From Candidatus Azambacteria bacterium (GTDB lineage Bacteria; Patescibacteriota; Minisyncoccia; GWC2-36-17; M10-OD1-4), in the NCBI GenBank assembly GCA_027048495.1, contig JALTWS010000011.1, positions 173-64,172 on the forward strand: 64,000 nucleotides of DNA, in the 5' to 3' direction. The notes beneath the pieces were generated by a model. That model made no database searches. It was given only the letters and a program-made list of their open reading frames with translations, and had not been told where the DNA came from. The position numbers and the translations under genes are program-made. This document shows, piece by piece, positions 1-64,000 of this stretch. The number at the start of each line of letters is the position of its first letter. Positions within the stretch are counted from its first letter, which is position 1.

Positions 1-285
1 AAACAAGAAATTTCAATGTTAGACAGTCGGCTTGAAGAGTTAAAAAAACAAAACAGCGATCTGCTAAAAAGAAAAAAAATGCTGGAAGATGAAAATATAA
101 TAGAAAAAGAGGCAAGATTGAAACTTAATTTTAAAAAAGATGGAGAAAGAGTTATTGTAATAGTAAACGAACCTAAAAAAAATAGTGACACAAAGAACAA
201 TTCAAAAGAAAAAAAACTAACTAAAAGCAAGTTTTTTGACGCTCAAAATCCTAAAAAGTGGCTTGAGTTTATATTTTTAAAGTAA
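1..285 (+). CDS. Septum-formation initiator (FtsB/DivIC-like), C-terminal part; gene likely starts upstream of window
   Basis: Frame is open from nt 1; K/E-rich coiled coil followed by ...EARLKLNFKKDGERVIVIV..., the conserved C-terminal motif of the FtsB/DivIC family. Confidence 0.45.
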   Translation, partial: KQEISMLDSRLEELKKQNSDLLKRKKMLEDENIIEKEARLKLNFKKDGERVIVIVNEPKKNSDTKNNSKEKKLTKSKFFDAQNPKKWLEFIFLK

Positions 286-294
286 AATAATTTT

Positions 295-720
295 ATGAAG
301 ATAAAATTCAAAAAATTAAAAAACGAAGCAAAAATACCTAGTTTTGCTCATGAAGGTGATGCTGGTATGGATATTTTTTGTTCAGAAGACATAACAATTC
401 CCTCTGGAAATATATATGCTGTTCCAACTGGCATAAGCATGGAAATGCCAGAAGGCTATGTTGCTTTTGTTTGGGACAAAAGCGGGCTTGCGCTAAACAG
501 TGGAGTTAAAACAATGGGTGGAGTAATTGACTCTGGCTACAGGGGAGAAATAAAAGTTATAGTTGCAAATCTTTCTGATAAGGAGCTTAATATAAAAAGC
601 GGGCAAAAAATTGCCCAGATGATTATCCAAAAATATGAAAGCCCGGAAATTGAAGTGGCAGAAGAGCTTTCGGAAACAAAAAGAGGAGAGGGCGGATTTG
701 GCTCAACCGGATTGGTTTAA
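295..720 (+). CDS. dut: dUTP diphosphatase (dUTPase)
   Basis: Motifs GDAGMD, GVIDSGYRGEI, RGEGGFGSTG are the classic trimeric dUTPase motifs; 141 aa. Confidence 0.9.
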   Translation: MKIKFKKLKNEAKIPSFAHEGDAGMDIFCSEDITIPSGNIYAVPTGISMEMPEGYVAFVWDKSGLALNSGVKTMGGVIDSGYRGEIKVIVANLSDKELNIKSGQKIAQMIIQKYESPEIEVAEELSETKRGEGGFGSTGLV

Positions 721-762
721 TTTATTAAATATTTTAAAAATATTCTTGGTTTATTACAAAAA

Positions 763-1092
763 ATGAAAAGTTTTAAATACGCTTTTGAAGGTTTGTACAA
801 AGCATTAAAAAAAGAGAGAAATTTTAGGATAATGCTTGGTCTTTTTTTGCTTTCTTTGTTTTTTATATTTTATTTTGATTTAAGTAGCAAGGAAGCTATA
901 GTTGTTGTCTTATCAGGAGTTTTGATGCTTGCAGTTGAGCTTATAAACTCTGCTTTTGAAAAAACTCTTGATGTTGTAAAAAAACATCATGATGAGAATG
1001 TAAAGTATATAAAAGACTTAATGGCAGGAGCATCTTTGCTTGTTTCTTTTGTTTGGTTTTTTGTAATCATTTACATTGTATTTTTGCCATGA
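763..1092 (+). CDS. dgkA: Diacylglycerol/undecaprenol kinase (DgkA family)
   Basis: 109-aa three-TM protein with ELINSAFE...TLD motif typical of prokaryotic DgkA. Confidence 0.7.
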   Translation: MKSFKYAFEGLYKALKKERNFRIMLGLFLLSLFFIFYFDLSSKEAIVVVLSGVLMLAVELINSAFEKTLDVVKKHHDENVKYIKDLMAGASLLVSFVWFFVIIYIVFLP

Positions 1093-1760
1093 AAAGTTTT
1101 TTAGAAACTGCAAAAGATTTTTTTGATATTTTGTTTTTAAAGTCATTTTTGGCTTTTGTTTTTGTGCTTTTTGTTTTGTTGGTTATTTCATATTTTTTGC
1201 TTGGCTGGGATGCCTTTTTGACAATGGACAGAAGCATTCAAGATTCCGTTTTTTCTTTAAGGTCAGATACTATGACAAAATTTATGGTTTTTGCAACAAA
1301 TTTTGGGGATAAAATTATAATTTTTCCTTTAACTTTGCTTATTTTTTTATATCTTTTTTTCAGGAAAAAATATTACTTTATAATGGCTCTTTTTTCATCT
1401 TCTTTTGTGTCTGCTTTGGTTGTTTATCTTGTTAAATTATTATTTGCAAGAGAAAGGCCGTTGAATTTTTTAATAGAGGCAGATGGATTTTCTTTTCCTT
1501 CCGGGCATGCTATGGTAGCGGTTGCTTTTTATGGGGTTTTATCTTATTTTGCTTATGTTTTTGCAAAAAACAGATGGGAAAGGTGGATTTCTGTTTTTTT
1601 AGGAGCTTTTTTGGTTTTTTTAGTTTCTTTCTCAAGAGTTTATCTTGGTGTTCATTTTCCTTCTGATGTGTTTTTTGGTATTGTATTTGCCGGAATATGG
1701 CTGGGTTTTGTTGTATATCTTACCGAAATAAAAAGAACAAAAAAACAGTTGCCGAAGTAG
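1089..1760 (+). CDS. PAP2-family phosphatase (undecaprenyl-diphosphatase-like)
   Basis: PSGHA...SRVYLGVHFPSDV motifs (PAP2 KX6RP/PSGH/SRX5HX3D signature); ATG at 1089 overlaps the dgkA stop (ATGA); 3' end overlaps the tRNA-Thr start by 10 nt. Confidence 0.8.
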   Translation: MKSFLETAKDFFDILFLKSFLAFVFVLFVLLVISYFLLGWDAFLTMDRSIQDSVFSLRSDTMTKFMVFATNFGDKIIIFPLTLLIFLYLFFRKKYYFIMALFSSSFVSALVVYLVKLLFARERPLNFLIEADGFSFPSGHAMVAVAFYGVLSYFAYVFAKNRWERWISVFLGAFLVFLVSFSRVYLGVHFPSDVFFGIVFAGIWLGFVVYLTEIKRTKKQLPK

Positions 1761-1823
1761 CTCAGTTGGCAGAGCAATCCCCTCGTAAGGGATAGGTCGC
1801 GGGTTCAAATCCCGCCTTCGGCT
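1751..1823 (+). tRNA. tRNA-Thr (anticodon CGU)
   Basis: Folded by hand: 7-bp acceptor GCCGAAG/CTTCGGC, D-stem GCTC/GAGC, anticodon stem ATCCC/GGGAT with loop CTCGTAA, T-arm GCGGG-TTCAAAT-CCCGC; 73 nt, no encoded CCA. Confidence 0.9.
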
Positions 1824-2011
1824 CAAGTTCAGCCTAATATAAAATTAATACATGCACAAGTTCAGAAACATATTACACTCTCAGGATAGCAATAATAATG
1901 CATCAATTTAACATATTTAAGGATACAAAAGGCTTCTTGAGTACTTGGGTATTACCATATGATAGACGAAAAAACCAAACAAAAAGTAAAGATCCTAGCC
2001 TTTTGGGATAA

Positions 2012-2416
2012 ATACGGCACACAAGCCACAGAAGACGCATACAAGGTCAAAAGAAGAACTCTCTATTTAAAATACAAAGGATACAAACAGACAATGGCAG
2101 TGAGTTTGAAAAGTATTTCAGAGAATACATAGAAAAAAGAAAGATAACCCACTTTCATAACTATCCAAAACAACCAAAGATGAATTGCTACATAGAGAGA
2201 TTCAACAGAACCATCCAAGAAGAGTTTGCAGACTTTAATTTAAACACATTGGCTTATGACTTGGACAAATTCAACGACAAACTGATAAACTGGCTTTTAT
2301 GGTACAATACGAAAAGACTGCATCATTCTTTAGGACTTATATCACCCATGAAGTTTATTATTAACAGCTACAATCCTGAAAAGTGCAATATGTTATGGAC
2401 GAGTACAATACATTGA
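2012..2416 (+). pseudogene. Remnant of an IS481/IS3-type integrase catalytic core (rve domain), decayed
   Basis: Frame 2 reads ...IQTDNGSEFEKYF...ERFNRTIQEEF...YNTKRLHHSLGLISP..., the DDE-integrase C-terminal core; no N-terminal HTH and no intact upstream ORF; located immediately 3' of tRNA-Thr. Confidence 0.6.
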
Positions 2417-2447
2417 AATCTTAAAAATACTGTGATAACATAAAAAT

Positions 2448-2684
2448 ATGTTAACAGAATTTATTTTCAAAAAATTAAAGACAGCAAAGTATAAACTCTT
2501 AGAAGACGGAAGTTATTTTGGAGAAATTCCCGGACTTTATGGTGTCTGGGCAAATGCAGAAACTTTAGAAGATTGCAGAGAAGAACTTAAAGAGGTTCTT
2601 GAGGATTGGATTTTACTTAAAATAAAAGATGGCGATAATATTCCGGGTCTTAAGGTTGATATTGATAAGAAAATTTTGGTGTAA
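2448..2684 (+). CDS. hicB: HicB-like antitoxin (UPF0150 / HicB_lk_antitox)
   Basis: YFGEIPGLYGVWANAETLEDCREELKEVLEDWI matches the HicB-like antitoxin fold signature; 78 aa; stop TAA 2 nt before the hicA ATG. Confidence 0.7.
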   Translation: MLTEFIFKKLKTAKYKLLEDGSYFGEIPGLYGVWANAETLEDCREELKEVLEDWILLKIKDGDNIPGLKVDIDKKILV

Positions 2685-2685
2685 A

Positions 2686-2898
2686 ATGCCAAAAAACATA
2701 TCTTTAAGAAAATTAGTTCAAAAATTTAGGAAATTAGGTTTTGACGGTCCTTATTCAGGGGGTCGTCATATGTTTATGATAAAAGGAAGTTTAAAAGTGC
2801 GTATTCCAAATAAACACAAAGGCGATATATCAAAGCACCTTGTGTCTGAAATTTTAAGGCAGGCGAAAATATCTTCTGATGATTGGAATAATGTGTAG
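2686..2898 (+). CDS. hicA: HicA mRNA-interferase toxin (YcfA-like)
   Basis: LRKLVQKFRKLGFDGPYSGGRHMFMIKGSLKVRIPNKHKGDISKHLVSEILRQAKIS matches the HicA family; ATG at 2686 (MPKNISLRKL) chosen in the same frame as the longer ORF-track call. Confidence 0.75.
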   Translation: MPKNISLRKLVQKFRKLGFDGPYSGGRHMFMIKGSLKVRIPNKHKGDISKHLVSEILRQAKISSDDWNNV

Positions 2899-2910
2899 CA
2901 GATATATTAA

Positions 2911-4030
2911 ATGGAAGAATTAAAAGAAAAACTAAAAGGTCTAAAAGAAAGGCTCTCAGAAATGAGAGACCGTCTTTGACTACGCAAACAAAAAGCAAAA
3001 AATAAAAGAGCTTGAAAAGGCAACAATGCATCCCGGATTTTGGGATGATGCTTTGTCTGCACAAAAAATAACAACAGAGTTAAATGAGCTTAAAGAAGAG
3101 ATTGCCGTTTTAGATTTTTTTGAGGAAGAGATTTTAAAAATGGAGAGCGATATAAAAGATATAGAAGCTATAGAAAAAGAGAGCGAAAAAAAAGAGCTTG
3201 AACAGGATTTGAAAGATAGAATTTTTAGTTTTCAAAATAAGTTTACAAAAGAAGAGATAAAAATATTTTTTTCTGGAAAGTTTGATAAAAATTATGCTAT
3301 AATATCCATATACTCAGGAGCTGGAGGCCTTGATGCCCAGGACTGGGTTTCAATGCTTTTTAAAATGTACAAAAAGTATGCAGAAAAAAGAGGATGGAAG
3401 GTAAATGTTTTGCATCATCATCAGGGAGAAGAGTCTGGAACAGAAGGTCCTGTAACAAAAAACATAACTTTTGAAGTTTTGGGAAAGTATGCTTACGGAT
3501 ATTTAAAAAAAGAAGCAGGAGTTCATCGTTTGGTAAGAGTTTCTCCTTTTTCTGCGCAAAGCTTAAGGCATACTTCTTTTGCCTATGTTGAGGTTTTGCC
3601 GGAAATTGAAGACGTAAAGAGTATTGATATAAAGCCAGAGGATTTAGAAATAGAAACCTTCAGAGCTTCAGGTCCTGGGGGCCAAAATGTAAACAAAAGA
3701 GAAACCGCTGTAAGGATAAAACACAAGCCAACAAATATAATAGTTTCTTGCCAAAATGAAAGAAACCAATCTGCAAACAAAGAAAAAGCAATGAAGCTTT
3801 TAGCTTCAAAATTAATAGAACAGCTTCAGAAGCAAAAAAAAGAACAAATATCAGAACTTAAAGGGGAAAAAGTTCAAATAGAGTGGGGAAGCCAAATTCG
3901 TTCTTATGTTTTGCATCCATACAAGCTAGTCAAAGACCACAGAACAGAAGTTGAAACTTCACAAGTTCAAGATGTGCTAAGCGGTGATTTAGATATATTT
4001 ATTGAAGCAGAGATAAAAACTTTAAATTAA
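2911..4030 (+). CDS. prfB: Peptide chain release factor 2, with programmed +1 ribosomal frameshift at codon 23
   Basis: ATG 2911 gives [22 protein letters not shown], then in-frame TGA (2977-2979) in the context CTT TGA C. The +1 frame continues [24 protein letters not shown]... through GGQ ([12 protein letters not shown]) and the RF2-specific SPF motif to the stop at 4030. Confidence 0.9.
2971..2980 (+). other. prfB autoregulatory +1 frameshift site (CGT CTT TGA C)
   Basis: The canonical RF2 shifty motif CUU UGA C is seen directly in sequence. Confidence 0.85.
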
Positions 4031-4049
4031 AATATACACGCATAACAAG

Positions 4050-4730
4050 ATGATAATTTTTGATAAAGTTTCCAAAGTATACAAAAACGGAACACAAGCG
4101 CTTGATAATGTAAGCTTTGAAATAAAAAAAGGAGAGTTTGTTTCCATAGTTGGGCAATCAGGATACGGAAAATCCACAATATTGAAGCTTATGATAGGAG
4201 AAGAGAAGCCAACAGAAGGCAGGGTTTTTGTTTCAGGATATGACGTATCTGATTTAACTGAAAAAGAGCTCCACCAGTTAAGGAAAGAAATTGGCATGAT
4301 CTTTCAAGATTTTAGGCTTCTGCCCAAAAAAACGGTTTATGAAAATGTTGCTTTTACTTTGGAAGTATCTGGAGCAACTAACAAAGAAATAGAAGAAGAT
4401 GTCCCGCAGGTTTTAAATCTAGTTGGGCTTTTGCACAAAGCAGATAAATTTCCAAATTCTTTATCAGGGGGAGAAAAGCAAAGAGTAGCGATTGCAAGAG
4501 CTTTGGTTGACAGGCCGTCTATTTTGATAGCAGATGAGCCAACAGGAAGCTTAGACTCTTTAAATACTTGGGATGTTATAAGGCTTCTTTTGAAGATAAA
4601 CGAGCTTGGCGCAACTGTTATTTTAGCAACTCACAACAGAGAAGTTATAAATATGTTAAACAAAAGAGTTATTACTTTGGACAGGGGAAAAATAATAAGA
4701 GACGAGCAAAAAGGAAGATATATTTTATAA
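4050..4730 (+). CDS. ftsE: Cell-division ABC transporter ATP-binding protein FtsE
   Basis: Walker A GQSGYGKST, ABC signature LSGGEKQRVAIARAL, Walker B ILIADEPTGSLD; adjacent to ftsX. Confidence 0.9.
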   Translation: MIIFDKVSKVYKNGTQALDNVSFEIKKGEFVSIVGQSGYGKSTILKLMIGEEKPTEGRVFVSGYDVSDLTEKELHQLRKEIGMIFQDFRLLPKKTVYENVAFTLEVSGATNKEIEEDVPQVLNLVGLLHKADKFPNSLSGGEKQRVAIARALVDRPSILIADEPTGSLDSLNTWDVIRLLLKINELGATVILATHNREVINMLNKRVITLDRGKIIRDEQKGRYIL

Positions 4731-4734
4731 AAGT

Positions 4735-5652
4735 ATGCAGCATATATTAACATCATTAAAAAGGATAACAAAAACAGGAGTAAGCAATTTCATAAGAAAT
4801 GGCTGGTTAAGCACAGCAACTGTTTCAATTTTAACAATAACTTTGTTTGTTGTTTTATTTTTGCTTATGATGTCTGTTTTGACAGAATCTGTAATAATAA
4901 ATTTACAAAACAGAGTTGATGTTTCTGTTTATTTGAAAAAAGACACAAAAGAATCAGATATTTTAAAGATGCAAAATGATTTAATTGCTCTTTCTGAAGT
5001 GAAAAGCGTTGACTATGTTTCAGAAGATGATGCTTTAATGGAATTTAGAGAGAAACACAAAGATAATGAAATAATAATACAATCTTTAGATGTTCTTGAA
5101 GAAAATCCTTTGGAGGCAAGCTTAAATATTAAAGCCAAAGATCCAAGTCAGTTCAAAACAATAGTTGAATTTTTAGAAAGTGGCCAATACAAAGACATAA
5201 TAAGCAAAATAAATTATTATGAAAATCAAGAGATAATAGAAAAAATAGGAGTTTTAATTTCTTCAATAAGAAAAATAGGGTTTACTATATCTATTGCTTT
5301 GACTATTGTAGCGTTTTTGGTTGCTTTCAATACCATAAGAATAACTATATATACAATGAAAGATGAAATAGGAATAATGAAGTTGGTTGGAGCAACAAAC
5401 TGGTTTGTTAGAGGTCCTTTTGTTGTTGAGGGGTTTTTGTATGGTTTTGTTTCTTCTTTGGTTACTGTTATTTTAGCGTTTCCTGTTTTGTATTTTAGCT
5501 CTCCTTTTATAAAAAAGTATTTTTATGACATAGATATGTTTGCTTATTTTCAAGAAAATTTAGTAATTATTTGGATAATTCTTCTTGTTGTTGGGGTTGT
5601 TATTGGTGCTTTGGGAAGTATTATTGCTATGCAAAGGTATCTTAAAATTTAG
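4735..5652 (+). CDS. ftsX: Cell-division permease FtsX
   Basis: N-terminal TM, large periplasmic loop, three C-terminal TMs; MKLVGATNWFVRGPF motif; directly downstream of ftsE. Confidence 0.85.
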   Translation: MQHILTSLKRITKTGVSNFIRNGWLSTATVSILTITLFVVLFLLMMSVLTESVIINLQNRVDVSVYLKKDTKESDILKMQNDLIALSEVKSVDYVSEDDALMEFREKHKDNEIIIQSLDVLEENPLEASLNIKAKDPSQFKTIVEFLESGQYKDIISKINYYENQEIIEKIGVLISSIRKIGFTISIALTIVAFLVAFNTIRITIYTMKDEIGIMKLVGATNWFVRGPFVVEGFLYGFVSSLVTVILAFPVLYFSSPFIKKYFYDIDMFAYFQENLVIIWIILLVVGVVIGALGSIIAMQRYLKI

Positions 5653-5710
5653 CAAGTTAAATTTGCATATTTTTTTGTTTTTGGTAAATTTTCTTTGTAT
5701 TTTTATTTAT

Positions 5711-5782
5711 TGCCGGGTCGTCTAATGGTAGGACGCTTGGTTCTGGCCCAAGTAATTGGGGTTCGAATCCCTGCCCGGCAGC
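5711..5782 (+). tRNA. tRNA-Gln (anticodon CUG)
   Basis: Acceptor UGCCGGG/CCCGGCA with U1-A72 and discriminator G73 (bacterial tRNA-Gln identity), D-stem GTCT/GGAC, anticodon stem CTTGG/CCAAG with loop TTCTGGC, T-loop TTCGAAT. Confidence 0.85.
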
Positions 5783-5786
5783 ATTT

Positions 5787-6452
5787 ATGAAAATAACCAG
5801 ATATCTATCACAAGCAACTGGTATATCAAGAAGAAAGGCGGAAAAAGAGGTCAAAAGCGGCAAAGTTTCCATAAATGGAAAAGTCGCTGAGTTTTGGCAA
5901 GAAGTGAAAAAAACCGATATTGTAAAATACAACAAAAAGATAATAAAGCTTCCCAAAAATCCAACTATTGTTATTTTAAACAAACCAAAAGGGTATTTAA
6001 CTGCAAGGTATGATCCAAAGGGTAGAAAAACGGTTATGGATCTTCTGCCAAAAAAATTTAAGCTTCTAAGACCTGTTGGAAGGTTGGATAAAGACAGTGA
6101 AGGACTTTTGGTTTTAACCGATGCGGGACAAAAAATATTTGAACTTACTCATCCAAAATTTGAAAAAGAAAAAGAATATGTTTTGCAATTGAAAGATCCT
6201 GTTTCTGAAAATTTAGTAAGAAAATTTAAAAAAGGAATAAAGTTAAGAGAAGGCTTGGCAAAAGCGGATAAAATAAAAAAGCTTAAAAGAAATGAAATTT
6301 TGGTTGTTTTACACCAAGGATACAAAAGACAGCTTCGCAGGATGGCAAAAGAATGCGGCAATGAAGTGGTAAAGCTTGTTCGCACAAAAATGGGAAGCTT
6401 TAAGCTTGGAGATTTAAAATCCGGCAAATGGAAGGTTTTGGATTATAAGTAA
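5787..6452 (+). CDS. rRNA pseudouridine synthase, RsuA/RluB family (S4 domain plus catalytic domain)
   Basis: N-terminal S4 RNA-binding region; catalytic motif VGRLDKDSEGLLVLTD with conserved Asp; 221 aa. Confidence 0.85.
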   Translation: MKITRYLSQATGISRRKAEKEVKSGKVSINGKVAEFWQEVKKTDIVKYNKKIIKLPKNPTIVILNKPKGYLTARYDPKGRKTVMDLLPKKFKLLRPVGRLDKDSEGLLVLTDAGQKIFELTHPKFEKEKEYVLQLKDPVSENLVRKFKKGIKLREGLAKADKIKKLKRNEILVVLHQGYKRQLRRMAKECGNEVVKLVRTKMGSFKLGDLKSGKWKVLDYK

Positions 6453-6490
6453 AGTTTTTGATTATAAAAAGCAAAATTATATTTTAAACA

Positions 6491-6523
6491 CAAAAACTCC
6501 AGGCCCGGTTGGGCTGGAGTTTT
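6491..6523. terminator. Bidirectional intrinsic terminator (A-tract, 11-bp stem, T-tract)
   Basis: AAAAACTCCAG-gcccggttggg-CTGGAGTTTTT, perfect stem flanked by A5 and T5. Confidence 0.65.
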
Positions 6524-6555
6524 TCAAATGAAAAAGTATGGTATATAATTGAATT

Positions 6556-6975
6556 ATGAGGATTATTTTAAAAGAGAAAAACAAATATATTTTAAGATTT
6601 GATACGGAAGATGAAGTTTTAAGCTTGCTTTCTGGCTTTTGTGTAAAACATAAAATAAACGCAGGCTTTTTTTCTGCTTTTGGAGCATGCAAAGAAGTTG
6701 AGCTTGCGTATTACGACCTTGATAAAAAAGAGTATCAAAGTGTTAATACAAGCCAAAGAATGGAGATAGTAAGCCTTACTGGAAATGTTGCAAAAATGGA
6801 CGATGATATTATAATTCACTCTCATGGAGTTTTTGCAGATTCTGGTATGAAAACAAAAGGGGGTCATGTAAAAAAATTGGTAGTTTCTGCAACTTGTGAA
6901 ATGTTTTTTTATGCTTTTGAAGAAGGTATGAAAAGGGAATTTGATAAAAATACAGGACTTAATTTACTTTTATGA
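6556..6975 (+). CDS. PPC/DUF296 domain protein
   Basis: ...EIVSLTGNVAKMDDDIIIHSHGVFADSGMKTKGGHVKKLVVSATCEMF... matches the PPC (DUF296) fold signature; TGGTATATAAT lies 6 nt before the ATG (leaderless candidate). Confidence 0.55.
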   Translation: MRIILKEKNKYILRFDTEDEVLSLLSGFCVKHKINAGFFSAFGACKEVELAYYDLDKKEYQSVNTSQRMEIVSLTGNVAKMDDDIIIHSHGVFADSGMKTKGGHVKKLVVSATCEMFFYAFEEGMKREFDKNTGLNLLL

Positions 6976-7253
6976 AATTGATTTTATTTTTATTGTTTTT
7001 TGTAATACTTTTTGTATTTGTTTTGGCTAGCGTTGTTTTGATTTATCATTTTGTGCGCTTCAGGATGGAAAAAGAGCATCATCGTTTATTGGTGAGCGTT
7101 TTTGTTGTTGGGTCTTTGCTTTTTTTTATTTTGGAGTTTTGGCTGTTTTTTTCTATAGATACAGAAAAAATAGCAAAGTATTTTATCAAAGAAGCAGGGC
7201 AAAAAATAGAACAAAACCAAATAATAGATCCTTTTAATATAAATTTAAGATGA
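6972..7253 (+). CDS. Small membrane protein (2 TM), hypothetical
   Basis: ORF with two hydrophobic helices; ATGA overlap with the upstream gene; pairs with the downstream bPH-domain protein (YdbS/YdbT-like arrangement). Confidence 0.4.
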   Translation: MKLILFLLFFVILFVFVLASVVLIYHFVRFRMEKEHHRLLVSVFVVGSLLFFILEFWLFFSIDTEKIAKYFIKEAGQKIEQNQIIDPFNINLR

Positions 7254-7765
7254 TATCCATAAAAAAAGATGAAAAGTTAATATCTGTTTACAGAAGGCAT
7301 AAATTTATAATATTTTTAGAGCTTGCTCCTTTGGTGATTTTTTCAGTTTTAATTATGTTTGCGGCTTGGTTTTTGATTTATTTTGTTTTATCTGATGCTT
7401 TGTTTGTTCCTATTGTTTTGTTTTTTATGTTTGTTTTTTTGCATATTTTTTGGATAGCGGCTTTTATATACTTGGCAGATTATTATTTGGATATATGGAT
7501 TTTAACAGACAAAAGAGTGATAACAATAGAGCAAAAAAGTTTGTTTTCAAGGGTATTGTCTGAGTTTGAGCTGTCAAAAATACAAGAGATAAGCGTTGAT
7601 ATTCATGGAGTTTTGCCTACTATAATAGATTATGGAGATGTTACTGTAAGAACAGCAAGTGAAAATCAAAATTTTATTTTCAAGCAAGTTGGAAACCCAA
7701 ACAAAGTAAAAGACGATATAATGCTTCAAGCTGAAAAATATACAAAAAAAAGATTTTATGGATAA
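7250..7765 (+). CDS. Membrane protein with bacterial PH (bPH_2/DUF304) domain
   Basis: Two N-terminal TMs, then DYYLDIWILTDKRVITIEQKSLFSR...GDVTVRT, typical of the YdbT/bPH_2 domain. Confidence 0.5.
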   Translation: MISIKKDEKLISVYRRHKFIIFLELAPLVIFSVLIMFAAWFLIYFVLSDALFVPIVLFFMFVFLHIFWIAAFIYLADYYLDIWILTDKRVITIEQKSLFSRVLSEFELSKIQEISVDIHGVLPTIIDYGDVTVRTASENQNFIFKQVGNPNKVKDDIMLQAEKYTKKRFYG

Positions 7766-8798
7766 TTTTTGGCATAAACTAAAAAAGCCAATAATAGGTT
7801 TATCTCCAATGGATGGCGTTACAGACGCCGCTTTTCGTTTTATGGTGGCAAAATATGCAAAGCCTGATGTAATATTTACCGAGTTTGTTTCTGCAGAAGG
7901 CTTGTCTTTTGGCGCTGATACTTTGCTTTTGGATTTTTTATATTCTGAAATTGAAAGGCCTATAGTAGCTCAAATTTTTGGGTCCAGCCCAGAGGCGTTT
8001 TTTAAAGTTGCTCCGCTTCTATGCGAGCTTGGTTTTGACGGTATAGATATAAATATGGGATGTCCAGATAAAAATGTAGCAAAAAAAGGGGGTGGGGCGG
8101 CATTGATATTAAATCCAAAGCTTGCAAAAGAAATTATTTTAAAAACTAAAAAAGGGATAAAAGAGTGGACAGAAGGAAGAAGCTTAAAAAGTTTTGGTCT
8201 GCCAGACAACATTTTAAATTTACTTAGCGGTCCGACCGCTAAGTTCGGAAAGGATAGAAGAGAAGTACCGGTTTCTGTGAAAACAAGAATAGGTTATGAT
8301 AAAGTCGTTATAGTAGATTGGGTAAAACATTTACTTGATGCTAAGCCGGCAAACATTTCTATACATGGAAGGACGCTCAAGCAGATGTATACAGGTAGTG
8401 CAGATTGGGAAGCAATAGCAAAAGCAGCAGAGGTCATTAAAAAAACAGGCACTTTAGTTTTGGGCAACGGAGATGTAAAAAGCAAAAAAGAAGCAGAAAA
8501 AAAAGCAAAAGAATATGGAGTAGATGGAGTTTTGATAGGCAGAGCCGCGTTTGGAAATCCATGGGTATTTTCTGACAAAGAGCCGAAGGTTAAAGAAAAG
8601 CTAAAAATTGCGGTTGAACATGCAAAAAAATTTGAAGAAATATTCAAAAATAGGAAGTTTTACAATATAAGAAAGCACCTTGCTTGGTATTCGCATGGTT
8701 TTTCAAAAGCAAAAGAACTAAGAATAAAACTAATGAAAGCAGAAAATGCAAAAGAATGCGAACTTATCATAAACGAATTTTTATCTGAAAACCCATAG
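7758..8798 (+). CDS. dus: tRNA-dihydrouridine synthase
   Basis: SPMDGVTDAAFRF, IDINMGCPDKNVAKKGGGAALI, KTRIGYD motifs (FMN TIM-barrel Dus family); contains an in-frame palindromic repeat at 8223-8243. Confidence 0.85.
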   Translation: MDNFWHKLKKPIIGLSPMDGVTDAAFRFMVAKYAKPDVIFTEFVSAEGLSFGADTLLLDFLYSEIERPIVAQIFGSSPEAFFKVAPLLCELGFDGIDINMGCPDKNVAKKGGGAALILNPKLAKEIILKTKKGIKEWTEGRSLKSFGLPDNILNLLSGPTAKFGKDRREVPVSVKTRIGYDKVVIVDWVKHLLDAKPANISIHGRTLKQMYTGSADWEAIAKAAEVIKKTGTLVLGNGDVKSKKEAEKKAKEYGVDGVLIGRAAFGNPWVFSDKEPKVKEKLKIAVEHAKKFEEIFKNRKFYNIRKHLAWYSHGFSKAKELRIKLMKAENAKECELIINEFLSENP

Positions 8799-8916
8799 TT
8801 TTTGTGGATATTTATTTGACTATTTTTTTAAAAAAAGCTACCATAAAAATGGCTTTGGGAGTCTGTATCCCCGCTCCTCAGGGTCGCCTAACATGGAAGT
8901 TAATATCAGACATTCT

Positions 8917-8946
8917 CCCGGCTGTAATGGCCGGGATTTTTTTTAT
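8917..8946 (+). terminator. Intrinsic terminator (CCCGGC-tgtaatg-GCCGGG followed by T9)
   Basis: 6-bp GC stem, 7-nt loop, ATTTTTTTTT run; lies between dus and the cation antiporter gene. Confidence 0.6.
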
Positions 8947-8971
8947 TTAATAAATTTGTTATTATTGTTTT

Positions 8972-9925
8972 ATGTTGGATTATATTTTATTTGTTTTTGG
9001 TTTTTATATTCTTGCAAAAGGGGCTTCTTTGCTTGTTGATGGAGCCTCTTCTTTGGCAAAGCGTTTTGGAGTTTCAGAAGTAGTCATTGGGCTTACCATA
9101 GTGGCATTTGGAACTTCTGCTCCTGAGCTTGTTGTAAATGTTATATCAAGCATTAAAAAAAGCTCTGACTTGGTTTTGGGAAATATTGTTGGAAGCAATA
9201 TATCAAATATACTTTTAATTTTAGGGTTTACCGCTTTAATATATCCGATAAGAGTTATAAAAAAGGCTGTTTGGAGAGAGATGAAATTAAATATAATTGC
9301 TGTTTTGGCTGTTTTAATTTTGGCAAATGATGTTTTTTTTGGCGGACAACAAAATGTTATAGCAAGATCAGACGGAATAATTTTGTTGCTTTTTTTGGTT
9401 TTGTTTATGTATTTTATGTTCTCATCATACAAGATGGGAGCGGCAGAAAACATAGAAGATATACATGTTTATAAAACTCCAAAAGCGGTGGGAGCTTTTT
9501 TGCTTGGGCTTGTTGGGCTTATTGTTGGCGGAAAGTGGATAGTTAATGGAGCTTTGCTTATTGCAAATAATTTTGGATTTTCTGAGGGGTTTGTTGGTTT
9601 GACTTTGCTTGCTTTGGGAACATCACTTCCTGAGTTGGCAACTTCTTTTGCCGCCGCATACAAAAAAAATGTTGATATTGCAGTTGGCAATGTTATAGGA
9701 TCAAATATCTTTAATATATTTGCTGTTTTGGGAATAAGCTCTCTTGTTTATCCAGTGTCTTTGGACACAAAATTAAATGTTGACATATTATTTTTGATAT
9801 TTGTTACTTTTGTGTTGTCTTATTTTGTAGCGTTCAAAGAAGAACATAAAATAAAAAGAAGACACGGGTTTTTGTTTGTTTTGATGTATTTTACTTATTT
9901 AATATTTTTATTTATTAGAGGCTAA
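8972..9925 (+). CDS. Ca2+/cation antiporter (CaCA family, YrbG-like)
   Basis: Two alpha-repeat motifs GTSAPEL and GTSLPEL; 10 TM; 317 aa. Confidence 0.8.
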   Translation: MLDYILFVFGFYILAKGASLLVDGASSLAKRFGVSEVVIGLTIVAFGTSAPELVVNVISSIKKSSDLVLGNIVGSNISNILLILGFTALIYPIRVIKKAVWREMKLNIIAVLAVLILANDVFFGGQQNVIARSDGIILLLFLVLFMYFMFSSYKMGAAENIEDIHVYKTPKAVGAFLLGLVGLIVGGKWIVNGALLIANNFGFSEGFVGLTLLALGTSLPELATSFAAAYKKNVDIAVGNVIGSNIFNIFAVLGISSLVYPVSLDTKLNVDILFLIFVTFVLSYFVAFKEEHKIKRRHGFLFVLMYFTYLIFLFIRG

Positions 9926-9930
9926 TATTT

Positions 9931-10662
9931 ATGACAGAGAGGTTTTTTTTAAATCAAAAAATAAAAGATGAGCAAAAAGAAGTATTGGTTTTTGATGTTG
10001 GTTGCATTTTTCAAATAACAAAAGTTCTAAGAAAGAAAAAAGAAGACAGAATAGTTATTTTAGACAACACAGGGTTTGAATATGAATGCCAAATAAGGCA
10101 GGCAAACAAAAAGTTGCTTTTGCTTGATGTGCTTAAAAAATGTAAAAATGAAAATGAACCGGAAATTGAAGTTGTTTTGTATCAGAGTATAATCAAAAAA
10201 AATAAAATTGAATTTGTTTTTGAAAAATGCACTGAGGTTGGCGTTTCTGCTTTTTGTCCTATTTTGTCTGAACATTCAGTTAAGCTTTCTTTTAACAAAA
10301 AAAGAGCAGAAACAATTTTAAAAGAAGCGGCAGAGCAGTCTCAAAGAGGAAAAATTCCTGAGCTTTTTGATGTTTTAGCCTTTAAAAAGGCAATAAAAAA
10401 ATGCGAGCAAAATAGTGCTTTAAATTTAATTTTCCATAATTTTGGAGAAAATGAAAATTTACATAACTTTATATTAAAAAACAAAGAATTTCAAAAGGTA
10501 AAAAAGATAAATATATTTGTTGGTCCGGAAGGAGGTTTTTCTGAAAATGAAATAAATTTTGCAAAAGAAAATGGTTTTTTTGTTTTATCTTTGGGTAAAA
10601 GAACGCTAAAAGCAGAAACAGCCGCAGTTGTATCTTCTGCTTTTTTGCTTCTTGATAAATAA
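9931..10662 (+). CDS. rsmE: 16S rRNA (uracil1498-N3)-methyltransferase
   Basis: C-terminal SPOUT motif VGPEGGFSENEINFAKENGFFVLSLGKRTLKAETAAVVSSAFL; AGAGG Shine-Dalgarno sequence. Confidence 0.85.
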   Translation: MTERFFLNQKIKDEQKEVLVFDVGCIFQITKVLRKKKEDRIVILDNTGFEYECQIRQANKKLLLLDVLKKCKNENEPEIEVVLYQSIIKKNKIEFVFEKCTEVGVSAFCPILSEHSVKLSFNKKRAETILKEAAEQSQRGKIPELFDVLAFKKAIKKCEQNSALNLIFHNFGENENLHNFILKNKEFQKVKKINIFVGPEGGFSENEINFAKENGFFVLSLGKRTLKAETAAVVSSAFLLLDK

Positions 10663-10669
10663 AGTTATT

Positions 10670-11470
10670 ATGAAAAAAACAAACAAAAAATTAAAAATAG
10701 GGCTTGCGCTTGGAGGAGGAGGGGCAAGAGGGCTTTCTCACATTGGTATTTTAAAGGTGTTTGAGGAAAATGGAATAAAAATAGACTATATAGCAGGAAC
10801 AAGCATTGGAGCTATGATAGGCGCTTTTTATGCATATTCGGAAAATGCCAAAGAGATTGAAAATCTTGCCCTTCAAACAAACTGGAAAAAAGTCGTATCT
10901 TTGATAGATCCTTCAATTCATCAAGGTATTTTAAACGGGGATAAGGTAAAAAAATATATAAAAAACTTTATTGGAAAAAATACAAAATTTTCTGATTTAA
11001 AAATTCCATTTTCTGCGGTTGCTACCAACTTAAAAACTGGAAAGCCTGTTGTTTTAAAAAAAGGCAATGTAGCATCTGCTGTAAGGGCAAGTATATCTTT
11101 TCCGTTAATTTTTAGGCCTGTTAAATTAAAAGGAAAAATTCTTTCTGATGGAGGGCTTTGTATGCCAATACCTGTTGAGGTTGTCAAAAATATGGGAGCA
11201 GATTTTGTTATTGCTGTAAATTTAGACGGAGATTACAAAACTTTAAACAAAAGTAATCAATTTGGATTTACTCAAATAGCCGACAGCTCAATAAACATAT
11301 TAAAATACTATCTTGCCAACTCAAATGCAAAATATGCTGATTTTGTTTTTATTCCAAAAGTTGGGAGGTTTGGCTTGAGTCAATTTTTACGGGCAAAAGA
11401 GATAATAAAAGAAGGAGAAAAAACAGCAAAAAACCAGATAAAAAGTTTAAAAAAAGCGTTAAACACATGA
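10670..11470 (+). CDS. Patatin-like phospholipase
   Basis: GGGGARGLSHIGIL oxyanion motif, GTSIGA (GXSXG) nucleophile elbow, DGG catalytic Asp; start moved to ATG 10670 (MKKTNKK), just after the rsmE stop. Confidence 0.8.
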   Translation: MKKTNKKLKIGLALGGGGARGLSHIGILKVFEENGIKIDYIAGTSIGAMIGAFYAYSENAKEIENLALQTNWKKVVSLIDPSIHQGILNGDKVKKYIKNFIGKNTKFSDLKIPFSAVATNLKTGKPVVLKKGNVASAVRASISFPLIFRPVKLKGKILSDGGLCMPIPVEVVKNMGADFVIAVNLDGDYKTLNKSNQFGFTQIADSSINILKYYLANSNAKYADFVFIPKVGRFGLSQFLRAKEIIKEGEKTAKNQIKSLKKALNT

Positions 11471-11688
11471 AAGTTTTTGTAAAAGTTTATCCAAACTCAA
11501 AAGAAGAAAAAATAACAAAGCTACAAGATGGCGGATTTGAAATAAGAACAAAAGCACAGGCAAAAGACGGCAAAGCAAATAAAGCTGTTATTGCATCTTT
11601 GGCAGAGTATTTTAATATTTCAAAAAGTTTGGTAAATATAAAAGCAGGGCATAGTTCAAAAACAAAGATAGTTGAAATTAATGTGTAG
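11467..11688 (+). CDS. DUF167 (YggU/UPF0235) family protein
   Basis: VKVYPNSKEE...KAQAKDGKANKAVIASLAEYFNISKSLVNIKAGHSSKTKIV matches DUF167. Confidence 0.65.
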   Translation: MKVFVKVYPNSKEEKITKLQDGGFEIRTKAQAKDGKANKAVIASLAEYFNISKSLVNIKAGHSSKTKIVEINV

Positions 11689-11694
11689 TTTTTT

Positions 11695-13524
11695 ATGTGT
11701 GGGATAGTAGGATATATAGGAAAAAAAGACGCGCTTCCAATATTGCTTGATGGGCTAAGGAGGCTAGAGTACAGAGGATATGATTCTGCTGGGGTTTTGG
11801 TGCTTGGCAAAAGCGCTAATTTAGCAAAAGTTGCAGGAAGAGTTGATGATCTTGAGAAGGAAATTGCAAAAAAAGACTTTTCTGGAAATATAGGAATAGC
11901 CCATACAAGATGGGCAACTCACGGCAAACCAAACAAAGCAAATGCCCACCCTCATACAGGATGCAATAAAAATTTTTATATAGTTCACAACGGAATAATA
12001 GAAAATTACAAAGAACTAAAACAAGAACTTCAAAAAAATGGGCATAAGTTTTCTTCTCAAACAGATTCTGAAGTTTTTGCCCATTTAATAGAGGAAGAGT
12101 TTAAAAGATACCATAACTTTGAGGCGGCGTTCAAAAATGCAATAGCAAGGGTAAGGGGAGCATACGGAGTACTTGCTGTTTGTAAAGACGACAAAGAAAA
12201 AATTTTAATAGCCAGAAAATCAAGCCCGATTGTTATTGGGGTAGGGAAAGACGAGTACATAATCGCTTCTGATATTTCTGCAATTTTGGGAAGAACAAAC
12301 AATATTATTTACATATCAGATGATGAAATTGCAGTTTGTGAAAACAACGAGATAAGAATAAGCAATTTCAAAAACGAAGCAATAGGAAAAAAAGTTCATA
12401 AAGTTGATCTTTCTTACAAACAAGCAGAGAAAGGAAATTTTGATACTTTTATGAAAAAAGAGATATTTGAAGCGCCAGAAGTTATAAAAAACGCAATAAG
12501 AGGAAGAATAGTGCAAGAAGAAGGAACTGTTAAATTTGGAGGTTTAGATGATGCGCAGGAAAAGTTAAAGGAAACAAAAAGAATAATAATAGTTGCTTGT
12601 GGAACTTCTTATTATGCCGGGCTTTTGGCAAAATACTGGTTTGAAGAGCTTGCTTGTATGCATACCGATGTTGAACTTGCCTCAGAATTTAAAACCAGAA
12701 ATGTTGTTTTAGGGAAAAATGATCTGGTTGTTGCAATCTCTCAATCTGGAGAAACAGCAGATACTCTGGGGGCTGTTTTGGAAGCAAAAAGGAAAGGGGC
12801 TTTGACTTTGGGAATTGTAAATGTTGTTGGATCTTCCATAGCAAGAGAAACTGATATTGGCATATACAACAGAGCAGGTCCGGAAATAAGCGTAGCTTCA
12901 ACAAAAGCATTTATTTCTCAAGCTACAGTGCTTTTGCTTTTGGCAATATTTTTTGCAAGAAAAAATACAATGGGGCAAGACAAGGGCAGGGAAATAATAT
13001 CCGAAATAGAAAATCTTTATGCAAAAGTGGGGCAAGTTTTGGGACAGCAAAAGCAAATAGAAAATATTGCCAAAAAATATTCAAAATACAAAAGCTTTAT
13101 GTATCTTGGAAGAAAGTATAATTTTCCAATAGCTTCAGAAGGCGCTTTGAAGTTAAAAGAAATATCATACATTCACGCAGAAGGATATGCAGGAGGTGAG
13201 TTAAAGCATGGTCCTTTGGCTTTAATAGACAAAAATTTTCCAAGCTTTTGTGTTGCAACTAAAGGATCAGCTTATGATAAAATGCTTTCAAACATTGAAG
13301 AGATAAAGGCAAGAAACGGAAAAGTAATAGCAATAGCAACCCAAGGAGATAAAAAGATAGTAAAATTTGCAGATGATGTTGTATATATTCCAAAGTCTTC
13401 TGAAATCATCTCTCCGATACTTTCTGTCGTTGTTTTTCAGCTTTTTGCTTACTTTGTGGCAAAGTATTTGAAAAAAGATATAGACAAGCCAAGAAACTTA
13501 GCAAAAAGTGTTACCGTAGAATAA
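11695..13524 (+). CDS. glmS: Glutamine--fructose-6-phosphate aminotransferase (isomerizing)
   Basis: N-terminal MCGIVGYIG (Ntn Cys), two SIS domains, 609 aa. Confidence 0.95.
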   Translation: MCGIVGYIGKKDALPILLDGLRRLEYRGYDSAGVLVLGKSANLAKVAGRVDDLEKEIAKKDFSGNIGIAHTRWATHGKPNKANAHPHTGCNKNFYIVHNGIIENYKELKQELQKNGHKFSSQTDSEVFAHLIEEEFKRYHNFEAAFKNAIARVRGAYGVLAVCKDDKEKILIARKSSPIVIGVGKDEYIIASDISAILGRTNNIIYISDDEIAVCENNEIRISNFKNEAIGKKVHKVDLSYKQAEKGNFDTFMKKEIFEAPEVIKNAIRGRIVQEEGTVKFGGLDDAQEKLKETKRIIIVACGTSYYAGLLAKYWFEELACMHTDVELASEFKTRNVVLGKNDLVVAISQSGETADTLGAVLEAKRKGALTLGIVNVVGSSIARETDIGIYNRAGPEISVASTKAFISQATVLLLLAIFFARKNTMGQDKGREIISEIENLYAKVGQVLGQQKQIENIAKKYSKYKSFMYLGRKYNFPIASEGALKLKEISYIHAEGYAGGELKHGPLALIDKNFPSFCVATKGSAYDKMLSNIEEIKARNGKVIAIATQGDKKIVKFADDVVYIPKSSEIISPILSVVVFQLFAYFVAKYLKKDIDKPRNLAKSVTVE

Positions 13525-13528
13525 GCTT

Positions 13529-13568
13529 TTTATGCCAAAATTTAAAAGCTTTTAAATTTTGGCATAAA
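13529..13568. repeat. 40-nt perfect palindrome directly after the glmS stop
   Basis: TTTATGCCAAAATTTAAAAGC|GCTTTTAAATTTTGGCATAAA, centre AGCT, no mismatches. Confidence 0.8.
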
Positions 13569-13644
13569 GCATGGCGACTTTTCTTTGAAAAGTTTGGACT
13601 GGCTATGTTTTTGATGATATAATTAAATAATAAGTTTTATTTTT

Positions 13645-14316
13645 ATGGAAAATGAAGTTGTGCTGACAACAAAAGATGGAGTAAAGCTTTACGGAAGCTA
13701 TTTTCAAACAGGCAATCCAAAAGACCCAGCTGTTGTTTTGTTGCACATGATGCCAGCCGATAGAAAGTCTTGGTATGAATTTCAAAAAAAGCTAAAAGAT
13801 GCTGGATTTCAATCACTGGCTATAGATTTAAGAGGGCATGGCAAATCTTTACAAAAAAATGATCAAGAGATAGATTATAAAAGTTTTACAGACAAAGAAC
13901 AACAAGAAAAAATATTTGATGTTGAAGCTTCTGTTGATTTTTTTGAAAGCAAAGGTATTTTAAAGCAAGACATTTCTCTTGTTGGGGCGTCAATTGGAGC
14001 AAATCTAGCTTTGTGGTATCAGTCAGAAAACCCAGAAATTAAAGCTTCTGTTTTACTTTCCCCCGGGCTTGACTATAGGGGAGTAACAACAGAAGATAAA
14101 ATAAAAAAACTTTCAGACGATCAGTTTGTCTTATTTGCTTCTGGTGGAGATAAAGACAGCTATTCAAGAGAAACGGTAAAAAAACTTTTTGAAATTAAAG
14201 AAGCAAAAAAAGATCTGCAGATATTTGAAGATGCAGAACATGGGACAAACATTTTTAAATCTCATCCGGAGTTTGAGGAATACATAATAAATAAACTAAA
14301 AGAAATTTATAAATAA
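13645..14316 (+). CDS. Alpha/beta hydrolase (dienelactone-hydrolase/BAAT-like)
   Basis: LLHMMPADRKSW...LRGHGKS and nucleophile elbow GASIGAN, C-terminal His; 223 aa. Confidence 0.55.
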   Translation: MENEVVLTTKDGVKLYGSYFQTGNPKDPAVVLLHMMPADRKSWYEFQKKLKDAGFQSLAIDLRGHGKSLQKNDQEIDYKSFTDKEQQEKIFDVEASVDFFESKGILKQDISLVGASIGANLALWYQSENPEIKASVLLSPGLDYRGVTTEDKIKKLSDDQFVLFASGGDKDSYSRETVKKLFEIKEAKKDLQIFEDAEHGTNIFKSHPEFEEYIINKLKEIYK

Positions 14317-15152
14317 TGCTTTTTGGCGCGCATGTATCAATAGCAGGAGGAATAGAAAATTCTCCCAAAAGGGCAAGCGAACTTGGCTGTGAAGTATTTC
14401 AAATATTTTCAAGATCTCCCCAATCTTTTTCTGCTCCGGAAATTTCAGACAAAACCGCAGAGCTTTTTTTGGAAAATATGCAAAAATATAAGCAAAAAGA
14501 AGCTTATATACACACTCCTTATATAATAAATTTAGCGTCCACAAACAACAGGATAAGATACGGTTCAATAAAAGTAATACAAGAAGAGCTGAAAAGAGCA
14601 TCTAAGTTAAAAGTTAAATATGTAATGACACATCTTGGCTCTTACAAGGATGTTGATACCGAGCTTGAAGGGCCTCTGATGGTGGTAGATGCTTTAAAAA
14701 AGGTGCTTGATGGTGATTTTTCAGCTCAGCTTTTGCTTGAAATATCCGCCGGAGCAGGCAATATTGTGGGGTGTAGGTTTGAAGAGTTGGCTTACTTTTT
14801 AGAGGAGCTTTCAGGATACAGTGTTGGGGTATGCTTGGATACTGCGCATATGTTTGCTTCTGGATATGATATAAGAACAAAAGAAAGTTTCAAAAAGGTA
14901 TTTGACGAGTTTGATAAAATTGTAGGTATTAAACATTTAAAGCTTTTTCATTTAAACGATTCAAAAGTTGAACTGGGAGCAAAAAAAGACAGACATGAGC
15001 ACATAGGAGACGGATACATAGGCAAAGAAGCGTTTTTGAGTTTGGTGCAAGATGAGAGATTAAAAAACATAAATGGAATACTTGAAACTCAGCATGATAA
15101 AGTGAAAAAAGACATAAGCATAATGAAAGGTTTCAGGGATTTACAAAAATAA
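14316..15152 (+). CDS. nfo: Endonuclease IV (AP endonuclease family 2)
   Basis: MLFGAHVSIAGG, DTAHMFASGYDI, HLNDSK...DRHEHIGDGYIG metal-binding motifs. Confidence 0.9.
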   Translation: MLFGAHVSIAGGIENSPKRASELGCEVFQIFSRSPQSFSAPEISDKTAELFLENMQKYKQKEAYIHTPYIINLASTNNRIRYGSIKVIQEELKRASKLKVKYVMTHLGSYKDVDTELEGPLMVVDALKKVLDGDFSAQLLLEISAGAGNIVGCRFEELAYFLEELSGYSVGVCLDTAHMFASGYDIRTKESFKKVFDEFDKIVGIKHLKLFHLNDSKVELGAKKDRHEHIGDGYIGKEAFLSLVQDERLKNINGILETQHDKVKKDISIMKGFRDLQK

Positions 15153-15215
15153 ATATTGACTTTTTGTTGTTTTAAATGTTAAATAAAAGGGTTGATCTTT
15201 TCAATGGAGGACAAA

Positions 15216-15383
15216 ATGAGTTCAAAAAAATGTGTGAAGTGCGGGAAGCCACTAAGCTCCTATAACAAAACAAACCAATGCTTTCACCACAAAAGGGAAA
15301 AAAGGGAAGAGAAGGATATAAAAGACAAAAGGAATTGGTATATGACATCCATCAGAATGAAGGATGGCAAAGATATATTTTAA
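15216..15383 (+). CDS. Small basic Zn-ribbon protein, hypothetical
   Basis: CVKCGKP...NQCFHH; GGAGG Shine-Dalgarno 5 nt before ATG 15216 (chosen over ATG 15192). Confidence 0.35.
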   Translation: MSSKKCVKCGKPLSSYNKTNQCFHHKREKREEKDIKDKRNWYMTSIRMKDGKDIF

Positions 15384-15391
15384 GTCATTGA

Positions 15392-16645
<1,254 letters not shown>

Positions 16646-16653
16646 AACTCTAC

Positions 16654-16685
16654 TTAACTAATTTGACGAGCGTCAAATTAGTTAA
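16654..16685. repeat. 32-nt near-perfect palindrome after the tgt stop
   Basis: TTAACTAATTTGACGagCGTCAAATTAGTTAA; the left arm (TACTTAACT...) resembles the 38-bp palindrome family. Confidence 0.7.
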
Positions 16686-16808
16686 AAAACCATCTCAAGC
16701 TTTTGACTGTTTTTTCTTTTTGGTTGAATAACTTTTTTATGCTAGTATTGACTTTTATTTTTTTTATGTGTTATTTATATTTTGTGTTCTTTTGAGGGGG
16801 AAAATATA

Positions 16809-17057
16809 ATGCTCAAAGAAGATTTTGTATTTGGTTTTTTTGTTGGGGCTATTTTTGTTTTTTTGTCAGGTATTATCATCGCTGATGATGATATCGCCGC
16901 AGACAAACTGAGAAAAGCAGCGGAAACCTGCGGTGGCTGGGAAAAAATATCATACATTGATACAGATGCAGAAGATAGTTTTGTCTGTATCGATGGAAGA
17001 GAATATGCATTTGAGTTTAGCTTTGTTTTACCTATTGCTGGCAAGGATAATAAATAA
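16809..17057 (+). CDS. Small membrane-anchored protein, hypothetical
   Basis: GAGGGGG Shine-Dalgarno 8 nt upstream of ATG 16809; one TM then an acidic domain with two Cys. Confidence 0.35.
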   Translation: MLKEDFVFGFFVGAIFVFLSGIIIADDDIAADKLRKAAETCGGWEKISYIDTDAEDSFVCIDGREYAFEFSFVLPIAGKDNK

Positions 17058-17137
17058 TTAATCTTCGCATTTACCGCCAAAAGCAAAAAGCTTGAGGCGG
17101 TTTTTTCTTTTTCTCCAAATTATGATAATCTTAATTT

Positions 17138-18385
17138 ATGCAGTACAAAATATTTACTCCAACAGAATATATTGAAATTTTAAATGAGGGGCTTTCTGGT
17201 TTTTCGGCTGTTTTGGAAGGAGAGATATCAGAATACAAAGTCAGCCAAGGAAAATGGATATTTTTTAAGGTAAAAGACGAAAACTCTGTTTTGGATTGTT
17301 TTTCTACTGTTTTTCAGCTAAAAACTCCGCTGGAGGACGGAATGCAGGTTCGGCTTTATGGAACTCCCAAAATACATGCAAAATCTGGCAGATTTTCTTT
17401 AAATGTCGCTTGGGTTGAAGCATCAGGTGAGGGAGCATTAAAAAGGGCATTTGAGCTTTTAAAAGCTGAGCTTCAAAAGGAAGGGCTTTTTTCTGAAGAA
17501 AGAAAAAGGAAAATACCAGATTTCCCCAAAAAAATAGGAATAATAGCATCAAAAGAATCCGCCGCTTATAAAGATTTTGTAAAAGTTCTTTCAGAGAGGT
17601 TTGGCGGAATGGAACTTTACCTTTATGATGTTTCTGTTCAAGGGGAAAATTCTGTTTTTGAGATACAAGAAGCATTTGAATATTTTAACCAAAACCAAAA
17701 AAGGCTTGGTCTTGACCTTATAGTTCTTACAAGAGGTGGAGGATCTTTGGAGGATTTAAAGTCTTTTAATTCTCGTGAGGTTGCTTATGCTATTTTTGGA
17801 TCTTGTGTTCCCGTGGTTTGCGGTGTGGGGCATGAGCAAGACACAACAATAGCCGATATGGTGGCAGACCTGCGAGCATCAACTCCTTCAAACGCTGCTG
17901 AGCTTATTTCTCCGCAAAAAGAAGATGTTTTGCATCAGATAAAAAGCTATACTTACAAGATAGAGTCTTTGTTGGATTTTTTGTTGTCTGAGAAAAAAAA
18001 GAGTGTAAATGATTTTGTATTTTTGCTGGAAGGGTTTTTATCAGGTAAAGTGAGCGAGTTTAAAAATATATATTTTAAATTTTTATCAGAATTTAAATTG
18101 TTTGAAGCAGGTATAAAGCGTTACAAAGAAAACATAGAAAGTCTAAAAATCCAAAATTTGAAAATTATAAAAGAAAAGATTATAATACAAAAGTCTGAAA
18201 TTGATGCATATCTTAGGCTTCTTTTAAGTTTAAGCCCAAAAGAGGTTTTAAAAAGAGGTTACAGCATAGTAAAGTTAAAAGGTAAGGTTGTATCCAGTCA
18301 TTTGGCATTAAAAAAAGGAGATAAGGTTGATGTAACTTTAGCAAAAGGGGGCTTTAGTTCAGAAGTTTTAAATATTAAAAAATAA
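17138..18385 (+). CDS. xseA: Exodeoxyribonuclease VII large subunit
   Basis: N-terminal OB fold, IGIIASKESAAYKDF, LTRGGGSLEDL, VGHEQDTTIADMVADLRASTPSNAAE. Confidence 0.85.
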   Translation: MQYKIFTPTEYIEILNEGLSGFSAVLEGEISEYKVSQGKWIFFKVKDENSVLDCFSTVFQLKTPLEDGMQVRLYGTPKIHAKSGRFSLNVAWVEASGEGALKRAFELLKAELQKEGLFSEERKRKIPDFPKKIGIIASKESAAYKDFVKVLSERFGGMELYLYDVSVQGENSVFEIQEAFEYFNQNQKRLGLDLIVLTRGGGSLEDLKSFNSREVAYAIFGSCVPVVCGVGHEQDTTIADMVADLRASTPSNAAELISPQKEDVLHQIKSYTYKIESLLDFLLSEKKKSVNDFVFLLEGFLSGKVSEFKNIYFKFLSEFKLFEAGIKRYKENIESLKIQNLKIIKEKIIIQKSEIDAYLRLLLSLSPKEVLKRGYSIVKLKGKVVSSHLALKKGDKVDVTLAKGGFSSEVLNIKK

Positions 18386-18386
18386 T

Positions 18387-18596
18387 ATGGCAAAAAAAAC
18401 CGAAAAAAAAGATTTTGATTTTGCAAAATCATACAAAGAGCTTCAAAAAATAGCAGAAGAGTTTGAATCTGGGGGGCTTTCTTTGGACGAAGGGCTTAAA
18501 AAGTTTGAAGAAGGGCTTAAAATTGCAAAGCAGTGCAAGGAGTATATAGAAAAAATAGAAAACAAGATAGTACAAATAAAGAAAAAATACAAATAA
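18387..18596 (+). CDS. xseB: Exodeoxyribonuclease VII small subunit
   Basis: 69-aa helical protein FDFAKSYKELQKIAEEFESGGLSLDEGLKKFEEGLKIAKQC, directly downstream of xseA. Confidence 0.75.
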   Translation: MAKKTEKKDFDFAKSYKELQKIAEEFESGGLSLDEGLKKFEEGLKIAKQCKEYIEKIENKIVQIKKKYK

Positions 18597-18641
18597 TATT
18601 TTTTGCGGTAAAGCAAAATTAGTTAAATAAAATAAAATAAA

Positions 18642-19310
18642 ATGAAAGATTATTTAGTGTTGGACTTGGAAACACAAAATGAGTTTTCCGATGTGGGAGG
18701 TAGAGCCTATCCGCATCTTTTGAAAGTATCAGTGGCGGGAGTTTATTCTTACAAAAATGATAAGTTTTTCATGATAGAAGAGAAGGACATACATATTTTA
18801 GAAGAAATGATAAAAGATTCAGCTTTGGTCATTGGGTTTAATACAAAATATTTTGATTATTTGGTTCTTCAGCCTTACTTAAAAGAAGTTGATTTAAGCA
18901 AAGTTCCTTCTTGCGACATAATGGAAGATATTGCAAATGTTTTGGGACACAGGCTTTCTTTGGACGCTATAGCTGAGGCAACTTTGGGTATAAAAAAGAG
19001 CGGTTATGGTCTTGATGCTATAAGATATTTCAGAGAAGGAAAAATGAAAGAGTTAAAAGAGTACTGCAAAGACGATGTTAAAATAACAAAAGAAATATTT
19101 GACTATGGAAGAAAACACAAGGAGCTCTATTATTTTCAAAAACAAACAAAAGAAAAACTAAAAGTTCCAGTTTATTGGGATGAGTACAACATTGATTTTA
19201 AAAACAGAGAAGAAAAATATTCAAACAGCCCAGAAGAAAAAACAGGCCAAAAATTAAGCGAACTTTCTTCTTTTGGTGGACAAGAGGAAAGTAATTATTC
19301 TTTGTTTTAA
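18642..19310 (+). CDS. DEDD-type 3'-5' exonuclease-like (RNase H-fold) protein
   Basis: LVLDLET (exo I), ...FNTKYFD..., YCKDDVKITKEIFDY (exo III YX3D). Confidence 0.5.
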   Translation: MKDYLVLDLETQNEFSDVGGRAYPHLLKVSVAGVYSYKNDKFFMIEEKDIHILEEMIKDSALVIGFNTKYFDYLVLQPYLKEVDLSKVPSCDIMEDIANVLGHRLSLDAIAEATLGIKKSGYGLDAIRYFREGKMKELKEYCKDDVKITKEIFDYGRKHKELYYFQKQTKEKLKVPVYWDEYNIDFKNREEKYSNSPEEKTGQKLSELSSFGGQEESNYSLF

Positions 19311-19314
19311 GCTT

Positions 19315-20448
19315 ATGGCTTTGAAAAAAAGCGAAAAAGAAACTTTAAGGACTTGGGTGGAAATAGACAGAAACGCTATAAAAAATAATGTAAATGTTTT
19401 TTTAAGCAAAATTCCAAAAGAGTGCAAATTAATGGCAGTTGTCAAGTCCAATGCCTACGGGCATGGGCTTGTTTTGTTTTCAAAAGAGGCTGTAGCATCT
19501 GGTGTAGATTGGCTTGGAGTTGATTCTGTTGTTGAAGGTCTTAAATTAAAAAAAGAAGGAATAAAAGCTCCCATATTGGTTTTTGGCCATACTCTTAAAA
19601 GCAGGCTTTATGAGGCAGAAAAAAACAGCATAAGCATTACAGTGTCAAATTTTTCATCTTTTGAAAGTGTTATAAAAAATGAAAAAATAAAAAATATAAA
19701 AATTCATATAAAAGTGGACACAGGAATGGGAAGGCAAGGGTTTTGTGAGGGTGACATAAAAAAAGTTGTAAATTTAGTGAAAAACAGGAAAAATTTTACC
19801 GTTGAAGGGTTATATACCCATTTTGCGGCGGCAAAAAATCCGTCATTTTTTGATTATACAAACAGGCAAGTTGATGTTTTTAAAAAATGGATATCAGCTT
19901 TTGATTTTTTACCCAAAAAGCCAATAATCCATGCTTCTGCAACTTCTGGTGTTATGATATCAGATAAGCTGTTTTTTGATATGGTGAGAGTTGGCATAGG
20001 AATGTATGGTCTCTGGCCATCAAAGCAAGTTAAAGAATATGCAAAAGACAGTTTTAAAATAAAGCCTGTATTGAAATGGAAAAGCATAATATCAGAAGTA
20101 AAAAAACTGCCAAAAGGAAGTAAAATAGGATACGATCTTACAGAGACATTAAAAAAAGATAGTTTGATTGCTGTTGTGCCTGTTGGATATTGGCACGGAT
20201 ATCCAAGATCTTTATCAAGTATTGGAAAAGTTTTGATAGAAAAAAAAGAGGCAAAAGTTCTAGGAAGGGTATCTATGGATATGATAGTTTTAGACGTAAC
20301 TCAAATAAAAGAAGCAAAACCGCAAAAGGAGGTAGTTTTGTTAGGGGAGGAGCCTCAAACAGCAGAAAGTGTGGCAGATCTTGCAGATACAATAAACTAT
20401 GAAATTGTAACCAGAATAAACCCGCTAATAAAAAGAATACTCATATAA
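19315..20448 (+). CDS. alr: Alanine racemase
   Basis: PLP lysine motif AVVKSNAYGHG, C-terminal YGLWPS...GRVSMDM; start set to ATG 19315, after the upstream stop. Confidence 0.9.
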   Translation: MALKKSEKETLRTWVEIDRNAIKNNVNVFLSKIPKECKLMAVVKSNAYGHGLVLFSKEAVASGVDWLGVDSVVEGLKLKKEGIKAPILVFGHTLKSRLYEAEKNSISITVSNFSSFESVIKNEKIKNIKIHIKVDTGMGRQGFCEGDIKKVVNLVKNRKNFTVEGLYTHFAAAKNPSFFDYTNRQVDVFKKWISAFDFLPKKPIIHASATSGVMISDKLFFDMVRVGIGMYGLWPSKQVKEYAKDSFKIKPVLKWKSIISEVKKLPKGSKIGYDLTETLKKDSLIAVVPVGYWHGYPRSLSSIGKVLIEKKEAKVLGRVSMDMIVLDVTQIKEAKPQKEVVLLGEEPQTAESVADLADTINYEIVTRINPLIKRILI

Positions 20449-20473
20449 TAATAAAAAACCGAATACCGTGCAA

Positions 20474-20500
20474 TTAGCACTCTTGACTTTAGAGTGCTAA
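20474..20500 (+). promoter_or_regulatory. CIRCE element (HrcA operator), perfect consensus
   Basis: TTAGCACTC-ttgacttta-GAGTGCTAA, 42 nt upstream of the clpB ATG. Confidence 0.85.
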
Positions 20501-20541
20501 TTTGTTATTTTAAGGTTATAAAGATAATTATTTTAAAAACT

Positions 20542-23169
20542 ATGCAATTTAATAACTTTACAACCAAAGCTCAAGAAGCTTTAATGAAAGCTCAAGAAAT
20601 TGCGCTTTCAAATTACAACCCTCAAATAGATGTTTTGCATTTACTTTATGCTTTGGCAAGCCAAGATGAGTCTGCCGTTTTGAGCGTGCTTAAAAAATTA
20701 GATGTTGATATAAAAGCGCTTTTAAGATCTGTTATGATAAGGATAAATTCTTTGCCAAAGCACAGTCAATACAGTATGTCTTTGGGGAGGATAAACGTTA
20801 CAGAAAGTTTGGCAAAAGTGCTTGATAAATCGGTTCAGACAGCAAAAGCTTTGCATGATGAATTTATATCTTGTGAGCACTTGTTTTTGGCTATCTTTGA
20901 GGTTGAGTCTGAAGCAAGAGATGTTCTGGAAAGCTTTGCTATAAACAAAGATGAAATACTAAAAGAACTTGCAAAAGTAAGAGGAGCTCATAATATAACC
21001 GATCCTGATCCGGAAGCAAAATATCAAGCATTGGAAAAATACACAGTCAATTTAACTAAATTAGCAAAAGAAAACAAGCTTGACCCTGTAATAGGAAGAG
21101 ACAATGAGATAAGAAGGGTAATACAGGTGCTTTCAAGAAGGACAAAAAACAATCCTGTTTTAATAGGGGAGCCAGGAACAGGAAAAACTGCTATAGTTGA
21201 AGGGCTTGCTCAAAGAATAGCAAAAGGCGATGTTCCGGAATCCTTAAAAGACAGTGAGCTGGTATCTTTGGATCTTGGAGCTTTGATTGCCGGAACAAAA
21301 TACAGGGGAGAATTTGAAGACAGGCTAAAAGCTGTTTTAAAAGAGATAAAAAACTACGGAGGGAAAATAATCTTGTTTATAGATGAGTTGCATACTATAG
21401 TTGGCGCAGGAGCAGTTGAGGGGTCTATGGATGCATCAAATATGCTAAAACCAGCTCTTGCAAGAGGCGAGTTGCATACCATTGGAGCAACCACTTTAAA
21501 AGAATACCAAAAGTATATAGAAAAAGACCAAGCGCTTGAAAGAAGGTTTCAGCCTGTTTTGGTACAGGAGCCAAGCGTGGAAGATACCATTTCAATCTTG
21601 CGCGGAATAAAAGAAAAATACGAAGTTCATCACGGAGTGCGTATTACAGATTCTGCTATTGTAGCGGCAGCAAAGCTATCTGCAAGATATATAACAGACA
21701 GGTATCTTCCGGACAAAGCAATAGACTTAATGGATGAGGCGGCCGCAGAGTTAAGAATGGAAATAGATTCAATGCCGCAAGAGCTTGACTCTTTAAAAAG
21801 GCAGATAATGAAGCTTGAGATTGAAAAAACTGCTTTGCAAAAAGAAAACGACGAGGATTCAAAAGAAAGATTAAAGCACATAAAAAGAAGTCTTGCAGAA
21901 CTTAAAGAGAAGTCATCTAATTTGCAAATACAATGGGAAACGGAAAAGGAAATAATATCAAAGATAAGGAAATTGAAAAAGGAAATTGACAGGCTAAGAC
22001 AGGAAGCGGAAATGGAAGAAAAAAGAGGAAATTTACAAGCAGTAGCGGAAATAAGATATGGAAAACTTCCGGAAATTGAAAAGGAAATTTCCATTCAAGA
22101 GGAAAAGCTTCAAAAAGTGCAGGGAAACAGAAGAATATTAAAAGAGGAAATTTCAGAGGAAGACATTGCAAAAATAGTTGCAAAATGGACAGGCATTCCT
22201 GTATCAAAAATGCTTCAAGAGGAAACAAAAAGGCTTCTTAAAATGGAAGAGGAGCTTAAAAAAAGAGTTGTTGGCCAAGACAAGGCAATTGAAGCGATAG
22301 CAAACGCTATAAGAAGGTCAAGAGCTGGAATTTCTGATAAAAACAAGCCAATAGGATCTTTTATGTTTTTGGGTCCTACCGGAGTTGGAAAAACTGAACT
22401 TGCAAAAGCAATTGCCGAGTTTATGTTCCAGTCAGAGTCTGCCATAGTAAGGATTGACATGTCAGAGTATATGGAAAAGCATTCCGTTTCCAAAATGATA
22501 GGGTCTCCTCCTGGATATGTTGGGTATGAAGAAGGAGGACAACTAACAGAGCAAATAAGAAGAAAACCTTACAGTGTAGTTTTGTTTGATGAAATAGAAA
22601 AAGCTCATCCGGAAGTCTTCAATATGCTTTTGCAGATTTTGGATGAAGGCATGTTAACAGATTCAAAAGGAAGAAAGGTTAACTTCAAAAATACTATTAT
22701 AATAATGACTTCAAATGTAGGATCAGAATCACTTCTTAAAATAAGCGATCTTGGATTTGCAAATGGAGAAGAAAAAAGCAACAAACAAAAACATGAAGAA
22801 ATAATAAGAAAAGTCCAAGACTCTCTTAAAGAGACTTTCAAGCCAGAGTTTTTAAACAGAATAGATGAAATAATAATATTCAATCCTTTAAGCAAAGAAG
22901 TCTTGGAGCAAATCATAGATATCCAATTAGAAAAGCTATCGGAAAACTTAAAAGAAAAGAAAATAAAGATAAAAGTAACAAAAAAAGCAAAAAGCTTCCT
23001 AATAGAAAAATGTACAGACTTGCATTATGGGGCAAGACCGCTCAAAAGGCTTATCCAAAAGCATATACTTGATGCTTTATCAAAAAAGATAATAGAAGGA
23101 ACTTTATCGGATGGTAAGAGTGTGACTATTGACGCAAAAGATGGTAATATTGAACTTAAGATAAAGTAA
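20542..23169 (+). CDS. clpB: Chaperone ClpB (two AAA+ modules with M-domain coiled coil)
   Basis: Two Clp N repeats, NBD1 GEPGTGKT with FIDELHT, long coiled coil, NBD2 GPTGVGKTE with LFDEIEKAH, sensor-2 GARPLKR. Confidence 0.95.
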
Positions 23170-23179
23170 TCTAACTAAA

Positions 23180-23887
23180 ATGTTAAAAAGTTTTTTTGTA
23201 GCGGCTATTGTTTTTGCTTCGTTAGAATATTTCGTTTTAAAAGATTATTTTTCTTGGATTTTGTTTTTATCTTTTCTTTTGGTTTTATTGTTTTTTAGTT
23301 GGTTTTTTACCAAAAAAGCAAATTTAACTTTTATAACTTTATTAGTCCCTTTTTCTGCTTATTTGCTTTTACAAATAATAAGCAATCCTACGCTCAAACA
23401 TATAACAACTGCCATAGCTTCGGCAGTTGTTTATATTTTGTTTTCTAAAAGAGTAAATAAATCTTTTTTGATTATTCTGTCTTTTTTTGAATTTTTTGTT
23501 ATATCATCATTTTTGTTTGCTGTGGAATTTTTAGAAAAAATAGATAAGTTGTCGGCGAGCTTTTTTTCTTTTTTGCTTGTTTTTTTTATGTTTTATTCTT
23601 CCATAGCAGGGGTATTAAGATTAAGGTTTGAGGATAAATTCAGGCTTTTTGTTTTTTCTTTTTTGACCGGGTTGATCTTGGCAGAATTTTTCTGGATCAT
23701 CATTAAATTTCCATTTAATTTTGTAACAGCTGGTTTTATGTTGTTTTTGGTTTATTATTTAATTTGGGATGTAACAATAAGATATTTTGCCGGATCTTTA
23801 ACTAAAAAAGCGGCTTATTTTTCAATATTGTTTTTCCTATTGATTTTGGCTTTTATTTTTACTATAGTTAAGCTTATTTTAATTTAA
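23180..23887 (+). CDS. Polytopic membrane protein, hypothetical
   Basis: 235 aa, about 7 hydrophobic helices, no recognisable motif. Confidence 0.4.
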   Translation: MLKSFFVAAIVFASLEYFVLKDYFSWILFLSFLLVLLFFSWFFTKKANLTFITLLVPFSAYLLLQIISNPTLKHITTAIASAVVYILFSKRVNKSFLIILSFFEFFVISSFLFAVEFLEKIDKLSASFFSFLLVFFMFYSSIAGVLRLRFEDKFRLFVFSFLTGLILAEFFWIIIKFPFNFVTAGFMLFLVYYLIWDVTIRYFAGSLTKKAAYFSILFFLLILAFIFTIVKLILI

Positions 23888-23909
23888 TAATTAAAAAACA
23901 TCATAAATT

Positions 23910-24626
23910 ATGAAAAAGTACAAAGCGGTGGATTTTCTTGTAATATTTTTTGTAGGTGGGTTATCAGGTGTTTTTTTTACTTTTTTTGTTGTGCCAAAGC
24001 TTGCGGAGTTTGGAGTCAAAACAGCGCAAAAAGCTGTTAACCAAACTATAATAGTAAACAAAACCGAAAAATTATTTGTTCAAGAAGAGGAAATTTTAGA
24101 TAATATAATAGAGGAAGCAAAAAAATATACCGTATATGTTAAATCAAAAAGCGGAAATTTATTTTTATCTTCCGGAAGTGGAGTTATAATTGGATCTAAC
24201 GGGCTTATAGTAACAAGAAAGGAAGCAATTAATGCGGAAGCGGAAATAGTTGTGGAAAGAAACGGAAATGAATTGGAAGCGGAAGTTATAAAGGAAGGAA
24301 ATGGAAACGGGCTTGTCCTTTTAAAAGTTAACGACAAAGAAAGCAACTTTCCCGTAATTTCTTTTTCTTCTCCAAAAGTCGGCAAAAAAGTTTTTATGTT
24401 AGGAAGAAAAAGAGGAACTGCAGAAGATAAGTTTTTTATAAACAAAGGCATTATAAAAATAATAGATGATGGAATATTAGAAACCAATATTGTTGAAAAC
24501 GCTGGATTAATTTCAGGAACTCCTTTGATTGATTACTCTGGCAATTTAGTTGGCATCAATTTTATAGGTTTGGACGGCTTTGTATTTTCAGTTTCTTCAG
24601 ACATTATAAAGGAATTTGCGTTTTAA
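23910..24626 (+). CDS. Membrane-anchored trypsin-like (S1/HtrA-like) serine peptidase domain protein
   Basis: N-terminal TM; GSGVIIGSNGLIVT and GLISGTPLIDYSGNLVGINF resemble the S1C GNSGGPL region. Confidence 0.45.
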   Translation: MKKYKAVDFLVIFFVGGLSGVFFTFFVVPKLAEFGVKTAQKAVNQTIIVNKTEKLFVQEEEILDNIIEEAKKYTVYVKSKSGNLFLSSGSGVIIGSNGLIVTRKEAINAEAEIVVERNGNELEAEVIKEGNGNGLVLLKVNDKESNFPVISFSSPKVGKKVFMLGRKRGTAEDKFFINKGIIKIIDDGILETNIVENAGLISGTPLIDYSGNLVGINFIGLDGFVFSVSSDIIKEFAF

Positions 24627-24638
24627 CTTATTCTTTCC

Positions 24639-24766
24639 GGAAATTTCCACCCCATTTCCATATAATTTCCTAAAAAATTTGAATAGGAAATTATATGGAA
24701 ATGGGGTGTTGCTTTTTTTGGGAAAATAGCATATACTTCTGGCAAATATAAGATTAGGAAATTTCC
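24639..24766. repeat. GGAAAT/ATTTCC hexamer array A (11-bp phased) with a 25-bp perfect inverted repeat
   Basis: ATTTCC at 24643, 24654 and 24665; GGAAAT at 24686 and 24697. The inverted repeat is CACCCCATTTCCATATAATTTCCTA (24648-24672) against TAGGAAATTATATGGAAATGGGGTG (24684-24708). GGAAATTTCC palindromes at 24639 and 24757. Confidence 0.85.
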
Positions 24767-24770
24767 ATAT

Positions 24771-25520
24771 ATGTATAACCTTGATTTTGAAGACAACAAA
24801 AAATGGGGAAGTGTACTTGAGGTAACTGTTGCTGTTTGGAAGGTTTCTGATGCCTCTATGAGCGATAACTTCTTAAAAGAGGAACTTAAAAAAACAGCAA
24901 AGAATATTTTAATTTTTTATACATATTATTTTTCTTCTTCAAACTTTGAAGATAAAAAATTAGAAAACAAGCTTATCTATTATCTGGATAAAATGATAGC
25001 TTTGCTTTCTTTGTCCCAGAGGCTTTCCAAGTTAAAGGAGATAAACTTTGTAATTTTAAAAAATGAATACAAAAAAATAAAATTTGAACTGTTGGCAAAA
25101 ATAGACCAAAGAAATATTCAAAACAAAAATAACAGTAAAAAAAGTACATTAGATGAAAGTCAGGGGTTGGAAACCTCTCAAGATTTAGAAGAAAATAAAG
25201 TTACTGAGAAAAAAAAAGAAGAAGAGGAGTTTAAAAAACAACAACAAGAAGAAAGTGAGCAGAAAGAACAAAACTCAGCAATAAAAAAAACCAAAACAAT
25301 AAAAAACAAAACTTATGATTTAAGTCCAAGACAGCAGGATATAATTGATCTTTTAAAAAGAAACCCCGATGCTAAAATAAGGCCAAAAGATATAGCAATG
25401 AGTTTTCCAAAAGTAACTCCAAGAACCATAAGGACAGACCTTAAAATTTTGTGTGATAAAAATATCTTAAAAAGATCAAGCAGGAAAGGACAATCTGTTT
25501 TTTACTACTTAGTTAAGTAA
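24771..25520 (+). CDS. Transcriptional regulator with C-terminal DeoR/HrcA-like winged HTH
   Basis: C-terminus LSPRQQDIIDLLKRNPDAKIRPKDIAMSFPKVTPRTIRTDLKILCDKNILKR resembles the DeoR-type HTH (TIRRDL); acidic K/E-rich linker; N-terminal helical domain of unknown family. Confidence 0.5.
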   Translation: MYNLDFEDNKKWGSVLEVTVAVWKVSDASMSDNFLKEELKKTAKNILIFYTYYFSSSNFEDKKLENKLIYYLDKMIALLSLSQRLSKLKEINFVILKNEYKKIKFELLAKIDQRNIQNKNNSKKSTLDESQGLETSQDLEENKVTEKKKEEEEFKKQQQEESEQKEQNSAIKKTKTIKNKTYDLSPRQQDIIDLLKRNPDAKIRPKDIAMSFPKVTPRTIRTDLKILCDKNILKRSSRKGQSVFYYLVK

Positions 25521-25528
25521 ATTTAAAC

Positions 25529-25676
25529 GGAAATTATATGGAAATGAATAGGAAATGAATAGGAAATAATTAGGAAATGAATAGGAAATTAAATTTCCTA
25601 TTCATTTCCTAATTATTTCCGCATAATTTCCATATAATTTCCTATTCATTTCCTAATTATTTCCTATTTAATTTCT
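25529..25676. repeat. GGAAAT/ATTTCC hexamer array B: 6 direct plus 7-8 inverted copies at exact 11-bp spacing
   Basis: GGAAAT starts at 25529, 25540, 25551, 25562, 25573 and 25584; ATTTCC starts at 25593, 25604, 25615, 25626, 25637, 25648, 25659 and (25671, degenerate); symmetry centre about 25591. Confidence 0.9.
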
Positions 25677-26411
25677 CAAGTTGGGGTTCAAATTTAGATA
25701 AAAGTGATGTGCTTTTTACATTTGCTTTTGAAAAAAATTTATATTTTGTTTTTTGAGAAAATTTTTGGTAGTGTTCTTTTTTAAAATTTAAGTTTTGCAA
25801 TTTTAATTTTTTGTTTTTTGAAAATTTTGAGTTTTTTATATTTTTGTTTGTTTTTGTTTTTTGAAAAATAAAAATTAACTTTTGTGTATAACTTTGCAAA
25901 CAAAATTTAGCAAAAAATTATTAAAGAACTTTTATTTTAAAATGCAAATTTGCTTGCAAAGTTATCCACAAAAAAAATTTTAAAAAACAGCAAAGTTTTT
26001 TAGAAAGAAAACAACTTTTAAAAAATCGTTTATTTTTAAGCTTTTTTCTTTTGTATTTGAATATGTTTTTTTGTGGGGTTTGTAATTTATAATGTGTTTG
26101 CGTTTGTTGATAGAAGTTTTTATATTTGCTATAATTTATGTAGCTTTGGGTAAAATGCTTGTAAATGCTTTGGGCTATTGATATACTTTTAAAAAGATGA
26201 TAAAATAGACTTGCAAGCTTGAGGTTCTTTTTGTGTATTTAATTTTTTCTCGGCAATAAATTTTTGAATCGCTGTTTCGCATAGCGGATAGTGGTTCAAA
26301 AATTTGTTGCTGGGTTCTGGTTAAGCGGTTTGAAAAAAGGAAAGAACTTTGAAAATTTAATAGCAACAACAGTAGGTTTTGGAAGAGTCTTGGTTTGAAA
26401 GCAGTCAGTGT

Positions 26412-26556
26412 TAGGAAATATTAGGAAGTTGTTAGGAAATGATTAGGAAATTTCCTGATGCAAACTTCATTAGGAAATTTTCCAAGGAAGGGATTAAAAG
26501 CTTTTGCTTGTTAATTTCCGTTTCCATTTCTTAGAAAAGTAAGTTCGTTTCCTAAA
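26412..26556. repeat. TAGGAAAT array C upstream of the giant surface-protein gene
   Basis: TAGGAA at 26412, 26422, 26433 and 26444 (10-11-bp spacing) and at 26471; inverted (A/G)TTTCC at 26514, 26520 and 26547. Confidence 0.8.
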
Positions 26557-26800
26557 ATAGGTTTTCTAACATTATCACTGAAAAAAGCTTGGAGTTAGCT
26601 GATCTCTTGTTCTGAAAAAATTTGTCAATTTGGTTAATTAGTTTGTTTGATACATAGAGTTAGGTCGATCCCTTTTTTGGGGAACTCGATTCTAATTGTA
26701 TTGAGAGGATAAATCATTAATTAGTATTTACTTTGTAAAGCAACATAATTAAGTAAACTTATCTGCCTTTGGCAGACAAGTTTGCGAAAAAATAATTAAT

Positions 26801-29800
26801 ATGAACGCATTATCAAGTAAAGCTACTGAGAAATTTAAGCAATTTCTTGCGATAGCTTTAGCTTTGGTTACAACTGTTGTTTTGTCTGGTATTGCAACAG
26901 TAATATCAGCAAACGCAGCTGGTGACGATATACTACAAGAAGGTAGCCTTATAAAGGCTCCTGATAGGCCAGAGGTTTATATTATAAATACTAAAGCTCA
27001 TGGCCAATACGCTGGATGGAAGAGGCACATATTCAATCCTGATGTGTTTAATATGTACGGTCATTTGAGTTGGGATGCTATAAAAATAGTGCCACAGTCA
27101 GTTATTGACATGTATGAAACTTCTAACCTTTACAGAGCAGATGGAGATCCAAGAGTGTATTACTTAAAAGAAGAAGGATCAACAGCTGTTAAATATCACA
27201 TTCAAGATGAAGCAGCATTTAACGCTTATGGTTTCAGCTGGGATCAAGTCTTCATAGTTAACGAAAGAGAAAGAGATTATTATCCAACAGGTTATGTAAT
27301 AACAGCTACTTCAGGTCTTCCAGGACAACAAAACAATAACAACAACGGAGGACAACAAGGGGGAACAACTCCTGTTGGAAGCGGACTTACAGTAAGTGTG
27401 GCTTCTGACAATCCGGTTGCGGATACAATTCTTTCAGATGACACATCAAACCAATATCCGCAAGCTTTGATTCCTTTCTTGAAGGTAAATTTTGCTGCTG
27501 GAAATGATGGAGATGTAAAAGTTACATCAGTAAGCTTCAAAAGAACAGGTATAGCATCAGACTCTGATCTTGGAAATCTATACCTTTATGATGGAGAAAT
27601 GAGGGTTGCTGAATACACATCATTTAGCGACAGAGTTGTAACATTTACAAATCCATCAGGATTGTTTACTGTTCCAAAAGGAACAACAAAGACAATCACC
27701 TTAAAAGGTGACCTAGCAAGAGGGTCAACTCCTGTTTCTGCATCAAAGACAATAGGATTTGATCTTGTTTCAGCTTCTGATGTAACAACAGACGGCGCTG
27801 CTGTTTCAGGATCATTCCCAATTATGGGAAATAAGATGGCAACAGCTCAGGTGTCTGATCTTGGATACCTTTACATTGACGCTTATGAAACAACAAATCC
27901 TTCATCTTTGAAGGGTGATGCAACAAACCAAGAGTTGTGGAGATTCAGCCTTATTTCTGGAAATCAAGATATGGAAGTAAGAAAGATTAAGCTTACAATG
28001 GTTGGAACAATCTCACCAACAGATATTCAAAATTTAAAGCTTGAGGTTGGAGGTGTTCAGGTTGGATCAGCTCAAGCTATTGCTTCTGACAACACAGTTA
28101 TATTTGACCTTTCATCAAATCCTATAAGGATTAACTCAGGTCAAACAAAGATTGTTTCTTTGAAGGGTGATATGAATGGAGGAGCAGGAAGGAATTTTTA
28201 CTTCTCAATTCAAAGATCATCTGATGTTGTGGTTTATGATAGAGGATATGGAGTATTTGTCACAATGGCAAAGGATACTCAAACAGGAGCATTTGGTATC
28301 GTAAAACCAACATCAGCAACTTCAGTTGATGCCGGAACATTGACGCTTAGTGTTGCAACAGACTCACCAACAGGAAATATTCCTGCTTCTGCAACAGGAG
28401 TTACATTGGCTAAGTTTGGATTTTATGCATCAGGAGAGTCTGTAAAAGTTGACAACCTTTCAGTAAAATGTAATTCAAGCAATACAGGACTTTACATTGA
28501 TAACGTAAAGCTTCTTCTTGAAGGTTCACAGGTTGGATCAACTGCAACAACACTTCAATGTAACAATTCAGCTACTGTAAGCTTCACATTTGGAAATACA
28601 TTCCAAGTTCCTGCAGGAACAACAAAATACTTAACAATTGTTGCTGATACTACAGATTCTACTGTATCAGACGGTAATACAATAGCTGTAAGTTTAGTTG
28701 CTGGATCAGGAAATGCTCAAGGATTATCAACATTAAACTCAATAAGCACAACTGATCAAACAGCAAGAACTGTAACAGTTAAATCAGGAGCAGCTACTGT
28801 TGCTAAAAACACAGCATTTGGAGATAAAACATCTTCAAATCCAACAGGAACAGTTAATGCTTCTGGAGTTAAGATTGGATCATTTGTTATAACTGCAGGA
28901 GCTGGAGAGGCTATTGATGTAACACAGATAACTCTTGCTGATGATGCAACAACACAATTGGGAGACAACTTCCAAAACTTGATGCTAAAAGACAGCAACG
29001 GAAATCAGATTGGTTCAACAATAGCAACTCTTAATACAACAGCAGGAACATATACATTTACACCTGCATCTCCTATCAGGATAAATGCAGGACAACAGTT
29101 TGTTGTAGATGTATTTGCTGATATTAAGAGTTCTGCTGCTGATACAGGAACCTCTTTGTCACCGGTTGCAAAAGTCAACAGCGTAACAGCAACAGGAGTA
29201 AGCACATCATCTGATGCAAGTTACACAACAGCAGTAAACTTGCAAACAGCTTACATAGCTTCAAGTGGTAACTTGACAGTTACAACAGGAGCAGATACTC
29301 CTATAGCTCAACAGCTAGTTATGGGATCAACAGATGTCGCTTTGGCAACATTTAAGCTAGAAGCTAATGCCGCAGAGGACATCATAATCTCTGACATAAC
29401 AGTTTCTGATCAAGTTTCTTCAGGAGCAACAGGAACACTTAAGAACTTGAAGCTTTATGTAGATGGTGTTCAAGTTGGCCAAACTGTCCAGTTGTCTGGA
29501 ACAGATTCAACATCAACTTATGCAAACGCTAATTTCTCAGGATTAAATCTTGTAATCCCAAGAAATAGCTCAAAGACATTGACAGTTAGGGCCGATGTAA
29601 CATCATACGATGATGGAGCTTCAGCAGGATCAACTCATAAGATCGCTCTTCTTGTAAACAAAGGAGGCGGAAGTGAGTCAATAACTGCAAAAGGAGCATC
29701 ATCTGGAGCATCTATAACAGGAGCATCTCTTGATTATGGAACATCTCCAGATGCAGATCAGACAGCAAACACAATGACAGTATACGCTACAAAAGTATCT

Positions 29801-30268
29801 GTTGCGTTTGCTTCTGACTCTCCTTCAGGAGCAGCTGGTCCTGCAGCAGGAGCTGTTGTTATGAAAGTTGTAGTTTCTAACTCATCAAATGTTGGAAACT
29901 ACTCAGCAACGGTTAAACTTATGAACTTTGCAATGAATTCTGTCAACTTTGGAACAACAAATACTAAAGCCTTGACAGTTTACAAAGATTCAATAGCAAG
30001 TGGTAATCAAGTTGCTACAACAAACTATCCAACAGGAGTGCAAGTTAGTGATTCTGCAATAACAGATGCTAACTTCACTGATGTTGAGATAGCAGCTGGA
30101 TCTTCAAAGACATTCATCGTTACTTTGGACACCTCAGAAGCTGGAGCAACTGATTCACTTTCTGTAGGTATGTCTCAAGGTGACCTTGAGTGGAGAGACA
30201 GCAAGGTAACAACCAACATTACCACAGTTGACAGCTTACCGTTGCTAAGCAAGACATTGACTTACTAA
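26801..30268 (+). CDS. Large secreted Thr/Ser/Gly/Val-rich repetitive surface protein (S-layer protein or adhesin candidate)
   Basis: Sec signal peptide (...VISANA|AGDD), about 230-aa N-terminal domain, then about 8 tandem roughly 100-aa beta-rich repeats with the recurring pattern L-K-L-x-V-G-G-V-Q-V-G...I-R-I-N-x-G-Q; codon and GC usage differ from neighbours (highly-expressed-gene-like); terminator immediately downstream. Confidence 0.7.
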   Translation: MNALSSKATEKFKQFLAIALALVTTVVLSGIATVISANAAGDDILQEGSLIKAPDRPEVYIINTKAHGQYAGWKRHIFNPDVFNMYGHLSWDAIKIVPQSVIDMYETSNLYRADGDPRVYYLKEEGSTAVKYHIQDEAAFNAYGFSWDQVFIVNERERDYYPTGYVITATSGLPGQQNNNNNGGQQGGTTPVGSGLTVSVASDNPVADTILSDDTSNQYPQALIPFLKVNFAAGNDGDVKVTSVSFKRTGIASDSDLGNLYLYDGEMRVAEYTSFSDRVVTFTNPSGLFTVPKGTTKTITLKGDLARGSTPVSASKTIGFDLVSASDVTTDGAAVSGSFPIMGNKMATAQVSDLGYLYIDAYETTNPSSLKGDATNQELWRFSLISGNQDMEVRKIKLTMVGTISPTDIQNLKLEVGGVQVGSAQAIASDNTVIFDLSSNPIRINSGQTKIVSLKGDMNGGAGRNFYFSIQRSSDVVVYDRGYGVFVTMAKDTQTGAFGIVKPTSATSVDAGTLTLSVATDSPTGNIPASATGVTLAKFGFYASGESVKVDNLSVKCNSSNTGLYIDNVKLLLEGSQVGSTATTLQCNNSATVSFTFGNTFQVPAGTTKYLTIVADTTDSTVSDGNTIAVSLVAGSGNAQGLSTLNSISTTDQTARTVTVKSGAATVAKNTAFGDKTSSNPTGTVNASGVKIGSFVITAGAGEAIDVTQITLADDATTQLGDNFQNLMLKDSNGNQIGSTIATLNTTAGTYTFTPASPIRINAGQQFVVDVFADIKSSAADTGTSLSPVAKVNSVTATGVSTSSDASYTTAVNLQTAYIASSGNLTVTTGADTPIAQQLVMGSTDVALATFKLEANAAEDIIISDITVSDQVSSGATGTLKNLKLYVDGVQVGQTVQLSGTDSTSTYANANFSGLNLVIPRNSSKTLTVRADVTSYDDGASAGSTHKIALLVNKGGGSESITAKGASSGASITGASLDYGTSPDADQTANTMTVYATKVSVAFASDSPSGAAGPAAGAVVMKVVVSNSSNVGNYSATVKLMNFAMNSVNFGTTNTKALTVYKDSIASGNQVATTNYPTGVQVSDSAITDANFTDVEIAAGSSKTFIVTLDTSEAGATDSLSVGMSQGDLEWRDSKVTTNITTVDSLPLLSKTLTY

Positions 30269-30314
30269 GTCAATCTTGCAAAAAAGGCAAAAGCCAAAAG
30301 CTTAGCCTTGCAAA

Positions 30315-30350
30315 ACACCCCCGTTTTTACGGGGGTGTTTTGTTGTATTT
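30315..30350 (+). terminator. Strong intrinsic terminator
   Basis: ACACCCCCG-ttttta-CGGGGGTGT (9-bp perfect stem) followed by TTTGTTGTATTTTT. Confidence 0.8.
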
Positions 30351-30385
30351 TTGGGAGTTTTGTTTTAAAATGGCTAGTAAGTTTT

Positions 30386-32623
30386 ATGGAAAAGTTTGTA
30401 AAAAATTTAATACTTTTGTTTTTTGTTTTTCCGATTTTTTTTGTTAGCTGGACGATGTATCCTTGGAATTTTGGGAAGACGGTTTATTTTTTAATTTTTG
30501 TTGATTTGGTTTTTGCTTTGGCTTTGTTTTTTATTTTGTTTTTTAGAGGGAAACTGAAGAAATTTTTGCTTTTGGATTATGCGGTTTTTGGCTTTTTGCT
30601 TGTTATGCTTTTTTCTTCTTTTTTTGGAGTTGATTTTGAAAAAAGCTTTTTTGGCGACCAGCAAAGAGCGCAAGGAACATTTGTGTTTTTGCATTTTGGG
30701 CTGTTTTATCTGCTTTTAAGGCAATTTTTTAACTCAAAAAAGGATTGGCTTTTGGCATCTTTGATTTCTGTTTTTTCTGCTTTTGTTTCTTTGGTTGTTG
30801 GATTTTTGGGCTATTTTAAGATTGCTTTTGAAAGCTTATCTTTTGGTGGCAGGATATCCGGACTTGAAGGGAATCCTATATTTTTTGCCGGGTATTTGCT
30901 TTTGCCTGCATTTTTGTCTTTTTTGGCGGTTTTATTTTTTGATGAGAAGCTAAAACACCAGTTTAAGCTGTTGTTTGGATTAAGAAATTGGCTTTATTTT
31001 TTGGGATTTTTGTTGTTTTTTGGAATATTTTTCTCTCAAGCAAGAGGAGTTGCGCTTGGGATTATCTTGTCGCTTTTGTTTTTTTGGCTGATTTTTTCTT
31101 TTTCTGAAATATTCAAAAAAAGTATAAAAAGAATTGTTTTTTTGGTCGGTGTCGTTTTTTTTGCTTTTTTGGCATTTTTGTATGTTTTTAACCAAAAATC
31201 AAGCTTTTTTGCAGACAACTACCCGGAAGTTTCAAGGTTTTTGGATATAACAACAGAAAATAAAACGGCAAAAACCAGACTTATAGCTTGGGACATAGCA
31301 AAAGAAGGGTTTTTAAAAAGGCCAATTTTTGGTTTTGGTCCGGAAAATTATCAGGCAGTTTTTAATAAATATTATAATCCAGATCTCTTGAAGTATTCTT
31401 TTTCAGAAACTGTCTGGGACAAGCCTCATAATTATTTTTTGGAAATACTTGCAGAAGAAGGTATTTTTGGAATTATTTTTTACATTTTTATTATATTTGT
31501 TGCTTTTTATTATGTGTATTATTTTTATAAGCAAGCAGAAAACAAAAGAGAAAAAGTTTTTGCAATTGTATTTTTTGGAGCCTTGCTGGCGTTTTTGACA
31601 AAAAACGCATTTGCTTTTGAAACATTCTCTTCTTTGCTTATGTGGTTTTTTATGCTTGCTTTTTGCGCGTTTTTATATGAGTTTGCCAAAAACAAAGAAG
31701 AGTTTTATGAGCTTAAAAACAAAGCTATTTTGAATTTTTCATTTTTTGTTGCTTTGGTGTTTGTTGGGTTTTCTTTATTTTTTTCAGCAAATATGCTCAA
31801 GAGTTCCTACTATATGAGTTCTGCAAGAGATGCCCTTGGCATAAACTCTGTTTACAAATGGCAAGAGAGCGCAAAAAAAGCAATTTCTGCTTTTCCTTTT
31901 GAGGTTGAAAATGCTGTGTTTTTGACAAAAGACCTTTCTGATTTTGACAATAAAAATTTGCTTACCGCAGATGTTTTAAAAAATATATATCCTGATATTG
32001 AAAGTGTGCTTTTGAAAAGATATAATAAAAGCCAAGATTTTTTAAGCGCTTTTTGGTTGGGACAGCTTTACGCTCTTTTGGGAGAGTATGTTGACAGCAA
32101 ATATTACCAAGATTCAATAAAGTATTTTAACGCCGCTTGGAAAGTGAACAAAGACAGGCAAGCTGTTCCTTTGCTTTTGGGGAAAGTTTACTCTTCTTTG
32201 GGAGAAAACAAAAAAGCTATTGAAATTTTAGAAGAGCTTGCCAGAAAAAACGATTCTTTGCCAGAGCCGCATTGGTTTTTAGGGCTTGCTTATTTGGAAG
32301 ATGGGCAGGAGGAGAAAGGCATTTTGGAGCTTGAAAAAGGAAAAGAGTTTGGACTTAATTTGAAAAATAATATATTATTTTTATTAGACCTTTACCTTAA
32401 AAGGGAAGAGTACGAAAAAACAATACCTTTGTACGAAAGACTTATTAAAATTGACCCAAAAAACCCAACTTATTATCATGATCTTGGATTGATGTATTTT
32501 GCTGTTGGTGACAAAGATAAGTCTTTTGAGTATTTTCAAACAGCAATCCAAATGGATCCTTCCTTAAAAGATAGGGTAAAGAAGTTTTTTAAACTAAATG
32601 GTATAACAATTAACTTTGATTAA
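30386..32623 (+). CDS. Wzy_C-family (O-antigen ligase / PglL-like O-oligosaccharyltransferase) membrane protein with C-terminal TPR domain, paralog 1
   Basis: Polytopic membrane domain with periplasmic-loop motif RLIAWDIAKEGFLKRPIFGFGPENY...WDKPHNYFLEILAEEGIFG (Wzy_C signature with conserved His); C-terminal about 250 aa TPR repeats; ATG 30386 chosen because the longer ORF overlaps the upstream terminator. Confidence 0.7.
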   Translation: MEKFVKNLILLFFVFPIFFVSWTMYPWNFGKTVYFLIFVDLVFALALFFILFFRGKLKKFLLLDYAVFGFLLVMLFSSFFGVDFEKSFFGDQQRAQGTFVFLHFGLFYLLLRQFFNSKKDWLLASLISVFSAFVSLVVGFLGYFKIAFESLSFGGRISGLEGNPIFFAGYLLLPAFLSFLAVLFFDEKLKHQFKLLFGLRNWLYFLGFLLFFGIFFSQARGVALGIILSLLFFWLIFSFSEIFKKSIKRIVFLVGVVFFAFLAFLYVFNQKSSFFADNYPEVSRFLDITTENKTAKTRLIAWDIAKEGFLKRPIFGFGPENYQAVFNKYYNPDLLKYSFSETVWDKPHNYFLEILAEEGIFGIIFYIFIIFVAFYYVYYFYKQAENKREKVFAIVFFGALLAFLTKNAFAFETFSSLLMWFFMLAFCAFLYEFAKNKEEFYELKNKAILNFSFFVALVFVGFSLFFSANMLKSSYYMSSARDALGINSVYKWQESAKKAISAFPFEVENAVFLTKDLSDFDNKNLLTADVLKNIYPDIESVLLKRYNKSQDFLSAFWLGQLYALLGEYVDSKYYQDSIKYFNAAWKVNKDRQAVPLLLGKVYSSLGENKKAIEILEELARKNDSLPEPHWFLGLAYLEDGQEEKGILELEKGKEFGLNLKNNILFLLDLYLKREEYEKTIPLYERLIKIDPKNPTYYHDLGLMYFAVGDKDKSFEYFQTAIQMDPSLKDRVKKFFKLNGITINFD

Positions 32624-32627
32624 AAAT

Positions 32628-33200
32628 ATGAAAAAGGCAATATTAATATTTTTTGTGGCAGTTGTTGCTGTTTTGGCATTTTATTTTTTTGAAAATGCCA
32701 AGGGCAAACCGTTTTTGTCAATATCTGAGATTGAAGAGCTTGCAAAAAAAGACAGCAATATGGAGTTTTATGCAAAAGAACTTAAAAGGGCGGTAGAAGA
32801 GTTCAAAGAAGACGATCCGAAATCGTATTCTGCTTTGGGACTTGCTTGGAAAGGTGTGGCAGACCAGACAAACAATGAAAAATACTACAAAAATGCGCTT
32901 TTGGTTTATCAGGAGGCAATTGATTTAACTAACAGAAAAAATACATTGTTTATTTTAAATGCTGGAAACATGGCATCTTATTTGGGAGATTACGAGCTTG
33001 CAGAAAAGTATTATGAGGAAGCAACCTATGTTGCTCCCGGGGACCAGGACGGATATATAAAGCTTTATGAGCTTTACAGATACAAACTTGGAAATCCAAA
33101 AGATAAGATAATAGCCGTGCTTGATAGAGGAATAGACAGAATGGTAAATCCAGCATATCTTAAACAGCTAAAAGACGCTTATTTAAGCGAAGAAAAATAG
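32628..33200 (+). CDS. Membrane-anchored TPR-repeat protein
   Basis: N-terminal TM (ILIFFVAVVAVLAFYFF) then TPR-like helices (YYKNALLVYQEAIDL..., LGDYELAEKYYEEATYVAPGD). Confidence 0.5.
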   Translation: MKKAILIFFVAVVAVLAFYFFENAKGKPFLSISEIEELAKKDSNMEFYAKELKRAVEEFKEDDPKSYSALGLAWKGVADQTNNEKYYKNALLVYQEAIDLTNRKNTLFILNAGNMASYLGDYELAEKYYEEATYVAPGDQDGYIKLYELYRYKLGNPKDKIIAVLDRGIDRMVNPAYLKQLKDAYLSEEK

Positions 33201-33201
33201 C

Positions 33202-35469
33202 GTGATTGCATTAGATTTATTAAAAATAGCAAAATATTTTCTGTTTGCGTCTGCTTTTGTCCCTGTTTTGGTTTGGGATAAGTTTTTGTATCCTTTTGTC
33301 ACTTTAAGGGCAAGCGCATTTTTATTTTTTGTTGAATTGGCTTTGCTTGCTTTTTTGGTTTGGGTGTTTTTTTATCAAAAAGGAAGTTTTACGTTCAAAA
33401 AAAGCTGGCTTTTTTTGTCTTTTTTTGCATTTTTTGTTATTAGCTTTGTATCTGCTGTTTTTGGTGAGTCATTTTTTGTAAGCTTTTTTGGAACGATAGA
33501 AAGGTGGTGGGGAGTTTTTACTCTTTTGCATTATTTGGTGTTTTTCTTTTTGGCAAGAGCATTGTTTGAAAAAGATGACTGGATGACATTTTTTAGGCTT
33601 TTTGTTTTTGTGTCTTTTTTTGTTTCTTTGATTGGGCTTTTGCAAAAAGCAGGGTTGGGGCTTTTTGCTTTTTCTGGGGGCAGGATTATAGGAACTTTAG
33701 GGAATGCCGCTTACTTTTCCGTATATCTTTTACTTAACTTTGCTTTGTCTTTGTATCTTTTTTTCTCAGAAAGGCATAAAAAATATAGCTTTTTTTATGT
33801 TGCAGTAGCGTTTTTAAATTTTGTTGCATTTTTGTTTACAGGAACAAGAGGAACTTTTTTAGGATTTATTTTTGGAGTATTTTTAGTTTCTTTTTTGTAT
33901 ATTTTTTTGGGTAAAAGCAAAAAAGTAAAAGCATCTTTTCTTTTTGTTTCTTTTTTGATTACAATTTCTGTTTTGGTTGCATTTTTGGCAAAAGACACTA
34001 ATTTTGTAAAAAATACTCCGTTTTTGAGCAGGATTTCCACAATATCTTTGGAAGGAGGAAGTATAAGCACAAGATTTATAAGTTGGCAAGCGGCTTTGGA
34101 GGGTTTTTTTGATAATCCTTTTTTGGGAGTTGGTCCGGAAAATTATAATATAGTATTTAATAAATATTTTAAGTCAGACTATTATCTTTATGCGGCGTCT
34201 GAGCCTTATTTTGACAGGGCGCACAACAACTTTTTGGACATACTTGCAACTTCAGGTATTTTTGGGCTTTTGTCTTATCTTTTTATGGTTTTTTTAATAT
34301 TTTATATTTTGGCAAGGCTTTACAGTCAAAAAAGGATTCAAGAAAAAGAGCTTTTGTTTTTTGTGTTTGTATTTTCTGCTTACTTTGTCCATTTATTTTT
34401 TGTTTTTGATGATATAACTTCATTTTTATATTTTGTGTCGTTTTTAGCATTTTTGGATTTTTTATTTTCAGAAAGAAAAATATTTTCCGAACAAGAAAAT
34501 AAAAGTTTTGATGCTTTTAAAAAAACAGTAGTTTTTGCTGGTATTGTTTTGGTTATTTTTTCTAGTTGGCAGTATAACCTAAAAGTTGCTTATGCTTCAA
34601 AAATAGCAAATGATGCTTTTTTGGAAGATCAAAAAGGAAATTTAAAAGAGGCAGTAGATTTATACTTAAAGTCTCTTTCGCTTAATTCAAAGCCCCAAAA
34701 AGATATAGTGTATTCTTTTGTTGATTTTTTATATAGCAAATTTCCGTTGTATGAAAAGGATATAAAAATTTCAAAAGATGATGATTTGGCGTATCAGAAA
34801 GGGCTTTTGGAAGCCAAAAAATACATAAAAAAGCAAATAGAGTTAAACCAAAAAGATGCTCTGCTTTTTGTGAAGCTGGCAAATATAAACAGCGCTTTGT
34901 ATGTTGTTAAAAAAGATATAAGTTTTACAAAAAAAGCAGAGGAAGCATTAAAGACTGCTATATCTTTAAGCGAGGATAGGCCTCAGTATTACCATTTTTT
35001 GGTTGATTTGTATATTTTGTCAGGGCAAAATCAAAAAGCGCTTAAAACAGCAGAATTTGCATTAAAAATGAATGAAAAATACAATGCCAGCTATTTTTAT
35101 GTTGCAAAAGCGTATATTGCCCAAAAAGAGTATGAAAAAGCAAAAGAATACTTGGACTTGTCTATGGAGAAAAAATATCTACCTTCTTTGGGAGAGGTGG
35201 TGTTTTTTGCTTCTGAGATGGAAAAGTCGGGAAAATACCAATATGCCGCAGATATTTATAAAAAATACTTGCAAAGAAATAAAAAGGATGCTTTGCCTGC
35301 AGTTAGGCTTGTTATTTTAAGCTTAAAAATGAGCAACGAAAAAGATGCTATAATGTATGCTAAGATGTCAGCTGATATTAACCCAAGCTTAAAAAAAGAT
35401 GTTGACTATATAATATCAGAAATTAAAAAAGGCAATAAGGAAAATATTCTTAAAATACTAACACAATGA
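33202..35469 (+). CDS. Wzy_C-family O-antigen ligase/O-OTase-like membrane protein with C-terminal TPR, paralog 2 (GTG start)
   Basis: RFISWQAALEGFFDNPFLGVGPENY...FDRAHNNFLDILATSGIFGLLSY; C-terminal TPR repeats. Confidence 0.7.
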   Translation: MIALDLLKIAKYFLFASAFVPVLVWDKFLYPFVTLRASAFLFFVELALLAFLVWVFFYQKGSFTFKKSWLFLSFFAFFVISFVSAVFGESFFVSFFGTIERWWGVFTLLHYLVFFFLARALFEKDDWMTFFRLFVFVSFFVSLIGLLQKAGLGLFAFSGGRIIGTLGNAAYFSVYLLLNFALSLYLFFSERHKKYSFFYVAVAFLNFVAFLFTGTRGTFLGFIFGVFLVSFLYIFLGKSKKVKASFLFVSFLITISVLVAFLAKDTNFVKNTPFLSRISTISLEGGSISTRFISWQAALEGFFDNPFLGVGPENYNIVFNKYFKSDYYLYAASEPYFDRAHNNFLDILATSGIFGLLSYLFMVFLIFYILARLYSQKRIQEKELLFFVFVFSAYFVHLFFVFDDITSFLYFVSFLAFLDFLFSERKIFSEQENKSFDAFKKTVVFAGIVLVIFSSWQYNLKVAYASKIANDAFLEDQKGNLKEAVDLYLKSLSLNSKPQKDIVYSFVDFLYSKFPLYEKDIKISKDDDLAYQKGLLEAKKYIKKQIELNQKDALLFVKLANINSALYVVKKDISFTKKAEEALKTAISLSEDRPQYYHFLVDLYILSGQNQKALKTAEFALKMNEKYNASYFYVAKAYIAQKEYEKAKEYLDLSMEKKYLPSLGEVVFFASEMEKSGKYQYAADIYKKYLQRNKKDALPAVRLVILSLKMSNEKDAIMYAKMSADINPSLKKDVDYIISEIKKGNKENILKILTQ

Positions 35470-37571
35470 GTGAATATACTTTAAAAAACATAATAAAATT
35501 TGTGCTTGCTGTGTCTTTTTTTGCTCCGCTTATTGTTGCAAAAGGCTTTTTCTTTCCTTTTATAGTTCCAAAGACTATATTTTTCCAATCTTTGGTTCAG
35601 GTTGCGCTTTTGCTTTACATATTTTTGGTTATTTCAAACAAAAAATATTTGCCAAAGCTGGACCTTTTGTCAAAAAGCGTTTTGGTTTTTTATTTTATTT
35701 ATGTTATGTCGGCTATATTTGGAGAAAATATATTTAGGAGCTTTTTTGGCAACTTTGAGAGAATGCTTGGCGTTGTGAATTTAACTCATTTTGTTGCTTT
35801 ATTTTTTATATTAAAAGGCATTTTAAAAGATAAGCAGGAATGGATTTTTATGTTTCGCTGTTTTGTTTTTGCCGGTTTTTTGGTTGCTTTGTATGGAATT
35901 GCCCAAAAGTTTGGTTTCTCATTTTTGTTTGAATCCAAAGATCCAAGAATATCATCAACCATAGGCAATGCCGCTTTTTTTGCGGCGTATATGCTTTTTG
36001 TCTTTTTTATTTCTATTATTTTAATTCAAAAAGATAAAGTACAGGCAAGGCCTTTTTATTATACTGTTTTGCTTTTGAGCATGTTGTCAATTTATCTTAG
36101 CGAAACAAGGGGCGCTATTTTGGCGCTGGTTTTTTCTTTGTTGTTTTTGTTGGCGCTTTTTGTTTTAAAAAAGAAAGATGAGCTTGCAAGTATAACTTTA
36201 CAAAACAAAAATAAAATACTTGCTTGGATTTTTGGCGTGCTAGTTTTGTTTTTTGCTGTTTTTTTGATAAATCAGGATGCTTTTTATGGGCCGATAAAAA
36301 GAATAATGTCTATATCTTTTTCTGATGCTACTGTAAAAACAAGGATAGTATCTGCAAAAATAAGCGCAGAGGGAATAAAAGAGCATCTAATTTTAGGATG
36401 GGGACCGGAAAACTACAATCTTCTTTTTGATAAGTATTATGACCTTAGAATGTACCCTCAGGAAAGCTGGTTTGATCATGCGCATAATATAATATTTGAC
36501 ACACTGTCCAACTCAGGAATTTTAGGGCTTTTGTCTTATGTTTTTGTTTTTGTTGCTCTTTTTTATCTGCTTTTTGCTTATACAAAGTCAAACAAAGATG
36601 ACTACAAAACAGCGTATGTCATAGTGGCAATGATGATAGCTTATTTTTTCCAAAACCTTTTTGTTTTTGATGCTTTGGCAACTTATTTGCCTTTCTTTTT
36701 GGTGTTGTCTTTTGCTTCTTTTTTAACTTCACAAAAAGAAGAAGATAAAATAGAGAACAAAAAATTGCAGGTTCCTATCCAAGCTTTTGTGTTGCTTTTT
36801 TTAGCGTTTTGGTTTTTGTTTTACAATACAAATGTAAGGCCTGCGCTTGCTTCAAAATATCTTATTGAAGGTTCTTTGTATTTTGAATATGGAAGATATG
36901 ATTTGGCATTTGAATATTTTGAAAAATCCTATGAAAAATCTTTACAAGGAAAGCCGGAGATAGCAACAATGATGGCAGAGAAGGCCAACCAGATATACAA
37001 AAAAGAAAACATATCAAAGGAAGTTAAAGATTTTTTTGTCCAAAAAGCGATTCAAAAAGCAGAAGATGCGCTAAAGCGGGAGCCAAAAAACACTAGATAT
37101 TATATGACCTATGCTAGTCTATCTAACGCAAAAAGAGATGACAGGGAGTTTTTAAAAAAGCTGGATAAAATGATGGAAGAAAATTTACCAAAAAGTCCCA
37201 AAAAGCCTATTTATTATTTTCAGTGGTATCAAATAAATGTATTTTTAGGAGATTTTAAAAAAGCAGAGCAAATTATTAAAAAATCGTTAAGCCAGAAGGT
37301 TACTTACAATGGGACTTTGATATTAGCGAATTTTTACAAGGGTCAAAAAAGAAACGAAGATGCAAAAAATACTTATATGAACTTTGTTCAAAAAAGACAA
37401 GACGCAACAGTCCAGCAACTTGTCAGGATAGCTGTTGAGCTGGCAAGAATTGGGTATGACAAAGAAGCAATTGATGTTGCAAATACAATTTCAAAAAGAT
37501 ACGGATATTCGGATAATATAAGTAGTTTTGTGCAGGATATAAAAAATGGAAGATTTAACCAAAAACAATAA
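35466..37571 (+). CDS. Wzy_C-family O-antigen ligase/O-OTase-like membrane protein with C-terminal TPR, paralog 3
   Basis: RIVSAKISAEGIKEHLILGWGPENY...FDHAHNIIFDTLSNSGILGLLSY; ATGA overlap with paralog 2; C-terminal TPR. Confidence 0.7.
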   Translation: MSEYTLKNIIKFVLAVSFFAPLIVAKGFFFPFIVPKTIFFQSLVQVALLLYIFLVISNKKYLPKLDLLSKSVLVFYFIYVMSAIFGENIFRSFFGNFERMLGVVNLTHFVALFFILKGILKDKQEWIFMFRCFVFAGFLVALYGIAQKFGFSFLFESKDPRISSTIGNAAFFAAYMLFVFFISIILIQKDKVQARPFYYTVLLLSMLSIYLSETRGAILALVFSLLFLLALFVLKKKDELASITLQNKNKILAWIFGVLVLFFAVFLINQDAFYGPIKRIMSISFSDATVKTRIVSAKISAEGIKEHLILGWGPENYNLLFDKYYDLRMYPQESWFDHAHNIIFDTLSNSGILGLLSYVFVFVALFYLLFAYTKSNKDDYKTAYVIVAMMIAYFFQNLFVFDALATYLPFFLVLSFASFLTSQKEEDKIENKKLQVPIQAFVLLFLAFWFLFYNTNVRPALASKYLIEGSLYFEYGRYDLAFEYFEKSYEKSLQGKPEIATMMAEKANQIYKKENISKEVKDFFVQKAIQKAEDALKREPKNTRYYMTYASLSNAKRDDREFLKKLDKMMEENLPKSPKKPIYYFQWYQINVFLGDFKKAEQIIKKSLSQKVTYNGTLILANFYKGQKRNEDAKNTYMNFVQKRQDATVQQLVRIAVELARIGYDKEAIDVANTISKRYGYSDNISSFVQDIKNGRFNQKQ

Positions 37572-38103
37572 ATACAAAGAAAAATCTTTTGGTATTGTAC
37601 CTTTTTTTCAGGATAAAAAAGAGCTGTTTTTTCTTGTTGTTAAAAACAAAAACGGAGGGCATTGGGCTTTTCCAAAAGGACATAAAAATCAAAAAGAGCT
37701 GGATATTGATGCGGCAAAAAGGGAGTTTGAAGAAGAAACGGGCATTTTAAACTATGAAATTTTTTTTGAAGATACCAACTTCAAAGAAGAATATGAATTT
37801 GAAAAAGACGGCAAAAAGATAAAAAAAGAAGTAATCTATTTTCCGGCAAAAGTGTATGACAAAAAACTAAATTTGCAAAAAGAAGAAATATCAGATGCAA
37901 AATGGTTAAAATATGAACAGGCGCAAAAACAACTCACTTTCAAAGAGGCAAAAAATGTTCTTAAACAGGCAAATTATGAAATATTAAAAAGATTAAATTT
38001 TAAGATACCAATTTCGTTTGTGCTTAAGGTAATTGCTTTTGTGTTTGTGCCGTTTTTTTCTGTTGTTTTGTTTTTGCTTTGGTTTTTTCAAGACAAGGAG
38101 TGA
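37546..38103 (+). CDS. NUDIX hydrolase with C-terminal TM anchor
   Basis: Nudix box GHKNQKELDIDAAKREFEEETGI (GX5EX7REUXEEXGU). Confidence 0.8.
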   Translation: MEDLTKNNKYKEKSFGIVPFFQDKKELFFLVVKNKNGGHWAFPKGHKNQKELDIDAAKREFEEETGILNYEIFFEDTNFKEEYEFEKDGKKIKKEVIYFPAKVYDKKLNLQKEEISDAKWLKYEQAQKQLTFKEAKNVLKQANYEILKRLNFKIPISFVLKVIAFVFVPFFSVVLFLLWFFQDKE

Positions 38104-38108
38104 AAGCT

Positions 38109-38143
38109 ATCCCTAGGGTTAATCCTAGGGATAACCCTAGGAT
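38109..38143. repeat. CCTAGG-core 12-bp tandem repeats (3 units)
   Basis: ATCCCTAGGGTTAATCCTAGGGATAACCCTAGGAT; same family as 46066-46130. Confidence 0.8.
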
Positions 38144-38230
38144 TTTTTATAGGCTTGCGCGCGAAATTTAATACTTGGCTTTTTTTTAGTTTTGTGCTTC
38201 AATTAGGTTATAAAAAGTAATTTCAAAAGT

Positions 38231-38878
38231 ATGAACAGAACAGCAATATTTGCGGCAATAGCTGTCTTTGCTGCGTTGGCTTTTGGGTTTTCAGGCAAAG
38301 ATAGCCAAACAAGCCAAATTTCCCAAGAAAATAATGAAAAAAACAGTTCTGCCAATCAGGAAATTGCTGATATTGACTTAAGCGGGTGGGATACATTTTC
38401 TTCAGATGAATATGAGTTTAAATACCCAAAGGAGGCATTGTTTGATAATGTAGCGGTTCTTGGAGTTGAAAATTCAAGGGTTAAATTTTTTGGAGAAAAG
38501 CAAGTAAAAAAACAAAAAGCAAATATGAGCGCTTTTGACCATTTTGCTGTTGAGGACGGATATGCTTTTTGGATAGCAAAAGTTAAATCAAAAGAAGTAG
38601 ACGCAAAAAGCTATGCGGAAAGTGAGCTTAAAAAACATAAAATAGAATGCAAAAAAGAAAAATCAAGCCAAATAAGCGATATAAAAAATGTAAAAATTAA
38701 CGGAAAGGATGCTTATTCTTTTTCTGTGAAAAACTGTTTTGGCAATTACGACTTGTCTTATCTTGAAAATAACGGAAGCTTGTATAAAATAAGCCAGTTT
38801 TATGTTGGAGATGAAAATGATAAGGAAAAATATTTCAAAACAACAAACGCAATACTTTTGACTTTAAAATTTAAATAA
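38231..38878 (+). CDS. Secreted/lipoprotein-like hypothetical protein
   Basis: Signal peptide MNRTAIFAAIAVFAALAFGFSG; 215 aa, no recognisable motif. Confidence 0.4.
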   Translation: MNRTAIFAAIAVFAALAFGFSGKDSQTSQISQENNEKNSSANQEIADIDLSGWDTFSSDEYEFKYPKEALFDNVAVLGVENSRVKFFGEKQVKKQKANMSAFDHFAVEDGYAFWIAKVKSKEVDAKSYAESELKKHKIECKKEKSSQISDIKNVKINGKDAYSFSVKNCFGNYDLSYLENNGSLYKISQFYVGDENDKEKYFKTTNAILLTLKFK

Positions 38879-38958
38879 AACCAAAACAAAAGCAGGGTTG
38901 ACTGCGGCAGTTTTTTTGTTGTAAACTTATAACCAATTTTTAAAAATTCAGTATTAGC

Positions 38959-40404
38959 ATGAAAAGAATCTACAAAATTTTTGTAAAGCCATTTGAATAT
39001 TTTTGGAACGGACTTGGAGCTGTTTTTTCTTTTTTGTTTAATCCAAAAGGAGAAAGGCAGAAAGCAGGCTATATTTTGATGCTTGTTTTTATTTTGTCTT
39101 TTTTTGCATTTTTTGTTGATTTTCCTTCATATTGGGACAAATCTGTTGGTTATATAAACGAAAAATTTCAAACAAACATACCAAACTTCAGAAATATTCC
39201 TTTTAGTTTAGGGCTTGACCTTCAAGGAGGAAGTTATTTGGTTTATGTTGCTGATATGACAAACATTCCAAAGCAAGAACAAAAGGAGGCAATAGACAGT
39301 ATGCGTGATGTTATAGAAAGAAGAGTAAATCTTTTTGGAGTTGCAGAGCCGGTTGTCAGAACATCTTTGGTTGGTGGAGAGTACAGGCTTATCGTTGAGC
39401 TTGCCGGAATAAAAAATGTTTCTGAGGCGATAAAAATGATAGGAGAAACCCCTTATTTGGAATTTAAAGAAGAAAGGGCGCAAAAAGAAACAGAAGAAAT
39501 ACTAAATGCGCAAAAAGAAGGCAAAAGGCTTGATGAGGATCCATACTTTAAGCCAACCAAGTTAAACGGAAAATATCTTGAAAATTCAGAAGTCACATTT
39601 GATCCAAACACATTTACTCCGGTAGTAAACCTATATTTTAATAGTGAAGGAGCAAAAATATTTGAAGAGCTTACAAAAAATAATGTAGGCAAAAGAATAG
39701 CAATATACCTTGATGGAGCTCCTATATCTGCTCCGGTTGTAAATGAGCCTATCATTGGAGGTAATGCTGTTATAAGCGGCGATTTCTCTGTTGATGAAGC
39801 AAAAGAGCTTGCCGGTAGGCTAAAGTCTGGCGCGCTTCCTGTTCCTATTGAGCTTATATCTCAACGGACAATTGATGCTTCTTTGGGTAAAGAAGATCTT
39901 CAAAAAAGCTTAAAAGCAGGAATTTGGGCGTTTGTTTTGATAGCCGTATTTATGATTGTTTGGTACAGAATTCCTGGTATATTGGCAGTTATATCGCTTT
40001 TGGTTTATTCTGTTTTGCTTCTTGCAATATTTAAACTTTTGCCGGTAACATTAACTCTTGCTGGAATTGCCGGATTTATATTGTCTTTGGGTATGGCAGT
40101 AGACGCAAACATACTTATATTTGCAAGAATGAAAGAAGAGTTCAAAACCGGCAAGCCTTTTGCTTTGGTTGTGCAGGATTCTTTTAAAAGGGCATGGCCA
40201 TCAATAAGGGATTCCAATTTATCTACGCTTATAACTTGCGTTATACTTTATATGTTCACTACCAGCTTAATTAAAGGATTTGCTTTAACTTTGTTTTTAG
40301 GGGTTTTGGTTTCTATGTTTTCTGCTGTATTTGTAACAAGGCTTTTACTTAAATTATTTTCAGGATTAAAATTAGAAAAAGGAAAATTTTTATGGTACAT
40401 GTAA
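38959..40404 (+). CDS. secD: Protein-export membrane protein SecD
   Basis: LGLDLQGGSYLVY motif, periplasmic P1 domain, 6 C-terminal TMs. Confidence 0.9.
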   Translation: MKRIYKIFVKPFEYFWNGLGAVFSFLFNPKGERQKAGYILMLVFILSFFAFFVDFPSYWDKSVGYINEKFQTNIPNFRNIPFSLGLDLQGGSYLVYVADMTNIPKQEQKEAIDSMRDVIERRVNLFGVAEPVVRTSLVGGEYRLIVELAGIKNVSEAIKMIGETPYLEFKEERAQKETEEILNAQKEGKRLDEDPYFKPTKLNGKYLENSEVTFDPNTFTPVVNLYFNSEGAKIFEELTKNNVGKRIAIYLDGAPISAPVVNEPIIGGNAVISGDFSVDEAKELAGRLKSGALPVPIELISQRTIDASLGKEDLQKSLKAGIWAFVLIAVFMIVWYRIPGILAVISLLVYSVLLLAIFKLLPVTLTLAGIAGFILSLGMAVDANILIFARMKEEFKTGKPFALVVQDSFKRAWPSIRDSNLSTLITCVILYMFTTSLIKGFALTLFLGVLVSMFSAVFVTRLLLKLFSGLKLEKGKFLWYM

Positions 40405-41309
40405 CAAAACACAGAAAGATATTTTATTGGATATCAGGCATTTTGGTTGGGCTTTCTGCTTTTGCTTTTTTCTCTTTTGGGCTTAATTTGGGGATTGATT
40501 TTACTGGCGGATCTTTGCTTTATGGGGAGTTTTCAAAAAAGCCTTTGGATAGAGAAGCTATAATTGATGTTTTGTCAGGCTATGGACTTTCTGATGTTGT
40601 TGTTCAAACATCTCCTGATGGTTCTGTCATCATAAAAATGAAAGAGATAGATGAAAAAACTCACCAAGATATATTAAAGTCGCTAAATGAAAAATCTGCT
40701 GAGCTTGAAGAGGGAAATGAATTTATCCAAAAAAGCTATGAATCAATTGGTCCTTCAATAAGTTCGGAATTAAGTTCAAAAGCAAAAAATGCAATTTTGT
40801 TTGTTTTGGTGGCTATAGTTTTGTTTGTTGCTTTTGCTTTCAGGAAGGTTTCTTATCCTTTGTCTTCTTTTAAATATGGGATTGCAACTCTTGCCGCTTT
40901 ATTTCATGATGTTGCAATACCAGTTGGCGTCTTTGCTTTTTTGGGGCAATACTATGGAGTAGAAGTTACAAGCGCATTTATTGCCGCTGTGCTTACTGTT
41001 TTGGGGTATTCAGTAAATGACACGATAGTTGTATTTGACAGAGTAAGAGAGAACCTTACAAGGCATATAGGAAAAGATTTTGAAGATACTGTAAATATAT
41101 CTGTTAATCAGACTTTTGTAAGATCTTTAAATACATCTTTGACTGTTGTTTTGGTTTTGCTTGCAATTTATTTTTTTGGCGGAGAATCTATAAAATATTT
41201 TGCCCTTGCCCTTATGATTGGAGTTATTTCAGGAACTTATTCTTCAATATTTATAGGAAGCAACCTTTTGGTTACTTTGGAAAAAATGCAAAACAAAAAC
41301 AAATCTTGA
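40392..41309 (+). CDS. secF: Protein-export membrane protein SecF
   Basis: GIDFTGGSLL motif, overlaps secD by 13 nt, 305 aa. Confidence 0.9.
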   Translation: MVHVTKHRKIFYWISGILVGLSAFAFFSFGLNLGIDFTGGSLLYGEFSKKPLDREAIIDVLSGYGLSDVVVQTSPDGSVIIKMKEIDEKTHQDILKSLNEKSAELEEGNEFIQKSYESIGPSISSELSSKAKNAILFVLVAIVLFVAFAFRKVSYPLSSFKYGIATLAALFHDVAIPVGVFAFLGQYYGVEVTSAFIAAVLTVLGYSVNDTIVVFDRVRENLTRHIGKDFEDTVNISVNQTFVRSLNTSLTVVLVLLAIYFFGGESIKYFALALMIGVISGTYSSIFIGSNLLVTLEKMQNKNKS

Positions 41310-41363
41310 CGTTGTAACAAGTTTGTGCTACTTTATAGATTACCCTAAAATATTTTTGGCATA

Positions 41364-42407
41364 ATGTTGGATATTATAAAAACAACTAACAATTTAATAA
41401 GCAAGCTTTCAAAAAAACAGCAGGACGTTTTGAAAAAAAGGTTTGGTCTTTCTGATGGAAGAAAAAGGACTTTAGAAGAGATAGGAAGAGAATACGGAAT
41501 AACAAGAGAGAGAGTAAGGCAAATAGAAAACGATGCAAAAAAAGCGCTTTTGAAGCAAGAGGAATTTTCTTTTTTGAGCCCTTTGTATGATGAAATTGAG
41601 ATGTTTATTGAACAAAAAGGAGGTTTTATTGTTGAGCATCATATTTTGGGATCTGATTTGTCTAGATTTTTTGGAAAAAACACAAAAGAAAAAAAAGCAG
41701 AAACTTATATGTATTTTTTGTTGTCAGTAAATCCTAAGTTTATAAAGCATCCAGAAACTCCAGATTTTCATAGCGTTTGGACAACCAAAAAATCAACTGT
41801 CCAGCTTGTAAAAAAATCTCTTGAAGCTTTAATAAAGAAAATGGAAAGCAAAAAAAACACGGTTTCCAAAGATGAGCTTATAAGCTTGCTTTCTGAATAT
41901 GTCTCTCACATAAAAGATCCAAATGCGCTTGAGTCTTACATTTGCGCATCAAAAAGCATAGGGTCAAATGTTTATGGGGATTATGGCCTTAAACATTGGC
42001 CTGAAATATCTACCAAAGGGGTAAGAGACAAAGCCTATTTGGTTTTAAAAAAGCATGGAAAGCCAATGCATTTTAGGTTTGTTGTTGATAAAATAAATGA
42101 AAAATTTAGCCAAAACGGAAAAAAAGCCCATCCACAAACGGTTCATAATGAACTTATAAAAGACAAAAAGTTTGTTTTGGTAGGAAGAGGAACTTATGCT
42201 TTGGCAGAGTGGGGGTACAAACCAGGAACCGTATCTGATGTCATAAAAAGGGTTCTTCAGGAGAGCGGAGAGCCAATGCATAAAGAAGAAATTATAAAGG
42301 CAGTTATGAAAGAAAGAGATGTTAAGGAAAATACTGTGTTGTTAAATTTGCAAAATAACCAAAATTTTGAGAAAATAGAAGATGGAAGATATATTTACAA
42401 AGCATAA
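41364..42407 (+). CDS. DNA-binding protein with sigma-70 region-4-like HTH plus two HARE-HTH-like domains
   Basis: N-terminus LSKKQQDVLKKRFGLSDGRKRTLEEIGREYGITRERVRQIENDAKKAL is sigma region-4-like; C-terminal ...GKPMHFRFVVDKI...VLVGRGTYALAEWGY and GEPMHKEEIIKAV...EDGRYIY are HARE-HTH-like. Confidence 0.45.
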   Translation: MLDIIKTTNNLISKLSKKQQDVLKKRFGLSDGRKRTLEEIGREYGITRERVRQIENDAKKALLKQEEFSFLSPLYDEIEMFIEQKGGFIVEHHILGSDLSRFFGKNTKEKKAETYMYFLLSVNPKFIKHPETPDFHSVWTTKKSTVQLVKKSLEALIKKMESKKNTVSKDELISLLSEYVSHIKDPNALESYICASKSIGSNVYGDYGLKHWPEISTKGVRDKAYLVLKKHGKPMHFRFVVDKINEKFSQNGKKAHPQTVHNELIKDKKFVLVGRGTYALAEWGYKPGTVSDVIKRVLQESGEPMHKEEIIKAVMKERDVKENTVLLNLQNNQNFEKIEDGRYIYKA

Positions 42408-42410
42408 TCT

Positions 42411-43661
42411 ATGGAGGTAAGTTTTTCAGATTTTTTAAACATTTTGACAAGCTGGGGATGGGTGGTTGCGCCTATCCTTCTTTTTTTGTTGTGGAAAGAG
42501 CTTTGGATGAATTATATAAAACTAAAATATGACTTGAGCTTAAATTGGGTTGTTTTGGAGATAAAGTTTCCTCAAGTTGTGGATCAATCTCCAAAATCAA
42601 TGGAACAAGTTTTTGCTGGGCTTTACTCAATAAAAAGCGGAGCGAATTTAATAGAAAAATACATACAAGGAAAGCATCAACCGGAAATATCTTTGGAGAT
42701 TGTAAGCATACAAGGAGCAATTCATTTTTTCGTTAGAACCCCTGATCAGTACGCTTCTTTGATAAGATCACAAATTCATGCACAGTATCATGATGCAGAT
42801 ATACAAGAAGTTGATGATTATACTTTTAATTTGCCAGTACAAATTCCAAATGAGGAGTATGACCTTTGGGGAACAGAACTCATTTTTACAAAAGAAGATG
42901 CCTATCCAATAAGGACATATAAGCATTTTAAAGAAGAAATCACAGCAGATGTTCAAGGAAGATATTTTGTTGATCCTATGGCATCTTTGATAGAGGTTTT
43001 ATCCGATATAGGAGAGGGGGAACAGATATGGATACATTATATGATAAGGCCAGCAAGCGATTATTGGCAAAAAAAAGGTAAAGATTTAATAGCAAGGATA
43101 ATGGGAACAAAAAAGAAAAAAACCACAAGCAATGTCCCTGAAGAGGTGTTTGAGTTTTTTCAGGATTTGATTGGAGTTTTTTTTGGAAAAGTTCCAGAGA
43201 ACAGAAAAAAAGTTTCAGAAGAAAAAAAAGAAGAAAAAAAACTTACTCCAGGAGAGCTTGAAGTTATAAAAATAATAGAAGACGGGCTTGACAAGCAAGG
43301 ATTTCATACAAACATAAGAATACTTTACATTGCTAAAAGAGATAAGTTCTCAAGAGCAATTATACCTGCTATTTTGGGAACTTTTAATCAGTTTTCTTCC
43401 TCTAACTTAAACGGATTTAGGCCAAATCCTAAGGTAACTCCGGGAGTTAACTACTTTTTTGTTAAGACAAGAGACTATTTAAGAAAAAGAAATTTATACA
43501 GAAAAGCAAGAAGGAAGCTGTTTGTAGGAGAGGGAATTATTTTAAATACAGAAGAGCTTGCAACTGTATATCATATTCCAAATGTTGTTGTTGAAACCCC
43601 TTCTTTACCAAAAGTGGAAGCAAAGAAAGTCCAACCTCCTTCTGAGCTTCCTACTTTATAA
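42411..43661 (+). CDS. Membrane-anchored hypothetical protein, partner of the downstream ATPase
   Basis: One N-terminal TM (WGWVVAPILLFLLW), 416 aa, K-rich linker; 4-nt gap from the upstream gene and 5-nt gap to the downstream ATPase (operon). Confidence 0.4.
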   Translation: MEVSFSDFLNILTSWGWVVAPILLFLLWKELWMNYIKLKYDLSLNWVVLEIKFPQVVDQSPKSMEQVFAGLYSIKSGANLIEKYIQGKHQPEISLEIVSIQGAIHFFVRTPDQYASLIRSQIHAQYHDADIQEVDDYTFNLPVQIPNEEYDLWGTELIFTKEDAYPIRTYKHFKEEITADVQGRYFVDPMASLIEVLSDIGEGEQIWIHYMIRPASDYWQKKGKDLIARIMGTKKKKTTSNVPEEVFEFFQDLIGVFFGKVPENRKKVSEEKKEEKKLTPGELEVIKIIEDGLDKQGFHTNIRILYIAKRDKFSRAIIPAILGTFNQFSSSNLNGFRPNPKVTPGVNYFFVKTRDYLRKRNLYRKARRKLFVGEGIILNTEELATVYHIPNVVVETPSLPKVEAKKVQPPSELPTL

Positions 43662-43666
43662 AAGTT

Positions 43667-45364
43667 ATGCAAGATATAATACCATTTGCAAAAACAAACT
43701 TTAGAAACAAAGATCAAATATTTGGAATAAAAACCGACGATAGAAGGCGGCATATGTATGTTATTGGAAAAACAGGAACAGGAAAGTCAACTCTTTTAAG
43801 AAATATGATGATATCAGATATAAGGACAGGCAATGGAGTGGCTGTTATTGATCCTCACGGAGAGTTTGCTGAATCTATACTTGATTATGTTCCAGAGCAT
43901 AGGATAGGCGATGTTGTTTATTTTAATCCGGCTGATATAGAAAATCCAATAGCTTTCAATATTGCAGAAAGCGTTGATCCTTCTCAAAGGCACTTGGTAG
44001 CTTCTGGGCTTATTGGTATATTTAAAAAACTTTGGGCAGACTCTTGGGGTCCTCGTCTTGAGTATGTTTTAAGAAATACTATTCTTGCGCTTTTAGAAGA
44101 TCCGGAAAGCACTCTTTTGGGTATTATGAGGATGCTTTCTGACAAAGAATATAGGAAAAGTGTTGTTGAAAAAGTTACTGATCCGGTTATTAAGGCGTTT
44201 TGGGAAGAAGAGTATGCAAAATATACCCAAAAATTTGAAGTTGAAGCAATAGCTCCAATTCAAAATAAGGTAGGACAATTTTTAACCAATCCTTTGATAA
44301 GAAATATAGTGGGTCAAAGAAAATCTGCTATAGATATAAGAAAAATAATGGATGAGAAAAAGATACTTGTGGTTAACTTATCAAAAGGAAGAATAGGAGA
44401 GGATACAGCAAAGCTTTTGGGAGCAATGATGATAACAAAAATTCAACTTGCCGCAATGTCAAGGATAGATACAGAAGAGGAAGAAAGGCAGGATTTTTTT
44501 GTTTACATAGATGAGTTTCAAAATTTTGCAACCGAATCTTTTGCCGACATTCTTTCAGAAGCAAGAAAATACAGGCTTAATTTGATACTTGCCCATCAAT
44601 ATATAAATCAGCTTGAAGACACTGGTGTAAAAGAAGCAGTTATGGGAAATGTTGGCACTTTAATCCTTTTTAGAATTGGAGCGGAGGATGCTGAATTTTT
44701 TGAAAAGGAATTTGCCCCTGATGTTGATGTTTACAGTCTTGTGAATCTGCCAAATCATAAAATATATCTTAAACTGATGATAAATGGAGTTGCTTCCAAA
44801 GCGTTTTCTGCAGATACACTTCCTCCAATTGCGCCAGAAAATATTAGCTTCAGGGAAAAAATAATAGAGCATTCCAAAAAAATGTACAGCTCAAAAAAAG
44901 ATGAGGTTGAAAAAGAGATATCTGAGTGGTCCAAGCCAGTGTCAGAAAAAGAAAAGGAAAAAAAGAATATAAAGATGTATAACGCAGAATGTTCAAGATG
45001 CAAAAAAGCAACTCAAGTGCCTTTTGAGCCGGATCCAGAAAGGGAGGTTTTTTGCAAGGAATGTTATGCAGATTTTCAAAGGGAACAGGCAAAAGCAAAA
45101 AACGAAGCAAAAAAGCAAAGCCAAAAAAAGATGCCAAAACTTCCAACTCCTGAAAGAAAAAACAAAATCCAAGAAGGACAAATAAAGATATTAAATGAAG
45201 AAGAAATAAAAAAAGAAGGGATTTCTTTGTCAGAAGCTTTAAGTATGGAGCCGATTATGTTTTCATCAAAAAAAGATCAAAAAGACAAAAAAAACAAAGA
45301 AGATAAAAATAAAGAAGAAAAATCTTCTGGAGTGCTAAAGCCGGGAGACACGCTAAAGTTTTAA
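43667..45364 (+). CDS. FtsK/HerA/VirD4-superfamily P-loop ATPase (T4SS coupling-protein-like / DUF87-like) with C-terminal Zn ribbon and K/E-rich tail
   Basis: Walker A GKTGTGKST at residue about 33, VIDPHGEF, Walker B FFVYIDEFQNFA, LILAHQYINQL (TraG/TraD-type motif), CSRCKK...CKECY zinc ribbon. Confidence 0.65.
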   Translation: MQDIIPFAKTNFRNKDQIFGIKTDDRRRHMYVIGKTGTGKSTLLRNMMISDIRTGNGVAVIDPHGEFAESILDYVPEHRIGDVVYFNPADIENPIAFNIAESVDPSQRHLVASGLIGIFKKLWADSWGPRLEYVLRNTILALLEDPESTLLGIMRMLSDKEYRKSVVEKVTDPVIKAFWEEEYAKYTQKFEVEAIAPIQNKVGQFLTNPLIRNIVGQRKSAIDIRKIMDEKKILVVNLSKGRIGEDTAKLLGAMMITKIQLAAMSRIDTEEEERQDFFVYIDEFQNFATESFADILSEARKYRLNLILAHQYINQLEDTGVKEAVMGNVGTLILFRIGAEDAEFFEKEFAPDVDVYSLVNLPNHKIYLKLMINGVASKAFSADTLPPIAPENISFREKIIEHSKKMYSSKKDEVEKEISEWSKPVSEKEKEKKNIKMYNAECSRCKKATQVPFEPDPEREVFCKECYADFQREQAKAKNEAKKQSQKKMPKLPTPERKNKIQEGQIKILNEEEIKKEGISLSEALSMEPIMFSSKKDQKDKKNKEDKNKEEKSSGVLKPGDTLKF

Positions 45365-45378
45365 TTAAAAAATAAAAA

Positions 45379-45411
45379 CCGCCCCCAAAAACATGCAGAG
45401 GGCGTTTTTTT
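45379..45411. terminator. Bidirectional terminator between the convergent ATPase and efp genes
   Basis: CGCCC-15-nt loop-GGGCG with T7 on the + strand and a T-rich tract on the - strand. Confidence 0.5.
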
Positions 45412-45982
45412 ATTTTGCTTTTTGTTTTCTTTCTATATATTCTCCGCTTTGAGTGTTTATTGTTATTATGTCGTCTTGGTTGATAAACAAAGGAACGCTT
45501 ATTGTGGCCCCGCTTTCTAGTTTTACCTGTTTTGTTCCGCCTTGTGCAGTGTCTCCTTTAATTGAAGGGGGAGCTTCAACTACTTTTAAGTCTATTTTTA
45601 TTGGAAGAGTTATTCCTATAACATTTCCGTTAAATTCATTTGCTTCAACTATTTGGTTTTCTTTTAAAAAAATTTTCTTTTTTCCTATCTGGTTCTCAGT
45701 TAGTTTAAATCTGTTTTTGGGGTTGTCTTGATCGCAAAACCAATACTCGCCTCTTTGTGTGTAAATAAATTTTACATTTTTTCTTGAAATTTCCGCCTCT
45801 TCTATTTTATCTCCTTGGTGAAAAGTATGGCTGAGCGTATTTTGGGTTATTAGGTTTCTCATCTTAACTTGAGCAACTGGCTTTCTTTGCTGCATTCTTA
45901 AAAACTCATACTCCAAAACTTCATAAGGCTCGCCTTTGTAAACCAAATATGTCCCGGGCTTAAGTTCGTTGTAGTTTAACAT
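45410..45982 (-). CDS. efp: Elongation factor P
   Basis: MLNYNELKPGTYLVYKGEPYEVLEYEF...KGDTAQGGTKQVKLESGATISVPLFI...TQSGEYIERK. Confidence 0.9.
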   Translation of the reverse strand: MLNYNELKPGTYLVYKGEPYEVLEYEFLRMQQRKPVAQVKMRNLITQNTLSHTFHQGDKIEEAEISRKNVKFIYTQRGEYWFCDQDNPKNRFKLTENQIGKKKIFLKENQIVEANEFNGNVIGITLPIKIDLKVVEAPPSIKGDTAQGGTKQVKLESGATISVPLFINQDDIITINTQSGEYIERKQKAK

Positions 45983-46065
45983 AATTTTTAAAGTTAATTT
46001 ATTTTATTTTTATATCAGAATGTTCAAAAAAAGTAAACTGATAATAGGGGAGCAACCCCAAAAAA

Positions 46066-46130
46066 CCCCTAAGGACAACCCTAGGAATAATCCTAGGAAT
46101 AATCCTAGGGATAATCCTAGGGATAATCAT
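46066..46130. repeat. CCTAGG(G/A)ATAAT 12-bp tandem repeats (5 units)
   Basis: CCTAAGGACAAC CCTAGGAATAAT CCTAGGAATAAT CCTAGGGATAAT CCTAGGGATAAT. Confidence 0.85.
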
Positions 46131-46159
46131 AAGAAAAAACATATCAACCACCAATAAAG

Positions 46160-46197
46160 TTACTTAACTTTCTCACGATCGTGAGAAAGTTAAGTAA
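46160..46197. repeat. 38-bp perfect palindrome, copy 1 (TTACTTAACTTTCTCACGATCGTGAGAAAGTTAAGTAA)
   Basis: Identical copies at 54218-54255 and 60187-60224. Confidence 0.9.
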
Positions 46198-46311
46198 ATG
46201 CTTATTAAATGAATGAATGTTTGATTATTTTATTTTTTATTTGACTTATATTGTTTAGTTAAATGAAAGTAAGGTTTTTAAATTTTTATTAGTTTTTTAA
46301 AAATTATAAAT

Positions 46312-46361
46312 TCAAAATAGTTAAAATAAAACACGATCGTGTTTTATTTTAACTATTTTGA
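46312..46361. repeat. 50-bp perfect palindrome sharing the CACGATCGTG core
   Basis: TCAAAATAGTTAAAATAAAACACGA|TCGTGTTTTATTTTAACTATTTTGA. Confidence 0.85.
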
Positions 46362-46492
46362 TATTGGTGTTTTTTTAAAGTAAAACTTTAAAGTGTGCTT
46401 GTTTTTATGTATGTTATTTGTATATATTATGAAAGTTTTGTTGCGCTAAAATCTTGTTTTTGGGGTTTTGTAGTGGTAAAATCAGATTTAAT

Positions 46493-47065
46493 ATGACTTT
46501 AAGCGACATAGAAAGACAAATAAAAGCGTGTCAAGAATGTCCTCTTGCAAAAACAAGAACAAATGCTGTTCCGGGAGAGGGTAATTTTTCTGCTGATATT
46601 GTTTTTTTGGGAGAAGGTCCCGGAAAAGACGAGGATTTACAAGGTCGTCCTTTTGTCGGGGCGGCCGGAAAATTTTTAACCCAAATGATAAAAAGCATAG
46701 GGTTAAAAAGAGAAGATGTTTTTATAACAAACATTGTAAAATGTCGACCTCCAAATAATCGGGATCCGGAAGATGATGAGGTTTCTGTCTGTACTGAGCT
46801 TTATTTGTGGCGCCAACTTGAGCTAGTAAATCCTATTTTGATAGCAACGCTAGGTAGGCACTCTATGCACCGGTTTTTGCCAAAAAATTTTAAAATATCC
46901 CAAATTCATGGCATACCAAAAAAAGTAACAAACAAAAAAACCGGCAAGACTTTCAACATCTTGCCTTTGTATCATCCAGCTGCCGCTTTGTATAACGGCG
47001 CCTTAAGAGAAACTTTGGAAAATGATTTTAAAAAAATACCAAAAATAATAGAGAAGTTAAGATAA
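46493..47065 (+). CDS. udg: Uracil-DNA glycosylase, family 4
   Basis: CQECPL...GEGPGKDEDLQGRPFVGAAGKFL (family-4 UDG Fe-S Cys motif and GEGPG); start set to ATG 46493 (MTLSDIERQIK). Confidence 0.85.
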   Translation: MTLSDIERQIKACQECPLAKTRTNAVPGEGNFSADIVFLGEGPGKDEDLQGRPFVGAAGKFLTQMIKSIGLKREDVFITNIVKCRPPNNRDPEDDEVSVCTELYLWRQLELVNPILIATLGRHSMHRFLPKNFKISQIHGIPKKVTNKKTGKTFNILPLYHPAAALYNGALRETLENDFKKIPKIIEKLR

Positions 47066-47076
47066 AATTTAAGTAT

Positions 47077-48687
47077 ATGAAAAATACCGGAATTAATTTT
47101 AAAGAATATCTCGGAAGCGAGCCAGCTTGGTCTTTGTCTTTCAGGCAAAGTGGCGAGCTGAGAGCTAAACCCCGACGAGCAGCTGGAGCGAGGAGAGGGT
47201 GGTTCTTTAAAATTAATTCCGGTATTTTTTTAATTCTTTTGTTCTTTCCTTTTTTTGCCAGCGCTCAAGTTGTTGTAAACGAAATTGCTTGGATGGGGAC
47301 TGAAAATTCCGCAAACGATGAATGGATAGAGTTAAAAAACACAAGTTCAAGTACGGTTGATCTTTCCGGCTGGATTTTGCAAGCGCAGGATGGCAGTCCG
47401 AAAATTGAGCTATCCGGAAGTGTAGAATCTTTTGGATATTTTTTGCTTGAGAGGCAAGATGATAGTTCTGTACCTGGTATTGCAGCGGACTTGATATATA
47501 CCGGTGCGCTTTCTAACTCTGGCGAAGTTTTAATCTTAAAAGATGCCAACGGCGTTGAAGTTGACAGAGTGGACGGTTCAAACAGCTGGGAGTCTGTAGG
47601 AGGAGATAATACAACAAAAAAAACTGCCCAAAAAACAGAAAACGGATGGGCAACAGCAACATCAACTCCAAAAGCCCAAAATAATTTTGATAAAACCAAA
47701 AGAACGGAACCACAAAAAGAACAAAAACAAGATGTAAAAAATGGAAATGCTTTAAACAACAAGCAAAAAGAAAATTTTTCAGGCAATATTTTAATAAAAG
47801 CAAATGCCGGAGAAAATATAGTTGCTCAAGTTGGACAGAACATATTTTTTGATGCCTCTTTGTCTGAGGGTAATATTTCTGAGTTTGTTTGGAATATGGG
47901 AGACGGTAATACAAAATCTGGCAAAAGCTTTTTGTATTCTTATTCTTTTCCGGGAAGGTATCTGGTTACTCTTTTTGCAAAAGGAGATGGGATTCAGTCA
48001 AAAGATCAGATAGATGTTGTTGTTTATCCTGTTGGCATTTATATTTCTGAGTTTTTCTATCAGGAAGAAAAATCTTGGGTTGAGCTTTACAATAGCTCTG
48101 ATAGCTTTGTTGATTTGTCTTTTTATAAAATAGCAAACGAAAAAAATGTATTTGAGATTCCAGAGGGGACGTTTATCGCTCCTTTGTCTTATTTAGTTTT
48201 TTCCGAAGAAGCGCTTGGCTTTTCTATTTTGAAAAGTGGAACTCTTATGCTTTTGTACCCAAATGGACAGCCAAAAGATAAAGTAGAATATGAATTTGAA
48301 AAAATAGGGTTCTCAGCTTCAAGAAAAAACCAAGATGAGTTTGTTTTGACAAAAAACAAAACTCCAGGATTTGCTAATGTTTCTGTTGGTTCTTTTTTTG
48401 AAAGTGAAGATCCAAACAAAAAAGAAGTGTTAAAAGACAAAGCTGTGCCAAGAAGCCTAGTAAAAGAAGACGAAGCTCATTTTGTAAAAGTTGGCGGACA
48501 AAAGAGCTTTTTGGTTATGCCAGCCTCTGCTAAACTTTTGCCGGAAGTTGCAGATCAAAAACCGATGAAAGTAAATATCCAAGCAAATTTAACATCTTTT
48601 TTTGATGCTTCTTGGTTTTTTTATGTTGTTTTTGCTTTTTTGATTGTGTTTTTTGGAGCATTTTTTCTTGGAAGAAAATTTAAGTAG
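47077..48687 (+). CDS. Secreted lamin-tail-domain (LTD) x2 plus PKD-domain protein with C-terminal TM; first 51 codons (through 47229) fall inside the 150-bp MITE-like element, so the true N-terminus is uncertain
   Basis: VVNEIAWMGTENSANDEWIELKNTS...DLSGW (LTD), PKD-like GQNIFFDASLS...WNMGDGN, second LTD-like YISEFFYQEEKSWVELYNSS, C-terminal hydrophobic anchor. Confidence 0.6.
   Translation: MKNTGINFKEYLGSEPAWSLSFRQSGELRAKPRRAAGARRGWFFKINSGIFLILLFFPFFASAQVVVNEIAWMGTENSANDEWIELKNTSSSTVDLSGWILQAQDGSPKIELSGSVESFGYFLLERQDDSSVPGIAADLIYTGALSNSGEVLILKDANGVEVDRVDGSNSWESVGGDNTTKKTAQKTENGWATATSTPKAQNNFDKTKRTEPQKEQKQDVKNGNALNNKQKENFSGNILIKANAGENIVAQVGQNIFFDASLSEGNISEFVWNMGDGNTKSGKSFLYSYSFPGRYLVTLFAKGDGIQSKDQIDVVVYPVGIYISEFFYQEEKSWVELYNSSDSFVDLSFYKIANEKNVFEIPEGTFIAPLSYLVFSEEALGFSILKSGTLMLLYPNGQPKDKVEYEFEKIGFSASRKNQDEFVLTKNKTPGFANVSVGSFFESEDPNKKEVLKDKAVPRSLVKEDEAHFVKVGGQKSFLVMPASAKLLPEVADQKPMKVNIQANLTSFFDASWFFYVVFAFLIVFFGAFFLGRKFK
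47080..47229. mobile_element. MITE-like element: 27-bp perfect terminal inverted repeats flanking a 96-nt GC-rich core
   Basis: 47080-47106 AAAAATACCGGAATTAATTTTAAAGAA is the exact reverse complement of 47203-47229; the core is about 55% GC in a roughly 32% GC genome. Confidence 0.6.
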
Positions 48688-48693
48688 TTTTTT

Positions 48694-49998
48694 ATGGTTG
48701 ATTTTAAAAAATATAAAAAAATACATATAGTTGGCATAAAAGGAGTAGGGACGGCTGCTCTTTCTGAACTTTTGGCAAGAAATGGATATCAAGTTTTTGG
48801 CTCTGATGTTTCAGAAGATTTTGCTACAACAAAAGATACTCTTTTGCGCCTTAAAATTAATATTTCAAATTTTTCTGATACAGATTTAAAAGGCATTGAT
48901 GCTGTTGTAAGGTCGGTTGCTTACAATGAAAAAAATAATGAAGTTGTAAAAAATGCCAAAAAATTAAATTTGCCTGTTTTTACATATCCTGAGGTTGTGT
49001 CTTATTTTTTTAACAGCTCTTTTGGAGTTGCTGTTGCCGGAAGTCATGGAAAAACCACAACAACAGCAATGTTGGCAAATGCTTTGAAAAAATCACAAAA
49101 AAATGTGAGCGCAATAGTTGGTTCAAAAGTAAACCAATGGAAAAGCGGAGCGCTTGCCGGAGATTTAAAAAAAGATGATGCCTTGTTTGTTTTGGAAGCA
49201 GATGAATACAAAAGGGCATTTTTACGTTACCAGCCCAAAGGAGCGATAATAACCAGCGTGGACTATGACCATCCGGATTGTTACAAAACAAAAAAAGAAT
49301 ACCAAGATGCTTTTTTGGAATTTGCAAGAAAAATTCCAAAAGACGGCTTTTTGATTTTAAATGGAAATTACAGATTTTTAAAAAAAGCAGCTCAAAAGGT
49401 AAAATGCAAAGTTGTTTTTTATGATAAGAACAACTTAATTAATTTTAAATTAAAATTGCCGGGACTTTATAGTCAAGAGAATGCAAACGCAGCTTATCTT
49501 GCATGCTTGGAGCTTGGAATATCTGAAAAAAATGCAAAAAAATACATAGAAGATTTTTCTGGGACTGCAAGGAGATTTGAAATTCTTTTTAAAAAAGATG
49601 GGCTTGTGGTGATAGATGATTATGCTCATCATCCTTCTGAAATAAAAGCGACAATTTTGGGAGCAAAAGGTATGTTTTGCGACAAAAAAGTTGTTGCTAT
49701 TTTTCAGCCACATACTTATTCAAGAACAAAAAAGTTTAAAAAGGAGTTTGCAGATGCTTTGTCTTTGGCAGATGAAGTTGTTTTAACAGATGTTTATTCT
49801 TCTGCAAGGGAAAAAAAAGATCAAAATTTTAATTTAGATAATGTTTTTGAGAATATAAAAAGCAAAAAAATTTTTTTAAAAGAAAAAAAAGATATACCAA
49901 AATATTGCCAAAAATACAAAAAAGAAAATGTTGTTTTGCTTTTTATGGGGGCGGGGGATATAAATTTAACTGCTTATCAGTTTTTAAAAGATATGTAG
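48694..49998 (+). CDS. murC: UDP-N-acetylmuramate--L-alanine ligase
   Basis: IHIVGIKGVGTAALSELL...GSD, AVAGSHGKTTTTAML, Mur ligase middle and C domains. Confidence 0.9.
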   Translation: MVDFKKYKKIHIVGIKGVGTAALSELLARNGYQVFGSDVSEDFATTKDTLLRLKINISNFSDTDLKGIDAVVRSVAYNEKNNEVVKNAKKLNLPVFTYPEVVSYFFNSSFGVAVAGSHGKTTTTAMLANALKKSQKNVSAIVGSKVNQWKSGALAGDLKKDDALFVLEADEYKRAFLRYQPKGAIITSVDYDHPDCYKTKKEYQDAFLEFARKIPKDGFLILNGNYRFLKKAAQKVKCKVVFYDKNNLINFKLKLPGLYSQENANAAYLACLELGISEKNAKKYIEDFSGTARRFEILFKKDGLVVIDDYAHHPSEIKATILGAKGMFCDKKVVAIFQPHTYSRTKKFKKEFADALSLADEVVLTDVYSSAREKKDQNFNLDNVFENIKSKKIFLKEKKDIPKYCQKYKKENVVLLFMGAGDINLTAYQFLKDM

Positions 49999-50045
49999 TT
50001 GTGGATATTTATTTGTTTTTGTCTTTTTATTTGTTAAAATAAAAT

Positions 50046-50107
50046 AGCCAATCGGACTGCACCCATTTAACACATTTTTGTGAATTTGGGATGTCCTCCG
50101 ATTGGCT
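50046..50107 (+). other. Long stem-loop (11-bp perfect stem, 40-nt loop) followed by a T-tract
   Basis: AGCCAATCGGA...TCCGATTGGCT then TTTTGGTTTTTG; preceded by the 17-mer TTGTGGATATTTATTTG that also follows dus. Confidence 0.55.
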
Positions 50108-50134
50108 TTTTGGTTTTTGTGGTATAATGTTTTT

Positions 50135-51823
50135 ATGGGAAGATTTTTTGTTTCAGTAGCAATATTTTTATTTTTTGCATTTCCATACAATGCAGATGCA
50201 GAAGCTTTGGGAAATGTTAAGATATTTTACACAGACCCTTCTTTTTCTGAAGATGGCAAAACTCAAGCAGTCGCAACGCTAAGATATATTTCAGAAAGGG
50301 CGTATTTTTATGTAGATAACAGTTATTTTGACGCTTTGAGGGGGCAAGAAGGGTTTTTCTTTATGAATTTTATAAAAGAGCTTGCCAGAGAATATGACAA
50401 TAACATATATCCTAAGTTAACTGAAAAGTTTGGAAGCATAAGAGAACCGGGGATAGACAATGATCCTAAAATTTATGTTTTACTTTTGCCTCTTAAAGAA
50501 AATGTTGGGGGATACATAAATACTGCAGACGGGTATCCTAAAGAAAGAATTGAAGACGGCAGAACAAACCAAAAAGAAATTGTTTATTTAAATATAAACT
50601 CCAAGCGGGAAAATTTAAAAGCTTTTTTAGCGCATGAGCTTCAGCATCTTATTACTTTTAATCAAAAAGATATAAAAAGAAAAGTTTCTGATGATGTGTG
50701 GTTAAACGAACTAAGAAGCGAGTATGCGCTTGATGTTTTAGGATATAACCTGCCTTATCAGGGGAGTTTTTTGCAGGAAAGAGTCAGAAGATTTTTAAAA
50801 AATCCATGGGATTCTCTGGTTGAGTGGAAAAATGAATCTTATGATTATGCTTCTGTCAGCTTGCTTGGGCAGTATATTGCAGGTTATTTTTCTGATGATA
50901 TTTTTAAAAAAATGCTTCAAAGCGAAAATATAGGAATAAAAAGTATAAATGACGCTTTATCAGGCTATAACTTTTCTGGAACATTTAAAGACTTATTTTT
51001 AAATTGGCAAATTGCAAATTACTTAAATGATGCTTCCTTTTACGGAAAAGAGTATGGGTATCAAAATGAAAACTTAAATTTTAAAATTAATCCAAAAATT
51101 TTTCATAAAATAGAAAAAAAAGAACAGGAATTTTCTTATCTTGTTAAAGATTGGCAGATATCTTTTGTTGACTATGAATTTAACTCTCCTTTTTTGGGTA
51201 TAGAAGTTTTACCAGAAAAAAAAGATAATAAATTTTCTATTGCTTATGTTTTAAATAAATTTGATGGAACAAAAACAATATCAAAATTTAACTTGGAGGG
51301 AGACTCAAAAAACATAGCAATAGATAATTCAAAAAATAATGTAAAAAGCGTGACTTTGTTTATCCTTTCAAGAAAAAAGACAGGAGGATTTTCCGATAAT
51401 GAACCAAAAAGAAAAATTTTAGTTAAAGTCAAACCATCTCAAACAAAAGATATATTTTTTGCATCTGATTCTGTTTTGGTAAATTTTCCTGACGGTTCTT
51501 TGATAAGACCAGCATGGGATTTTAAAGTTTATGTTGTTAAAGGAAAATATATAAGGCATATACCAAATCCAAAAATTTTAAGTTTCTATAAAGGCGATGT
51601 TAAGATTGTTACAAGAGAAGAGTTTGATAACCTAAAAGAAAGCAAGTTGATAAAAAAGGAAGGCGACTTTAAAGTGTATGAAGTGGACAAGTCAGGAACA
51701 CTGCATTGGCTTGATATGACAGCAGAGGAGTTCAGAAACAGCGGAAGATCTTTTGACGCCGTGTTTGAGGTAACAGAAGAAGAGTTTTTGTTTTATAATA
51801 TAGGAAATAAAATAACAAAATAA
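50135..51823 (+). CDS. Secreted HEXXH zinc-metallopeptidase-like protein
   Basis: Signal peptide MGRFFVSVAIFLFFAFPYNADA; LAHELQHLITFN (HEXXH) with downstream NELRSEYA Glu. Extended -10 TGGTATAAT ends 6 nt before the ATG (leaderless candidate); alternative ATG at 50102. Confidence 0.5.
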   Translation: MGRFFVSVAIFLFFAFPYNADAEALGNVKIFYTDPSFSEDGKTQAVATLRYISERAYFYVDNSYFDALRGQEGFFFMNFIKELAREYDNNIYPKLTEKFGSIREPGIDNDPKIYVLLLPLKENVGGYINTADGYPKERIEDGRTNQKEIVYLNINSKRENLKAFLAHELQHLITFNQKDIKRKVSDDVWLNELRSEYALDVLGYNLPYQGSFLQERVRRFLKNPWDSLVEWKNESYDYASVSLLGQYIAGYFSDDIFKKMLQSENIGIKSINDALSGYNFSGTFKDLFLNWQIANYLNDASFYGKEYGYQNENLNFKINPKIFHKIEKKEQEFSYLVKDWQISFVDYEFNSPFLGIEVLPEKKDNKFSIAYVLNKFDGTKTISKFNLEGDSKNIAIDNSKNNVKSVTLFILSRKKTGGFSDNEPKRKILVKVKPSQTKDIFFASDSVLVNFPDGSLIRPAWDFKVYVVKGKYIRHIPNPKILSFYKGDVKIVTREEFDNLKESKLIKKEGDFKVYEVDKSGTLHWLDMTAEEFRNSGRSFDAVFEVTEEEFLFYNIGNKITK

Positions 51824-51824
51824 A

Positions 51825-52781
51825 ATGAGCAAAAATTTAAAATCAAAAATAAAATATGATGTATCTTTGGCAAACTACAATACTTTTAAAATTGGAGGAA
51901 AAGCAAAAGCATTTGTTCAGGTAGATACAAAAGAAGAATTAAAAGACGCAATTTTATTTGCCAAGCAAAACAATATGCCTTATTACATATTGGGAGGGGG
52001 AACTAATATTTTAGTTTCTGATGATGGTTTTTCTGGTATTGTTATAAAAAACAATATTTCAGATATAAAAATAAATGAAAAAGAATGTTATATGATAGCA
52101 GGATCTGGGATTTCTGTTGGCGCTTTGCTTAATCAGGCAAAAAAGCTTGGATTTTCTGGGCTTGAATGGGCTTGCGGGCTTCCGGGAACTTTGGGAGGAG
52201 CAATTTTTGGAAATGCGGGATCATGCGGTGGTTGTATTGCTGATCTGGTTGAGTTTGTTGATGTTTTGGATCCGGAAACTCTTAAGTTCAAATACATTTT
52301 AAAAGATCAATGCGAGTTCAAATACAGAGATAGCGCCTTTAAAAGAAACGGGCTTTTGATAACCTCAGCAATGCTTTCTTTTAAAAAAGATGATCCTGTA
52401 AATATAATGAATAAGATGGCAGAAAACTTTGCTTTCAGAAGAGGGCATCAGCCGCTTTCTGAAAAAACAGAAGGATGTATTTTTAAAAACATTGACCTTA
52501 AAGAAAAAAAAGATTTTCCAAAAATTTGGAATGACATTTTTGAGTTTTCTGTTTTTGTAAAAAAGAAAATGGTTCCAGCAGGTTTTTTAATAGACAGAGC
52601 GGGGCTTAAAGGATTGTCTTGCGGAGGCGCAAAGGTTTCTCAAAGGCATGCAAATTTTATTTTGACAGAAAAAGGAGCAACTGCAAAAGATGTTTTTGAT
52701 TTAATTTTAAAAATCAAATCTAAAGTTAAAGAAAAATTTTCAGTTGAACTTGAAGAAGAAATTCAATTTTTAGGTTTTTAA
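51825..52781 (+). CDS. murB: UDP-N-acetylenolpyruvoylglucosamine reductase
   Basis: FAD-binding YNTFKIGGKAKAF...ILGGGTNILV, C-terminal MurB domain. Confidence 0.9.
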   Translation: MSKNLKSKIKYDVSLANYNTFKIGGKAKAFVQVDTKEELKDAILFAKQNNMPYYILGGGTNILVSDDGFSGIVIKNNISDIKINEKECYMIAGSGISVGALLNQAKKLGFSGLEWACGLPGTLGGAIFGNAGSCGGCIADLVEFVDVLDPETLKFKYILKDQCEFKYRDSAFKRNGLLITSAMLSFKKDDPVNIMNKMAENFAFRRGHQPLSEKTEGCIFKNIDLKEKKDFPKIWNDIFEFSVFVKKKMVPAGFLIDRAGLKGLSCGGAKVSQRHANFILTEKGATAKDVFDLILKIKSKVKEKFSVELEEEIQFLGF

Positions 52782-52965
52782 TTTTATTTTTTAAAAATAA
52801 AATTAAAAAATAAGTTGTCCACAGTTATTTTTATTTTAATTTGTTGTATAATAAAAATGTAACTTAAAAATTTAATTTTTTATTTTTAAAAAAACAAAGG
52901 TCGGTTAAGTAATATTAAAATTTAATTTTTATTTTTTAAAAAATAAAAATTAAATTAATATTAAT

Positions 52966-53127
52966 ATGCCAGCAAAAAAGAAAAAGACTACAAAAAAAAG
53001 AGCTGTTGCTAAAAAGAAAACAACAGCAAAGAAAAAGACTACAAAAAAAAGAGCAGCAACAAAGAAAAAGACTACAAAAAAAAGAGCTGCTGCTAAAAAG
53101 AAAAAGACAACAAGAAGGAAAAGATAG
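52966..53127 (+). CDS. Small lysine-rich basic protein (histone H1-like / KKxTTKKRAA repeats); not in the ORF track
   Basis: MPAKKKKTTKKRAVAKKKTTAKKKTTKKRAATKKKTTKKRAAAKKKKTTRRKR (53 aa) with four KKKTTKKRAA-type repeats, followed 12 nt later by an intrinsic terminator. Confidence 0.5.
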   Translation: MPAKKKKTTKKRAVAKKKTTAKKKTTKKRAATKKKTTKKRAAAKKKKTTRRKR

Positions 53128-53138
53128 TTTTTTGCAAA

Positions 53139-53175
53139 AACCTCTCCTTAAAAAAGGGGAGGTTTTTGTTTTGGT
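53139..53175 (+). terminator. Intrinsic terminator after the small basic-protein gene
   Basis: AACCTCTCC-ttaaaaaa-GGGGAGGTT (9 bp, one G-U) followed by TTTTGTTTTGG. Confidence 0.7.
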
Positions 53176-53210
53176 TGTGTTTTTTTGTTTTTTGAAGTAT
53201 AAATAATCGT

Positions 53211-54170
53211 ATGTTAACAGACGAAGTAACAATAAAAGTGAGCGGAGGAAAAGGAGGGGACGGTAAAGTTCACTTTGATAATACAAAATCAAAAGAGGGT
53301 GTAGACGGAGGATCTGGCGGAAATGGCGGGTCGGTTTTTTTGGTTGGAGTATCAGATTTAGGAGCCTTGGGACAGTTTAGATTTAAAAAAGAATTTAAAG
53401 CAGAAGATGGTAAAAATGGCCAAGTGAAAAAAAAGCATGGAAGGAATGGAAAGGATATATTTTTAAAAGTTCCTATAGGAACGGTTGTTTTAAACAAAAC
53501 AACAAACAAAAAGCAGGAAGTGTTGGAAGTTGGACAGAAGATATTGGTAGCAAAAGGAGGAGTTGGTGGAAGAGGTAATTTTGAGTTCAAGTCAAGCACA
53601 AACACCGCTCCAAAATATGCGGAGAAAGGGAAAGAAGGTGAAAGTTTTGAAATATTTTTAGAGCTTCAGCTAATAGCGCAAGTTGGTTTTGTTGGCTTGC
53701 CAAACGCTGGCAAATCAAGCATGTTAAATGAACTGACAGAAGCAAGCGTAAAGGTTGCAAACTATAGGTTTACAACTTTGGAGCCAAATCTTGGAGTTTT
53801 AGACGGGCTTATTTTGGCAGATATACCCGGTCTTATTGAAGGCGCATCAGAAGGCAAGGGGCTTGGCATAAAATTTTTAAAGCATATAAAAAGAACGAAG
53901 GTTATAATTCACTTTATATCTTCAGAGTCAGAGAATCTAAAAAAAGACTATCAAACGGTAAAACAAGAGCTTAAAAGGTATGACAAGTCGCTGGCAGAAA
54001 AAGAAAAATTTATATTTTTAACCAAACATGATCTTTTTGATAAAAAAGAAATTGAGAAAAAAATAAACATTTTAAAAGAGGTTTCAAAAAATGATGTTTT
54101 GGCGGTGTCAATATATGACCCTGACAGCATAGAGAAAGCAAGAAAAATAATATTAAAATTTAGTGTTTAA
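53211..54170 (+). CDS. obg: GTPase Obg
   Basis: Gly-rich Obg fold (GGKGGDGKVHF..GGSGGNGGSV), G-domain GLPNAGKSS, DIPGLIEGASEGKGLG. Confidence 0.9.
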   Translation: MLTDEVTIKVSGGKGGDGKVHFDNTKSKEGVDGGSGGNGGSVFLVGVSDLGALGQFRFKKEFKAEDGKNGQVKKKHGRNGKDIFLKVPIGTVVLNKTTNKKQEVLEVGQKILVAKGGVGGRGNFEFKSSTNTAPKYAEKGKEGESFEIFLELQLIAQVGFVGLPNAGKSSMLNELTEASVKVANYRFTTLEPNLGVLDGLILADIPGLIEGASEGKGLGIKFLKHIKRTKVIIHFISSESENLKKDYQTVKQELKRYDKSLAEKEKFIFLTKHDLFDKKEIEKKINILKEVSKNDVLAVSIYDPDSIEKARKIILKFSV

Positions 54171-54217
54171 AATTTGGTTTAATTATAAATTATGTATTCT
54201 TACTTTCTTTACAAAAG

Positions 54218-54255
54218 TTACTTAACTTTCTCACGATCGTGAGAAAGTTAAGTAA
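54218..54255. repeat. 38-bp perfect palindrome, copy 2
   Basis: Identical to 46160-46197. Confidence 0.9.
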
Positions 54256-54281
54256 AGTTTATTTGAGTAATTTGCTTAATG

Positions 54282-54318
54282 CTTAGCGGTCGGACTTAGC
54301 GGTCCGACCGCTAAGTCC
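54282..54318. repeat. Palindromic element CTTAGCGGTC-gga-CTTAGCGGTC-c-GACCGCTAAG (two alternative hairpins)
   Basis: X' (GACCGCTAAG) can pair with either upstream X copy; the X-c-X' unit recurs inside the dus CDS at 8223-8243. Confidence 0.8.
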
Positions 54319-54502
54319 ACTAAGTTCAAATTTTTAGGATTATCAACAAAAGAATTATAAAAATATGCTTTTTTGTTAGTTGTTGGAAGTTAGAAATTTT
54401 TTATTTAAAGTTTGTATTTTCTGCTTTTTTTAAATAACTAAATTGACATATAAATGATTTTTGATATCTTATTATAATAGTTTTCTGACAAAGGAGGACA
54501 CA

Positions 54503-55369
54503 ATGCGCAATATATGCGATCCATATGTTAGATCACTTGTTCTTTTGAACCAAAAAAAGTCGTTGGATATTTTTAAAATTCCAGAAGATGAAGATCATCT
54601 GCTTTTGGTTTTTACCGATAGATTTGTTGGAAATAATTTTGTTTGCGAGGATCCTATCTCTGAAAAAGGTTATACTTCTGCTTCTTTGTCATTTTTTTGG
54701 TCCTGTCAAATAAAAGATGTTCCTTATTGCATGGTTGCAAAAGGAAGAAAAATTTACAGATATCTTCCTTCTGGAGAATATCCGGAAGACCTGCATTTTA
54801 GGTCATTTATTGTAAAAAAATTAAGGGTTATTCCTGTAACTTTTAGGTTTCGTTCTGTTTTTGACGAAGAGCTTGAATCTCTTTGGCAAAAAAAAGTAAA
54901 TCCATACGGAGTGCGCCTTGGGCGTAAAAAAAGATTTCAAAAATTCAACAATCTTGTGTTTACTCCAATGCTTTTTGGCAGTCCTGCATCTCAAAGTGAA
55001 GTAAAGAGAACTTATCCAGACATTGTTAGAAAAGCAAAAAACATTTGCCAAAGTGCAAAAAAAATAGCAAATTCAAAGGGAATTGATATTTTTGATATGT
55101 CTTTGTCTTTTGGGACGGACAAAAATGGAAATTTATTTGTGGCAAATGACTTTTTGTCTTTGGATTCCTGCAGGTTTGCTATTTTAACAAAAAACAAAAA
55201 TAACCCTGTTTTTCTTGGAGATGATGTTTTCAGAGCAAAGCTTTTTGAAGATCAAGGCAAAGTATTGCTAAATCAAAAAGAAGTTGAATACAACGATTAT
55301 GATAAATTATTTTTGTTCTTTACAAAAATGTTGGTTTGTTCTTATCAAGAAAAATATTTTTCAAGGTAA
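54503..55369 (+). CDS. SAICAR-synthetase (PurC)-like protein, divergent
   Basis: LLLVFTDRFVGNNFVCEDPISEKGYTSASLSFFW resembles PurC ...TDRISAFD...KG..L...S.FWF; C-terminal GIDIFDMSLSFGTDKNGNLFVANDFLSLDSCRF resembles ...DTKFEFG...DE..TPDSSRFW; strong Shine-Dalgarno AAGGAGG 5 nt before ATG 54503. Confidence 0.5.
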   Translation: MRNICDPYVRSLVLLNQKKSLDIFKIPEDEDHLLLVFTDRFVGNNFVCEDPISEKGYTSASLSFFWSCQIKDVPYCMVAKGRKIYRYLPSGEYPEDLHFRSFIVKKLRVIPVTFRFRSVFDEELESLWQKKVNPYGVRLGRKKRFQKFNNLVFTPMLFGSPASQSEVKRTYPDIVRKAKNICQSAKKIANSKGIDIFDMSLSFGTDKNGNLFVANDFLSLDSCRFAILTKNKNNPVFLGDDVFRAKLFEDQGKVLLNQKEVEYNDYDKLFLFFTKMLVCSYQEKYFSR

Positions 55370-55377
55370 AAGCAAAA

Positions 55378-55406
55378 AGCCGCAGGCAAAAGCCTGCGGC
55401 TTTTTC
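55378..55406 (+). terminator. Strong intrinsic terminator
   Basis: AGCCGCAGGC-aaaa-GCCTGCGGCT followed by TTTTT. Confidence 0.85.
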
Positions 55407-55435
55407 ATTTTTCTTGTTTGTAGTATAATTTTTTT

Positions 55436-55735
55436 ATGAATGATAAAAAAGATTTTTTTTGTAATGTTTGTGGCAGAAAGCTTGTTTTAAAAAAGGAGCT
55501 TTTGTGGTGTGCCCACTGCAGTATTTTTATAGGCAATCCAAAAACATTTAAAAATTTTACTAAAAAAAATATAAAAGAACAACTAGACGATTCTTATGGA
55601 AGGCTTTTGACAGAAAAAAGTCCTTTGTCTTATTTTTGGTATTCTTTTTTTATATTTTTGGCAACTGTAGTTATTTTGATTATCTTTGGCTTTTTGCTTG
55701 GATTTTTTGCGGCAGAAAGTATGTTTAATTTTTAA
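55436..55735 (+). CDS. Zn-ribbon plus TM small protein, hypothetical
   Basis: CNVCGRK...CAHC motifs, C-terminal TM; TAGTATAAT lies 8 nt before the ATG (leaderless candidate). Confidence 0.4.
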   Translation: MNDKKDFFCNVCGRKLVLKKELLWCAHCSIFIGNPKTFKNFTKKNIKEQLDDSYGRLLTEKSPLSYFWYSFFIFLATVVILIIFGFLLGFFAAESMFNF

Positions 55736-55739
55736 ATTT

Positions 55740-56549
55740 ATGACATATTTGCCAAAAAACGGAAAAAATCATTTATCTTTTAAGAGGAAAATAGATAGGC
55801 TGTTTTACGGAAAAAGTTATGAAAGTATATTGTTTAACAATATACTTTTATTTATTTCTGCTTCGTTAATAGTTCTTGTTGTTTTTTCTTCTTTTTACCC
55901 TGAAAACAAAATTATAATAGCAATAGAGTTTTTTTTGGGAGTATTATTTTCTATTGAATATATTTTAAGATTTTGGGTTTCAAGAAACAAAATAAAGTAT
56001 GTTTTTTCTGTGCTTGGTTTGGTTGATGTTGTTGTTATATTATCTTTGTTTGCTCCCGCGTTTGTAACAAATTTAGGGTTTTTGAAAGTTTTAAGGTCGC
56101 TTCAGATTTTAAGGGTTTACAAAGCAAGCGGAAGCATAAAAAAATACAAAAAAAACGCTTTTATTATAAAAAATAAAGAGGTAATAATAGGAACTTTAAA
56201 TTTAATAGTGTTTTTGCTTTTGATGTCATCTTTGGTTTATACTTTTCAGTCTGATATAAATGACGGAATAAATAATTATCTTGATGCTATGTACTTTACA
56301 GTTACAACCCTTACAACAACCGGATTTGGAGATATTACTCCAGAAGGCTGGATAGGAAAGTTGCTTGCTATAGTTATTATGACATTTGGGCTTACTTTCT
56401 TTTTGAAGCTTGTAAAAAGCATATTTAAACGGCCAAAAAATTACTATCCTTGTCCAGATTGCGGCCTTGAAAAGCATGACATTGATGCTATTCACTGCAA
56501 GCACTGCGGGCATATTATAAAAAATAAAATGCTGGAAAATTTAGAATAA
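55740..56549 (+). CDS. Voltage-gated-like K+ channel subunit with C-terminal Zn ribbon
   Basis: S4-like LKVLRSLQILRVYK, pore helix and selectivity filter TTLTTTGFGD, C-terminal CPDCG...CKHCG. Confidence 0.6.
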   Translation: MTYLPKNGKNHLSFKRKIDRLFYGKSYESILFNNILLFISASLIVLVVFSSFYPENKIIIAIEFFLGVLFSIEYILRFWVSRNKIKYVFSVLGLVDVVVILSLFAPAFVTNLGFLKVLRSLQILRVYKASGSIKKYKKNAFIIKNKEVIIGTLNLIVFLLLMSSLVYTFQSDINDGINNYLDAMYFTVTTLTTTGFGDITPEGWIGKLLAIVIMTFGLTFFLKLVKSIFKRPKNYYPCPDCGLEKHDIDAIHCKHCGHIIKNKMLENLE

Positions 56550-56652
56550 TTTTTTCAAGATACAAAAGCGTATATTTATGCACAACTTTGTTTTTTTACT
56601 GTGATTTTTTTGGTATAATTTAAAAAGAGGGGAAGTAAAATACATAAAAAAC

Positions 56653-57768
56653 ATGCAAACTGAAAGTGCTTTGGGCAAAGAAGGCTTTTGTGATGATGAG
56701 TTTGATGTTGGTATTTCAGATGATTTTGAGCTTAAAGAAAAAATAGCCAGAAAAATAGCCAAAAAAGGAGACTATAGCCTAATTTTAGAAGAACTTAAAA
56801 AAAGAAATCTGCTTGCTGGGCAGGCAGAAAGGGTTTTTTCTTATGTTTCTGATATTGATTTTTTAACTGAAAAAGATCTGGAAATGCTTACTGTAATGGA
56901 GCTTTTTGACAAAATAACATTTGAGCATTGTGTTGAAACCTATAGGCTTGCAAAAGAGAAAATAGAAAAACCTTTAGAAGATGGTGTTGTTTTGACAGAT
57001 ATTATGCAAAAGCATGGAGTGAAAAAAGAAGCTTTTTTAAGAGCATGTCTTTTGCATGATGTTGGAAAAGTAAATATACCGGAATTTATATTAAACAACG
57101 AGCTTGCAGAAAACCAGTGGACAGAGGAGCTTTGCAGTATTATTTTTGACGAAAATGACAAAAGGTTAAAGCAGGTTATTTTATCAAACACCAACATTCC
57201 AAAAAGCGCTTTTGAGGGTAAGAAATCTTTTTTGGAAGCTTTTTTAAAAAGCAGGGAAAGAGCAATTGATTTTGTTCCTGTGGGGGCTGTTTTGTCAAGC
57301 AGAGAAAGAGAAGAGTTAAAAGAAAAAGGATTTTCTGAAAACATGACTCTCAAGCAAATTGTTTGTTACCATGAAGTTTTTTCAGAACAAATATTAAAAG
57401 AATATGGGTTTGGCATTGAGGCAGAGCTTGCGGGCAGGCATCATAATTATAGACAAAAAAATGCTTTAAAATTAGAAGCTTCAATTTCAAACTCATCGGT
57501 TAATATTAATTTTAATTTGTCAGACATAATAAGGCTTGTTGATGTCCAGCAGGCGCTTGAGCAAAAAAGGCCTTACAAAAACAGCTATCCAAAGCCAAAA
57601 GTTCTTGCAGAACTTATCTGGCAGGCAGAAAAAGGATTTACAAACAAATACATAACATATCTTTGGGTAAAAGATGAGCTTACAAGCATTAAAGAAAAAG
57701 ACAAAACATACGATGGTTATAAAAAAGATATGAGACAGATTGAGGATTTTATAAAAATGTATTCATAA
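56653..57768 (+). CDS. HD-domain phosphohydrolase-like protein
   Basis: H...HD motif (EHCVETYRLA ... LLHDVGK) and downstream Asp; 371 aa. Confidence 0.5.
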   Translation: MQTESALGKEGFCDDEFDVGISDDFELKEKIARKIAKKGDYSLILEELKKRNLLAGQAERVFSYVSDIDFLTEKDLEMLTVMELFDKITFEHCVETYRLAKEKIEKPLEDGVVLTDIMQKHGVKKEAFLRACLLHDVGKVNIPEFILNNELAENQWTEELCSIIFDENDKRLKQVILSNTNIPKSAFEGKKSFLEAFLKSRERAIDFVPVGAVLSSREREELKEKGFSENMTLKQIVCYHEVFSEQILKEYGFGIEAELAGRHHNYRQKNALKLEASISNSSVNINFNLSDIIRLVDVQQALEQKRPYKNSYPKPKVLAELIWQAEKGFTNKYITYLWVKDELTSIKEKDKTYDGYKKDMRQIEDFIKMYS

Positions 57769-58790
57769 TGTCCATAATTTCAAAAACTAAAATTAATGAC
57801 AAAGAGATATTAAAAAATTTTTCTCTTGACAAAAAAGAGAAAAATTTTGTTTTAAGGCAAAGAAAAGAAATAAAAGATATATTATCCTCAAAAGACAGGA
57901 GGCTTATTGTCATTGTCGGTCCTTGTTCTGCTTGGCCTTATGATGCTACTGTTGAGTATGCTTTGAAAATAAAAAAAATAGAAGAAAGTACAAATGATAA
58001 ATTAAAAATAGTCCTTAGAGTTTATACACAAAAGCCAAGAACTCAAAAAGGTTGGACAGGAGTTATAAATCAGCCTGATCCTTTTTCTGAGCCAAATATA
58101 AAAAAAGGCGCTTTGTACGCAAGAGGGCTAATGAAAAAGATAACTTCTTTTGAACTTCCTATTGCAGATGAGGTTTTATTTACTCATAAGCTAAAATGGA
58201 TAGAAGAGTATTTGTCTTGGGTTGCTATTGGAGCAAGGAGTTCAGAAGACCAAGAGCACAGAGTGCTTGCATCTTCTTTGGATATTCCAGTTGGCATGAA
58301 AAATCCAACCTCTGGTTTTTTAGACATAGGAGTAAACAGCGTTGTTTCTGCTCAATCTAGCCACTGCTTTTATCTTGACGGGTATCAGGTAAAAACAAGC
58401 GGAAATAAATTTGCCCACTTAGTTTTAAGAGGAGGAAAAACAGGGCCTAATTTTCAAATTAAGTTTATAAATGAAGCAGAGAAATTGTTTTTAAAAAACA
58501 AAGTTAAAAATCCGTCAATTATAATAGATGCAAGCCATGACAATTCAAAAAAGGATCCAAAAAAGCAGATAGATGTTGTTAAAAAAACGCTTCTTAATAT
58601 CAAAAAAGAGAAGTCAGCCAAAAAGCTAATAAAAGGATTTTTAATAGAAAGTTTTTTAAAAGAAGGTAGACAGGACATTAAAAAGCTAAACAAAAATACT
58701 GTAAACAGAAACGGACTTTCTATAACCGATCCCTGTCTTGGATTTGAAAAAACCAAAAAATTAATTGAGTTTATTTACAAATCTTTATAA
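57768..58790 (+). CDS. aroG: 3-deoxy-7-phosphoheptulonate (DAHP) synthase, class I (AroG/F/H type)
   Basis: VGPCS...EYA, KPRTQKGWTGVINQP, IGARSSEDQEHRVLASSLDIPVGMKNPTSG, HCFYLD...LRGG align with E. coli AroG over the full length. Confidence 0.85.
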   Translation: MSIISKTKINDKEILKNFSLDKKEKNFVLRQRKEIKDILSSKDRRLIVIVGPCSAWPYDATVEYALKIKKIEESTNDKLKIVLRVYTQKPRTQKGWTGVINQPDPFSEPNIKKGALYARGLMKKITSFELPIADEVLFTHKLKWIEEYLSWVAIGARSSEDQEHRVLASSLDIPVGMKNPTSGFLDIGVNSVVSAQSSHCFYLDGYQVKTSGNKFAHLVLRGGKTGPNFQIKFINEAEKLFLKNKVKNPSIIIDASHDNSKKDPKKQIDVVKKTLLNIKKEKSAKKLIKGFLIESFLKEGRQDIKKLNKNTVNRNGLSITDPCLGFEKTKKLIEFIYKSL

Positions 58791-58802
58791 TTTTTCGCAC
58801 AA

Positions 58803-59081
58803 ATGAAAAAGAAAATTTATATATTTTTATTTTCCATTTTAGGTGCTTTGGTTGGGTTTTTGGCAAAAGGCTTGGTTGAACTTAAAGCTATAGAGCTTTT
58901 GCTTTTTAACTTTGAAAAATATAGCTTTGGCATGAGTTTTGAAAATATAGTTATTTTGCACAATGCTTTTTCTTTTTTAGCTTTGTTTTTAGGTGCTTTG
59001 GTTGGATTCTTTCAAGGGAAATACTGGTGGAGGATTTTGTATGAGAAAAAAACAAAAGATAGGCAAAATATTACTTATTGA
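58803..59081 (+). CDS. Small membrane protein, hypothetical
   Basis: Two hydrophobic helices, 92 aa. Confidence 0.3.
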   Translation: MKKKIYIFLFSILGALVGFLAKGLVELKAIELLLFNFEKYSFGMSFENIVILHNAFSFLALFLGALVGFFQGKYWWRILYEKKTKDRQNITY

Positions 59082-59749
59082 CTGTTTTTTTCTATTGCTT
59101 GATCAAAAAGCTCCGGTTTTTCTGGATGGTGCGAATCCATTGTTTTGATAAATTCTTCTTTGCTTAGTTGAAGCCTTGGGTTGTTTTCTTTTTCATGTTT
59201 TATGGTGGAATATTCTCTATTTTTGTAGTCATGAGCAGGGTATACTTTAGTATCATCTGGAAGTATCATTAATTTTCCCCAAAGAGTATTGTGCAGGTCA
59301 ATGCTGTCTCCAAGTTGGAAATCTGTTCTGCCGGTTCCTTCTATTAGGAGCGCGTCTCCTGTAAATACTGCTCCGTTAACATACAAAGATATGCTTTCGT
59401 TTGTGTGTCCTGGAGTATGCATTATTTTAATTTTTGTGTTTCCAAGCTCAATAAAATAGTCATCATCAACTTCAATATCTTTTCTTTTTGACGGAGAGTT
59501 CTTGTGCATTACTATTTTTGCTTTTGTTTTTTCTTTCAATTCCTTTGAAGACGATATATGATCGGCGTGGGTGTGAGTTTCAAAAATATACTTTACTTTT
59601 AAGTTGTTGTCATTTATGTATTTTAAGTATTCATCTGTTGGCACTTCTTCTGATGGGTCTATTATTATAGCTTCTTTTGATTGTTCATCAAAAAGTATAT
59701 ATGAAAGACACCCTCTTTTTGATCTGAATTGTTTTATTGTATATGTCAT
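59075..59749 (-). CDS. MBL-fold metallo-hydrolase (glyoxalase II-like)
   Basis: HTHADH motif (ETHTHADHISS), HTPGHT, downstream His/Asp ligands. Confidence 0.8.
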   Translation of the reverse strand: MTYTIKQFRSKRGCLSYILFDEQSKEAIIIDPSEEVPTDEYLKYINDNNLKVKYIFETHTHADHISSSKELKEKTKAKIVMHKNSPSKRKDIEVDDDYFIELGNTKIKIMHTPGHTNESISLYVNGAVFTGDALLIEGTGRTDFQLGDSIDLHNTLWGKLMILPDDTKVYPAHDYKNREYSTIKHEKENNPRLQLSKEEFIKTMDSHHPEKPELFDQAIEKNSQ

Positions 59750-59818
59750 TTTTTTTAAAGTTAATTTTCCTCTATCTTATTGTATACTTTATTCTGTTTT
59801 TTTACAAACTCATTATTT

Positions 59819-59852
59819 GCTTGCCCAACTTGTGATTGCGGATTGGGCAAGC
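59819..59852. other. 10-bp perfect hairpin in a divergent intergenic region
   Basis: GCTTGCCCAA-cttgtgattgcgga-TTGGGCAAGC. Confidence 0.5.
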
Positions 59853-59927
59853 GAAATGGTATAGTGAATAATTGAATACATTTTTTAAAAAATGTCATAA
59901 TACTTAAATAACAGTAAAATTTAACAA

Positions 59928-60173
59928 ATGCTTAAGTATATATTTTTTATAGTCATACTGGCTTTTGTGTTTGTATTTTTTTATTTTAATTTCCAAAAAA
60001 AGCCGGAAATAATTGACTTTTTTGCTTGTAGTGATTATTGTCCAAAGCCAAAAGAGGATTATATAATAAAAATATACAAAGGAGTGTCTTCAAAAAAGGA
60101 ATGTGAAAAACTAAACGGCGAGTTTTATGAATTTTACGGATGGAAAAAATACCAGGTTTGCAAAGCAAAATAA
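59928..60173 (+). CDS. Small secreted Cys-containing protein, hypothetical
   Basis: N-terminal hydrophobic signal/anchor; 5 Cys; 81 aa. Confidence 0.35.
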   Translation: MLKYIFFIVILAFVFVFFYFNFQKKPEIIDFFACSDYCPKPKEDYIIKIYKGVSSKKECEKLNGEFYEFYGWKKYQVCKAK

Positions 60174-60186
60174 CCATTTATCTCCT

Positions 60187-60224
60187 TTACTTAACTTTCT
60201 CACGATCGTGAGAAAGTTAAGTAA
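60187..60224. repeat. 38-bp perfect palindrome, copy 3
   Basis: Identical to 46160-46197 and 54218-54255. Confidence 0.9.
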
Positions 60225-60290
60225 AGGGGGTGTTTTTGTGTTTGGGGCGGTGGGTTGACTTTTTTTTGTTGTTTTGTATACTTTAAGCTA

Positions 60291-60416
60291 AACAAACAAC
60301 AAACCGTAGACAAGAGGCATAAAAATAAGACCTCTTTAGGTTGGCAACAAGCTTTTGTTGTTTTTTGTCTACGGCCTTAAAGGTCGTTTTATTTTTTAAA
60401 AACAAAGTATAATTTT
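60291..60416 (+). promoter_or_regulatory. rplJ leader (candidate L10(L12)4 autoregulatory leader) with upstream sigma70-like promoter
   Basis: TTGACT-17-TATACT at 60255-60282. The leader contains the 10-bp inverted repeat CCGTAGACAA (60304) and TTGTCTACGG (60366) enclosing about 50 nt, then GGCCTTAAAGGTC. Confidence 0.45.
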
Positions 60417-60950
60417 ATGGCGTTAACAAGAAAACAAAAAGAAGAAATAGTAGTATCCGTAAAAGAGAAGCTAAAAAGCCAAAAAGCGGCTGTTTTTACA
60501 GATTTTACAGGCCTTTCGGTTTCTAAAATGCAGGAGCTCAAAAAAAAATTAAAAGACAACAATGCTGAGTACAAAGTTGTCAAAAAAAACCTCCTTGCAA
60601 AAGCAACAGAAGATCTTAAAATAGAAGGTCTTAATCCAAAAGCTTTTGAAGGTTCTGTTGGAATTGCTTTTTCTTATGATGATGAGGTTGTTCCAGCAAA
60701 GATTGTAAGTGAATTTGCAAAGCAAGACGGAATAGGGGAGTTTAAAATTATCGGGGGAATTTTGGAAAACAAGGCTGTTTCTGTTGATGAAGTTGTGGCT
60801 TTGGCAAAGCTACCTTCAAAAGAACAGCTTTTGGCAAATTTACTTGCTCAAATGAATGCTCCTGTTTCTGGATTTGTAAATGTTCTTGCTGGAAATTTGA
60901 GGAATTTAGTTTATGTTTTAAATTCTATAAAAGAAGCAAAAGCAAAATAA
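60417..60950 (+). CDS. rplJ: 50S ribosomal protein L10
   Basis: MALTRKQKEEIV...AVFTDFTGLSV..., 177 aa, upstream of rplL. Confidence 0.9.
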   Translation: MALTRKQKEEIVVSVKEKLKSQKAAVFTDFTGLSVSKMQELKKKLKDNNAEYKVVKKNLLAKATEDLKIEGLNPKAFEGSVGIAFSYDDEVVPAKIVSEFAKQDGIGEFKIIGGILENKAVSVDEVVALAKLPSKEQLLANLLAQMNAPVSGFVNVLAGNLRNLVYVLNSIKEAKAK

Positions 60951-60972
60951 AAGTTAACTTTAATAAACAAAA

Positions 60973-61012
60973 TTACGTAATTACGTCCGTACTTACGTCC
61001 GTACTTACGTAA
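60973..61012. repeat. ACGTAATTACGT palindrome plus 2 x CCGTACTTACGT direct repeat in the rplJ-rplL spacer
   Basis: Seen directly: acgtaattacgt ccgtacttacgt ccgtacttacgt. Confidence 0.7.
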
Positions 61013-61028
61013 GATAAAATTAAAAAAT

Positions 61029-61448
61029 ATGTCAGAAGAAGTAGAAAAAAAAGATATTGAAGTTCCTGCTAAGTTTAAGGATATAGTAGAAGCAATAGAA
61101 AAACTTAGCGTCATTGAGCTTTCAGAGCTTGTTAAGGTTTTAGAAGATAAATTCGGCGTTTCTGCATCTGCTCCAATGGCAGTTGCCGCTGTTCCAGCAG
61201 CGGGAGGCGGAGCTGGAGATGAAGGAGGGGCTGAAAAGACAGAATTTACGGTTGAGTTAAAAGACGCCGGAGACCAAAAGATACAGGTTATCAAGGCAGT
61301 TCGCGAGATAACAGGGCTTGGTCTTAAAGAAGCAAAAGACTTAGTTGATGGAGCTCCAAAGGCTATAAAAGAAGGAGTTAAAAAAGAAGAGGCAGAAGAG
61401 ATGAAAAAGAAGCTTGAAGAAGCAGGTGCTGTAGTTGAGTTAAAATAG
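61029..61448 (+). CDS. rplL: 50S ribosomal protein L7/L12
   Basis: N-terminal dimerisation helix, Ala/Gly hinge, C-terminal [43 protein letters not shown]. Confidence 0.95.
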
Positions 61449-61461
61449 CAAACTTCAAATG

Positions 61462-61497
61462 ACGCGTCCTGTGCTCTTTTTGCAGGGCGCGTTATTT
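61462..61497 (+). terminator. Hairpin terminator after rplL
   Basis: ACGCGTCCTG-11-nt loop-CAGGGCGCGT (10 bp, one G-U) followed by TTATTT. Confidence 0.55.
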
Positions 61498-61504
61498 AAA
61501 ATAT

Positions 61505-62251
61505 ATGGACAAGATATATGTAGAGCTGTCTGCTGAAAAAATTACAGAATTTTTAGGCATACCGATAACTGATGCGTTGTTGGCAAGCTGGATTGTTGTT
61601 TTTTTGGTTGTTTTGGGAGCTTTGTTTTCAAGAAAAAAGATAAAATTAATTCCGGGAAAGATTCAGGTATTATTTGAGTTTCTTATTTTGTATGTAAAAG
61701 ATTACATGACAGAAACTTTAGAAAGTGAGAGATTGGCAAAAAAATTTCTTCCTTTTGTACTTACAATATTTTTGTTTATATTTTTTGCCAATATGTTTGG
61801 TTTTTTGCCGGGAATAGGCAGTATTGGTATTTACGAAACTATTGGGGAAGAAAAAGAATTTATATCTTTGCTAAGGCCAGTTAATACTGATCTTAATGTA
61901 ACAGTTGCGCTTGCTATAATATCTTTTGTTGTTATAGAGGTTACTGGAGTTGCAACTTTAGGTTTCTTGAAATATTTTTCAAAATTTGTTAATTTTAAGT
62001 CTCCGCTTGCTTTTTTGATAGGAATAATAGAACTTTTTTCTGAGATTGCAAGGTTGATTGCTTTTTCTTTCCGTCTTTTTGGAAATATGTTTGCCGGTAA
62101 GGTTTTGGTGCTTGTTGTTATGTTTTTTGTTCCTTATTTGCTTCCTGTCCCGATATTGCTTTTTGAGGTGTTTGTTGGTTTTATCCAAGCGGCGATATTT
62201 GCCTTGCTTACCTTGTTTTTTATCAAAATAGCGATAACAGAACCGCATTAA
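61505..62251 (+). CDS. atpB: F-type ATP synthase subunit a
   Basis: 5-TM protein with conserved Arg in FSFRLFGNMFAGK and C-terminal Q/E helix. Confidence 0.85.
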   Translation: MDKIYVELSAEKITEFLGIPITDALLASWIVVFLVVLGALFSRKKIKLIPGKIQVLFEFLILYVKDYMTETLESERLAKKFLPFVLTIFLFIFFANMFGFLPGIGSIGIYETIGEEKEFISLLRPVNTDLNVTVALAIISFVVIEVTGVATLGFLKYFSKFVNFKSPLAFLIGIIELFSEIARLIAFSFRLFGNMFAGKVLVLVVMFFVPYLLPVPILLFEVFVGFIQAAIFALLTLFFIKIAITEPH

Positions 62252-62270
62252 ATAATAATTAATTTTTTAA

Positions 62271-62504
<234 letters not shown>

Positions 62505-62519
62505 AAACTAGGATAAAAA

Positions 62520-62963
62520 ATGGAAGAGGTTTTAAAAGTATTTGGGATAAAGTGGGAGTTGATTTTAATCCAAATTGTTAACTTTGGAATAGTTTTGTGG
62601 GTTTTGTATAAATTTGTGTACAAGCCTATATTTAGAATTGTTGAAAAAAGGGAAGAAAAGATAAAAAAAGGAATAAAAGAGGCAGAGCTTGCAGAACAAA
62701 AACTAAAAGAAGCAGAAGAGAAAAAAGCAAGGATACTATCTGATGCTTCAAAGACGGCAGAAAGCATAATTGAAACTTCAAAAACAAGAGCAGAAGAATT
62801 GAAGCAAACTGTCCAAAAAGAGGCCGAAGAGAAAAAAGAAAAGCTAATAAAAGAAGCTAAATTGCAAGCAGAACATGAAAAGGCAAAAATAATAAAAGAA
62901 AGCCAAAAAGAAATAGCAAAGCTTGCAATTTTGTCTGCTGAGAAAATATTAAAAGAGAAATAA
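62520..62963 (+). CDS. atpF: F-type ATP synthase subunit b
   Basis: N-terminal TM then a long charged coiled coil; positioned between atpE and atpH. Confidence 0.8.
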   Translation: MEEVLKVFGIKWELILIQIVNFGIVLWVLYKFVYKPIFRIVEKREEKIKKGIKEAELAEQKLKEAEEKKARILSDASKTAESIIETSKTRAEELKQTVQKEAEEKKEKLIKEAKLQAEHEKAKIIKESQKEIAKLAILSAEKILKEK

Positions 62964-62965
62964 AT

Positions 62966-63358
62966 ATGCAGGTTGCAAAAATATACGCCAAAGCGCTTTA
63001 TGACTTGACCAAAAAAGCAAGAGGCGAAAAACAGGAGAAAATATTTAATAATTTTGTAAATTTATTAAAGTCAAAAGGGCATTATTCTTTGATGCCTTTG
63101 ATATTTAAACATTTGAAATTGCTTGTTGAAAAAGACAAATTAGATAACATAGATTTAATAGTTGCAAAAGAAAATGACTTTGAAAAATATTTTAAAAAAG
63201 CGGATAATTTCAAAAAGCATTTTTATCCAAAAAAAGAAATAAAAAAAGTTATAGACAGTTCTATTGTTGGAGGCTTTATTATAAAAACAAAAGAGCTTAT
63301 GGTTGATAAAAGTTATAAGAGAAGTTTAATAAATTTATACAATAACATAATAAAATGA
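62966..63358 (+). CDS. atpH: F-type ATP synthase subunit delta (OSCP), short form
   Basis: IYAKALYDL N-terminus and C-terminal VIDSSIVGGFIIKTKELMVDKSYKRSL; ATGA overlap with atpA. Confidence 0.65.
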   Translation: MQVAKIYAKALYDLTKKARGEKQEKIFNNFVNLLKSKGHYSLMPLIFKHLKLLVEKDKLDNIDLIVAKENDFEKYFKKADNFKKHFYPKKEIKKVIDSSIVGGFIIKTKELMVDKSYKRSLINLYNNIIK

Positions 63359-64000
63359 ACAATTATATTATAGAAAAAATAAAAAAAGAAATAGAAAATT
63401 TCTCTCCCAAAACAGAGGCGGAAAAAACTGGTGTTGTTGTTAAGGTTGCAGATGGAATTTGTGAAGTAGAAGGGTTGTCTGATGTTATGATGTCAGAGAT
63501 GGTGCTTTTTGATAACAAGCAGGGAAGAGAAGTAAAAGAAATAATAGAAGATCCAAGTACCATAGTTGGTCTTGCTCTTAATCTTGAGGAAGATGTTGTA
63601 AAGGTTGTGATTTTGGGTGATACAAGCAAAATAAAAGAAGGCATGACAGCAAAAAGCACAGGAAAGGTCTTGTCTGTTCCAGTTTCAAGTATGTATATTG
63701 GCAGAGTGCTAGATGCTCTTGCAAATCCAATAGATGGATTGGGAAGCATTGAGGCAAAACAGACAAGAGAAATAGAAAAAAAGGCTTATGGCGTGATGGA
63801 CAGATCTCCTGTGAACACTCCGTTGCATACCGGAATAAAAGCTATTGATTCTATGATACCTATAGGAAGAGGGCAAAGAGAGCTTATAATTGGAGACAGA
63901 TATACTGGAAAAACTACAATAGCAATAGACACAATACTGAACCAAAAAAACGAACCAGAAGATAAAAGACCAATATGTATATATGTTGCAATAGGGCAAA
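63355..64000 (+). CDS. atpA: F-type ATP synthase subunit alpha, N-terminal 215 codons (continues beyond window)
   Basis: Frame open from ATG 63355 to the window end; ...GRVLDALANPIDG...PVNTPLHTGIKAIDSMIPIGRGQRELIIGDRYTGKTTIAIDTI (Walker A GDRYTGKT). Confidence 0.9.
   Translation, partial: MNNYIIEKIKKEIENFSPKTEAEKTGVVVKVADGICEVEGLSDVMMSEMVLFDNKQGREVKEIIEDPSTIVGLALNLEEDVVKVVILGDTSKIKEGMTAKSTGKVLSVPVSSMYIGRVLDALANPIDGLGSIEAKQTREIEKKAYGVMDRSPVNTPLHTGIKAIDSMIPIGRGQRELIIGDRYTGKTTIAIDTILNQKNEPEDKRPICIYVAIGQ

What the first reader, a model, noticed from the sequence alone, without database searches (positions are those of the whole stretch)
52966..53127. Unannotated 53-aa lysine-rich histone-H1-like protein gene with its own terminator
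The frame MPAKKKKTTKKRAVAKKKTTAKKKTTKKRAATKKKTTKKRAAAKKKKTTRRKR contains four KKKTTKKRAA-type repeats reminiscent of bacterial histone-like Hc1/AlgP tails. It ends 12 nt before a clean intrinsic terminator (53139-53175). It is below the ORF-track length cut-off, and the track instead lists an alternative Q/R-rich frame (53006-53206) that would read through the terminator stem. It sits in an extremely AT-rich palindromic region (ATTTTTTAAAAAAT motifs) between murB and obg.
Basis: seen in the sequence. Interest (0 to 1): 0.5.

Follow-up and report, generated by a model that had tools for sequence, protein, structure and literature searches.

The report
Tiny lysine-rich histone-tail-like gene in Parcubacteria
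A 53-codon gene between murB and obg in an uncultured Parcubacteria genome is real and conserved, and encodes a pure polycation that resembles the DNA-binding repeat region of bacterial histone-H1-like proteins; it is a modest new variant of a known kind, and its function is untested.

Summary
The ORF is at 52966-53127(+) as described, and a strong intrinsic terminator follows it. In this sequence alone the open frame is not remarkable, because the DNA is T-poor (shuffle P about 0.11). Comparison settles it. Three more lineages, every fetched relative whose Obg is at least 69% identical, carry a 73-78-aa lysine-rich ORF in the same murB-X-obg slot. All begin MP[AV]KKK and end with threonine, one further residue, then four K/R (plus one extra R in one lineage). 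All have 55-60% K+R and no acidic residue, and each has its own terminator with a different stem sequence. A 40-nt promoter-like block upstream is almost invariant. The rival Q/R frame has 7-12 stops in the relatives. AAG codons are placed so as to break up poly(A) runs. Basic triplets recur every 5-6 residues, as in the pentamer repeats of chlamydial Hc2 and Bordetella BpH1. The only family matches, to H1-like models, are far below threshold, and no globular or flanking domain exists. So it works-like, but is not a member of, Hc2, Hc1, AlgP or H1. Most likely it is a small nucleoid-associated DNA-condensing protein. Ribosome/RNA or polyphosphate binding is not excluded. A public gene call already exists, so it is not strictly unannotated.

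The parts
52813..52852 (+). Conserved promoter-like block AGTTGTCCACAGTTATTTTTATTTTAATTTGTTGTATAAT. It holds TTGTCCACA (52815-52823), which is DnaA-box-like and -35-like, and a perfect TATAAT (52847-52852).
   Evidence: It is almost invariant in four lineages whose flanking MurB and Obg proteins are only 61-72% identical. It is the only such site in the window. Promoter function and the transcription start are inferred. The spacing between TTGTCC and TATAAT is 26 nt, which is not canonical.
52853..52965 (+). Probable 5' leader, almost pure A/T. It holds the conserved 8-mer AAAGGTCG (52896-52903), a 50-nt-spaced direct repeat (52859-52898 and 52909-52948), and a perfect 19-nt-arm palindrome (52919-52956) that ends 9 nt before the ATG. 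There is no Shine-Dalgarno sequence.
   Evidence: fold -21.5 kcal/mol, z = -3.8. AAAGGTCG is present in the leaders of all four orthologs. Only 5 of 45 genes in the window have an SD-like motif, so its absence here is normal.
52966..53127 (+). Coding sequence of 53 codons plus TAG. The product is a polycation of about 6.1 kDa with net charge +30, 57% K+R and no D/E or aromatic residues (one Met, one Val).
   Evidence: Orthologs lie at L003 3629-3865, L026 2464-2685 and L027 2607-2840. A gene call exists in the public record.
53134..53192 (+). Intrinsic terminator. The 16-bp hairpin at 53134-53169 (GCAAAAACCTCTCCTT/AAGGGGAGGTTTTTGT) is followed by a T-rich tract.
   Evidence: (-23 kcal/mol, z = -4.9). 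The three orthologs have terminators in the same position with different stem sequences (z = -5.2 to -6.4).

Best explanation
This is a genuine monocistronic gene of one Parcubacteria (candidate phyla radiation) clade. It is transcribed from its own strongly conserved promoter region and ended by its own intrinsic terminator. It is translated without a Shine-Dalgarno sequence, as most genes of this genome are, into a 53-aa (73-78 aa in relatives) low-complexity polycation. The protein consists only of K/R triplets separated by two or three small neutral residues (T, A, V, P).

The proposed mechanism is inferred. The free protein is disordered because of charge repulsion. On meeting DNA it neutralises backbone phosphates and folds towards a helix, and it compacts or coats the AT-rich chromosome. 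That is how the C-terminal tail of histone H1, protamines and the pentamer-repeat region of chlamydial Hc2 or Bordetella BpH1 act. Repeat number and sequence turn over quickly between lineages, while the two termini, the charge density and the expression signals are held constant.

Shown here: the gene is real, the frame is right, and its architecture and conservation are as described. Inferred: DNA is the ligand and compaction is the role.
For: Source and neighbours: the contig is a Parcubacteria MAG, between murB and obg.

Orthologs: they occupy the same murB-X-obg slot in every fetched relative with Obg at least 69% identical. They share the N-terminus MP[AV]KKK and a C-terminus of T, one further residue (T, V or I), then four K/R, with one extra R in L026. 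K+R is 55-60% and there are no acidic residues.

Frame: the K frame is open in all four lineages. Shuffle P for no in-frame stop is 0.002-0.005 in each relative. The other + frames carry 6-12 stops in the relatives. Codon-usage score is 26.3 bits against 2.9 and -4.6.

Poly(A) avoidance: AAG codons are positioned so that the longest A-run is 6-8 nt. With lysine codons drawn at the flanking genes' usage the expected longest run is 8.7-12.8 nt (P 0.000-0.083). With the same AAG count permuted it is 9.0-11.2 nt (P 0.000-0.058). This fits selection against slippage on poly(A).

Expression signals: all four lineages have terminators with different stems, and the promoter-like block is almost invariant.

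Resemblance to H1-like proteins: charge has a 5-6-residue periodicity (lag-5 autocorrelation 0.41-0.91, P <= 0.002). This matches the pentamer/hexamer build of Hc2, which also varies in repeat number between conserved flanks (PMC2848022). The best family matches, and the only ones with E below 0.1, are to H1-like DNA-binding models: Pfam HC2 at E 2e-4 and NCBIfam NF038053 at E 0.075 (NF038052 at E 0.48-1.2); a few unrelated models appear at E 0.7-10. A profile of the four proteins retrieved only two proteins, both tagged PF07382. AlphaFold2 in single-sequence mode gives one continuous helix over residues 4-52 with mean pLDDT 87. That is compatible with ligand-induced helix formation, which I recall from my own knowledge for the H1 C-terminal tail.
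Against: There is no expression, proteomic or binding data. Every family match is far below its curated cut-off: 9-22 bits against 40 for PF07382, and 9-13 bits against 80 or 135 for the NCBIfam models. The window protein itself matches nothing. The resemblance may therefore be purely compositional. A polycation will bind any polyanion, including rRNA, mRNA and polyphosphate, so the sequence cannot identify DNA as the ligand. The gene was found only in a narrow clade. Its position beside obg, and the A/K-rich tails that Parcubacteria add to ribosomal protein uS19 (PMC9297842), point equally to the ribosome. The single-sequence AlphaFold helix is typical of K/A-rich sequences and is weak evidence.
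Confidence: 0.5

Rival explanations
1. It is a ribosome- or RNA-associated mini-protein. The polycation would bind rRNA, as an extra small basic ribosomal protein or an assembly or RNA chaperone, and would be functionally linked to the neighbouring ribosome-assembly GTPase Obg.
For: The gene lies immediately upstream of obg in all four lineages. From my own knowledge, obg in many bacteria follows the ribosomal protein genes rplU and rpmA. Parcubacteria have specifically acquired an alanine- and lysine-rich C-terminal region of about 25 aa on uS19 (PMC9297842), so A/K-rich segments are used on their ribosomes. Size and charge resemble very small basic ribosomal proteins (my knowledge).
Against: The gene has its own promoter block and a strong terminator, so it is not built to be co-transcribed with obg. 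There is no sequence match to any ribosomal protein family or to any chain in the PDB, ribosome structures included. Repeat number and sequence vary freely between close relatives, which is unusual for a protein with a fixed rRNA pocket. The murB-X-obg synteny is confined to one clade.
Confidence: 0.22
2. It is a polyphosphate- or other polyanion-associated protein. Like the H1-like protein AlgP of Pseudomonas, it would organise polyphosphate granules, or buffer cellular polyanions, rather than structure DNA.
For: H1-like lysine-rich repeat proteins can act on polyphosphate granules (AlgP, PMC9239181; review PMC11894788; both listed, abstracts only read). Charge density here is very high, at 55-60%.
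Against: No AlgP-type N-terminal domain or KPAA repeats are present, and there is no family match. Nothing in the window links the gene to polyphosphate metabolism. Whether this organism makes polyphosphate is unknown.
Confidence: 0.08
3. It is not a functional protein gene. The ORF would be a by-product of an A-rich simple-sequence repeat in a very AT-rich intergenic region. The functional unit, if any, would be a polypurine RNA or a DNA element, or an antisense ORF.
For: In the window alone the open frame is not significant (P about 0.11). The DNA is 62% A and a tandem repeat. Antisense frames -0 and -2 are also free of stops in all four lineages, and the in-phase antisense frame scores 29.4 bits on codon usage. 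None of the four proteins is present in the 15-billion-protein collection.
Against: The ATG CCA G start, the basic C-terminus, the frame and the stop-then-terminator layout are conserved in four diverged lineages, while the repeats between them have been remodelled in multiples of three bases. Poly(A) runs are avoided at synonymous sites. Open antisense frames are expected from a T-poor sense strand. They have no start codon in the window (-0 frame) and none giving at least 30 aa in L003, only TTG starts elsewhere, and one runs into obg. All 29 long ORFs in the window are on the + strand. There is no significant Rfam match.
Confidence: 0.07
4. It is an exported polycationic effector. As a small cationic peptide, it would be delivered to the host cell of this presumably episymbiotic bacterium, with an antimicrobial or cell-penetrating action.
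For: The product is short and extremely cationic. From my own knowledge, candidate phyla radiation bacteria are often episymbionts. One profile hit (P0003) carries a similar repeat behind a signal-peptide-like N-terminus.
Against: There is no signal peptide, no hydrophobic or aromatic residue and no amphipathic pattern, because the charges are distributed all around the predicted helix. No secretion or immunity gene lies next to it.
Confidence: 0.03

Closest known systems
Chlamydial Hc2 (HctB), Bordetella BpH1 and Burkholderiales 'histone H1-like DNA-binding protein' (Pfam PF07382 HC2; NCBIfam NF038052, NF038053)
   Same: All consist of consecutive lysine/arginine-containing pentamers (with occasional hexamers) whose other residues are A, V, T or P. 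The repeat region has no acidic residues. Repeat number and order vary between strains or species while the flanks stay conserved (PMC2848022). These are the best-scoring models for the orthologs and the only ones with E below 0.1.
   Different: This protein is 53-78 aa, against 165-237 aa. It has three basic residues per unit instead of two. It lacks the conserved 24-aa N-terminal region and the C-terminal domain. Scores are far below thresholds (at most 22 bits against 40). The phylum is unrelated (Parcubacteria). Common ancestry cannot be shown.
Chlamydial Hc1 (HctA, PF07432) and Pseudomonas AlgP
   Same: Both have lysine-rich, acid-free, H1-tail-like C-terminal regions that bind polyanions: DNA for Hc1, and the nucleoid or polyphosphate granules for AlgP (PMC9239181).
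   Different: Both have a structured or conserved N-terminal domain that is absent here. Hc1 has irregular charge spacing (PMC2848022). AlgP uses KPAA-type repeats (my knowledge). There is no HMM match.
C-terminal tail of eukaryotic linker histone H1, and protamines
   Same: Composition is K/A/T/P-rich with no acidic residues. Both are disordered polycations that condense DNA by charge neutralisation (my knowledge).
   Different: There is no winged-helix globular domain (PF00538 is not matched), and 53 aa cannot hold one. The host is bacterial. This is analogy only.
Very small basic bacterial ribosomal proteins (for example bTHX and bS22) and the A/K-rich tail of Parcubacteria uS19
   Same: Size and extreme basicity are similar. 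A/K-rich segments occur on Parcubacteria ribosomal proteins (PMC9297842).
   Different: There is no sequence match to any ribosomal family or PDB chain. The gene has a repetitive, length-variable architecture.

Membership tests
Hc2/HctB-BpH1 (Pfam PF07382; NCBIfam NF038052, NF038053) | The score reaches the curated family threshold. | tested here: not met
   The window protein has no hit even at E <= 10. The orthologs score 9.4-22 bits against a cut-off of 40 for PF07382, and 9-13 bits against 80 or 135 for the NCBIfam models.
Hc2/HctB-BpH1 (Pfam PF07382; NCBIfam NF038052, NF038053) | Consecutive basic pentamers (with hexamers) whose other residues are A, V, T or P, and no acidic residues in the repeat region. 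| tested here: met
   Lag-5/6 charge autocorrelation is 0.41-0.91 and shuffle P <= 0.002 in all four proteins. There are no D/E residues. However, there are three basic residues per unit rather than two (PMC2848022).
Hc2/HctB-BpH1 (Pfam PF07382; NCBIfam NF038052, NF038053) | Repeat-number variation between conserved flanking regions. | tested here: met
   Lengths are 53, 73, 77 and 78 aa, with a conserved MP[AV]KKK start and a conserved basic C-terminus.
Hc2/HctB-BpH1 (Pfam PF07382; NCBIfam NF038052, NF038053) | Conserved non-repeat N-terminal region of about 24 aa and a C-terminal domain, with total length about 165-237 aa. | tested here: not met
   The protein is repeats only, 53-78 aa long. 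The Hc2 features are taken from PMC2848022.
Hc2/HctB-BpH1 (Pfam PF07382; NCBIfam NF038052, NF038053) | Binds and condenses DNA. | not testable with these tools
   This needs a gel-shift assay, nucleoid condensation assays or localisation.
Linker histone H1/H5 (PF00538) | Winged-helix globular domain between basic tails. | tested here: not met
   There is no Pfam hit. The model of the 53-aa protein is a single helix.
Chlamydial Hc1/HctA (PF07432) | Conserved N-terminal domain followed by a lysine-rich C-terminus. | tested here: not met
   Neither the window protein nor the orthologs give a Pfam hit. No non-repeat domain is present.
AlgP (Pseudomonas H1-like protein) | N-terminal domain plus long KPAA-type repeat tail. 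| tested here: not met
   There are no KPAA repeats. The window protein has one proline and the orthologs have 1-5. There is no NCBIfam or Pfam match. The feature definition comes from my own knowledge and PMC9239181.
Small basic ribosomal proteins | Sequence match to a ribosomal protein family or to a chain in a solved ribosome. | tested here: not met
   Pfam, NCBIfam and PDB sequence searches are all empty. Physical association with ribosomes is not testable here.

The most novel reading that the evidence does not exclude
A repeat-only, protamine-like mini-histone would be the main chromosome-compacting protein of a clade of ultra-small Parcubacteria. It would be expressed from an unusually constrained promoter that carries a DnaA-box-like TTGTCCACA, so that nucleoid compaction is coupled to the replication cycle. 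It would belong to a class of proteins that is systematically invisible. Such ORFs fall below ORF length cut-offs, appear to be missing from protein catalogues (none of the four orthologs is in a 15-billion-protein collection), and are suppressed by low-complexity filters. They would also be undetectable by tryptic proteomics, because every tryptic peptide is at most about 5 residues long.
Probability: 0.12. Interest if true: 0.6.

Novelty: new variant of a known kind. Interest (0 to 1): 0.35.

Why it matters
Candidate phyla radiation bacteria have tiny cells and reduced genomes, and almost nothing is known about how they package DNA. A conserved, strongly signalled gene for a repeat-only H1-tail-like polycation is a concrete candidate that can be made synthetically, since 53 aa is within reach of peptide synthesis.

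It also illustrates a blind spot. The protein is too short for many ORF tracks, is absent from the large protein collection queried here, scores zero in HMM searches because of composition correction, and would yield no usable tryptic peptides. If such mini-polycations are common in AT-rich reduced genomes, they are being missed.

On present evidence, however, it is an incremental addition to the known class of bacterial lysine-rich H1-like proteins, confined to a narrow clade and without functional data.

Tried and rejected
Homology searches. phmmer of the 53-aa protein found nothing against the 5.8-billion-cluster set, against 1.84 billion representatives or against PDB sequences. These searches are uninformative. 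HMMER corrects for composition, and exact look-ups show that even the true orthologs are not in the protein collection.

Alternative + frame 53006-53206: rejected, because it has 7-12 stops in the orthologs and reads through the terminator.

Antisense ORFs: rejected as mirror artefacts of a polypurine sense strand.

Replication origin, suggested by the AT-rich palindromes and the TTGTCCACA DnaA-box-like site: rejected. GC skew is positive in every 2-kb bin with no switch. There is only one exact box, and the count at one mismatch (10) is below the chance expectation (13.6).

Structured RNA or riboswitch in the leader or the gene: there is no credible Rfam match; the best is LhrC on the opposite strand at 30 bits against a threshold of 110.

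Pairing of the conserved AAAGGTCG with the start-codon region: it appears in the window's minimum-energy fold, but it uses a second GG that the orthologs lack, so it is not conserved.

K-rich ORFs beside obg in more distant relatives (Obg at most 63% identical): none were found, but murB-obg synteny is already lost there, so this says nothing about presence elsewhere in those genomes.

Contexts of the two profile hits P0003 and P0004: short contigs that told me nothing.

Fold search of the AlphaFold model: not run, because a single helix gives meaningless matches.

Full report
**1. What is in the sequence**

ATG is at 52966 and TAG at 53125-53127 on the + strand, and the product is MPAKKKKTTKKRAVAKKKTTAKKKTTKKRAATKKKTTKKRAAAKKKKTTRRKR.

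The DNA is 62% A and only 7% T. It is internally repeated with periods of 15 and 36 nt, both multiples of three, and as three 60-nt copies.

Six bases after the stop codon a 16-bp hairpin begins (53134-53169), followed by a T-rich tract. It folds at -23 kcal/mol, z = -4.9 against dinucleotide shuffles.

The competing 66-aa TTG frame (53006-53206) and a 118-aa antisense ORF (52936-53292) are also present.

The flanking genes are murB (51825-52781) and obg (53211-54170), by Pfam content of the public gene calls.

The window comes from a Parcubacteria (candidate phyla radiation) metagenome-assembled genome, GCA_015491195.1, contig WFWJ01000055.1. A 53-residue gene is already called at this position there, without a name or Pfam hit.

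**2. Is it more than chance?**

Taken alone, no. Because the stretch is so T-poor, 10.8% of mononucleotide shuffles also lack an in-frame stop. The evidence comes from comparison.

I fetched loci encoding relatives of the neighbouring Obg from the genome and metagenome collections. I scanned all of them in six frames for K/R-rich stretches.

Every locus whose Obg is at least 69% identical keeps the murB-X-obg arrangement and has a lysine-rich ORF in slot X. These are L003 (identical to L025), L026 and L027, so there are three further lineages:
- L003, 78 aa: MPVKKKTTRKKAAPKRK...KKKTVKRKK
- L026, 73 aa: MPAKKKVTKRKVAKKKVAKKK...KKKTIKRKKR
- L027, 77 aa: MPVKKKAKKRVVKKAAPKRK...KKRTVKRKR

All four proteins share the following:
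- the start MP[AV]KKK, encoded by ATG CCA G..
- a C-terminus of T, one further residue (T, V or I), then four K/R, plus one extra R in L026
- 55-60% K+R
- no acidic residue at all

In each relative the probability of an open frame by composition is 0.002-0.005. The K frame is the only + strand frame open in all four. The Q/R frame favoured by the ORF track has 7, 12 and 8 stops in the relatives. Using codon usage learnt from the window's 29 long ORFs, the K frame scores 26.3 bits against 2.9 and -4.6 for the other two + frames.

The antisense frames are free of stops in all four lineages, but that is the expected mirror of a T-poor sense strand. The -0 frame has no start codon in the window, and no antisense ORF of at least 30 aa spans the gene in L003 (the only one nearby overlaps just its first 43 nt). 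Only TTG starts occur elsewhere, and one antisense ORF runs through the terminator into obg. All long ORFs of the window lie on the + strand.

A further sign of translation-level selection is that lysine codons are not placed at random. AAG interrupts AAA so that the longest A-run is 6-8 nt. With lysine codons drawn at the flanking genes' usage, the expected longest run is 8.7-12.8 nt (P = 0.000-0.083). With the same AAG count permuted, it is 9.0-11.2 nt (P = 0.000-0.058). This fits avoidance of slippage on poly(A) tracts.

**3. Expression signals**

All four lineages have a strong intrinsic terminator directly after the stop codon, with different stem sequences (z = -4.9 to -6.4). The structure is conserved but the sequence is not.

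A 40-nt block lies 105-170 nt upstream of the ATG: AGTTGTCCACAGTTATTTTTATTTTAATTTGTTGTATAAT, window 52813-52852. It is almost invariant in all four. The flanking proteins are only 61-72% identical, and the rest of the intergenic DNA cannot be aligned.

The block ends in a perfect TATAAT and starts with TTGTCCACA. That 9-mer matches the DnaA-box consensus known from my own knowledge, and is also -35-like. The TTGTCC-to-TATAAT spacing is 26 nt, so the promoter architecture is not canonical, and the transcription start is inferred only.

The block occurs once in the window. The region is not a replication origin, because GC skew is positive in every 2-kb bin with no switch.

No Shine-Dalgarno sequence precedes the ATG, but only 5 of 45 genes in the window have one. 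An 8-mer, AAAGGTCG, is conserved in the otherwise pure-A/T leader of all four. It remains unexplained.

**4. What the protein looks like**

The product is about 6.1 kDa, with calculated pI about 12 and net charge +30.

Basic triplets recur every 5-6 residues. Lag-5/6 charge autocorrelation is 0.41-0.91 and shuffle P <= 0.002. L026 is a strict pentamer repeat, while the window protein alternates 5 and 6 residues, giving an 11-residue super-period.

The neutral positions are T and A in the window protein but V, A and P in the relatives. What is conserved is therefore the charge pattern, not the residues.

Repeat units differ between lineages and are homogenised within each, which indicates ongoing repeat turnover.

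AlphaFold2 without an alignment gives a single helix over residues 4-52 with mean pLDDT 87. This is common for K/A-rich sequences and is weak evidence. A +30 helix would need a polyanion partner.

**5. Comparison with known families**

The window protein matches nothing in Pfam or NCBIfam, even at E <= 10. The longer orthologs give only sub-threshold matches:
- Pfam HC2 (PF07382, 'Histone H1-like nucleoprotein HC2'): best E 2e-4, 22 bits against a cut-off of 40
- NCBIfam NF038053 and NF038052 (histone H1-like DNA-binding protein, Burkholderia type and Hc2): 9-13 bits against 80 or 135
- a few unrelated models at E 0.7-10 (ASFV_J13L, DNA_meth_N, Rpf, valine-tRNA ligase, sucB), which I take as noise

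A profile built from the four proteins retrieved two database proteins, both tagged PF07382.

Klint et al. (PMC2848022) describe Hc2 as follows:
- consecutive pentamers, with one hexamer per 36-aa element
- two basic residues per pentamer, plus A/V/T/P
- no acidic residues in the DNA-binding part
- repeat-number variation between conserved flanks
- relatives in Bordetella (BpH1) and Burkholderiales

The present protein shares the pentamer/hexamer build, the residue palette and the repeat turnover. It differs in several ways:
- it is three times shorter
- it has three basic residues per unit
- it has no non-repeat N- or C-terminal region
- it fails every family threshold

It also lacks the globular domain of H1 and the N-terminal domains of Hc1 and AlgP.

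The verdict is that it plausibly works like the repeat region of Hc2/BpH1 or the tail of H1, but it cannot be filed as a member of any of these families. I found no paper that describes such a protein in candidate phyla radiation bacteria.

**6. Mechanism and rivals**

The best-supported reading (confidence about 0.5) is a small nucleoid-associated polycation that neutralises and compacts DNA. That the gene is real and translated I rate at about 0.9. That the ligand is DNA is inference from analogy.

The main rival (0.22) is association with the ribosome or with RNA. The gene sits beside obg, and Parcubacteria add an A/K-rich tail to uS19 (PMC9297842). Against this, the gene is a separate transcription unit, its length varies freely, and it matches no ribosomal protein or PDB chain.

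Polyphosphate binding in the manner of AlgP (PMC9239181), a spurious ORF, and an exported cationic peptide are less likely, for the reasons given in the rival entries.

**7. A database caveat**

Exact look-ups show that none of the four proteins is in the 15-billion-sequence protein collection, although a gene call exists on the contig. The empty homology searches therefore reflect both HMMER's composition correction and the absence of such ORFs from the catalogue. They are not evidence that the family is tiny. Its true distribution is unknown. I can show it only in one clade.

**8. Verdict**

This is a real, conserved, independently transcribed gene for a repeat-only H1-tail/Hc2-like polycation in a Parcubacteria clade. 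It is a new variant of a known kind, of moderate-to-low interest (0.35) until a ligand is shown.

The unusually constrained promoter block with its DnaA-box-like site, and the near-invisibility of such proteins to standard pipelines and to tryptic proteomics, are the features most worth following up.

Noticed in passing
window 52813-52852; L003 3420-3460; L026 2296-2336; L027 2408-2448; L066 475-494: A 40-nt promoter-like block containing TTGTCCACA is almost invariant across four lineages. That is far more conserved than the flanking protein genes (61-72% aa identity). Its first 20 nt (GTTGTCCACAGTTATTTTTA) also occur once in a phage contig (IMGVR_UViG_3300020045_001946), directly upstream of a canonical TTGACC / -10 promoter. 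This may be a shared regulator site (DnaA?) or chance.
   Followed up: partly
window 52896-52903 (also L003 about 3509, L026 about 2377, L027 about 2530): The 8-mer AAAGGTCG is conserved in the otherwise A/T-only 5' leader of all four orthologs. Its distance from the promoter block and from the ATG varies. No conserved pairing partner was found. A second copy at 60379-60386, before rplJ, is within chance expectation.
   Followed up: partly
whole window: All 29 ORFs of at least 250 aa are on the + strand, and GC skew is positive in every 2-kb bin. This indicates strong co-orientation of genes on one replichore. Only 5 of 45 ORFs of at least 150 aa have a Shine-Dalgarno-like motif.
   Followed up: partly
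window 53198-53211: obg has a -10-like TATAAA that ends 7 nt before its ATG and only about 30 nt after the upstream terminator. Its mRNA may therefore be leaderless or have a very short leader.
   Followed up: no
window 60286-60402: A divergent ribosomal protein L10 leader lies in front of an rplJ-like ORF (60417-60950). It scores 31.5 bits, E 0.0014, below Rfam's gathering score of 44, so the default scan misses it.
   Followed up: partly
window 25521-26800: A 1.28-kb stretch has no + strand ORF of at least 40 aa. It has the lowest GC in the window and lies upstream of a 1155-aa repetitive surface-type protein gene. It contains a consensus TTATCCACA at 25962-25970.
   Followed up: no
L003 about 3223-3256 and 3322-3358: In the closest relative, two G+C-containing hairpins with the same TGACGACNGTCA centre are inserted between murB and the conserved promoter block. 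They are absent from the window and may be a small repeated palindromic element.
   Followed up: no
window 52775-52809 and 52919-52956: Two perfect AT-only palindromes are present. One has 17-nt arms and starts within the murB stop codon region. The other has 19-nt arms and ends 9 nt before the ATG of the lysine-rich gene. Neither is conserved in sequence in the relatives. The second could occlude the translation start region.
   Followed up: partly
protein collection look-ups: None of the four lysine-rich orthologs is present in the 15-billion-protein collection, although their contigs are public and one carries a gene call. Short low-complexity ORFs seem to be systematically missing from the protein catalogue.
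   Followed up: partly
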